Source: a virus (taxonomy: Duplodnaviria; Caudoviricetes). From it: 38,396 nt of DNA. Under the pieces are notes generated by a model. That model saw only the letters and a program-made list of their open reading frames with translations, was not told where the DNA came from and did not search any database. A program made the position numbers and the translations under genes. Positions 1 through 38,396 of this stretch are shown in pieces. Position 1 is the first letter of the stretch; every line of letters starts with the position of its first letter. The stretch is taken from the IMG/VR virus record IMGVR_UViG_3300012667_000552, positions 1-38,396 of that record. One strand, written 5' to 3'.

Positions 1-55
1 ATGAGGCGGTGTAAGATGAAACATTCAAAATTTTCAGTTTTTTGGTTTTATAAAC
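1..55. repeat. Terminal overlap (1-55 = 38342-38396); circular assembly
   Basis: The first 55 nt are identical to the last 55 nt, and the end of ardC (NEAV*) lies inside the repeat. Confidence 0.95.
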
Positions 56-150
56 ATAGGATGATTTTGCCTTTGATTGATCTAGCCGTTTTAAAATGCC
101 CCTACGGCGGTTCTATCATTGTTAAATTTATTAAAAATGAGGCGGTGTAA
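16..150 (+). CDS. Small hypothetical protein, 44 aa (MKHSKF...IKNEAV), not in ORF track
   Basis: Open frame read manually; GAGGCGG SD-like element; ATG 1 nt after the ardC stop. Confidence 0.6.
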   Translation: MKHSKFSVFWFYKHRMILPLIDLAVLKCPYGGSIIVKFIKNEAV

Positions 151-151
151 G

Positions 152-454
152 ATGAATAAAAAACAATTTAAAAAACTTTATTCTTTTTATAGAAAAATTA
201 ATCGCGAATTCAGAGAAAATCTCGAGAACTCAAATTATCCTTGCGGCTACGATGACATGATATGCGAAAATTTTTCAAGACAAAGAGAAAGTTGGTTGAA
301 TAAAAATAAAATAATTAAGCAAGTTTTAAATAATTTAGACTTACCCTACTTTTCTTTCAGTTATCAACCTATAACAGAAAATTTTGCTATCTATAGGCAT
401 CAAAACTCATGGGAAGAAAACGGAAAAATATTCTGGATAAAAAGGACGGTTTAA
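152..454 (+). CDS. Hypothetical early protein (start revised to 152)
   Basis: ORF track; same SD/stop/start junction (GAGGCGGTGTAAGATG) as at 1-18. Confidence 0.7.
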   Translation: MNKKQFKKLYSFYRKINREFRENLENSNYPCGYDDMICENFSRQRESWLNKNKIIKQVLNNLDLPYFSFSYQPITENFAIYRHQNSWEENGKIFWIKRTV

Positions 455-455
455 A

Positions 456-665
456 ATGAAAAATGAAACATATAAAATAAAATTATCTCAATTGGAAAAA
501 ATAAAAGGACATCTTTTGACTTTAAAAGAGGACTGCGAAATTAATGAGAATAATTTGCAAAATCGAAATGATGTTTATTGGGATGTTTACGATTATAAAA
601 ATTGGCGGTCAATGAGGGCGGCGGTTGACGAAATATTAAACTGCTTAGAAGGATGCGAAAAATGA
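456..665 (+). CDS. Hypothetical early protein
   Basis: ORF with AAAGGACGG RBS at 441-449; stop overlaps the resolvase ATG. Confidence 0.7.
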   Translation: MKNETYKIKLSQLEKIKGHLLTLKEDCEINENNLQNRNDVYWDVYDYKNWRSMRAAVDEILNCLEGCEK

Positions 666-1255
666 AAATAGCAGCATATATCAGAGTATCAACCGATGAA
701 CAAAAAATTGACTCTCAATTGGATGCAATAAAAAAATACTGCGCTCTAAAAGACTGGCCCACGCCGGTCTTTTTTATTGACCATGGTGAATCGGGTAAAA
801 AAGAGTCACGCCCTCAATTGGATGAGTTATTGAAACGTATTAAAGAAAAGGAGTTTCATTCTCTTATTGTTTTTAAGTTCGATCGGTTATCTAGATCCAC
901 CATTCAATTAATCCAATTAATGGAACTATTCAAGCAGTATGATGTCAATTTTATTTCATTGGGCGAGTCAATCGACACGACAACCCCTGCCGGAAAAATG
1001 ATTTTCGGCATTTTTGCAGTACTTGCCGAGTTTGAGCGTGAGAATATCGTCGAACGAGTCAAGGCCGGAATAAGAGCGGCTAAAGCAAAAGGAATACACT
1101 GCGGTCGGGACGCTTACAAAACAACACCGGAAACGATTGAATTGATCATAGAATTGAGCGGCCAGGCCAGATCATTAAAAGAGATAAGCGAGACCGTCGG
1201 ACTAGACAAGGGTTATATCTCTAGAATACTCAAGAAACATAGGGGAAAAACCTAG
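662..1255 (+). CDS. Small serine recombinase (resolvase/invertase family) with C-terminal HTH
   Basis: YIRVSTDEQ catalytic Ser motif, SG..ESRP, DRLSRS, SIDTTTPAGK..AEFERE, C-terminal HTH; about 197 aa with no large-serine-integrase domains. Confidence 0.95.
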   Translation: MKIAAYIRVSTDEQKIDSQLDAIKKYCALKDWPTPVFFIDHGESGKKESRPQLDELLKRIKEKEFHSLIVFKFDRLSRSTIQLIQLMELFKQYDVNFISLGESIDTTTPAGKMIFGIFAVLAEFERENIVERVKAGIRAAKAKGIHCGRDAYKTTPETIELIIELSGQARSLKEISETVGLDKGYISRILKKHRGKT

Positions 1256-1367
1256 AAAAAATCTTCTAAGTACCTTATTTTCTTATGGTTTTCCTAGGAA
1301 TATACGAAATAAATAAGAAAAATTTAGGCTAAAAAATATACGAAGCTTAGACAAAACCTAAACAAAA

Positions 1368-1409
1368 TCCGACTGGTCAACAAGGCGTTGGCCGTCGGAA
1401 TATTTTTTC
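1368..1409 (+). terminator. Probable intrinsic terminator of the early operon
   Basis: TCCGAC-t-GGTCAAC aaggc GTTGGCC-GTCGGA stem-loop followed by ATATTTTTT. Confidence 0.6.
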
Positions 1410-1450
1410 AAAATTTTTCCAAAATTTACCGCCGGATGATAGGTCAACGG

Positions 1451-1474
1451 CTATAATTTTTGGGAAAATTATAG
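1451..1474. repeat. Perfect 10-bp inverted repeat between convergent resolvase and primase genes
   Basis: CTATAATTTT tggg AAAATTATAG. Confidence 0.7.
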
Positions 1475-1482
1475 GATAGATT

Positions 1483-3816
1483 TTAGAAATTTGGTTGAAG
1501 TGCAAATTTTACCTTTTCGTATCCTCTTAAATTTTTACCTGAATCTTTGCGTTGAATGGATTTCATTTTGTAAAATCTGCTCAAGTCCTTACCAAACTTA
1601 ATAACAGTTTCATGTTTAGTCTTAGTGACTCCGCACCAAGCAACATAGTCAACGTAACAATCTCTGACTGGTATAAAATCTCTTTCATTTTGAGTCATGA
1701 TTACCTTCTCATCAAACCAAGCGCATACGGTATTTTGATCCATGCGATAATCGGAAATTGTTTGGTCGATAACCTGAGATGAGCTGAAGCCATTCTGGTC
1801 AACAAGGCGTTTATGAGCTTTTAAAACTTGGTTGAATATACCTGGAAGCTCGAAGGATAGTTTCTCTTCAATCTTGGGATCTGCCTTGCCCTTACCAAAA
1901 TAAGCATCGAATGGGACGATGATCAACCGCCGGATAAATCCTTCACTGAAGTCGGACATTTCTGGAAGCTCGTTACACGCCATAACAAGTTTGGTTTTAT
2001 TGGAAACGACGTTGATCGGTTTCTTATAAATTTCTCTGGCCATATAAGATCCTCCGGCGGATAAAACTTTAAACCATGATGAATCATCGAGAGATTTTAC
2101 CGGCGTTTCTTCTGCCACGTTGAAGAGTTTACCAACAAGATAAGCACGTTTGTATTCCTGGTTTAATTCATTAAGCATAATGGATGAATAAGCTTGAGGA
2201 CCGGCGAGTTTCTTTAATACTGATAAGAACGTGGATTTACCGTTGGAACCTTCACCACTGAGCATAAGTGCCTTGTGATAAATGTACGGCATCCCAGAAA
2301 TTGAGTAAGCCATATATTCCATGAGGACGTTTTGAAGTTCCGTTCTTCCTACGGTGATTTCTGCCAGGAAGTTATCAAAGACTGGTGAAGTCGCCGCAGG
2401 AGAATAGTCAAATGGAAGACAGTATTTAAATCCATACTTTTTATCATGAGAAGTAAACTCATGGGTTATTACGTCAATGACTCCATTGGCGAGATTGATT
2501 TTATTTTCCGATTGTTTATCAAACCAGTCTTCTGAGACTACGTTTGTTCTAAGGACTAGAGCAAGAAATTCTTGGACGTTTGAGTTACTTGGTTTAGGGA
2601 CGAAGTTATCTTGGGCAAACGCCTCAACATAAACGCTCTCAAGTTCCCTCCAAAGAGGTGCCTCATAGATCCAAACGGTCCCCGAAGGAGTACAAACATA
2701 TTGGTATTTCTTTTGGAAGTATCTTCTGAGATCCTCGTATGCCGGTTTAATTGGTTTAGGGATGCCATTTTTATCTGGACCGATTTCCCAAAATCCTGAT
2801 CCGGCGGTCTTGATATATTCTGGACCTTTTAAAAGAATCGGTGAAGTCACTTTATTATAATGGGGACAAGTCCGACATTTATCTGATATAGAATCAATGT
2901 TTTGGCAAGTTCTTGGTCCGGAAGCTGCCATTGCCTTAGCTAGTTTGGATTCGGTGTCTTTGTGTGAATAACCTGGATGCCCACTAGACATAGTGTGAGC
3001 AAGTTTGTTTCCGTTATCCAAGTGACCTACAATAGACAAGGCCGCATACCATTCAGGTTCAGAGACTTCTGTGGGAGAGCTAAAATTCCATTCAAGGAAT
3101 TTACACTCTTTTAGGATGTAGTCTGAGTCGGGAGTTGGGAACGCTCGAAGTGAGCTACTATCTATGGATTCTCCGGCCTGAGTTGTAGCGGCCTCGCCTA
3201 GTAGGTTACTAAATGAATGAAGCTTGTAATTGCTGTTTAATAAAACACAATTTGTATCTTCATATTGAATTGCTTTTCCTTTGGGGCAACGGTTGATTGT
3301 ACCAGGAAGTCTAAGAGTACCAGATACTCTGAAAACCGCAGGATCAAGTTTCCCTGAGAGCGATGAAGCCTTAAGTGCAGCTTGAATCTGATTACATAAA
3401 GTCTTATAAGATTGTTTCAAGTCTGATAGTTCTTCACTGGAAGAAATTTCTTTATCAACTTCAAAAAGTAAGTGAAGCCCATGACCACTGGAGACTTGGA
3501 TGAATTGCTCCGGCGGAATATTTAACGTTTCACTAATGACAGCGATGTGACCGTCAAGATTTGTCTCTTCTATGTCGTCAATATCTATTGGTACAAGTGT
3601 TTGGGATTTAAATTGTCTCGGGGCATGATAGCAGTTAGCAGTAGTATAGTGAAGATTGTAATGCTCCTCTTTTGGAATCTCATTTAAAACTTCATCCAAA
3701 TTCTGAAGCATGACTGAGACTGAATCGAAGCGTGTTTCCAATAAAAGCTTATGAGCTTGTGACCATTTTTGCTGGTGATTATCGAAGTAGTCTCTATAAG
3801 CGATAATTTGAATCAT
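1483..3816 (-). CDS. Primase-helicase: AEP-type primase, Cys-containing accessory domain, D5/P4-like SF3 helicase
   Basis: DIDD and SSGHGLH AEP motifs, LRLPGTIN; Walker A GEGSNGKST, Walker B FNVAEE, motif C MACNELP, RRLIIVPF. Confidence 0.92.
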   Translation of the reverse strand: MIQIIAYRDYFDNHQQKWSQAHKLLLETRFDSVSVMLQNLDEVLNEIPKEEHYNLHYTTANCYHAPRQFKSQTLVPIDIDDIEETNLDGHIAVISETLNIPPEQFIQVSSGHGLHLLFEVDKEISSSEELSDLKQSYKTLCNQIQAALKASSLSGKLDPAVFRVSGTLRLPGTINRCPKGKAIQYEDTNCVLLNSNYKLHSFSNLLGEAATTQAGESIDSSSLRAFPTPDSDYILKECKFLEWNFSSPTEVSEPEWYAALSIVGHLDNGNKLAHTMSSGHPGYSHKDTESKLAKAMAASGPRTCQNIDSISDKCRTCPHYNKVTSPILLKGPEYIKTAGSGFWEIGPDKNGIPKPIKPAYEDLRRYFQKKYQYVCTPSGTVWIYEAPLWRELESVYVEAFAQDNFVPKPSNSNVQEFLALVLRTNVVSEDWFDKQSENKINLANGVIDVITHEFTSHDKKYGFKYCLPFDYSPAATSPVFDNFLAEITVGRTELQNVLMEYMAYSISGMPYIYHKALMLSGEGSNGKSTFLSVLKKLAGPQAYSSIMLNELNQEYKRAYLVGKLFNVAEETPVKSLDDSSWFKVLSAGGSYMAREIYKKPINVVSNKTKLVMACNELPEMSDFSEGFIRRLIIVPFDAYFGKGKADPKIEEKLSFELPGIFNQVLKAHKRLVDQNGFSSSQVIDQTISDYRMDQNTVCAWFDEKVIMTQNERDFIPVRDCYVDYVAWCGVTKTKHETVIKFGKDLSRFYKMKSIQRKDSGKNLRGYEKVKFALQPNF

Positions 3817-3850
3817 GTATAACCGTCCTTAAACATTGGGGTAGGGTTCA

Positions 3851-3880
3851 AGGTTAAATAAAGCTTGCAATATCCGTCAA
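3851..3880 (-). promoter_or_regulatory. Putative sigma70 promoter for primase-helicase
   Basis: TTGACG-18 nt-TAACCT on minus strand, overlapping the divergent promoter. Confidence 0.5.
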
Positions 3881-3893
3881 GGTATTTTAAAAT
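3865..3893 (+). promoter_or_regulatory. Sigma70 promoter for the candidate small RNA
   Basis: TTGCAA (3865-3870), 17 nt, TAAAAT (3888-3893). Confidence 0.7.
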
Positions 3894-3899
3894 TATTTC

Positions 3900-3972
3900 T
3901 GTGTGGTTCGTTGTTGTCCATACTCCACCGTCGGGGAAAGTTTCTCGTCCTTTCTGACTCCGGCGGTTTTTT
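3900..3972 (+). ncRNA. Candidate two-hairpin regulatory small RNA (anti-RBS)
   Basis: Own promoter; hairpin GUGUGG/CCAUAC; second hairpin CCGUCGGG-GAAAG..CUUUC..CUCCGGCGG plus U tract; loop region complementary to phage AAAGGACGA RBS motif. Confidence 0.6.
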
Positions 3973-3992
3973 ACAATCCCAAAAATTTAGCA

Positions 3993-4021
3993 TTGACCTT
4001 TTAAAAGTATTGATAGATGCT
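3993..4021 (+). promoter_or_regulatory. Possible promoter for XRE/replication operon
   Basis: TTGACC-17 nt-GATGCT (weak -10). Confidence 0.35.
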
Positions 4022-4051
4022 TGCGGTATAGCTTTCAACAAAGGACACAAA

Positions 4052-4315
4052 ATGAGAATTATCAATCGAAAAGTTTCCGCATTAATTTTAGCTGAGAGAT
4101 CTAAGCTAGGTTTAACTCAAAAGCAATTAGCAATTAGACTTGGATTAAGAAGCGGTCAATACGTCCATAATATAGAGAAACTTCAATGCAATTTTCCGCC
4201 AAAGAAAATAGCGAAGCTATCCTTGGCATTAAGTATCCCGCTGGAGAAAATTAAATATGCCATGATGGAAGATTATATTGAAGCGGTTAAATCCGAAATC
4301 GAGAAGTCTCTGTGA
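4052..4315 (+). CDS. XRE-family HTH transcriptional regulator (start revised to 4052)
   Basis: RSKLGLTQKQLAIRLGLRSGQYVHNIE HTH_3 pattern; AAAGGAC RBS at 4040. Confidence 0.88.
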   Translation: MRIINRKVSALILAERSKLGLTQKQLAIRLGLRSGQYVHNIEKLQCNFPPKKIAKLSLALSIPLEKIKYAMMEDYIEAVKSEIEKSL

Positions 4316-4464
4316 AGACCGCAGGAGTTTTAATTCTATTGGCCTTATCATATTTAATTGTTGCCAGGTTATATTTTATTTATGGTTACAACGAAGCGCA
4401 GTTTGATAGAGAGGTTGCCAATAAGAAATTATTAGAATGTTTGGAAGTTATATCTACTAAGTGA
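4312..4464 (+). CDS. Small membrane protein, 50 aa (MKTAGVLILLALSYLIVARLYFIYG...), not in ORF track
   Basis: GTGA overlap with XRE stop; hydrophobic N-terminus. Confidence 0.55.
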   Translation: MKTAGVLILLALSYLIVARLYFIYGYNEAQFDREVANKKLLECLEVISTK

Positions 4465-4490
4465 CAATTGAAGTCACATATTGGAGATTT

Positions 4491-4901
4491 ATGAACGATA
4501 AAGATAAAGAAGCGTTTGATGGTTGGTGGAACAGGGCTGCTTACAGCGGTAGCCCTTATAAATGGGATAAAGATAGCTTCATCTATTTTGAACTTCTTAA
4601 TACATGGCAAGCCGCTTGTGATTATAAACATAAAGAACTTGAGCAGAAACTTCAAGACTACGAATCAGACTGGATTAAAATGCGAGACATTGCTGAGGAG
4701 ATGCAAGCTGAAAATGCAAAGCTAAGAGAGTGTTTAAAGTTTACTGTTTATGCCGCTGAGTATTTATTTAAGCCTGATGAAAAGCTTGCTGATGGATTAT
4801 TTCCTACAAGCTACTTTACGCTTTCGTATGAAGGAGATCTTGATCTTATAGAAAAAACTAAATATGCCAGACAAGTATTAAAAGAATTGGAGGATAAATG
4901 A
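4491..4901 (+). CDS. Hypothetical phage protein with coiled coil (start revised to 4491)
   Basis: GGAG SD before ATG 4491; ORF track. Confidence 0.7.
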   Translation: MNDKDKEAFDGWWNRAAYSGSPYKWDKDSFIYFELLNTWQAACDYKHKELEQKLQDYESDWIKMRDIAEEMQAENAKLRECLKFTVYAAEYLFKPDEKLADGLFPTSYFTLSYEGDLDLIEKTKYARQVLKELEDK

Positions 4902-5047
4902 TTTTTTACAACGAGAAATACGGATTAGTTGAAATTGTAATTTACGGTTTAGGAGAAGAAATATTAACTGCGTTTAACGAAGAAAATGAATTATGTATTA
5001 GCGTAGATTATTTTAAAGACACTTATGAATTTATTGGATTTATTTAA
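4898..5047 (+). CDS. Small acidic hypothetical protein, 49 aa, not in ORF track
   Basis: GGAGG SD and ATGA overlap with the upstream stop; fills the operon gap. Confidence 0.6.
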   Translation: MIFYNEKYGLVEIVIYGLGEEILTAFNEENELCISVDYFKDTYEFIGFI

Positions 5048-5048
5048 A

Positions 5049-5480
5049 ATGAAATTCTTAAATAACACTGACAGTATTTCAATTGATGCGGCCATCAAAG
5101 ACGCTGAAACATTGTTGCAACCAAGTTCCAACATATTTAAAGACATATTAAATAAAAATGACTGGAAGTACAATTCCGGCAGCGGCTCCGAAATAGTCAC
5201 AAAACTTTTAATACCTAAGACTCCAATTGATGTTTATTATTACAAGCCAATTTATCCCTGGTCCGCTGCTCTGGGATACTTTGACGGCGAAGCAATCCAT
5301 ATAAATTATCGCAAGCTTTTAAATCATACTGCGCTTGTCGGATTGTTACTTCATGAGTACGCTCATTACTGTGGTTTCAATCATGGCATTGGCCCTTCAA
5401 GAAATTATAAAAGCAAAGATAAAATCTTGCACTCGGTTCCATATTGGTTATCAGAAAATGTTGGGAAATATTTATGCTAA
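5049..5480 (+). CDS. Metzincin-type zinc metallopeptidase
   Basis: HEYAHYCGFNH matches HExxHxxGxxH; start may be 5025 or 5049. Confidence 0.75.
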   Translation: MKFLNNTDSISIDAAIKDAETLLQPSSNIFKDILNKNDWKYNSGSGSEIVTKLLIPKTPIDVYYYKPIYPWSAALGYFDGEAIHINYRKLLNHTALVGLLLHEYAHYCGFNHGIGPSRNYKSKDKILHSVPYWLSENVGKYLC

Positions 5481-5587
5481 TTCACGATAGATGCGCCGCC
5501 TTTGAAGCTGAGATCAATAGACTTAAAAAAGAAATAGAAAGGCTAAAAGCTGAGATAGAAAAATTAAAATCCAAGAGTGTGTCATAA
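5474..5587 (+). CDS. Small coiled-coil peptide, 37 aa
   Basis: EINRLKKEIERLKAEIEKLK heptads; overlaps the upstream stop. Confidence 0.45.
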   Translation: MLIHDRCAAFEAEINRLKKEIERLKAEIEKLKSKSVS

Positions 5588-5662
5588 GACTGGATTAATT
5601 AACTTTTGGTTAATGTGTGTATTATCCATTGCGCTCTATGGATAATTTTTTAAAGGATGTTT

Positions 5663-5875
5663 ATGACAAAAGAAGAATTGCAAAGTCTCGCGGATCAAAT
5701 CAGAAGTTCATGCAGCATTTACAAGGATTGTATGGATGGATCTTATGAGATGTGCCTTCATGTAAATGGTTTTTACGACATAAAAAAGGAAATTGAAAAA
5801 TGCGATTCCCAAACGGATACGAGCCTCTCAAGTGGCAAACAACCGCTCTCCACAAATTCACAAGTTCTGAATTAA
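5663..5875 (+). CDS. Hypothetical protein
   Basis: AAAGGATG RBS before ATG 5663; 3' end overlaps the helicase. Confidence 0.55.
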   Translation: MTKEELQSLADQIRSSCSIYKDCMDGSYEMCLHVNGFYDIKKEIEKCDSQTDTSLSSGKQPLSTNSQVLN

Positions 5876-7227
5876 ATAACTTCATCCTATTGGCAGAGGT
5901 AGGTACTGGTAAAACTTTCACCGCTATCTCCATGTTAAGGATGCTGCAAGAGAAGCATGGGGATCTAAAAATTCTGGTTTTGTGTCCAGGGGTTGTTATC
6001 AACAATTGGAAAAACGAGATCAGGAAATTTAGCTTCCCGCAGGACTTTGAGAATATCCATCCATTGGATGTAGCAAAACATCGTCCTGAAAAAATGCTTA
6101 AGATAAATGCCAGGAATGAGAAGTGTGTTGTCATAACGAACTACGAATCACTAGACCAAAAAGTATTTTTAAATCACCTAACAGATTGGTCCCCCGATGT
6201 AATTGTTGCGGATGAAATTCATCGGATTAAAAATCCAAAATCAAAACGTGCCAACGCCGCTGTAAAGCTTGGCGAGTACTGTCTTTATAGACTAGGCTTG
6301 ACAGGGACCGCTATCCTTAACTCTCCAATGGACATCTTTCAGCAGTATTTATTTTTGGACCAAGGTGCATCTTTTGGGAAATCATTCTTCAATTTCCGCC
6401 GGAATTATTTTTATGATGCCAATGAATCTTGGGCCGGAAAACACAATCACTTTCCAGATTGGAAGCCGGTGCCAGGAAAGATGGAAGAGATGAGCGAAAA
6501 AATCTCCGCCAATTCTGTCAAGGTTATCAAGTCTGAGTGTTTAGATCTTCCGCCATTTATCCGCCAAACAATCAAACTCAAGATGAGTGACGAACAGAAG
6601 AAAGCCTATGACTCCATGATGAAAGACTTTCTGGCATTTGTGCAGACCAACGGAGAAGCCAAAGCGAGTGTTGCTAATATTGCCCTGACAAAGGGACTTC
6701 GATTGATTCAGATTGCATCGGGGTTCGTTGGACTAGAGGATGGAAGCACTTACAGCTTTAACGATAATCCAAAAATAGAAGCACTTGAAGGGATACTAGA
6801 GGAGACTGGAAATGATAAGGTTATTATTTGGTGCAGTTATCGACAAAACTATGGCGACATTAGCCGCTTTTTACTTGATAAGAAAATCAAGTTTGTCACC
6901 ATTACAGGGGACCAAGATTCCAAAGAAAAAACCGAAGCGGCGGAAGCGTTCCAAACTGATCCCACGGTTAAAGTAATGTTGGCAAACCGCAAAGCCGCAG
7001 GAATTGGGATTAATCTTACCGCTGCTCCCTATAGTGTTGTGTTCTCCAGAAATTTTTCGCTGGAAGAAGAGATCCAAGCTCAAGGCAGAAACTACCGCAA
7101 TGGCTCCCAGGTCCATGAGAAAATAACTGAGATCAATTTAATCATGGAAGACACGGTAGAAGAGAGAGTTGTCGAAGCCCTCCAGAACAAACAAAGCATA
7201 TCGGATATAATATTAGACTTTAAATAA
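5800..7227 (+). CDS. SNF2-family (SF2) helicase
   Basis: EVGTGKT, DEIH, LTGT, GINLTAA, QAQGRNYRNG motifs. Confidence 0.93.
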   Translation: MRFPNGYEPLKWQTTALHKFTSSELNNFILLAEVGTGKTFTAISMLRMLQEKHGDLKILVLCPGVVINNWKNEIRKFSFPQDFENIHPLDVAKHRPEKMLKINARNEKCVVITNYESLDQKVFLNHLTDWSPDVIVADEIHRIKNPKSKRANAAVKLGEYCLYRLGLTGTAILNSPMDIFQQYLFLDQGASFGKSFFNFRRNYFYDANESWAGKHNHFPDWKPVPGKMEEMSEKISANSVKVIKSECLDLPPFIRQTIKLKMSDEQKKAYDSMMKDFLAFVQTNGEAKASVANIALTKGLRLIQIASGFVGLEDGSTYSFNDNPKIEALEGILEETGNDKVIIWCSYRQNYGDISRFLLDKKIKFVTITGDQDSKEKTEAAEAFQTDPTVKVMLANRKAAGIGINLTAAPYSVVFSRNFSLEEEIQAQGRNYRNGSQVHEKITEINLIMEDTVEERVVEALQNKQSISDIILDFK

Positions 7228-7242
7228 ATCGATTGCTAAAAT
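7214..7242 (+). promoter_or_regulatory. Putative sigma70 promoter for the SSB/polymerase genes
   Basis: TAGACT-17 nt-TAAAAT with extended TG. Confidence 0.55.
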
Positions 7243-7267
7243 GAAAGCACTTAACAAGGAGAAAACT

Positions 7268-7417
7268 ATGCCGTTAAAAAAAGGTGAATCACACGAAACA
7301 ATTTCAGAAAATATTAGAACGGAGCTAAAAGAGCATCCAAAGATGAAGTCTAAGCAGGCCGTAGCTATTGCTTTATCAGTAGCGAAGAAATCAAAAAAGA
7401 AAGGGAAGAAAAAATGA
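7268..7417 (+). CDS. Small basic phage protein, 49 aa (MPLKKG...QAVAIALS type), not in ORF track
   Basis: AAGGAG SD; resembles a widespread small phage protein pattern; ATGA overlap with the next gene. Confidence 0.8.
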   Translation: MPLKKGESHETISENIRTELKEHPKMKSKQAVAIALSVAKKSKKKGKKK

Positions 7418-7848
7418 GTTGGGAGCAAAAAGAAATTTCCGTCGGAGAATTAAACTCTGAAGTATCTTACCTGGTAGAACTAGAGAAAGTTTATAATGAA
7501 AAAAAGCGCGTCTACAAAGAAGCCGATGACGCTTATGAAGCTCAAAGACTTAAGCTTTTAAATCTATTAATGGAAGCAGGTGTTTCTAAATACCATGCTG
7601 AAGGATACGGTACAATTTCCCTTGCACTAAAACGTCAAGCAAGTGTTCCAAAAAACCCGCTGGATAAAAAATTAATGCTTGAGTATTTTGAATCACTTGG
7701 TCCTGAATTGTATAATGCTTATGTCACGGTTAATAGCATGACATTAAACGCCTACATTAAGGAACAGTCTGAGCTTGATCCAGAATTTAAGCTTCCAGGT
7801 ATTGCAGATATAAAAGAAACTCCTGAACTTCGCTTCAGAAAAGGTTAA
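7414..7848 (+). CDS. Conserved-type phage replication-module protein (coiled coil, Gam/gp157-like)
   Basis: N-terminal coiled coil followed by beta-rich region; position before SSB-like gene. Confidence 0.6.
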   Translation: MSWEQKEISVGELNSEVSYLVELEKVYNEKKRVYKEADDAYEAQRLKLLNLLMEAGVSKYHAEGYGTISLALKRQASVPKNPLDKKLMLEYFESLGPELYNAYVTVNSMTLNAYIKEQSELDPEFKLPGIADIKETPELRFRKG

Positions 7849-7850
7849 TT

Positions 7851-8531
7851 ATGACTAAAGAAATTGCAAAAAAAGAAAGCACAGAACTATCTATGGAAAA
7901 CGACATTGGATTTTGGGGGCAAAACGAATCATCTTCCAATGATATTGTTATCCCTAAGATTCAATTAATGCAGGGTATGAGCCAAGCGGTTACTTCTGGC
8001 AAGGCAAAACTTGGAGATCTAGTAGATTCAGTAAGCGGGGAAATCATTGGCGACATTAACAAACCGCTGGAAGTAGTTCCATTTCACATGGAAAAATTTT
8101 TCATCGTCCAAAAGTTTAACGGAAAGAAGTTTCTCTATAATAGAATTGAGAAGATCACTCCACAAAATGAAAACGCTCCTTATGACTTTGAAGAGAAGGG
8201 TGTAAAGATGAAGCGTGTTTATACTCGTCGATTCTACGTTCTTACCAATGGAAACGTGCTTCCATATACAATTGACTTCGCTTCTACTTCTGCTAAAGCT
8301 GGCAAAGAACTAGCGACTGAAATGTTCGTGAAAAACGCCATGATGAAACTACCTCCGGCGGCTTCTAAGATTGCCGTGGGAGTAAAGATTGATAAGAACG
8401 AAGATGCCACTTACGCCGTGAAGACTGTAAAAGTTGTTGGTAAAACTTCACAAGAAGAAATCAAACAAGCGTTTGATTGGTACAAGACTGTTAGTAAATC
8501 AGCAGTATTGGACGCAGGATCGGAGTTTTAA
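7851..8531 (+). CDS. Putative ssDNA-binding/annealing protein
   Basis: DIVIPKIQLMQ N-terminal pattern, C-terminal Phe, position upstream of the polymerase. Confidence 0.55.
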   Translation: MTKEIAKKESTELSMENDIGFWGQNESSSNDIVIPKIQLMQGMSQAVTSGKAKLGDLVDSVSGEIIGDINKPLEVVPFHMEKFFIVQKFNGKKFLYNRIEKITPQNENAPYDFEEKGVKMKRVYTRRFYVLTNGNVLPYTIDFASTSAKAGKELATEMFVKNAMMKLPPAASKIAVGVKIDKNEDATYAVKTVKVVGKTSQEEIKQAFDWYKTVSKSAVLDAGSEF

Positions 8532-8699
8532 ATGAGCAAGATTAAAAAAGTTAAAGTAGACAAGAAAGTAAAAAATTCAAGTACTCTTTACATCCGCACA
8601 GTTTCAAAGGATGTTAAGAATAAGTTTTACGAAGTAGCAAAAAAGAGCAATCTACTTCCAAGAGAATTGTTTGAGAAGCTAGTAAACGAAGGTTTGTAA
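8532..8699 (+). CDS. Ribbon-helix-helix-like DNA-binding protein, 55 aa, not in ORF track
   Basis: TLYIRTVSKDVKNKFYEVAKKSNLLPRELFEKLV fits an Arc/CopG-like pattern; starts right after the upstream stop. Confidence 0.65.
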   Translation: MSKIKKVKVDKKVKNSSTLYIRTVSKDVKNKFYEVAKKSNLLPRELFEKLVNEGL

Positions 8700-8716
8700 T
8701 TTCCAAAAGGACGAGA

Positions 8717-10432
8717 ATGAAGAGTTATGTTTTTGACATTGAGGCGGACGGTTTACTTGATTCAGTAAAAAAGATCTGGTCAATTGTCTTGCACGATACA
8801 GAGACTAATGAATTATTCTCGTACTTTGGTGACAGTCTGCACGTCGGAATAAACAAGATACAGGAAGCCGACGTGTTGATTGGTCACAATATTATTTGCT
8901 TCGATGTTCCCGCTCTTGAAAAATTATATGGCATAAAAATTAAAGCTAAACTCTACGATACTCTTCTTCTATCCCGCATGGTATGGCCTGAGATTGCCAT
9001 AACCGCCGATGCCAAAAAGAAATATAACATACCTTCTCACTTGGTAGGCAGTTACTCACTCGAAGCCTTTGGTTATAGGGTAGGACATTTTAAATTAGAG
9101 CATACTGACTGGAGCGAATGGACTCCAAAGATGCAGGAATATTGTGAGCAGGACGTAAAAGTTAATACACGCTTATGGAAGTTAATCCAAGATAAACTTC
9201 CATCCGAGCAAAGCATTTATATCGAAACAGAGTTTCAAAAATATATCCATTTGCAAGAGCAGCATGGAGTTTATTTTGACGTGGACAAGGCCCTCTCTCT
9301 ACACAAACCACTACAAGAAAGAATTGTGGAGATCACAAGCAATTTAAGAGTTATCATTCCTGCCAAGGAAATAAAGCTTAAGAAGAGTATAAAATATACA
9401 GAGTTTAATCCTGGTAGTAGGCAACAAATAATTGAGTTTCTTTGCCATAAATATAACTGGAATCCTACGGTGTTTACGGAGAAAGGGAATCCCCAATTGT
9501 CAGAGGAAGTACTGGAAGCTTTACCTTATCCAGAGGCGAAGCTGTTTTCAGAATACTTTAAGACTCAAAAACTTCTTGGAATGTTATCCGACGGAGACAA
9601 GTCTTGGCTAAAGTTCGTTAAAGATGGAAGACTCCATGGAAGAGTTATTACAATCGGTGCGGTCACTGGACGCTGTACTCATAGCTCTCCTAACCTGGCA
9701 CAAATTCCAAGTGCTAGATCCTTTATGGGAAAGGAAGTGAGAGAGTTATTTTATGCCCCCGCAGGATACAAGATGATCGGGACCGACGCCAGTGGACTAG
9801 AGCTTCGATGTTTCAGTCATTACCTATTCCCATACGATAGCGGAGCGTACGCCAATGAAGTGCAATTCGGAGATGTTCATACTAGAAACCAGCAAGCCGC
9901 AGGACTAGAGACAAGGGATCTTGCCAAGACGTTTATCTATGCTCTTCTATATGGAGCAGGGGACGCAAAGCTTGGAAGCATTAAGTCATCCGGAACACAG
10001 GACCAGTTAAAGCAAGTTGGGTTTACCATGAGACATAGTTTTATGGACAAGGTTCCAGCTTATAAAAATCTAGTAAACTCAGTTAAACTTGCTATACAAA
10101 CCAGGGGTAAACAACTAATAGGAATTGATGGACGAACACTCCAGATAAGACACGAACACGCTGCCCTAAATACACTACTCCAGAACGCCGGTGCGGTAGC
10201 CGTTAAACTAGCTACGGTAAAATTTAGAGACAATATGATTAAAGCAGGGATAGAATTTGATCCATGCTTGCATATCCATGACGAATGGGAAATTTACGTG
10301 GACGAAAATGAATCAGAAAAAACAAAACAGATAGCCGTTGCATCCATCAAGGAAGCAGGGGAAGAATTAAACTTTAAATGTCCGCTAACAGGCGAGAGTC
10401 GAAGCGGCCAAAACTGGTATGAGGTACACTGA
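8717..10432 (+). CDS. Family A DNA polymerase with 3'-5' exonuclease (T7 gp5-like)
   Basis: FDIEADG, GHNIICFD, YCEQDV exonuclease motifs; DASGLELR, RDLAKTFIYALLYG, HDE. Confidence 0.97.
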   Translation: MKSYVFDIEADGLLDSVKKIWSIVLHDTETNELFSYFGDSLHVGINKIQEADVLIGHNIICFDVPALEKLYGIKIKAKLYDTLLLSRMVWPEIAITADAKKKYNIPSHLVGSYSLEAFGYRVGHFKLEHTDWSEWTPKMQEYCEQDVKVNTRLWKLIQDKLPSEQSIYIETEFQKYIHLQEQHGVYFDVDKALSLHKPLQERIVEITSNLRVIIPAKEIKLKKSIKYTEFNPGSRQQIIEFLCHKYNWNPTVFTEKGNPQLSEEVLEALPYPEAKLFSEYFKTQKLLGMLSDGDKSWLKFVKDGRLHGRVITIGAVTGRCTHSSPNLAQIPSARSFMGKEVRELFYAPAGYKMIGTDASGLELRCFSHYLFPYDSGAYANEVQFGDVHTRNQQAAGLETRDLAKTFIYALLYGAGDAKLGSIKSSGTQDQLKQVGFTMRHSFMDKVPAYKNLVNSVKLAIQTRGKQLIGIDGRTLQIRHEHAALNTLLQNAGAVAVKLATVKFRDNMIKAGIEFDPCLHIHDEWEIYVDENESEKTKQIAVASIKEAGEELNFKCPLTGESRSGQNWYEVH

Positions 10433-11349
10433 TGAATGTTTTGTCATTGTTTGATGGAATGTCTTGCGGTCAAATTGCTCTTAAGAAACTAAACATAAGT
10501 GTTGATAATTATTTTGCTTCTGAAGTTGATAAGTATGCAATAAAAGTTAGCTCTGAAAATTTTCCTAACACAATTTATTTGGGCGATGTGGCAAAGATTG
10601 ATTTCAAATCATTGCCTAAAATTGATCTACTTATTGGCGGCTCACCATGCCAAGGATTCAGCTTTGCAGGGAAGCAACTAAATTTTAATGATCCAAGATC
10701 AGCATTATTTTTTGAATTTGTCAGAGCTCTAAAGGAAACAAAGCCAAAATATTTCATGCTTGAAAATGTTGTAATGAAACAAGAATTTAAAGATGCAATA
10801 AGTGAACAATTAGGAATTAATCCAGTAAGAATTGAGAGTTCATATTTTTCTGCCCAAAAAAGATCTAGATTGTATTGGACTAATATTGAAATTGAACCAT
10901 ATCAAGACAAGGGAATTGTCCTATCTAATATAATTGAGCATGGTTTAGTTGATAGAGACAAATCTTACTGCATTGATGCTAACTATTTCAAAGGAACTAA
11001 TCTTGAACAATATTTGACTAAAAAAAGAAGGCAAGTTGTTTTTGAAAAATCAGATAAACCAATTAGGTTGGGAGCTCTATCAAAATCAATGGGTAGTCGA
11101 GTTTATCATGAGTCAGGTAAATCAATTTGCCTTTCGGCGCAAGGTGGTGGATTGGGAGCCAAAACAGGCTTGTACCATGATGATTATTGCATCAGAAAGC
11201 TAACAGTTTTAGAGTGCAAAAGACTCCAGACTGTACCAGATGATTACCTAATGAATGTGTCCAACACTCAGGCCTATAAGATGCTTGGAAACGGATGGAC
11301 TGTGGACGTTATTGCACATATCTTAAAAGGAATAAAACATGGATCTTAA
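10432..11349 (+). CDS. C5 DNA cytosine methyltransferase
   Basis: LFDGMSCG, GGSPCQ, ENV, QKRSR, GNGW motifs. Confidence 0.95.
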   Translation: MNVLSLFDGMSCGQIALKKLNISVDNYFASEVDKYAIKVSSENFPNTIYLGDVAKIDFKSLPKIDLLIGGSPCQGFSFAGKQLNFNDPRSALFFEFVRALKETKPKYFMLENVVMKQEFKDAISEQLGINPVRIESSYFSAQKRSRLYWTNIEIEPYQDKGIVLSNIIEHGLVDRDKSYCIDANYFKGTNLEQYLTKKRRQVVFEKSDKPIRLGALSKSMGSRVYHESGKSICLSAQGGGLGAKTGLYHDDYCIRKLTVLECKRLQTVPDDYLMNVSNTQAYKMLGNGWTVDVIAHILKGIKHGS

Positions 11350-11689
11350 GCAACACGGACTATTAAGCCCATCGGACACCGAAGTTATTTTTATCAATAA
11401 CTTCTCAGTAGAATTTTTAAAGAAACTAGAGAAAGATCCAATGGGAGCTAAGGACGTTTACAACCGTATCGTTCGCCCCTATATGGAAGCCCAGCTCGCC
11501 ACGGTTAGAATCTTGGATGACCAGATACAGGGGTGCATTGAACAAAATGCGTTGCTACTCCGTTCTAACGCTGTTCTAATAGATCAATGTAAAAAGCATA
11601 GTGTACCTATGCCTAACTTTGATGAAATGGCAAAAGATGTTAGAGCGGAACTTCAAGCGGAAAGTGATCTCGGTATTAAAAGATATTAA
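11339..11689 (+). CDS. Hypothetical protein
   Basis: ORF track; AAGGA SD; overlaps the methylase stop. Confidence 0.7.
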   Translation: MDLKQHGLLSPSDTEVIFINNFSVEFLKKLEKDPMGAKDVYNRIVRPYMEAQLATVRILDDQIQGCIEQNALLLRSNAVLIDQCKKHSVPMPNFDEMAKDVRAELQAESDLGIKRY

Positions 11690-11933
11690 CGGACTATACT
11701 ACTTCGTTAAGGAAGCCGCCGCTATCCGTGGGATACCTGATATAATCATCTGCTACAAAGGACGCTTTGTAGCATGGGAGTTGAAGCGGTCCCAAAAGGT
11801 AGCGGAATCATGGAGGGACGGTCACGAACTCCAGAAATACAATATCAAAAAGATCGGTGACTCCGGCGGGATTGCCAGGATAGTTTATCCAGAAAACTTT
11901 AAGGAATGTTTAGAGGAGCTGATGAACCTTTGA
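11637..11933 (+). CDS. VRR-NUC / Holliday junction resolvase-like nuclease
   Basis: E..F, GIPDII, AWELK, Q...I..I...GG PD-(D/E)XK pattern. Confidence 0.85.
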   Translation: MLERNFKRKVISVLKDINGLYYFVKEAAAIRGIPDIIICYKGRFVAWELKRSQKVAESWRDGHELQKYNIKKIGDSGGIARIVYPENFKECLEELMNL

Positions 11934-11956
11934 TATAATATCCGTGAGAGGTACTC

Positions 11957-12193
11957 ATGGAGATATTAGAGTTTCCCATCAATCATAACCATATCCAAAA
12001 CCGAGTTGACGGTTTTCACGAATGGTTGAACCAATTATCTCCAGAGCAATTAGATTCTATAATGTGCGACATTGAACAGTACCTACTAGACGCTGCTGCC
12101 AATATGGAAAACCAGGAAATGGATTCTATGGATGCAATTCAAGCGGCGGTTCGTGTTTCCGAATCTCGTTGGTGGATAGCTCACCTGTATTAG
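11957..12193 (+). CDS. Hypothetical acidic protein
   Basis: GAGG SD; extended -10 TGaTATAAT at 11931-11939. Confidence 0.65.
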   Translation: MEILEFPINHNHIQNRVDGFHEWLNQLSPEQLDSIMCDIEQYLLDAAANMENQEMDSMDAIQAAVRVSESRWWIAHLY

Positions 12194-12569
12194 CATGAAG
12201 AAGATTCCATGCTTCCTTGTACTTATCATACCTACAACTATCAAGCTCAGGATGCAGACATACCTTTGGAGATACTACGTCGAATGGAAGAATATACCAG
12301 ATGTTAAGTTTAATAATGTGAATCGCAAAAAAATCGCAGTCACCTTTCTTATATTTTTCTTTTTGGGAGCAGCCATTTCTTAAGGATATTTGCCAGGATG
12401 TTTTATTAAAATGATTGGTAGATTTAATTTGTATCTTTAGAATCTGTTTCCCATTGTCGATAATGCAGTCATATTTCTCAACAAACAAAGGACGTGAAAC
12501 GCTCAGGCCTTTACGGACTGCCCTTGCTAGAAATTCTATCTCAGAAACATTCCCTTGTTCTTGCGACAT
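12126..12569 (-). CDS. Free-standing PD-(D/E)XK endonuclease (PDDEXK_5 / I-Ssp6803I-like)
   Basis: G..SE, YDCIID, KIQIKS, CDFFAI..WYILP, KYKEAW pattern. Confidence 0.8.
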   Translation of the reverse strand: MSQEQGNVSEIEFLARAVRKGLSVSRPLFVEKYDCIIDNGKQILKIQIKSTNHFNKTSWQISLRNGCSQKEKYKKGDCDFFAIHIIKLNIWYILPFDVVSPKVCLHPELDSCRYDKYKEAWNLLHANTGELSTNEIRKHEPPLELHP

Positions 12570-12583
12570 ATAGGAATATTTTC

Positions 12584-12754
12584 CTACTTGCCTTTAATTC
12601 TATCAATGATTAATTTGATCTTTTTTGCCAATAAAACGTCATTATTTGCCTGTGCCTGGTACAGGGTATTTTGCAATCTTTCGAGTGATTCCTGCTTTAA
12701 TCTTTCAGGATTAGGGACTTTACGGTCCTTGTCTTTTGATGAAGCCAAAGTCAT
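12584..12754 (-). CDS. Small hypothetical protein, 56 aa, not in ORF track
   Basis: Open frame MTLASSKD...IKGK filling the gap between lysis genes and endonuclease. Confidence 0.45.
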   Translation of the reverse strand: MTLASSKDKDRKVPNPERLKQESLERLQNTLYQAQANNDVLLAKKIKLIIDRIKGK

Positions 12755-13067
12755 TGTCCTTAAAAAATTTTATTGCTTCTTTATCAGTGAACTTGAAAGT
12801 AATTTTTTTTCTTTCCCACTTAAGACAAATGATAAATCTCTTCGTACATTCACGCCACGAATAATAAATCCCTGACAAGTCTTTCTCGATTGGAAAGAAC
12901 GCCTTATCATAAGGCATAGGAATATGAGGCATAGTAAAAGCCAATGAATTAGATTCACTTTTTACCAGGGAATTGTACGAAACTTTGGGAGATGATTCTA
13001 AGGTTGAGCAGCTTATCATCAAGAAAAAACTGAGAACGCTCATCTTCTGGCTTAGATAGCTCTTCAT
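12720..13067 (-). CDS. Lipoprotein, putative o-spanin (Rz1-like)
   Basis: Hydrophobic stretch plus lipobox-like LMISC; overlaps the upstream gene in another frame; start uncertain. Confidence 0.6.
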   Translation of the reverse strand: MKSYLSQKMSVLSFFLMISCSTLESSPKVSYNSLVKSESNSLAFTMPHIPMPYDKAFFPIEKDLSGIYYSWRECTKRFIICLKWERKKITFKFTDKEAIKFFKDNDFGFIKRQGP

Positions 13068-13176
13068 AATATTCCTTCTCAAGCTGGATTACTTTATCAA
13101 GATACTTCTGTCCTTCCTTGGTATTCCAAAGTTTTAAACCTTCTTTAAGAACACCAAGGTAAAGACTAAGATCCAT
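12955..13176 (-). CDS. Lysis-cassette protein, putative i-spanin (Rz-like)
   Basis: Position and overlap with the lipoprotein gene; helical; only weakly hydrophobic N-terminus. Confidence 0.45.
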   Translation of the reverse strand: MDLSLYLGVLKEGLKLWNTKEGQKYLDKVIQLEKEYYEELSKPEDERSQFFLDDKLLNLRIISQSFVQFPGKK

Positions 13177-13319
13177 TATTTACCTGAGATTTTTTTAATC
13201 AGGATAACCAATAACTGGAAAATGCTGTTTGCTTTAATGCTTGGGATAAGTGCCAAAACTTCTGACAAGCTTAAGAGAAACAACAAGATAACGCCTTGGT
13301 TTGCAAGAATAACTTCCAT
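13176..13319 (-). CDS. Holin-like small membrane protein, 47 aa, not in ORF track
   Basis: MEVILANQGVILLFLLSLSEVLALIPSIKANSIFQLLVILIKKISGK; GGAGG SD; follows the endolysin. Confidence 0.75.
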   Translation of the reverse strand: MEVILANQGVILLFLLSLSEVLALIPSIKANSIFQLLVILIKKISGK

Positions 13320-13327
13320 AAATCCTC

Positions 13328-13705
13328 CTATGATTTTTTAACTTGGACATGGATATGATCTCCTGCCCCTACATTGTGTCTTAAGATAAGATTAGGCTCG
13401 CCAGTCTTTAAAGATATGGCGGCTTCGTTCCTGTATATCCTTTCAAATTTTTCCTCGAAAGTCTTCAAAAATTCCTGCGGAAGACCGTGGACTCTAATAT
13501 CTGCGGCCCTTCCTTCTCTGTGAGAACTAGAAACTCTTTTGAGTTTTCGGTCTTCTTGGATCTCTGAAAACAAATCTGTGATAACAAAGTCATGCCCATT
13601 GGCATTAAAGTAAGATGCCATATCTAAAAGAATAAACTTTAAGACTGCTTTAATCTTATCAAACTCTGCTTTTTCTTTATCGGTTTTAAATTTAATTAAT
13701 GCCAT
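13328..13705 (-). CDS. Endolysin, M15-family zinc peptidase (start revised to 13705)
   Basis: SSSHREGRAAD and DHIHVQ zinc-binding motifs; flanked by membrane proteins. Confidence 0.85.
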   Translation of the reverse strand: MALIKFKTDKEKAEFDKIKAVLKFILLDMASYFNANGHDFVITDLFSEIQEDRKLKRVSSSHREGRAADIRVHGLPQEFLKTFEEKFERIYRNEAAISLKTGEPNLILRHNVGAGDHIHVQVKKS

Positions 13706-13706
13706 A

Positions 13707-13874
13707 TTAGTGCAATTTATTCCAAAGATAAGAAGCAAGTGCCCCGATAAAAGAACTAAAACCAGCAACTTTTATTTTAAGACTCACCATTTCAGACTTA
13801 ATCTCAGATACTTCTTTGCGGATTTCTTTGATCTCATCGAACAAATGCTGTCTCCATTCCTGGTCGTTGTTCAT
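13707..13874 (-). CDS. Coiled-coil plus C-terminal TM protein, 55 aa (holin/XhlA-like), not in ORF track
   Basis: MNNDQEWRQHLFDEIKEIRKEV...VAGFSSFIGALASYLWNKLH; exactly fills the gap. Confidence 0.7.
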   Translation of the reverse strand: MNNDQEWRQHLFDEIKEIRKEVSEIKSEMVSLKIKVAGFSSFIGALASYLWNKLH

Positions 13875-13876
13875 AC

Positions 13877-14389
13877 CTACCCTAGAGCAGCTATAACCGC
13901 TGCCTTGTCTTCTTCTGTTACTAAATGTCCGTCTGCTGGAAAAGCATTGATTGAAGCAATAGCTACCCCAATAGAGCCGGTCGAAAGTGTAGCAAGAATT
14001 GTGCTGATCTGTGGGTTAGAAAAGAGTGAAGCAAGCTCAGAACTTGTAAGACCCTTAGCTTTTACTCTTACCTTGAACACAGCTAGAGCTTTAATTCCCT
14101 TAGCAATCTCGGCCTGAGCAGCTTTTACTGCATGGTTAAACTCTACTTCTGCTGTAATATCGATGTACTCAGTAGTAAAGTCGGCAGGATATTTGTGAAG
14201 ATTCCCTGCTAACCATAACTCTAGCTCAGCATCTTCGCCTTCAGTTTGGCCGATTACTTCGATGTGAGAGACTTCCAACTGCTCAGGTACAGCTTCAATT
14301 GCTGGTTCCGTTTCAGTAGCTTCTACTGCTTCAATAGCAGGAGAGTAAGGAATGTCGATGACTTTAGATTTGATTAATAGTTTTTTCAT
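13877..14389 (-). CDS. Fibre-associated protein (chaperone/assembly-like)
   Basis: Directly downstream of the fibre gene; PAIEAV repeat. Confidence 0.55.
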   Translation of the reverse strand: MKKLLIKSKVIDIPYSPAIEAVEATETEPAIEAVPEQLEVSHIEVIGQTEGEDAELELWLAGNLHKYPADFTTEYIDITAEVEFNHAVKAAQAEIAKGIKALAVFKVRVKAKGLTSSELASLFSNPQISTILATLSTGSIGVAIASINAFPADGHLVTEEDKAAVIAALG

Positions 14390-16632
14390 TTCTTAGCTCC
14401 AGTACAAAAATAAGCCCTATCAGAAGATATTGACCCTCCTGCTGTATTTGATACGCCCCCACTCATACTAGTTGTCCCCGTAACTGTGACAAGAGCATCT
14501 AGTCCAGTAGTCGTAGTTTTTGACCAGCAGTTTGGTTGTTGTGCCCAATAGTTAGTAGTAAAAGTACAAACTGGAGTAGTTGCATTTGTACAAGACGAGA
14601 AACACCCGCCATATTGTTGAGATAAAACCCCTGTAGAAGATACTTGAGCAGAACATAAAACTGCGTTTGTAAGGCCGGGAGTCATTAGACTCTGGTCGTT
14701 TGCGACTGCCTTAGCTGTCTTACCTATGTAATCTGCACCTTGTTTTTGGCAGATTATTTCAACAGCCTGAGATAAAGCACTTGAACCATCACTTGTCCTA
14801 TAAACCAATTGAGAGCTACTAGAAGTGGTATATTTTGAGACTTGACCTGTTGATGTTTGAGCTAACATAACGCTACAATTCGGATTTTGTGTAAATATTC
14901 CAGAATTAAAACTGCAAGTATAAACTGCTGATGAGTTAGTACATCCACTTAACCAATCAACATTTTCTCCTGAGATTACTGCAGCAGCACTAACCTTAGC
15001 CGAAAAAGTGTCAGTACAATCAAGAGTAGAGGCACAGCTTTCTAAACCATTAAATTGACCGATAATAATGTTAGAGTTCTGCCATCCTTCGATTGGTATG
15101 CGTACATGAAAAGAAACTTTTTGAGATGAAGAAACTATTGCGTTTCCTTGAGCTTTAGTTAAACTTCCCACAGTAGACACTTGCCTTCCAAAAACAAAGT
15201 ATGAAACAGATGGCTCGATTAATGCTTGTACTCTAAAAAATAAAGTTGAAAAATAATCACTAGCTGCGTCACCTGCTATTTGTAAACTTGGTATAAGTGA
15301 AGAATTTGAACTAATTAATTGAACCCCACCCCATACAGGCAAAGAAACCCTAGCCTCCGTAGCTGTTGGAGTACCTGCTGTAAACTTACCTTTCATCAAC
15401 AAATCAGAACCTTGTCTTTTACACTGAGTTTCAATAGCTGAAACAGTACCAAACCCTATAAACGATGCCGTAGTATGGTTACATGAAACCCAATCTGTAT
15501 CGGCATTAGCTGAAGAGTATGTAGAGAAAGAAGTATAGTACTCTAATTGAAATTTAGTCCCTCTCGTGGCAGAGCCAGACGTATTGTTTTCAATGTTAAT
15601 TAGTGAAGTAGAAGATGCCCCATAAAGAGAGAAAGTTCTATCACCTGCTACACCGTAGTGAAACGTACACGATACTACACCTTGACCCGAGTCCGTGTTA
15701 CTATGGACGTTTACAGCGTCACAAGTAGTAGTCCCATCGTTAATTGCTAATGAGTTTTGAGCTGCTGCCGATGAATACAAAGGGACGTAAAATGTCGCTT
15801 TATAAACCCCAGCAGGAAGAGAATTAATTGTAATCTGTGGGAGGTTAGCATCGGTTGTCTGCCAATCACCTACATATTCTTTAACAATTGTAGGGCCGGG
15901 ACAAGCGTTAGTAGAAGCAAATGCTCCAATGACAGCATTGTTTCTAAACCAAATACAAGAAGAAGTAGGAGGAAATACTGCTTCTCCTGCAATTCTTGAA
16001 GCGTCTGTTACAGCAGTTACTTCCATTGCACCCACGAACGCATCGTCAAGATACACAGTACCAGTACCAGAGTCGACAAATATATTGATACCATTTGACG
16101 TAGCTCCAAGGACAAATGGAATTTTGTAAACGTGCCATTGGTTGTCTAGGCTAGAGTTAAGACAATTCGTAGCTGAAACAATTCCTGCTTCTACTGTACA
16201 AATTACAACTAGAACGTCTGTCTTAATTCGGATACTAGCAACACCCTGAGTAGTGCCTCCAAACTGAGAAGCGTACAGGGTAGAAGTCTGAGTTAAGTTT
16301 ACATCGTTAGCAGAAAGCTCAATTTTAAGAGATTTTTTCCCGTCGATAACTACTGTAGTTTCAGCAGACTTGGTATTAGTCGAAGCATCCGTCCAACCAA
16401 AACCTACCGTAGGATGTTCAAAACTTGGGTTTTCCAAAAGGTTTTTGTTTCCAGTTTCCATTAGCGCAGTAGCACCAGATATTTTGGTGATCTGTTTATT
16501 CGGAGCCTGGATAAAAGATCCTACCGATTTAGTAGATTGATGCTGGCCTTGGAGTAATGCCGGAGCGTCCCCTTGACCAAAACTTAAATCCGTAAAAATA
16601 ACACAAAATAATAAAACTAAAATATGTCTCAT
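14386..16632 (-). CDS. Fibre/adhesin-like protein with signal peptide, CBM-like domain and Cys-rich C-terminal repeats
   Basis: MRHILVLLFCVIFTDLSFG signal-like N-terminus; NLLENPSFE..GW..DGKKSLKI; S/T/G-rich; tail-module position. Confidence 0.7.
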   Translation of the reverse strand: MRHILVLLFCVIFTDLSFGQGDAPALLQGQHQSTKSVGSFIQAPNKQITKISGATALMETGNKNLLENPSFEHPTVGFGWTDASTNTKSAETTVVIDGKKSLKIELSANDVNLTQTSTLYASQFGGTTQGVASIRIKTDVLVVICTVEAGIVSATNCLNSSLDNQWHVYKIPFVLGATSNGINIFVDSGTGTVYLDDAFVGAMEVTAVTDASRIAGEAVFPPTSSCIWFRNNAVIGAFASTNACPGPTIVKEYVGDWQTTDANLPQITINSLPAGVYKATFYVPLYSSAAAQNSLAINDGTTTCDAVNVHSNTDSGQGVVSCTFHYGVAGDRTFSLYGASSTSLINIENNTSGSATRGTKFQLEYYTSFSTYSSANADTDWVSCNHTTASFIGFGTVSAIETQCKRQGSDLLMKGKFTAGTPTATEARVSLPVWGGVQLISSNSSLIPSLQIAGDAASDYFSTLFFRVQALIEPSVSYFVFGRQVSTVGSLTKAQGNAIVSSSQKVSFHVRIPIEGWQNSNIIIGQFNGLESCASTLDCTDTFSAKVSAAAVISGENVDWLSGCTNSSAVYTCSFNSGIFTQNPNCSVMLAQTSTGQVSKYTTSSSSQLVYRTSDGSSALSQAVEIICQKQGADYIGKTAKAVANDQSLMTPGLTNAVLCSAQVSSTGVLSQQYGGCFSSCTNATTPVCTFTTNYWAQQPNCWSKTTTTGLDALVTVTGTTSMSGGVSNTAGGSISSDRAYFCTGAKK

Positions 16633-16641
16633 AACGTCCCC

Positions 16642-18468
16642 TTATACGAACCAAATAACAGAAACGTCCCCATCTTCTGAAGCCGTTGTAGCAATTGCCT
16701 TGAACGTGCCCGCAGGAATCTCGGAAGTAGATTGACCAATTCCAAGGTAAAATCCGCTAGAAGAAGAAGGAGTTTCTGAAGAAGCAACGAATCTTATAGC
16801 ACCGTTAGCGTTAAGAGAGTTTTGAATAACCATTCTCTTGGCACCAGTCGGAGCAGTAAATGTAACCGCAGAAGCACTTGTTACTGTCTGAGTGCTAGAG
16901 CTATTTAACTCTGGTGAAGTATTTAGCTCGATAGAATCAAGTTTAGTATTCGTGCTTCCAATAGCTGTAATGATTGAATCTAGTTTAGCATCTGTAGCCG
17001 CACCTGAAGGAAGAGGCAGAGAAGCCGCACTAACCGGAACAGTTTGGTCGTTAGCAATAACTATTCTCTGAGTAGTAGCATCTGTAGCCCCTGCTCCAAA
17101 GCTAACTGGAAGAGTAGCAACGTCCACGTCACCAATGTTATTATTCCCCGCCGGAATAGACGGTAAGCTTAATACGTCTACGTCACCGATATTGTTTGTT
17201 CCCGCTGGAAGTGAAGGCAAGCTCAACACATCTACGTCACCAATATTGTTTGTTCCCGCAGCAAGTGAAGCCTCAACGGTTAAAGCACCAGAAGGATTAA
17301 CTTTAACGTCAACGTAACCTCCCCCGCCTCCAGTAGTTTTCCCAATGATTAAGTTTTTACCGAGTTCTGCAAACATCCCGCCAGAAACGGTTTGATCTAA
17401 AGTGTATAGAGATTGTTTAACGGCGTTTAATTTAAAGATTGTTAGAAGTCTAAAGTGCCCTTGAGCTGTAGCTCCATTGGTATAAACAACCCTAGCATAT
17501 CTAAATTCGCAGTTGAAAATATATCCAACACCACTTCCGCCGCTGTAAGTAGTAGAATGAGAGTGATCCCAATTCGTATTGTCGATTGAAAACTCTACCT
17601 TTACACCGTTTGTAGCGGAAGCTACGTCTGATTTCACGCAAACATTAATAGCAGCGTATTTTGTTATTTCAAAAGATTGTCCAGTAAAAGTAGCTCCTGC
17701 TCCTAGCGGAGTAGTTGTGGCATTATCGTAATCAGCGAAACCTGTTTCCAATGTTTTATTATTGATGGCATCTAAAAAGAAATTTCCATCGTCGTCGGCT
17801 ACGGCAAGAGATCTAACTGTATTTGTGTTTGAACTATAAGATCCAATTAAGTTCCCAGAACCGTCACCTAGAGCAACGCTATCGTCTGAGTCGTCCAGGT
17901 TTACATCAATCTGAGAAGCTGTGATTGATATATCCCCAGAAAAATCGATTAGTTTAACTGGAAGAGGAGCATTGTTTGAAGGATCAACTGTATCCTCTGT
18001 AACACTTACAGCGGAACCGTCTTGAATAAATTGAACCGGAGAGTTTGCCATGGCGGCAAGAGCAACCCCTGTAGAGTCCATTCTCTGAGTTACCGGACGA
18101 AGAATAGAGATTGTGTCCCCAGCTACAAGTGGAGCCGAAAGAACAGAGCCAAGTTCAAAGAAATTAGCGTCTACAATTTTATCAATATGAACTTCAAATT
18201 CGTTGATTGAATTAGTCGAACTAAGGATTCGGCAAACGTCACCAACTTTAGCTGAGTGGCCAGTAACTTTAACCAGGTAATCATTAGAACCTGACTGTAC
18301 TGCAACCGATGAAGTTACTTCATATATTCCTGCGGGGATAACGTCTAGGGCGCGACGGTTTGAACCAGTCGGTTGACCTGTAACGTACATCTCGTTTCTT
18401 AGATCTTTGTCGTTTGAGTTCGGCTTCTGAAGCTTGCCGTAAGCTGATCTTGTGGTAATGCCTGACAT
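16642..18468 (-). CDS. Tail fibre/spike-like protein
   Basis: S/T/G/A-rich, with 18-aa repeats AGTNNIGDVDV; follows the ejection proteins. Confidence 0.75.
   Translation of the reverse strand: MSGITTRSAYGKLQKPNSNDKDLRNEMYVTGQPTGSNRRALDVIPAGIYEVTSSVAVQSGSNDYLVKVTGHSAKVGDVCRILSSTNSINEFEVHIDKIVDANFFELGSVLSAPLVAGDTISILRPVTQRMDSTGVALAAMANSPVQFIQDGSAVSVTEDTVDPSNNAPLPVKLIDFSGDISITASQIDVNLDDSDDSVALGDGSGNLIGSYSSNTNTVRSLAVADDDGNFFLDAINNKTLETGFADYDNATTTPLGAGATFTGQSFEITKYAAINVCVKSDVASATNGVKVEFSIDNTNWDHSHSTTYSGGSGVGYIFNCEFRYARVVYTNGATAQGHFRLLTIFKLNAVKQSLYTLDQTVSGGMFAELGKNLIIGKTTGGGGGYVDVKVNPSGALTVEASLAAGTNNIGDVDVLSLPSLPAGTNNIGDVDVLSLPSIPAGNNNIGDVDVATLPVSFGAGATDATTQRIVIANDQTVPVSAASLPLPSGAATDAKLDSIITAIGSTNTKLDSIELNTSPELNSSSTQTVTSASAVTFTAPTGAKRMVIQNSLNANGAIRFVASSETPSSSSGFYLGIGQSTSEIPAGTFKAIATTASEDGDVSVIWFV
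17110..17270 (-). repeat. Three tandem 54-bp coding repeats
   Basis: ACGTCACCRAT units at about 17126, 17180 and 17234. Confidence 0.85.
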
Positions 18469-18469
18469 G

Positions 18470-18519
18470 AATCCCTCCAGTCCTATGGCCTTCTTAGGTA
18501 CTTATAGTTTGGAGGGATT
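18470..18519 (-). promoter_or_regulatory. Hairpin sequestering the fibre gene SD
   Basis: AATCCCTCCA/TGGAGGGATT 10-bp inverted repeat containing the GGAGGG SD. Confidence 0.6.
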
Positions 18520-18534
18520 TAAACGAATTGTAAA

Positions 18535-21018
18535 CTATTCAATTATAGCTTCTTGCCTCCAAAGTAATCCTTCATTTTCCTTACGTCTTTGTTCCATTCT
18601 GCGCTTGTGACCTGGACGAAGTTCTTCTTTAAAATCATCCATAATTGTATAGTGGAGTGCCGACTTCAAGTACCAAAGGTTTGAGCCTGGAAGAAGAGAG
18701 CCTACTTCGGTTAAATCTTTCAGTTCGGCTTCCCCTTTAATTGTTTTTCTAGCAGTTCCTAGCAAGGTGTCCGCCTTGGATGCTATTGGACCAGCTACAA
18801 ATCCAGTAAAGAAATCTGAGTTTCCTCCGTAAGATTGGCCAAACATTGCGTCAAACATAATTGATCCTGCACCTGATCTTAATATAGAGTTTCTAATTGT
18901 GTCGGTAGAAGTTGGATCTGGAGGGGTTTCGTTTTTAGAAATTGATCTAAGGGATTCTGCTACATACCCCATAGTTGAAAGACCTAAAAACATCCCAGAT
19001 AAATGAGCTATATTTGGTTTTCTGTTTGGGTTTGCTAGGTAAACTCTTTGCATGATATTAGCTTGCTTAACTGTAAAAGATTTAAGCATGGCAAAACTTC
19101 TAATTAATTCTCCTTGAACAGTTCCTTTACTTGATCCCATCATAAGGACTTTACGCTCTCTTAAACCTGGATTAGGTGCGGCCATATTGGAAAATTCGTT
19201 ATAGTAGGAATCTAGCCTTTTTTCTAAATATGCTCTATACTGTGCCGGTGTTCTTGGCTCAAAAGCAGGGTTAAGTGCTTTGTGGTCGGCTATAATCTTG
19301 TTGGCCAATTCATCAGAAATAAGATCGGATGAAATAGAGTTTACTGTAAACTCTCCATCTTTTAGTGGTTTTCTCATGGCTTTCATGGCATCCCAATCTG
19401 TCTCTTTAATGCCAGCTTTTAATAAAGCATTAGAGGCGAAAGGGTCCATGTCTTTCCATGCTCCTCCGGTCCATTGCCCAAGCTTCATAGAAAGAAGACT
19501 TGTAAAGGCAACACGGTGAAACCTTGCTTGTTGTTGTAATGGGTTTATTTTTGAGTACAAATGATTAAGTTTATTAATACCTTTAGTTATAGGTCCAGTC
19601 GAGCCTTCCACTCTTAAAATGTTTCCAAGAGCCGATTCAATAGCAATTGATAACTGAGAAGCTGATTGTCTTTGAGTTTCAGGCGGAAGAGACTTGATTA
19701 AACTTTGAGCAGATTCTCCTACAAGTTTAAAATAATTTTCTCCAGTATAAACTTGTAGTGCTGTAATACCTGTAGCTAAATCGGTAACTGCTGAAAAGGC
19801 GGCTCCGCCTAACGCAGACATAGAAGTAAGAGATCTGAGATTGCTTCCAGCATCAGCTAGTTGTTGTTTCCCTACAATGTTATTGGCATTGGTTATTTCT
19901 TTAAAATAATTATTAAAATCTGATCCAGCTTCTTTAATAGAATCTATTTCTTTTTGTGCTTTAATGTAAGCCGGATCACTAGGTATTAATCCTTTCTGCT
20001 CTTTTTTAAGATTTCTTATTGTTTTTTGCACCAATGTAGCAAACTCTGTTTGTGCCCCTGGCCCCAATATTTCAAACATTGATACATCTCTAGCTACTTT
20101 TGCAGATTCGGCAAGCATAGACTCAATAAGAGATTTATCTGAAAATTCTGAAAACATATCAGCCAAGCCTTCAGCAGTATAAAAAAGCGTTCTGGGTTTA
20201 GTGTATTTTTTAGGAATAGATTTTTTTATTCTTTCTTTTGGAAGGTTTGAAAAATCAACTGCTTCTGCGTCGTCTGATCTTTCGATAAACCCATCAAAAA
20301 CATCTTCAAGATATTTCTTTCTAGCTTCTAGTGTTTCAATGTTTGGAAATGTTTTTTCTAAATCTAATCTGCTATAAACATATTCTGTCCAAGCCTCTTT
20401 ACCCATAGTTATCATTTTATCTACGTTATAAAGATCTCGCTGGTTAAAGGCATAATCTTTAATAAAATTTTCTTGGATGCCTACATCAATTTTATCTTTG
20501 TGAAGCATATTTAAAAGCTTCTTAAAAACTTCTGCTGCTTTGGCTGCTTGGGGATCTCCAAGTTTTCCGTCGGAAACAATTTGCATGACAATATCTTTAT
20601 CTAATTGCCTTGACGCTAATATCTTAAATTCTGCATCAGTAAAAGCTTGATCCATTACAGTTTGATATTTTATGTTCCTAGTGTTCATTACTGATTCAAC
20701 GGTTAAACTAGAATCAGCAAAGTTGTAATTGGAAGAACGAAGAAGAGTTAAAAGACCTTCAACTTTATCGGGAGCTGCCATTATACGCTTAACATTATTC
20801 GATCTTTTTTGAAGCTGAATTACAGAATAATAATCATTTATTATTCTTTCTTCTCCTGTGTCTCTAATGTATTTATCTAATGATTTACGAAAACCGTTTG
20901 GTGTCCTAGAGTTTTGATTAATGTCTTCAATATCTTTAATCATTTCATCGAGAATTTCTCTATTCTCTTCAGCTATTGTTTTATATTTTTCTTTAACAAG
21001 TAGTGAACATTTAGACAT
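18535..21018 (-). CDS. Internal virion (ejection) protein
   Basis: Large helical protein; GTVQGE..SF..KSF and C-terminal GP..LPGSNLWY patterns typical of podovirus ejection proteins; synteny. Confidence 0.8.
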   Translation of the reverse strand: MSKCSLLVKEKYKTIAEENREILDEMIKDIEDINQNSRTPNGFRKSLDKYIRDTGEERIINDYYSVIQLQKRSNNVKRIMAAPDKVEGLLTLLRSSNYNFADSSLTVESVMNTRNIKYQTVMDQAFTDAEFKILASRQLDKDIVMQIVSDGKLGDPQAAKAAEVFKKLLNMLHKDKIDVGIQENFIKDYAFNQRDLYNVDKMITMGKEAWTEYVYSRLDLEKTFPNIETLEARKKYLEDVFDGFIERSDDAEAVDFSNLPKERIKKSIPKKYTKPRTLFYTAEGLADMFSEFSDKSLIESMLAESAKVARDVSMFEILGPGAQTEFATLVQKTIRNLKKEQKGLIPSDPAYIKAQKEIDSIKEAGSDFNNYFKEITNANNIVGKQQLADAGSNLRSLTSMSALGGAAFSAVTDLATGITALQVYTGENYFKLVGESAQSLIKSLPPETQRQSASQLSIAIESALGNILRVEGSTGPITKGINKLNHLYSKINPLQQQARFHRVAFTSLLSMKLGQWTGGAWKDMDPFASNALLKAGIKETDWDAMKAMRKPLKDGEFTVNSISSDLISDELANKIIADHKALNPAFEPRTPAQYRAYLEKRLDSYYNEFSNMAAPNPGLRERKVLMMGSSKGTVQGELIRSFAMLKSFTVKQANIMQRVYLANPNRKPNIAHLSGMFLGLSTMGYVAESLRSISKNETPPDPTSTDTIRNSILRSGAGSIMFDAMFGQSYGGNSDFFTGFVAGPIASKADTLLGTARKTIKGEAELKDLTEVGSLLPGSNLWYLKSALHYTIMDDFKEELRPGHKRRMEQRRKENEGLLWRQEAIIE

Positions 21019-22703
21019 TAGTCGGCTCCAGATATAATACAGTTTGCAAAGTCTTGTGCAGCATCTAATACAGATTCGGTAGTTTTTCTATCTTCTTTTA
21101 TTTTCTTTAAAATTGCTAAATCTTCAGGATCATCAATTAACCCTAATTTTTCCATATCTTCCAAAGTTTTAATTGTATCGTCTACGGCCAATTTTCTTTC
21201 TTCTGGGCTTATATCCTTTGGGTTTGGTAATTCATCATATTCTTTTTGTGCTGCTTTATCGTATTCAAAAACATTGTTGTCGGCTTGTTTGGCTTGTTGT
21301 TCTAGTTTAACCTTGTCGGGCATCGGAGCATTGGCGGTATCAGCATCAAATCTTCCAAGCTCTTTAGATTTACCAAAAGAAACAGGGTAAACAAAAAGAC
21401 CATTATGACCGTTAGCTTCATCTGTAAATTTTAACCCATCTGCGCCTTTGTTGTTTACTTCTCGCATAAACAATTCAAAATCAGCATCTTCTAAAATGCC
21501 TTCATCAATAGCATTGCGAAGATAAGTTTGTGCGTCTTTAATTGTATCTACTTCATAAAGAATATCTGAAATTTGTTTAGGTAAATCTAAAGATTCAATA
21601 AACGCTCTGTCTGGAATGTCGGCATCTTTAATGTTTAAATCTTTAACATCCATTTCAATTACGTTTGATGAAACGCCTTCCAGCGGATGAGTCGCCATGT
21701 TGTTAGCATAGCTTGGATTGTCGGTCATATAGTAACCGTCGCCCATGTAGTCCCCGATTACTCTCGATCCGCCTTCGGCGTAGTTTGCTTGAGTAGGAGA
21801 AAAATAAACTGGATTTATTTTGATAGTATCAGCATTTGCTTGAGAAAAAGAATAGTTTGCACGAACACTTCCCTCGGCAGCGGGAGCAATTTTAAACATT
21901 AATTCTTTATGCTGACTTGCAATTATTTCTGGAGAAGGGATTTTCCCATCATTAAATTGACCAATAGAAGTTTTAATACCTAACCCAAAAGAGTCTGGAG
22001 AGATCTTTTTTAAAGCATTAAACCCTACTTTTGCGCTATGAATAGCTACTGGAGCAGCGAGACCTCCGCCTACAATAGATATAAAAGCATCCTCCATGGT
22101 ATAATCTACTTGTGCTTCTTGAGAGTAATTATACATGGCTGGCTCTAGTGCAGCGTTACCAATAATGCCTTCAGCAGCTTCCGCGGCAAAGCCGCCTTTA
22201 GATAAAATCTGCCCTGTTTTAATAGCTGATTGACCAAACTTTCCGGCAGCAGCTAACGCTCCAATACCGCTTAATGCCATCCCGGCAAAAGCACCAACAC
22301 CAAATTCTACCGGATCAAGAGCGTGGGCTACAACACCCGCACCAAGATTCATGGCTCCTTTATAAAAACTTCCCCCTGGACCTTGTGCTATTTTTTCTTG
22401 AAGAAGTTTTCTTTTTTTTCCTTCTTCATTTAGGTGAAATGCGACGGCTTCATTTATGGGTTGTGAGAATGGTTTTTCTACATCCATGTAAAGTTTGTTA
22501 GCTTCATCTGGAGTTAAAACTTTAGAAGTGGTTTTAGCAAGTTCGTCTAATGATCCTGATATTCCAAAAGTATCAATACCGGAACGAGCTACGTTTGAGA
22601 CAAAGGTATCCATCATGGCAAGATCATAAGCAGCACTAAATGTGCCTATGTCTGGTCCTGTGTCTTCTGTAAATTCTTGTTCAATAGGAAGACCGAATGA
22701 CAT
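21018..22703 (-). CDS. Internal virion (ejection) protein with ART-like insert
   Basis: Gly/Ala-rich membrane-like segment; GDGYYMTDNPSYA..GADGL region; synteny. Confidence 0.7.
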   Translation of the reverse strand: MSFGLPIEQEFTEDTGPDIGTFSAAYDLAMMDTFVSNVARSGIDTFGISGSLDELAKTTSKVLTPDEANKLYMDVEKPFSQPINEAVAFHLNEEGKKRKLLQEKIAQGPGGSFYKGAMNLGAGVVAHALDPVEFGVGAFAGMALSGIGALAAAGKFGQSAIKTGQILSKGGFAAEAAEGIIGNAALEPAMYNYSQEAQVDYTMEDAFISIVGGGLAAPVAIHSAKVGFNALKKISPDSFGLGIKTSIGQFNDGKIPSPEIIASQHKELMFKIAPAAEGSVRANYSFSQANADTIKINPVYFSPTQANYAEGGSRVIGDYMGDGYYMTDNPSYANNMATHPLEGVSSNVIEMDVKDLNIKDADIPDRAFIESLDLPKQISDILYEVDTIKDAQTYLRNAIDEGILEDADFELFMREVNNKGADGLKFTDEANGHNGLFVYPVSFGKSKELGRFDADTANAPMPDKVKLEQQAKQADNNVFEYDKAAQKEYDELPNPKDISPEERKLAVDDTIKTLEDMEKLGLIDDPEDLAILKKIKEDRKTTESVLDAAQDFANCIISGAD

Positions 22704-24823
22704 TAGAAGCCTTCTTTGTAATTATATCTTGGTTTATTAACCTTAAGCATATCATCAAACGATACTTCTATCGGTTTGCCTTTGTCGTCTAAAACTTGAG
22801 CATAACTACCGTTAGCTGTCTTCTTTGCAAGACGTACGCCATTTTGAGAGTTATTAGTAAGCCATACCCCATTTTTTTGAAGATCAGAATAATACTGAGA
22901 AAGTTCCTGCCCTTCTCTGCCAAGTATTGCCATTTGATATTTGTACGATTTTGGTACAGATACTTTTAGATTTCTAATACTTTTTTCTGATAAAGTGTCA
23001 GACATAAAATCTTGTATTTTAGATTTATGAGGAAGGTAATCTTTTGTTAAAACAACAGAACTATTTTTGGAATTAGCTACTCCAAAATTACCTTTAACTA
23101 CTTTATCAATGGCAATTTGTTTAGATTCTTTCTCATCCTTTCCGTCTGCTCTAGCTGCTTTATATTCAAGTTCTACTAACGAATCAATTCCATTGTTTAA
23201 CCATAGTCTTGATTTGCTTGGGTCATTTATTGATAAAGTATTTTTTAATTCCATAATTGTATCATCATTAAACACTTCATTTATTTCTGATTTTTTACCT
23301 ATCTTACTAAAAGACTCATCAATTTCTTTTTTCTTTGAAATGTTAATTAAGCTTGATTTTCTAGCTGCTTCATCGGGGAGATACATAGACATTGCGTGTT
23401 CTGGTTGTATTGCTTTGTTTGCTATTAGTTCCGTTACTACGTTACCAAAATCATTTCCATATCCAGCTTTGAGATTGTTAAAAGCTGCGTTAGCTGTATC
23501 GGCATTAGGAGAAGTTAAAACGGTTCCGTAAGTTTTAGACAAGTTTGGATCTAAAACTTTTACATTTGTAACTCCGTCAAGTTTTTGCCTTTCTTTGACA
23601 CGAATAGAGTATTGTTTCATGGCTTCAGTATTTGAAATATCCCCAGCTTGTTTAGAAAGATTTTTTATATCTGGATCTGCTTCAATAGCAAAAGAAGCTC
23701 CGTCAGTAAGTTTTTTATTTAAAATATTTGTAGCTGCTGTTTGGTAAGCTGATGCTAGTTGTTGTCTTGAAGTTAGATTAAAAATATCGCCTTCTTGCCT
23801 CGGTATTTGAAAAGCTGTCATGCTTCTTATCTTGTCTACTGGCATCGTTTTTAAATCTTGCAAAGCTTGATTATACTGTTTGGCTGAGTTTAAATTATCT
23901 AAAACTAAAGCTTTTTCTTCTGGTTTAAGTAGATTGGCTTGAGATGTTATATTGTTAAAAACATCTTCAGGTACTTTCATTCCTTGCATTAATGCTGTAG
24001 AAACATCATTCGCCTGAGTGTTAAAAACTCTTTTAGATAACTCTCCTTCTTGTTCTGCCAGTCTTGAAAATCTGTCCTTATAAGCTTGTATTTGTTTTGG
24101 ATCAGTGTATTCCAAAATTGCTTTACCTTCTTGATCTTGGCCGTTTAAAAATCTTAATCCTGATCCGTACCTTTTAGAGTTTTCAAAACCTTCAAGCAAC
24201 GTGCCAGCGTAGTCGCTTCCTATTTTTCTTTTCATTTCTTTAGCTTGAGTCTCATCGTAGTATAATCCAATACCGTCGTTTACAGCTTTAAGGGAATTGT
24301 TTAAAAAATCAGAAGCTAAAAGAGAGTCTGGTTTTTGTGATAGCACTTGCCTGTTTTTATAAACATCATCTGTTATAAGTCCAGATTGATATATCGCTTT
24401 ATTTTTATTTTCTTTTGCCTGAGCATTTATTCCAATTTGTGTTGAATAAGAATTAAAATCATTTTCCCACATTAACTTTGCATCATCATTTGGAGCTAAA
24501 TCTTTTTGAGAATCATTGTATGATTTTAAAAAGTCATTCATCTCGGAAGCGTATCCAGTTGGATCTCCTGAATATTTTACGTCTAATTCAGTTTCTTTTT
24601 CCGATACAAGTCTGTTTAGTTCATTTTTTCTAGTGTTTATAAATGTGCTAGTGTCTGCCTGTTTTCTCTTTGCCATTAAAGTATCGCCAAGCCCCATCAA
24701 TTGGTTTCCCAATTGTGCCCAGGCTTCATTTGCTATCCCTGCTCTAGCTACCGATGGCCCCTGACCAAGATCAACTGCATTAGTATTTATTGACTGTGTG
24801 TTTAGTTGAGGGATTCTTGGCAT
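22703..24823 (-). CDS. Internal virion (ejection) protein
   Basis: MPRIP N-terminus, helical; synteny. Confidence 0.75.
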   Translation of the reverse strand: MPRIPQLNTQSINTNAVDLGQGPSVARAGIANEAWAQLGNQLMGLGDTLMAKRKQADTSTFINTRKNELNRLVSEKETELDVKYSGDPTGYASEMNDFLKSYNDSQKDLAPNDDAKLMWENDFNSYSTQIGINAQAKENKNKAIYQSGLITDDVYKNRQVLSQKPDSLLASDFLNNSLKAVNDGIGLYYDETQAKEMKRKIGSDYAGTLLEGFENSKRYGSGLRFLNGQDQEGKAILEYTDPKQIQAYKDRFSRLAEQEGELSKRVFNTQANDVSTALMQGMKVPEDVFNNITSQANLLKPEEKALVLDNLNSAKQYNQALQDLKTMPVDKIRSMTAFQIPRQEGDIFNLTSRQQLASAYQTAATNILNKKLTDGASFAIEADPDIKNLSKQAGDISNTEAMKQYSIRVKERQKLDGVTNVKVLDPNLSKTYGTVLTSPNADTANAAFNNLKAGYGNDFGNVVTELIANKAIQPEHAMSMYLPDEAARKSSLINISKKKEIDESFSKIGKKSEINEVFNDDTIMELKNTLSINDPSKSRLWLNNGIDSLVELEYKAARADGKDEKESKQIAIDKVVKGNFGVANSKNSSVVLTKDYLPHKSKIQDFMSDTLSEKSIRNLKVSVPKSYKYQMAILGREGQELSQYYSDLQKNGVWLTNNSQNGVRLAKKTANGSYAQVLDDKGKPIEVSFDDMLKVNKPRYNYKEGF

Positions 24824-24834
24824 ATATTTTCCTG

Positions 24835-25281
24835 TTATTTATTTCTATAATATGAAGCACCGGCAGATAAAAGCGTTCCTGCTGCGCTTAGAGTTCCAGC
24901 TTGCTCGTACTGTCCCGCTTGTGAAGCTGTGAAAGCTGCACCTTTTTCTAGTTGGTTTGCTCTAAACAAAGTATCTCGTTTCATATCTGTAATTTGTTTA
25001 GCTATTTTAGAATTTGTATCTTCCAATGCTATAAGAGTAGCACCTGTACCAAGTTCTACGCCTCCAGCAGCGTAAGCCGCTGTTTGCTGCGCTTTAAATT
25101 CTTCACCTTGTTGCTTAAGATTAATCTCTTCAAGACGCATCCTTTCACGCATCTCTCTAGCTTGCGCACGTTTAAAGGCAGCTTCTTGCCTAGCGGCTCT
25201 AGCTTGTTGTCTTCCTTGTTCGTATTGAGCGTAGGCGGAAACCCCTGCTCCAATGGCCAATACAGCTACTTCGGCCCCCAT
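24835..25281 (-). CDS. Small internal virion protein (T7 gp14-like)
   Basis: Ala/Gly/Gln-rich; hydrophobic termini; AAYAAGGV motif. Confidence 0.78.
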   Translation of the reverse strand: MGAEVAVLAIGAGVSAYAQYEQGRQQARAARQEAAFKRAQAREMRERMRLEEINLKQQGEEFKAQQTAAYAAGGVELGTGATLIALEDTNSKIAKQITDMKRDTLFRANQLEKGAAFTASQAGQYEQAGTLSAAGTLLSAGASYYRNK

Positions 25282-25706
25282 TATTTCCTCACCTTGATAA
25301 ACATATAATGATCTAATCCTCTATGGTATTTTTTAACTATACTTTCAAATTCAAACCCAATTGCCTTAGCCCATTTACAGTTATCATCGCTAACTGCAAT
25401 TTGAATCCTATGAGCAGAATGACATTCAAATAACCAGTCAGTAAAATCTTTTACTGATCTTACTGTATCTTTTGCATACTTTTTAATATCTTTACAAGGA
25501 ATTAACCAGGCTTCCCAAACGCCTTCAGAAATAAAACTAAGGCCACAAATAAAAATTGTTTTTGAGTCTTTTGTAAAACTCATAATTTGTCTTATTTCAG
25601 GATAGTTTAAAGCAGATTCAATTATGGATTTAGAATCAAATCCTACATCTTTAGGGTCAAAATTTTTTAAATGCTCTATTTTAAAAGGCTCTGCTTTAAA
25701 CGTCAT
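25281..25706 (-). CDS. GNAT-fold virion assembly protein (T7 gp13-like position)
   Basis: GVWEAW..HRIQ..WAKAIGFEFE pattern; follows the nozzle gene. Confidence 0.7.
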   Translation of the reverse strand: MTFKAEPFKIEHLKNFDPKDVGFDSKSIIESALNYPEIRQIMSFTKDSKTIFICGLSFISEGVWEAWLIPCKDIKKYAKDTVRSVKDFTDWLFECHSAHRIQIAVSDDNCKWAKAIGFEFESIVKKYHRGLDHYMFIKVRK

Positions 25707-27960
25707 GGGTGTAACCTTTAGTTAGAAGCCATAGAACAGTTAAAGGATATGGTTGATCTTGTTTCAAAATAGTTTGATTATCATCTGGAGAAGCATTAAG
25801 AGATAGGCGTACTTCTTTGGTCGAAAGAGAGGCGGCTGTTCCTAACTCATCTATAGGGTATTCATTGACTGATTTAGATTGTTTATATTTCCCACCTCTT
25901 GATCGGTCAATATAAACGCTTATTTCGTGTCCACGTCTGGCCGATCCTTGAGCTACCCCAAACTGTGCCCCTGCTTCAATAGGCATAGTTTTGATCTCTC
26001 CAGTGTACTTATAACCTACCAATAATGGAGAATAGGTAGAAGCATTTGGTACTACAATTACTCCAGCGGAAGGAGTAAAGTCTCCAAGATAATTTCCTTG
26101 AAAAGATACTACACTTACAGGTTGATTATAATCTGTTCCAATATTTATATTGTTTGAAGAAGCTGTAAAAATCTTGGCGTAATCTAAGTGGCATACAGAT
26201 TTGCTTGAAGCTATTGTATCAAAACTTGCGGTAGCGTTCATTGCGTTTTGTCTTGATCTAATCCAAAATCTTTCTAACCCATAAACAGACCTATTTGTAT
26301 AAAGATAAATGAAGTCTTTATTAGATTGAGAAGATAACGGAATAGACGCTATAGATGAAATAGAAGCATAGCTTGAACCATACGGTAATATATGTTTTGA
26401 CCACCCAAGAATTTTAGAAGTTTTATCAATTGCCAAGCTTAACAAGGTTGTTTTTCTTGTATGTGTATTTAAACATAAGCACCATAAAATGCCTTCAGAT
26501 TCTTGATATGTTAGTTCGTAGAATCCGTTTAAATTAAATAATAAATTAGAAGGATCAACTAACGTAAGTGCTTTATCGAGAATACCTTCAGACAAAGCAC
26601 TTATCTCACTGGCAGACTGATATTGTCTTAAATCTTTTGGTATCTCTAACAATCTTTTTCTATCGTAAGAAACAAAAAGAATTGATGATCCTACTTTTGA
26701 TGGTTGTACTTTGGCGGAGCCATGGGATGAAATTGCACCTACATTAATATTCGATATAGATAAGATTCCATCCTGGCCACCATTAATAGAATATTCCGTA
26801 CTGGTTGTTCCGACAATCAAAGTTTGTGAAGGGAGCATCCATTGAATGGAGTTTGCTGATATAGCTGCAATTGTAAAATTGAAAGGATCTGTTTCTTTTA
26901 CAGTACCAAAATAATTATATCCAGTAGTATCTGTTGTAGCATCTTGGATAAATTTCTTACTCATAAAATGGTAAATGTTACCAACAAATGAAGCCCATAT
27001 TGTATCAGGGAATTTTATGTTACCGCCAAAATAAAGTCTTCCTTGGAAGAAGCAAGCTGTCTTTGGGTATCCGTCAATAGGATTAAAAGCTGAAATTTCA
27101 AAATTTGAGGCTGATGTAACAGCTCCGTAAGCTGTATATGTGTAAGCATTAACTTCGCTGTCAGATATTTTTGAAGTTATAATGGATACACCTGTAGTAG
27201 TACCATGTGTTATTTTGATTATAGTTCCTACGACATCTCCGGCAAAAAAAGATGTAGGTACTGCGGATAAATTTAAAGAAAGTATTGTAGTCGCACCTAC
27301 GCCTGAGGTTGTAGGTCTTAATCTAATATTGGTATCAATATTAGCGTCTTTAAAGGGTATTCTTAAAGGATATTTAACATTTACGTCTAATTCTAATGAT
27401 CCTGTTACTGCATTTAAAACTGTAGGATGTAAAATAGAATCAATTAAAAAAGAAGTTGATCCAAGACGTTTTCCCACAATAGGTGAAAGAGTCCCTGTTC
27501 CGTCACAAATTACAAATAAATCTCCGTAAGATGTAAAAGACAAAGAGTCAAAAATAGAAGTAGTTAAAGCACCATTAGCAGCAGGATCAAATAATCCAGA
27601 AAGATCACTAAAATCTATGTGAGTATTCCAGATATAATTTGGTTTTGAAATAGAGCAATTTGTTAATCCTCCTGCTTCAATTTTTGAAATACTTAAATTG
27701 TAACCAGGAGAAACAAAAACAATATAACTTGCGCCATCAGCAGGATTAAATTTAAAAATTCTATTATTATAATTATCTGTAGTTGTATCAATTGTAACTC
27801 TAGTTGTTCCTGGACGAAAGTATGCCCCACCTTGTTTTAAAGGAATGAAGTTTGTCATTTCATCTACACCAGAATAATACTCCTCTAAATCTGTTCTACC
27901 TTTAAGGTATTGAGAAAGTTCGCCGGATGAGAATTTATTATAAATCGAATTGTACTTCAT
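25696..27960 (-). CDS. Tail tubular protein B / nozzle (gp12-like)
   Basis: FSSGELS..GRTD..GGA..RPG, YP..FFQGRLYFGG, GWSKH, QDQPYPLTV. Confidence 0.92.
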   Translation of the reverse strand: MKYNSIYNKFSSGELSQYLKGRTDLEEYYSGVDEMTNFIPLKQGGAYFRPGTTRVTIDTTTDNYNNRIFKFNPADGASYIVFVSPGYNLSISKIEAGGLTNCSISKPNYIWNTHIDFSDLSGLFDPAANGALTTSIFDSLSFTSYGDLFVICDGTGTLSPIVGKRLGSTSFLIDSILHPTVLNAVTGSLELDVNVKYPLRIPFKDANIDTNIRLRPTTSGVGATTILSLNLSAVPTSFFAGDVVGTIIKITHGTTTGVSIITSKISDSEVNAYTYTAYGAVTSASNFEISAFNPIDGYPKTACFFQGRLYFGGNIKFPDTIWASFVGNIYHFMSKKFIQDATTDTTGYNYFGTVKETDPFNFTIAAISANSIQWMLPSQTLIVGTTSTEYSINGGQDGILSISNINVGAISSHGSAKVQPSKVGSSILFVSYDRKRLLEIPKDLRQYQSASEISALSEGILDKALTLVDPSNLLFNLNGFYELTYQESEGILWCLCLNTHTRKTTLLSLAIDKTSKILGWSKHILPYGSSYASISSIASIPLSSQSNKDFIYLYTNRSVYGLERFWIRSRQNAMNATASFDTIASSKSVCHLDYAKIFTASSNNINIGTDYNQPVSVVSFQGNYLGDFTPSAGVIVVPNASTYSPLLVGYKYTGEIKTMPIEAGAQFGVAQGSARRGHEISVYIDRSRGGKYKQSKSVNEYPIDELGTAASLSTKEVRLSLNASPDDNQTILKQDQPYPLTVLWLLTKGYTHDV

Positions 27961-28517
27961 TAGTACCTCGATTCTATAAATAGATCGTCTGTTAGAGGAT
28001 AAGAAGGATTCTCTTGTCCATCATGGCTTCTGCTATCTCTTAATTTAACATTGTACTCTTGAAGCAATATTACCTTTAAAGGATTAGATTGAACCAAAAT
28101 GTAAGCTAGATCAGCTGCTAGTTTTAGCGATAATAGTTCTGAAAACTGCGGACTAAAAGTAGATGCGTCTGTAACTTTAGAGATATATCTTATTTTTACG
28201 TCTGAATAATTTGAATAAAGTTTTGTTCCTTCTACTTGATAGAAGTCTTCTTCATACTGAGTAGCCCATACTCTTAGGCAATCTGCTGGTAGAGTATATT
28301 CATAGGCAAAGTCAAATTCTGGAGTATTAACCGTTGCAACCAAAGTTGCACGTTTAATAGCAAAATTCCATGGGTGTTCGTATAGAAGCTCGTCACGAAT
28401 TTTAGAATATTGTTCGTTTGCAATTGCACCTTGTCTAGTTGTACCTGGTAATGCGGAAATAATCTCCACGCCAAGTTTAATAAGTGCAGAATTTACTATA
28501 CCTAATTCTGTGGCCAT
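27960..28517 (-). CDS. Tail tubular protein A / adaptor (gp11-like)
   Basis: IVNSALIKLG..HPWNFA..YTLPADCLR. Confidence 0.92.
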   Translation of the reverse strand: MATELGIVNSALIKLGVEIISALPGTTRQGAIANEQYSKIRDELLYEHPWNFAIKRATLVATVNTPEFDFAYEYTLPADCLRVWATQYEEDFYQVEGTKLYSNYSDVKIRYISKVTDASTFSPQFSELLSLKLAADLAYILVQSNPLKVILLQEYNVKLRDSRSHDGQENPSYPLTDDLFIESRY

Positions 28518-28528
28518 GGATGCCTCTT

Positions 28529-28556
28529 AAAAGAAAGGCCCCCTTTCGAGGGCCTT
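28529..28556 (-). terminator. Intrinsic terminator after capsid/cement genes
   Basis: AAGGCCCTC gaaa GGGGGCCTT followed by TCTTTT on minus strand. Confidence 0.85.
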
Positions 28557-28561
28557 AATGA

Positions 28562-29020
28562 TTATTCAAGGATGTACTGAATCCAGATTTTAATTTCAAG
28601 ACCTAAAGCTGCATCAGAAGCTTCAGAAAACTTGATTTGGATGCTTGTATCAGCATCGAATTTTTTACCAAGAGCAGCGGCTCCGGCTGGCATAAGAGCT
28701 TTTACAGCTTGTCCACCGGCATCGGCAGAAGCAATGAAAGCATCGTCGTCAGCAGCGTCTACGCCGTTAGCAATAAATCCAAGTTTCATGATACCAGTAG
28801 TGCCAAGGCTTGGAGATACTAAACAAGCTTCAATTACTTTTGCACCTTTAGGAAGTTTTGCTCCCATATTGATGAGGTCGCCAATCGCATATACGTTTTG
28901 ACCACAAGTAAAAGAATCTTGAAGAACACGAACTTTACCAGAAAGCTCGCCTTCGCTGATTTGTTTTGAAGGAACATCGATAAAAATTTTGCTATAGTTG
29001 CTACCGTTAAATTCGGCCAT
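28562..29020 (-). CDS. Capsid cement/decoration protein
   Basis: Beta-rich 152 aa immediately after the capsid gene, before the terminator. Confidence 0.7.
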   Translation of the reverse strand: MAEFNGSNYSKIFIDVPSKQISEGELSGKVRVLQDSFTCGQNVYAIGDLINMGAKLPKGAKVIEACLVSPSLGTTGIMKLGFIANGVDAADDDAFIASADAGGQAVKALMPAGAAALGKKFDADTSIQIKFSEASDAALGLEIKIWIQYILE

Positions 29021-29039
29021 AAAATTCTCCTAAGAATTT

Positions 29040-29059
29040 AGAGGGGATTTCTCCCCTCT
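29040..29059 (-). terminator. Hairpin between capsid and cement genes (weak terminator or stabiliser)
   Basis: AGAGGGGA-4 nt-TCCCCTCT. Confidence 0.5.
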
Positions 29060-29067
29060 TAGTTTAA

Positions 29068-30009
29068 TTATTCAGAACAGATAACTTCAACAAGCTTCTC
29101 TTCTTCCATACGAGTAGCACCTAGGTGCAAGCTTGCATAGACTTGAGTTGAGTAATGCTTTGTAGGAAGAACATCGATCTTGCCGTTAATGTCTTGAGCA
29201 GTAGCAAGAAGTAGTCCATCCATGGCCCAAGCAAAACAACGACGAGAGTTAGCTGCTGTAATTGTTCCTGTACCAGAACCAGTCACGCCAGAAACTACGT
29301 TGTATGTTACGTTAGAAGCAGAACGTGGAAGACGCTCAGTTCTTACAAAGTTAAAGCCCATGAAAGTATTAACTTCGCCCATAACTAATGCTTTTACTGA
29401 AGCGTAGTCTGAGTTTGTAACTTCTGTTTGAGCAAGAAGAGATTGAATCTGGAAAGAAGTGATAGCCATTGATTTGCTAATGTCTTCAGAAACATCGTTT
29501 GCATCAAATTTTTGCTTAACTGCACGAAGAGTTTTTACGTTAAGGTTTACACCAGAAGTAGTAGAACCGTCATGAGCAGCTACTTTCTGAGAAGCAGGAA
29601 GAGCTACGGCAGTAGCACCGTCTACACCAGAGTAAGCATTTCCAAGAGCAGCAGAGATGATTTCGTCATCTTTAGCACGACCAAGTGCCCATACAGCAGC
29701 TTGAACATACTCAGACTCAGGAGAGATAAGCATACGGATTTTGTCTTCTTTATCAACAAGATCAGCGTAGAAGTAATCTTTAAGAGTAACACGACGACGA
29801 GAGTGCGGAGTGTTTGAGTAAGTTGTATCAGAGTGACGGCCAACTTTAAGTTGAGCGTCTACTGCGCCAATTCTGTCATAAAAAGCTGATTCAGCATTTT
29901 GTGATTCGTTACGAACTAAACCTTGAAGTTTAGAACCTTTTTGTTGAGATAAGTGAAATACGTTTGAGCTATACTGCTTTACAAAAGCTTCGGTAATTTG
30001 GTTAGACAT
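29068..30009 (-). CDS. Major capsid protein
   Basis: ITEAFVKQY..LSQQKGSKL, TPHSRR, ALGRAKD, GATRMEEEK pattern; strong SD; synteny. Confidence 0.92.
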   Translation of the reverse strand: MSNQITEAFVKQYSSNVFHLSQQKGSKLQGLVRNESQNAESAFYDRIGAVDAQLKVGRHSDTTYSNTPHSRRRVTLKDYFYADLVDKEDKIRMLISPESEYVQAAVWALGRAKDDEIISAALGNAYSGVDGATAVALPASQKVAAHDGSTTSGVNLNVKTLRAVKQKFDANDVSEDISKSMAITSFQIQSLLAQTEVTNSDYASVKALVMGEVNTFMGFNFVRTERLPRSASNVTYNVVSGVTGSGTGTITAANSRRCFAWAMDGLLLATAQDINGKIDVLPTKHYSTQVYASLHLGATRMEEEKLVEVICSE

Positions 30010-30138
30010 AACCTCTCCTTAAAGTGTTAAAAAATAAATTTTGTTTTGTGACTACCCTTGAAACAAGGATCACGGATATTCCGTAGATTTCGCCCGCAGG
30101 AACCTTTCGGTTAGCCCCACCATGGAACGTATATTCCT

Positions 30139-30167
30139 ATGATGAGGCACCAAAAATAGCTTGTCAA
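30139..30167 (-). promoter_or_regulatory. Putative capsid promoter
   Basis: TTGACA-17 nt-CATCAT. Confidence 0.45.
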
Positions 30168-31022
30168 TTATCTTTTTGTAGATACTGCCTGAAATAATTT
30201 TGTCATTTCATTTATAGCATCTTTATGACTTGGATGAGATTTATTGTAGTAAGGATGATCCTTGTTGCCATAAATTTCATTGATTTTAGTCTGAGCTTCC
30301 GACGGAGTTAAGCCCATAGATCCAAGATTGCTGGCATCTACAAACTTATCTTCACCCATTTGCTCGGCCAATTTAGCAAACATTTTAATAACTACTGGAT
30401 TGTTACCAAGGCCAGAATCATTAAATACCTTCTTAGATTCTTCGTCTGCAATTTGGTTAAATAATCCAGAAGCAGCTTGAAGTTTTCTTTCAAAACCTTG
30501 GCCCCATTCTTTCTTAAGACCGTTTACAGATTCCTCAAATATTCTTTTGTTTTCAGCTTCATTGGTACTGATAACTTTATCTACATGAGAATTATAAAAC
30601 TCAAATAATTTATCGGCTTGTTTTGGGAGGATACCATTCTTAACGGCAAGCTCTTTAAATCCGTTTACAAAGTCTTCATCCATCCCTTCAGGAGTTTTAA
30701 ACTCATACTTATCAACTGATTCTGGTAATCCAAGTTTCTGATAAACTTTATGCCAGTCTTCGTCTGAAGCAAATTTATCCGGAACAACAATTTTATCTTT
30801 GCCAATCATCTTTTGGCCGTGAATATAACTCTTTGCCAATGATTGAATATCCATAATTGAAGACAAAGAAGGATCTGCTTTTAAATCATCCGGAAGAGAA
30901 TCTTTCCAGTTCTCAGGAATGACAACCGCTGGAGCAGGAGTAGATGCAGGTGTTTCTGCAATTGGCGCAGAATCATTAGTAGGTGTAGAGGACGAATTGC
31001 CCCCGAGTAGGGATTCAGACAT
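30168..31022 (-). CDS. Capsid scaffolding/assembly protein
   Basis: Low-complexity N-terminus, LAKSY..LGLPE..LKKEWG; between portal and capsid. Confidence 0.85.
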   Translation of the reverse strand: MSESLLGGNSSSTPTNDSAPIAETPASTPAPAVVIPENWKDSLPDDLKADPSLSSIMDIQSLAKSYIHGQKMIGKDKIVVPDKFASDEDWHKVYQKLGLPESVDKYEFKTPEGMDEDFVNGFKELAVKNGILPKQADKLFEFYNSHVDKVISTNEAENKRIFEESVNGLKKEWGQGFERKLQAASGLFNQIADEESKKVFNDSGLGNNPVVIKMFAKLAEQMGEDKFVDASNLGSMGLTPSEAQTKINEIYGNKDHPYYNKSHPSHKDAINEMTKLFQAVSTKR

Positions 31023-31031
31023 AATTTCTCC

Positions 31032-31301
31032 TTAGTCTATGTATAGATTATCTTGTTCGATACCTTTATTAATATCTTCCAAGAGTTTTTGAGGATCGAT
31101 TTGAAGAATGGAAAGAATACGGAGAACAGTATTTCTTTCTCCTTCTTTGAGTGCTGTCTCGTAGGGATCTTTTGAGAATGTGCTTCCAATGACATAATGA
31201 ACTTTCATCATATCGTATAAAACTTTTTTACCTTCGTCGGAATTGAAAATAGACTGGTAGTTAGCTACCTGGTCCATTTTCTTTTTTCTAATATTAAACA
31301 T
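31032..31301 (-). CDS. Bbp19-like phage protein
   Basis: YQSIFNSDEGKKVLYD..EGER pattern directly after the portal. Confidence 0.75.
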   Translation of the reverse strand: MFNIRKKKMDQVANYQSIFNSDEGKKVLYDMMKVHYVIGSTFSKDPYETALKEGERNTVLRILSILQIDPQKLLEDINKGIEQDNLYID

Positions 31302-32902
31302 TATTGTCCTTGAATTATCGGAGCCGCTTTACTCATCATTTCCATCTCATGACTTTGTGCCATTTGATCTTGTGCTTGTTGTGCAGCTTGCGCTCTACCT
31401 TCTCTCAGTTTCTTCACGTCTTTATCATCTCTTAGTAATTCATACGGTACTGAAAGCACGTTGGCAATATATCTGAAAGCAGCGTCCGGATTAAAGTTAT
31501 CTGTAACAGTTTGATCCACTTGAAATATTGGAGCAGCAATTTGAAACATTCTGTTTAGCGATTCTAATTCAGAAGTCTTCTGCGCTCTAGCAATCATAGA
31601 AGAGTATTGCACTTCAAGCTTCATTCCTGCCAATGCTTGAGGAGCTTGAGGTAATTGTCCTCTACGATAAAGAATATCAAAAATTCTATCGATAAGAGGC
31701 TTCAGAAGTTCGTTGTGTTGTCTTCCAAGAATAGGTCCAAGAAGTCTCAACTGTTCTTCTGTTCTCTGCATAACTTCAGTAGCAGTCATTTGCGGACCTT
31801 CACGAAGTTGTAACTGATCGATGAAGAACGCAGAACGAATCCGTGTTCTTACGTCCTCCATGATCTGAAAACCGAAGTCAATCCTAGCCCCGGTTTGGAG
31901 AGGTTCAATTCTATCAGAAGTGCCAGCACGATAATAATTAATCGCCCCTGGTGCAGTTCTAATCGGCCCCATGGTTCCATCGTCTGGTGCCATGAGAGGA
32001 GGATCAACAACTTTTTGTGCTGATCTGATTGTAACCTTCATCATTTGGTTAATCATTTTAATATCAGGTAAGCACTTCATAGCAGGACTTCTGCCATATT
32101 TCTCGCCTGAAATCTTAGTCCATCTTGGGATGGCGTAAGGGAAAGTGTTATAACCTTTCTCTCTTAAAACAATTTTCTTATCTTTTAAAACGTAGCATGA
32201 GTAATAAGGTTTGTTATCAACCACGCTTCCGTACGGATTGTATTCTGTGTTTGCGCCTACCGAGTGAATGATCTCATATTCTTTATGCGGATCACTCATC
32301 ATAGCTTGCGCCATTGGATCATTGGCAAAAGGCTCTGCTCCAAACTCATCCAAAATATCTTTCATTGGTTTTTTAAAACAACGAACAACTGTATCAACTA
32401 CGCCCTTGTAGTTTTCATCAATGTACATCTGATAAATCGGATGCGATAAAAAGCGAATATAGTCAGTATCATCTTCATCAATGAATAAAGCTCCAGTACC
32501 AAAACTTCCAATGTCTAAATAAACTTCGTGAATCTCAGTCTGAAAATTAGAATTATTTAATATTTGGTGCATCCTGCGGACACATTCTTGTAACCACTTC
32601 CTTACTTCGTCGTTCTTATCCAACTGCGTATTGCCAGTAGTAAGACCAAAAAATATATTAGTAGGATTGGAAAGCATACCATGAAGAGCAGATCCCAATA
32701 ACTCATTTGAGTGAATCGCCGTGGAATCATAGATCTCATTGAACTTCTTCTCCCCCGGCGCACGGTCAAACTGATAGACGTTATCTTTGTTTGGAATTAC
32801 AAATTCAGCAATGTCACGCCAGTGAGAGTCCCAATTGACTCTATTAGATTTAAGCTTTTCGTAAAGCTTAACAATCTTAACCGCCTTATCATTAGCAACC
32901 AT
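31301..32902 (-). CDS. Portal (head-tail connector) protein
   Basis: GSFGTG, PRW..GEKYGRSPA, MTATEV..R.EE..LGP. Confidence 0.95.
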   Translation of the reverse strand: MVANDKAVKIVKLYEKLKSNRVNWDSHWRDIAEFVIPNKDNVYQFDRAPGEKKFNEIYDSTAIHSNELLGSALHGMLSNPTNIFFGLTTGNTQLDKNDEVRKWLQECVRRMHQILNNSNFQTEIHEVYLDIGSFGTGALFIDEDDTDYIRFLSHPIYQMYIDENYKGVVDTVVRCFKKPMKDILDEFGAEPFANDPMAQAMMSDPHKEYEIIHSVGANTEYNPYGSVVDNKPYYSCYVLKDKKIVLREKGYNTFPYAIPRWTKISGEKYGRSPAMKCLPDIKMINQMMKVTIRSAQKVVDPPLMAPDDGTMGPIRTAPGAINYYRAGTSDRIEPLQTGARIDFGFQIMEDVRTRIRSAFFIDQLQLREGPQMTATEVMQRTEEQLRLLGPILGRQHNELLKPLIDRIFDILYRRGQLPQAPQALAGMKLEVQYSSMIARAQKTSELESLNRMFQIAAPIFQVDQTVTDNFNPDAAFRYIANVLSVPYELLRDDKDVKKLREGRAQAAQQAQDQMAQSHEMEMMSKAAPIIQGQ

Positions 32903-33201
32903 TACATTGTCCTAGTTTGAGAGATACCTGGAGAAGTTTTTCTGGAAATAACTTCTTGCTTTCTTTGATTAAATACTTGAGCTAAGGCTTCAGCTTCTTT
33001 AGCTTTAGTTTTCTTTTTGTCATTTTTAAAAACTGGAGTCATAATATTTAAACTAGGATCTGCTACAACGGCTTCTTCCATGCTTTTAAATTCTTGCATA
33101 GCAGTTCTGTCACTAAGAGTGTTTCCTGCGGAAGTGTATCCTCCGGTCATAGATTTAGATGCTGTTCCTAAAACTTGCCCTACTACTTTATCAAATGACA
33201 T
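32902..33201 (-). CDS. Hypothetical protein (likely virion-associated)
   Basis: AGGAG SD; coupled to the portal start. Confidence 0.65.
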   Translation of the reverse strand: MSFDKVVGQVLGTASKSMTGGYTSAGNTLSDRTAMQEFKSMEEAVVADPSLNIMTPVFKNDKKKTKAKEAEALAQVFNQRKQEVISRKTSPGISQTRTM

Positions 33202-33216
33202 AAAAATACTCCTAGC

Positions 33217-34518
33217 TTAATACTCATATTCATTATAGGAATCATCTGCCTTCATTGGCAAGTTTCTATTTCGTATCTCGTTGGTATCCCTGGAGTCCAT
33301 GGCCGAATATCCGAAACTATCCGCCCCGTGGGAAGCCCAATTGTGTAAAGGATTGTCCTGCCATATCTTATTCTTGGCATCCCACTTCCTACTGTACGCC
33401 TCGATGGCTTCAAGCCCTCTACGGCATTTAGTCTCGTCGAATACGCACCGTGGGAGTATAATTCTAGCAGCATTGATCCTATCCGCCGGAGATGACTTCC
33501 CTTGAACCTCGCCCCTTATACCAAGGGATGAAAGAATCTCAAGCCTGGTCCTACCAGTTGAAAGATCTCTCACCTTAACATCATGAGGAAAAACGTGCCT
33601 ACCATAGACATAGTTCTTTTTCTTCAGCATATCAGCATAGTGATCGAGTCCCTGACCACTCATTTCATAATAGTCAATGTATCTATACTCAGTCCCGAAT
33701 TGTTGACGAAACCACACAACCGTTGTGTCACTCATCCCAAGATCCCAGAATGTATCCACGACTAACGCCGGATCATACGGAACACTACGAATTTTCTTTT
33801 GTTCTCGAAGATCGTTGATATACTTAGCAAAGTAGGCCCCGGTATTAGCTCCCGCAAAACTACATTCAAACTCCTGCATATAAGCCTCGTCACCAATCTC
33901 CGCTCTAATCTCATCCAATTCATGCTGGGGTATTAGCTTCGATTCTGAGGCCTTAAGAACAAACGAAAACCAGTTCGGATTCTTGAGAGCGAACTCGTAT
34001 TTCTCCTTAAAGTCATTCGATCCTTTCGGCGTTCCAATGAAGAAACACGCCCCTTGCCTGTCTGCAAGTGCAGGACGAACGATAAGACTAAATACATCAG
34101 GACCAAGATCCTGATACTCATCCAACGCGATAACATCAAAGTACATCCCCCGAAGCGAGTCCGCGTTCTCCGCCCCCAATAGGTGTATCGTACAAACGCC
34201 GTTCCCATGAGGTGCCGTGAACCTAACCTTAAGCTCCGCCTCGTTGGCCACGAAACCAGGAAGACTCTGAGCATAGTCCTTAAGGTAAACCCATGCAATC
34301 CTCTTCGCCTGTCCAAAGGTAGGCGCAACGTACGCGCCCTGCGGATTCTTAAGCTTACAGTGAAGCATCCTATCCAGGATCTCGTTAATCACGGAAACCG
34401 TCTTACCGCCCCGACGATGAACAACAATCACGCCAAAACGCTTGTTATATGCAAGCGTATGGAAACGCCTCTGCCATAGTCTAGGGATATACCCTGTATT
34501 AATTACTTCTGTTTGCAA
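33217..34518 (-). CDS. terL: Terminase large subunit
   Basis: HRRGGKT, YVAPT..QAK, LRG..ALDE, IGTPKG, WDLG..D, HGADSF; TTG start. Confidence 0.96.
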   Translation of the reverse strand: MQTEVINTGYIPRLWQRRFHTLAYNKRFGVIVVHRRGGKTVSVINEILDRMLHCKLKNPQGAYVAPTFGQAKRIAWVYLKDYAQSLPGFVANEAELKVRFTAPHGNGVCTIHLLGAENADSLRGMYFDVIALDEYQDLGPDVFSLIVRPALADRQGACFFIGTPKGSNDFKEKYEFALKNPNWFSFVLKASESKLIPQHELDEIRAEIGDEAYMQEFECSFAGANTGAYFAKYINDLREQKKIRSVPYDPALVVDTFWDLGMSDTTVVWFRQQFGTEYRYIDYYEMSGQGLDHYADMLKKKNYVYGRHVFPHDVKVRDLSTGRTRLEILSSLGIRGEVQGKSSPADRINAARIILPRCVFDETKCRRGLEAIEAYSRKWDAKNKIWQDNPLHNWASHGADSFGYSAMDSRDTNEIRNRNLPMKADDSYNEYEY

Positions 34519-34521
34519 AAA

Positions 34522-34719
34522 TTACTTCTTTTTAGATTTAGCTTTCTTGCCTTCTAGCTCCGCCTTGCCCTTCTGTCCATGAGGAATTAGAGGCTCATCG
34601 ATTGGCTCATCCACCGGCTCGCGCTGCTCAAGCTCTACGGCCTTATTCAAATGTCTCTCGGGGAAATGTCCAAACTGACCATTCTCCATAAGGACTCGTT
34701 CATGTATTTTCTTTGTCAT
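34522..34719 (-). CDS. Hypothetical basic-tailed protein
   Basis: GAGG SD; fills the terS-terL gap. Confidence 0.6.
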   Translation of the reverse strand: MTKKIHERVLMENGQFGHFPERHLNKAVELEQREPVDEPIDEPLIPHGQKGKAELEGKKAKSKKK

Positions 34720-35347
34720 TCACTACCTCGACTGTAATTGTTTCATCTCTTGTAACTCCAGTGATAATCTGGATAACCGTAGCCCCACTTCCTGCGGTGT
34801 CTTTCTTGCTACCGAATCTGGCCGGACTATCCTTCTCAGCACTCCATTTAAGAAGCTCCGCTGCTCTAACCTTTCCATCTACTTCAGATTTAGATAAGTT
34901 ACCGCTTGCAAGTTCTTCCGCTGTCTCCAGTATAGTATCGTGTACGTTCTCCGCTCTGACAAGCTTCGCTTTATTTAGTGCCTCACCAAAGGAAGCAATT
35001 TTATCACACCAATTGTAAACCGTCGCCGGACTAACCCCTAGCCCATGACAAGCTTTTTTAAGAGTCATGCCATCCGCTACCCGCTGGAGTACAATGTCCG
35101 CTACTGGCCTAGAGTAGTTAAGCTTGGGAGCCGTATATCCGCTAACTGTCATTCCCTTCTGGATCAGCATATCCTTGCCATCCAAAGTGATTTGCATCAT
35201 GCTCGCGGGATTGAGTATATGTTCTTCATGGAAATCTTGCTGAATTGCAAGCACTTCTCCAGAAACCGCATCCACGGCTTCCACAACACGATAATGCTCA
35301 TTCCAGCGGTAGAAAATATTTTCAGAGTTTACTACAAGGTTAGTCAT
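34700..35347 (-). CDS. terS: Terminase small subunit
   Basis: HTH (GMTLKKAC..VSPATVYNW), LKWSAEK..PARFG; upstream of terL. Confidence 0.8.
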   Translation of the reverse strand: MTNLVVNSENIFYRWNEHYRVVEAVDAVSGEVLAIQQDFHEEHILNPASMMQITLDGKDMLIQKGMTVSGYTAPKLNYSRPVADIVLQRVADGMTLKKACHGLGVSPATVYNWCDKIASFGEALNKAKLVRAENVHDTILETAEELASGNLSKSEVDGKVRAAELLKWSAEKDSPARFGSKKDTAGSGATVIQIITGVTRDETITVEVVNDKENT

Positions 35348-35368
35348 ACTATTTTAGTACCATATAAT

Positions 35369-35608
35369 TTATAGCTTGCAAGGATCTTGTTCTTCATAAA
35401 TGATAATAGTTTCTTCCAAGTTATCAGGCTCGCCAAGCTCCCAATGATAGACTTCAGCTTCACTCTCCACGTCGCTAGACGCTTCAGGATCGTCCAGGTG
35501 AGGTTTTTCCTGCGGGGTTGACCATTGGGTAAGCATATACTCCAAAAGTAGATCATCGGAGCAAAGACAGTTTAAAGGAACCAATAAAAGGATAATCCAT
35601 AGTCTCAT
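35369..35608 (-). CDS. Small exported acidic protein
   Basis: MRLWIILLLVPLNCLC signal-like N-terminus; first gene of the late operon. Confidence 0.6.
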   Translation of the reverse strand: MRLWIILLLVPLNCLCSDDLLLEYMLTQWSTPQEKPHLDDPEASSDVESEAEVYHWELGEPDNLEETIIIYEEQDPCKL

Positions 35609-35614
35609 CCTTTA

Positions 35615-35643
35615 AGCGTAGTGAGGTTGCAATCAGGAGTCAA
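35615..35643 (-). promoter_or_regulatory. Late-operon promoter (possibly leaderless transcript)
   Basis: TTGACT-17 nt-TACGCT, 6 nt before ATG 35608. Confidence 0.6.
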
Positions 35644-35647
35644 TGTT

Positions 35648-35750
35648 TCCAGGTTTATGCAAGCAATGATCCAGGTATTCCAGGTTAGATGTTTTGGCGG
35701 AGTCCAGGTGTCCGGCGGAGTCCGGCGGGATTGCATAACTGCAAGCAATT
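35648..35750. repeat. Short direct-repeat cluster
   Basis: TCCAGGT x4 (35648, 35670, 35679, 35703), GGCGGAGTCC x2, TGCAAGCAAT x2. Confidence 0.7.
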
Positions 35751-35917
35751 AACTAAAATTTAGTGTTAATGTGCTGTGAGTCGGTAAACTAATACAAAAG
35801 GACATAACTTTGGGGGTACCCACTAGAATATACGAACTAAACAAAAACTGTAGAATCTAATGATTAATAGGGTTTATCGTTGGTTTCTTAAGATTTATAC
35901 TAGGTTTCACTAAGTAA

Positions 35918-35941
35918 TTGTCAAAGGTTCACCTTTGACAA
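35918..35941. repeat. Perfect 10-bp inverted repeat
   Basis: TTGTCAAAGG ttca CCTTTGACAA. Confidence 0.8.
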
Positions 35942-36062
35942 CGATCTAAGTCATTGTAATCATTATATAATCCAATAATAAGAAGGATGAATACTCCGAC
36001 GGCGATAGGTCAACAGGCCGATCCGTTGTCTAATTACACTGAAAAATCCAAAATGTAAGAAA

Positions 36063-36377
36063 GGTAACAGAGGTAACAGGTAGCAGATTCAAAAAAAAAT
36101 CTGTTACCCGAAATAATAGATTAAAATCAAAGGTTTAAGCTATGTTTTTGAGTTGGTAACAGATAAAAGTGGTTTGGGACTTTTATATAATATAAAAATA
36201 TAAAAATAATAAATATAAATAAATATTATTGTTTTTCTTGTAAGTTTTCTTTTGCATTATAAAAAATCTGTTACCTGTTACCTTTTTGGTTTAACCGCAG
36301 GAATATAAAGGACTAAATCAGACAACCGATAAAACCCTAAACTGTTACAATCTGCTACCTTTGGGTTATCTGTTACC
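36063..36377. other. Candidate replication origin: iterons flanking an AT-rich core
   Basis: About 10 copies of GGTARCAG/CTGYTACC in both orientations around a near-pure A/T tract at 36181-36230. Confidence 0.7.
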
Positions 36378-36467
36378 TTTTTATAACTCACTTAATCAAT
36401 TTAACACAAAGAGACAACCCATAGCGTAATGTAAGAAATATAAAATTTACACTATTTACTTAGACCA

Positions 36468-36496
36468 TTGACAACCGTCGGAGTAATTGATATAAC
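36468..36496 (+). promoter_or_regulatory. Strong early sigma70 promoter
   Basis: TTGACA-17 nt-TATAAC with extended TG; CCGTCGG in the spacer. Confidence 0.8.
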
Positions 36497-36534
36497 TCTT
36501 CGTGTCAGACAACAAAACAACAAAGGATGAATCA

Positions 36535-36753
36535 ATGAAAGCTCTTACTCTTCTTATTTTGGTAACATTTTCTCTTAATATTTTCGCAGTAAGCATTGAC
36601 ACCGCCGGATTAGTTGATGTTGAGATTCAAGCAGTTGACGAGGCCACAACTGCCCAACTTATTGAGCTCGAACAATGTGTAATTGACAGTAATGAGACTA
36701 AAATCAATGAGACATCATGTCTTAATGAAGTTTTAGGGGATGTTCACAACTAA
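36535..36753 (+). CDS. Small exported protein (start revised to 36535)
   Basis: MKALTLLILVTFSLNIFA signal peptide; AAAGGATGA RBS; Cys pair. Confidence 0.75.
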   Translation: MKALTLLILVTFSLNIFAVSIDTAGLVDVEIQAVDEATTAQLIELEQCVIDSNETKINETSCLNEVLGDVHN

Positions 36754-36814
36754 TTTTTTATTGGAATAACAACAATTTGACTCAATTCCGAGTCAATTTA
36801 TAAAAGGACGAAAC

Positions 36815-37096
36815 ATGAAATCACTTGTAACAATCTCTCTTCTTATGGTTATCTCTCTTAATTCTATGGCATCTTCCGAAGTTCAGTTGAAAAATTGTCT
36901 TCAAAAGACTTTGACCGCCTCATCATTGGAATTAAATAGATCGGAAAAACCGTCGGATGTTTTAAAATCAATGAACCAATCAATTAAACAATGTAAGGAT
37001 GAAGTTAAATCATTGGTTAAGGCTGAAAAAGCAGCTGCCAAAAAGAATAAATTAATTGAAGCTATCAAGAAACTACAAGCAAAATTAAACGCTTAA
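36815..37096 (+). CDS. Small exported helical protein
   Basis: MKSLVTISLLMVISLNSMA signal peptide; AAAGGACGA RBS; Cys pair. Confidence 0.78.
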   Translation: MKSLVTISLLMVISLNSMASSEVQLKNCLQKTLTASSLELNRSEKPSDVLKSMNQSIKQCKDEVKSLVKAEKAAAKKNKLIEAIKKLQAKLNA

Positions 37097-37104
37097 TATT
37101 GGTT

Positions 37105-37132
37105 TACCCGCTGGAACTTAATCCAGCGGGTA
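37105..37132 (+). promoter_or_regulatory. Intergenic 11-bp stem-loop without U tract
   Basis: TACCCGCTGGA acttaa TCCAGCGGGTA just before the RBS. Confidence 0.6.
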
Positions 37133-37150
37133 TATTAAAAGGACGATGCA

Positions 37151-37345
37151 ATGAATACTCTTATTTTATCTGTTTTAATTCAAACATATTGCCAAAATTG
37201 GATTGCATCCGAATACATGAGACCTCAAACATATGAGGAGGGGGCAGAATATTATAATTGTGTGAATGATGTTACCGCTCAAGAAATATTTGAGCTTGAT
37301 AACTTAAAAACAGACGATGACGGTTTTTTACATAGCGTTTTATAA
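37151..37345 (+). CDS. Small hypothetical protein with hydrophobic N-terminus
   Basis: AAAGGACGA RBS; Cys pair. Confidence 0.68.
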   Translation: MNTLILSVLIQTYCQNWIASEYMRPQTYEEGAEYYNCVNDVTAQEIFELDNLKTDDDGFLHSVL

Positions 37346-37368
37346 AACAACAAACAAAGGACGAAACA

Positions 37369-38355
37369 ATGAAAACAACAAAAAAAGCAGCAAAAAAACC
37401 AAAATTTAAACAGGTTGAGGGTGAGATTGGTAAGGTTGAAAAAATCAAGTCTAAACATGAATTAATCACTGATAAAATTATTGAATCATTAGAGTCTAAT
37501 GTTATTCCTTGGAAAAAACCCTGGACTGCTTTAAGTCCTAAAAATTTAAGTTCAATGAAAGAATATAGGGGAATCAATCACATATTGCTTTCTATGATCC
37601 CGACAAAATACCCTTATTTCTTAACCTTTAAACAGGCTAAAGACCTTGGCGGCATGGTTTTAAAAGGATCAAAAAGTGTACCAGTGTTTTTTTATTCCAT
37701 GATTGATAAAAACGAAGATAAACCGAAAGACGATGACCACAAAACAGGGAATACTTTTTGGTTCATGAAACAATATTCAGTTTTTACCTTGGAACAAATT
37801 GACGGCATTAAATTAGATCAATTAATTGATCCAGTGATTGATTTTACGCCGGTTATGACTGCCGAAAATTTAATAAATGCTTTTTTAGATTCTCAAGGTT
37901 TAAAGGTTTACCCCGCCCAAAACGCCGCCTATTCACCGAATCAAGACCATATCGTTATGCCGCAAAAGGATCAATTCCATAGTGTAGACGCTTATTATTC
38001 TACAATCTTTCATGAAATAATCCATTCTACAGGCAGCGAAAAAAGATTAAAGCGGGCGGGTTTTTCAATTGGTGAATATCATCGTTTCGGATCTAAGGGT
38101 TATGCCTTTGAAGAACTTGTGGCCGAATTTGGGGCCGCTATGTTGGCATCATACTGCGGCGTCGATACTTCACTAGAATCGGGGCAAAATGCCGCATATA
38201 TTAAATCTTGGATGAAAAACATTAAGGAAGATCCAACAATCTGTTATAAAGCTGCATCTAAGGCCCAAGCGGCAGTTGATTTTATCTTAAAAGAGGCGGG
38301 CTTTAATGTTTTTGGACTGGCCGACGATGAAACGTCAAACAATGAGGCGGTGTAA
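37369..38355 (+). CDS. ardC: ArdC-family antirestriction protein (ssDNA-binding N-domain plus zincin-like MPTase)
   Basis: IPWKKPW, YRGIN, FLTFKQA..GG.V.KG, YYSTIFHEIIHSTG..RL.R, YAFEELVAE, AAYIKSW. Confidence 0.93.
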   Translation: MKTTKKAAKKPKFKQVEGEIGKVEKIKSKHELITDKIIESLESNVIPWKKPWTALSPKNLSSMKEYRGINHILLSMIPTKYPYFLTFKQAKDLGGMVLKGSKSVPVFFYSMIDKNEDKPKDDDHKTGNTFWFMKQYSVFTLEQIDGIKLDQLIDPVIDFTPVMTAENLINAFLDSQGLKVYPAQNAAYSPNQDHIVMPQKDQFHSVDAYYSTIFHEIIHSTGSEKRLKRAGFSIGEYHRFGSKGYAFEELVAEFGAAMLASYCGVDTSLESGQNAAYIKSWMKNIKEDPTICYKAASKAQAAVDFILKEAGFNVFGLADDETSNNEAV

Positions 38356-38396
38356 GATGAAACATTCAAAATTTTCAGTTTTTTGGTTTTATAAAC

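Follow-up and report, generated by a model that had tools for sequence, protein, structure and literature searches.

The region between the divergently transcribed primase and XRE-type genes of an IMG/VR phage genome (IMGVR_UViG_3300012667_000552) raises the question of whether a short structured RNA made there could control, by base pairing, the translation of a dispersed set of genes that share one type of ribosome-binding site (RBS). A preliminary description, based on the sequence alone, had proposed such an RNA. The proposal was followed up computationally in the window, by which we mean the whole stretch of DNA analyzed (38,396 nucleotides), and in related phages.

Genome organization and relatives

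The window is a complete podovirus-type genome of 38.4 kb with a 55-nt terminal repeat. Its early block runs from 36.5 kb through the genome end to 1.25 kb and comprises small unknown genes, ardC, and a resolvase gene. The D5-type primase-helicase gene ("P4 family phage/plasmid primase-like" in JGI naming) is leftward, as is the virion block, and the rightward replication block contains the XRE gene, a SNF2-type helicase, polymerase A, and a C5 methylase. A 200-aa resolvase-type protein is the sole recombinase found, and no antirepressor family was detected among the 47 window proteins scanned.

No DNA match to positions 3000-5500 was found among cultured phages (blastn against INPHARED), and the nearest cultured relative of the polymerase is that of LUZ100 (44%). 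Near-identical DNA is present in freshwater and lake metagenome runs. Neither a close primase relative nor a prophage was found in 185,579 bacterial genomes (47 loci; best segments at most 42%, partial). The nearest Atlas clusters of the XRE protein are mostly from Bdellovibrionota, which gives no more than a hint at the host; the host is probably a member of that group.

Three relatives carry the intergenic unit at the same place and, together with the window, make up the clade discussed below. G001 (38.3 kb; primase 63% identical) came from a capsid search, and L194 (1.7 kb, 63%) and G024 (42.3 kb, 54%) came from primase-profile searches. Primase relatives with 47-98% identity, mostly from Logan, ENA, and JGI data, number 33 (P0004-P0036). 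An XRE query in IMG/VR returned four unrelated loci, and single-primase and helicase queries returned nothing new. Two DNA pattern scans (13 and 4 stretches) recovered G001 only; the other stretches have no nearby primase or XRE relative and were taken as chance. In the capsid relatives G003 and G005, there is neither space between the genes nor a hairpin at this place, and their putative early genes have AGGAG-type RBSs (judged by eye).

Several other features of the genome were observed. The C5 DNA methylase gene (10432-11349, after the polymerase) is missing from that place in G001. The first two early genes (36535-36753 and 36815-37096) encode small proteins that are without a Pfam or PHROG family, are kept in G001, and have hydrophobic, signal-peptide-like N termini (by eye). 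Such starts are unusual for early phage genes, and the products are possibly superinfection-exclusion or envelope proteins. In the N-terminal codons of the primase gene (3641-3724), about 26 substitutions are common to the lake relatives X1, X2, and X7 relative to the window, and the flanks are nearly identical, so this patch is a mosaic segment within the gene.

A small-RNA unit between the primase and XRE genes

The sigma70-type promoter and the two hairpins followed by a U tract that had been described between the primase and XRE genes were confirmed (Table 1). Taken alone, the promoter is a 9/12 match, and 8 such sites occur in positions 3000-5000, compared with 6.0 ± 2.4 in shuffled sequence. 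Because the motif alone is not above the shuffle level, its support comes from conservation in the clade. The predicted primase promoter, which the preliminary description had overlooked, is interleaved with it on the opposite strand, and both overlapping promoters are kept in 4/4 clade members with different spacers.

Table 1. Positions of the predicted small-RNA unit, its neighboring genes, and the complementary ribosome-binding sites in the window
Feature	Position	Strand	Remarks
Predicted primase promoter, TTGACG-18-TAACCT	3851..3880	-	TTGACN-18-TAnnnT in 4/4 clade members
Predicted sigma70-type promoter of small RNA, TTGCAA-17-TAAAAT	3865..3893	+	Both boxes kept in 4/4 clade members, spacers changed
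Candidate small RNA, ~73 nt	3900..3972	+	Ends predicted from the U run and the -10 box
Hairpin 1 (6-bp stem, loop rich in G and U), a possible second seed	3901..3923	+	Weak pairing partner in the window
Hairpin 2, terminator-like stem, then U run 3967-3972	3927..3967	+	13-14 bp stems with other sequence in G001, L194, G024
Exposed 13-nt loop UUUCUCGUCCUUU, predicted seed	3941..3953	+	GUCCUUU invariant in 4/4
D5/P4-type primase-helicase	1483..3816	-	Divergent from small RNA
XRE-type HTH protein	4052..4315	+	Downstream of small RNA
DNA polymerase A RBS, 12-nt perfect complement	8706..8717	+	Not kept in G001
AAAGGACGA, RBS of early gene 36815	36803..36811	+	G001 homolog carries AAAAGGACAA
AAAGGACGA, RBS of early gene 37151	37138..37146	+	
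AAAGGACGA, RBS of ardC (37369-38355)	37356..37364	+	G001 homolog carries AAAAGGACAA
AAAGGATGA, 9 nt with one G.U, RBS of early gene 36535	36522..36530	+	G001 homolog carries AAAAGGACAA
AAAGGACGG, 9 nt with one G.U, RBS of early gene 456	441..449	+	
Primase RBS AAGGACGG, 7 Watson-Crick and 1 G.U	3823..3830	-	Perfect 11 nt in G001, 8 in L194, 7 in G024
XRE-gene RBS AAAGGAC, 7 nt complementary only	4040..4046	+	Sole target on a possible read-through transcript

The candidate RNA is predicted to fold with a minimum free energy of -23.6 kcal/mol (z = -2.59; 2 of 200 shuffles were equally good). The complementary bases 3942-3953 had been placed in the loop plus the inner stem of hairpin 2; the bases themselves stand, but all 12 lie inside the 13-nt loop. 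This loop is predicted to be open both in the free RNA and in read-through RNA, with unpaired probabilities of 0.96 to 1.0 for 3941-3949 and 0.58 for 3950-3953. CUCG and CUUG both fit the YUNR/U-turn motif (PMC7430163, in part), which carries little information in a U-rich loop.

Hairpin 2 has diverged in sequence while its structure has been kept. When the stems are anchored at their ends, 12 of 14 positions pair in the window, and 13, 14, and 14 bp are formed in the relatives. Stem changes relative to the window convert U.G to C-G, G.U to A-U, and G-C to U.G or U-A, and in G024 a wholly different 14-bp stem surrounds an almost identical loop. A U tail is present on the + strand in 4/4, and own-promoter and intrinsic-terminator signals are kept throughout. 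RNAalifold on a MAFFT alignment, in which G024 is misregistered, gave 9 pairs only, one of them with a two-sided change. In a lake contig of ~93% identity, the only changes to the unit among those listed are A3927>U, accompanied by the insertion of one U, and U3931>C, which turns a U.G into a C-G pair; none falls in the loop. Four closer runs have no listed change over 3773-4047 where this stretch is covered. When 1.5 Mb from 100 sources was searched with a covariance model built on the four clade hairpins, the model recovered these hairpins and no others (next best E value, 0.058).

Coding readings of the unit were rejected. No frame on either strand is open across the window, G001, L194, and G024, as expected of a base-pairing RNA, and a 134-aa extension of the XRE gene from a TTG start is interrupted by stops in G001. 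A search against Rfam, which the preliminary description had suggested, was run on the whole window (cmscan, 4227 families, E ≤ 1) and found no RNA family for the unit; the only hit was a chance match to CRISPR-DR53 at 28525. From these signals, 3900-3972 is very probably a gene for a non-coding RNA on the + strand.

Complements of the loop at early and replication gene starts

The word AAAGGACGA occurs five times in the window (both strands), compared with 0.28 expected from an order-2 Markov model; four copies are at gene starts and the fifth is the complement of the loop. The 12-nt complement at the polymerase RBS and the three 9-nt matches reported previously were exact, and the sites with wobble pairs at 441, 36522, 5652, 648-660, and 3823-3830 (minus strand) were as described. 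Complements of at least 9 nt were found at 4 of 53 own gene starts, whereas 31 other genomes or loci gave 1 among 1264 starts.

The complementary starts belong to one part of the gene repertoire. With hand-curated starts, complements of at least 7 nt were present at 7/24 early or replication genes versus 0/24 late genes (Fisher P = 0.005), complements of at least 9 nt at 4/24 versus 0/24 (P = 0.055), and complements of at least 8 nt, when G.U pairs were allowed, at 10/24 versus 3/24. The late genes have AGGAG- or GGAG-type sites.

Predicted duplex energies are modest, mostly -11 to -13 kcal/mol (about -12), with -18.0 kcal/mol at the polymerase. Only the polymerase (1/53 own starts) lies within the 1% tail of the starts of other genomes, the remaining targets having energies of -11.7 to -13.0. 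Ranking by duplex energy did not single out the own targets in the window (1/53) or in G001 (1/56); low P values for the GC-rich genomes L125 and L124 came about through composition and were given no weight for generality. Discrimination against host RBSs is not assured, because most of the duplex energies fall outside the 1% tail.

Most of the targets are on other transcripts, namely, that of the divergent primase and those of genes at a distance of 3 to 6 kb on the circle. There is no complement of at least 8 nt on the + strand within 200 nt of the unit, the nearest being a 9-nt match inside the XRE gene at 4175. Because most targets are on other transcripts and the neighbor in cis, XRE, is the weakest match, action in trans is suggested.

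The loop of hairpin 1 had also been said to complement ACAACAA tracts beside several of the same starts. The tracts do exist (36509, 36517, 36769, 37347, and 37375), but the signal is weak: ACAACAA lies near 3/53 window starts versus 32/1264 starts elsewhere, and complements of at least 8 nt to the 5' part of the RNA are at background (2/53 own starts versus 55/1264). The order expected for a two-loop contact is found in the window at the ardC site only (+6). In G001, hairpin 1 has 10- and 11-nt complements to the start-codon regions of ardC and its upstream neighbor (2/56 versus 3/1261 at 10 nt). These lie downstream of the Shine-Dalgarno (SD) sequence, as an antiparallel two-loop contact requires, and would give a second contact colinear with that of the hairpin 2 loop. 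Judged by complementarity, loop-1 pairing is weak in the window and better in G001.

Covariation of the loop and the RBS word

The loop of G001, UUAACUUGUCCUUUU, has UUGUCC where the window has UCGUCC. The word AAAGGACAA is present in eight copies in G001 (seven starts and the loop complement) and is absent from the window, and AAAGGACGA is absent from G001. All seven sense copies in G001 are at starts, those of the primase, XRE, ardC, and four small early genes. Between the window and G001, a loop C paired with a target G thus becomes a U paired with an A. The predicted targets common to both phages are the primase and XRE genes, ardC, and a pair of small early genes. The polymerase, which had been presented as the headline target, loses that position, its RBS in G001 having no match.

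Each of the two loops matches starts of its own phage more often than those of the other. At 9 nt or more, the window loop matches 4/53 own starts, 0/56 G001 starts, and 1/1024 starts of 24 further genomes; for the G001 loop, the corresponding numbers are 7/56 own starts, 1/53 window starts, and 5/1024. Of 15 target starts, which were picked by motif, 13 have a lower duplex energy with the loop of their own phage than with that of the other. The covariation anticipated in the preliminary description was therefore found in G001, as one two-sided change seen at 4 plus 7 sites. Only one base position is involved, and the sites at which it recurs cannot be counted as independent, two of the G001 leaders being near-duplicates; the P value is about 0.05 to 0.06 in each 2x2 Fisher test. 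None of the relatives keeps the RBS motif with the complementary loop lost. The G024 loop has 0/66 own starts at 9 nt or more and 1 at 8 nt or more, yet it reaches at least 9 nt at five window starts. Its matches to its own starts are of 7 to 8 nt only, and covariation of seed and target is not seen in this phage.

Recurrence in distant phages

A first set of distant loci consisted of 36 of 42 loci collected with the primase N terminus; 2 duplicates, 3 loci with doubtful starts, and 1 with short upstream DNA were dropped. The longest complement between the divergent region (45-300 nt) and the own primase RBS had a mean length of 6.94 nt, compared with 6.25 nt for the RBSs of other loci (permutation P = 0.0006) and 6.35 nt for shuffled regions (0/300 shuffles). 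Complements of at least 11 nt were present in 3/36 loci, with 0.09 expected from shuffles, and the signal is carried by G001 (11 nt), L122 (13 nt), and L179 (16 nt) at the primase RBS. A further locus, L207, has a 13-nt complement to the RBS of the next gene. The complements in these four loci and in L204 are located in hairpin loops, and the loop and word pairs of the distant phages are unlike those of the window. A terminator-like hairpin is absent at 18/36 loci of this set.

A scan based on structure only gave 245 hairpins in 32 genomes or loci, of which 8 match at least two own starts; 4 of these 8 are divergent from a primase gene. The composition of the own genome inflates own matches about 2-fold (32/9073 versus 395/213500 for the hairpins assigned to genes, among which the hairpin of the window itself was wrongly placed). 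One cis-overlap artifact each was removed from the own-start counts of L117 and L207.

The test of hairpins that had been fixed in advance was negative: in 25 new distant loci (29 less 4 duplicates) there were five hairpins, matching 0/161 own starts compared with 4/3709 others. The looser region test on the same 25 loci, which was not fixed beforehand, was positive and gave a mean of 7.24 versus 6.15 nt (P = 1e-5; shuffles, 6.38 nt), and 5/25 loci reached at least 9 nt with 1.0 expected, one of the two longest complements being poly-T. On these results, the arrangement recurs in a minority of these phages; it is not universal.

The region test pointed to another type of seed, which is single stranded and precedes a terminator-like hairpin (L396 and kin). 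The small-RNA-like units of this second family, in L380, L388, L390, and L396, share the seed GUUAUUCUGC; they lie 80-130 nt from the primase start on its upstream side and are divergent from it. The seed is a 13-nt perfect complement to the 5' leader of the own primase gene in L396, with 8 nt in L390. In L326 (G026; positions 3100-3260), the phage of L179, two tandem hairpins have near-identical stems and different loops, and only the first matches own RBSs.

Alternative explanations

The hairpin might act only in cis, as a leader or terminator of the XRE operon whose loop pairs with the RBS of the next gene in read-through RNA, the distant words being duplicated expression cassettes. The near-duplicate early leaders of G001 would fit such duplication, and complements to the loop are found at the RBS of the next gene in G001 (10 nt), L207 (13 nt), and L179, as well as in L204 when G.U pairs are allowed. 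We consider this explanation improbable, since the XRE RBS is the poorest match in the window (7 nt, against 9 to 12 nt at distant genes), G001, L122, and L179 have their best match at the RBS of the divergent primase gene, and a separate promoter-like TTGAC box lies between the hairpin and XRE in 3/3 aligned sequences.

A general anti-SD RNA that damps translation in the host, and incidentally in the phage, with the word being merely a strong SD sequence for this host, has a low probability as well. Small RNAs whose anti-SD loops sit on variable stems are known from bacteria (NfeR1/alpha-r14; PMC10746234, in part). The invariant part of the loop, GUCCUUU, complements an SD-like core, the duplex energies at own starts are mostly no better than those at G-rich starts of other genomes, and G024 has the loop without the extended word. 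Against this stand the late genes of the same phage, none of which (0/24) reaches 7 nt with its AGGAG- or GGAG-type site, and the base that differs between the window and G001, which changes jointly in the loop and in the targets.

Proteins may also recognize words of this kind, either as DNA operators or as CsrA-type RNA sites. If AAAGGAC(G/A)A were such a word, the hairpin could have arisen incidentally from two CCGNCGG palindromes. The two outer arms of the stem are in fact copies of this palindrome (24 in the window versus about 1.8 expected), and a minus-strand copy of the hairpin would show GGA in its loop. The stems extend past the palindrome to a length of 13-14 bp, however, and G024 keeps the hairpin and loop with one CCGNCGG genome-wide. 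In addition, 11/11 sense copies of the word in two phages are at the RBS position, the sole antisense copy being that of the loop; the + strand carries the U tail in 4/4; and transcription from a minus-strand promoter-like site (3920-3892), which is not conserved in G001, would begin beyond hairpin 2. It is thus distinctly improbable that a protein accounts for the word.

CCGNCGG is a feature in its own right, being ~13-fold overrepresented in the window (24 copies) and in G001 (34) versus about 2 expected, as well as in L194 and G002. It is not overrepresented in G024, G003-G005, or G013. Sites in the window include 1392, 1429, 3928, 3960, 11863, 35712, 35722, 35996, and 36475; that at 36475 is in the spacer of an early promoter, and in G001 paired copies form hairpins just before early RBSs. 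It is possible that the palindrome is an operator or a site for a host protein. The presence of an XRE protein is not a full explanation, as G013 has an XRE relative and no sites. A direct repeat, GATAGGTCAAC, flanks the early block and the resolvase gene (window, ~1438 and ~36004; also L086 of G001, 8641), each time just after a CCGNCGG copy, and the repeats are candidate recombinase sites.

Chance pairing of a pyrimidine-rich terminator loop with purine-rich RBSs is very improbable given the 4/53 versus 1/1264 starts and the reciprocal change in G001, even though ~3% of non-cognate pairs of region and RBS reach 9 nt and the promoter alone is not above the shuffle level.

Comparison with known regulatory RNAs

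The closest parallel to the proposed trans-acting RNA is c4 of phages P1 and P7 (RF01695 in Rfam; PMC2864571, in part), a 77-nt antisense RNA (PMC8546580, in part). c4 acts in trans, with complements displayed in loops that bind around the RBS and block translation of ant mRNA, and P1/P7 heteroimmunity rests on sequence-specific c4 pairing (PMC12197685, in part). The window unit is similarly a short phage RNA with predicted loop-displayed RBS complements that would act in trans, and the base exchange between the window and G001 resembles the basis of P1/P7 heteroimmunity. c4 is a processed RNA of the immI operon with ant as its target, whereas the window unit has its own promoter and terminator signals, two hairpins, and several unlinked targets, the primase included, that share one RBS word. 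To judge from its sequence, the unit would work like P1 c4; with no Rfam match, no antirepressor operon, and its own promoter and terminator-like end, it is not a member of the c4 family.

The CI RNA of P4 is processed from a leader under its own control and causes premature transcription termination via seqA and seqC (PMC4825925, in part). Like CI, the window RNA is a phage small RNA proposed to hold replication genes off by base pairing. Unlike CI, it would be transcribed away from the primase gene, and its complements are ribosome-binding sites. Membership of the P4 CI type was rejected because the list of complements of at least 8 nt has no flanking seqA- or seqC-like complements on its own transcript.

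NfeR1/alpha-r14 and AbcR have conserved single-stranded anti-SD seeds, variable stems, and many targets, and act by RBS occlusion, NfeR1 acting on ntrB (PMC10746234, in part). The window RNA resembles them in its anti-SD seed, displayed in the loop of a hairpin with a variable stem, and in its many predicted targets. Their seed is an ultraconserved canonical anti-SD directed at host mRNAs, whereas that of the window has a noncanonical extension that differs between phages and tracks the RBS word of each phage. The motif CCUCCUCCC (PMC10746234, in part) is not in the loop, which has the core GUCCUUU with a variable 5' neighbor, and there is no Rfam hit; assignment to the host-type RNAs was rejected.

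The window RNA overlaps none of its targets, unlike sar, OOP, and aQ. The sar and OOP RNAs are encoded opposite their targets. The same holds for aQ, and P22 sar, lambda OOP, and aQ each lower the synthesis of a developmental regulator through a single target mRNA (PMC12197685, in part).

Proposed mechanism and implications

Our preferred reading, to which we assign a probability of about 0.65, is that the small RNA is a trans-acting translational repressor of the primase and early genes that share the RBS word, as loop complementarity and its covariation suggest. Host RNA polymerase would transcribe the RNA from the promoter at 3865-3893 and would stop at the RNA's own terminator. The open loop would then nucleate on the SD region of primase and early mRNAs in trans and exclude the 30S subunit. 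The loop would span an SD-like AAGGA core and a phage-specific extension (CGA in the window, CAA in G001), a combination that would give the phage's own starts preference over those of late and host genes. To judge from the G001 sequence, hairpin 1 may make a further contact, at the start codon.

To judge from their spacing, the interleaved promoters would allow one polymerase to exclude the other, so that the RNA and the primase mRNA would be made alternately. Accumulation of the RNA would damp the synthesis of primase and of early and anti-restriction proteins. The likely role would be early shutoff during lytic growth or a hold on replication in a quiet state.

A stronger version, in which this single RNA is the main repressor of the whole early/primase set or the immunity determinant, with a role like that of a CI protein, is unlikely. 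It would imply a private ribosome-binding code, in which the early and primase genes are served by one noncanonical RBS word; such a code is doubtful. Equally tentative is the further suggestion that the base beside the SD core (CGA versus CAA) would set immunity specificity between relatives and that, in distant lineages, one entire word would have replaced another.

No account of this RNA, or of a phage small RNA with a shared-RBS regulon, was found in the literature covered, most subscription papers lying outside that coverage. The loop word is absent from three supplementary files of Fremin 2023 (PMC10690425), and the RNA may still be among the 10,000 candidates of that study. In those parts of the papers examined that deal with them, the phage antisense RNAs c4, sar, OOP, aQ, and CI have one target or operon each. 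The present findings suggest translational wiring of a whole phage regulon, in which the target sites of many genes have been homogenized to one word that tracks one loop.

The window and G001 constitute a natural compensatory pair, which makes a direct reporter test possible without culturing the host. If the proposed regulation is true, the loop and its word would provide a compact orthogonal pair of RBS and small RNA for synthetic biology, and early regulons, and perhaps immunity groups, could be read from sequence alone in uncultured phages.
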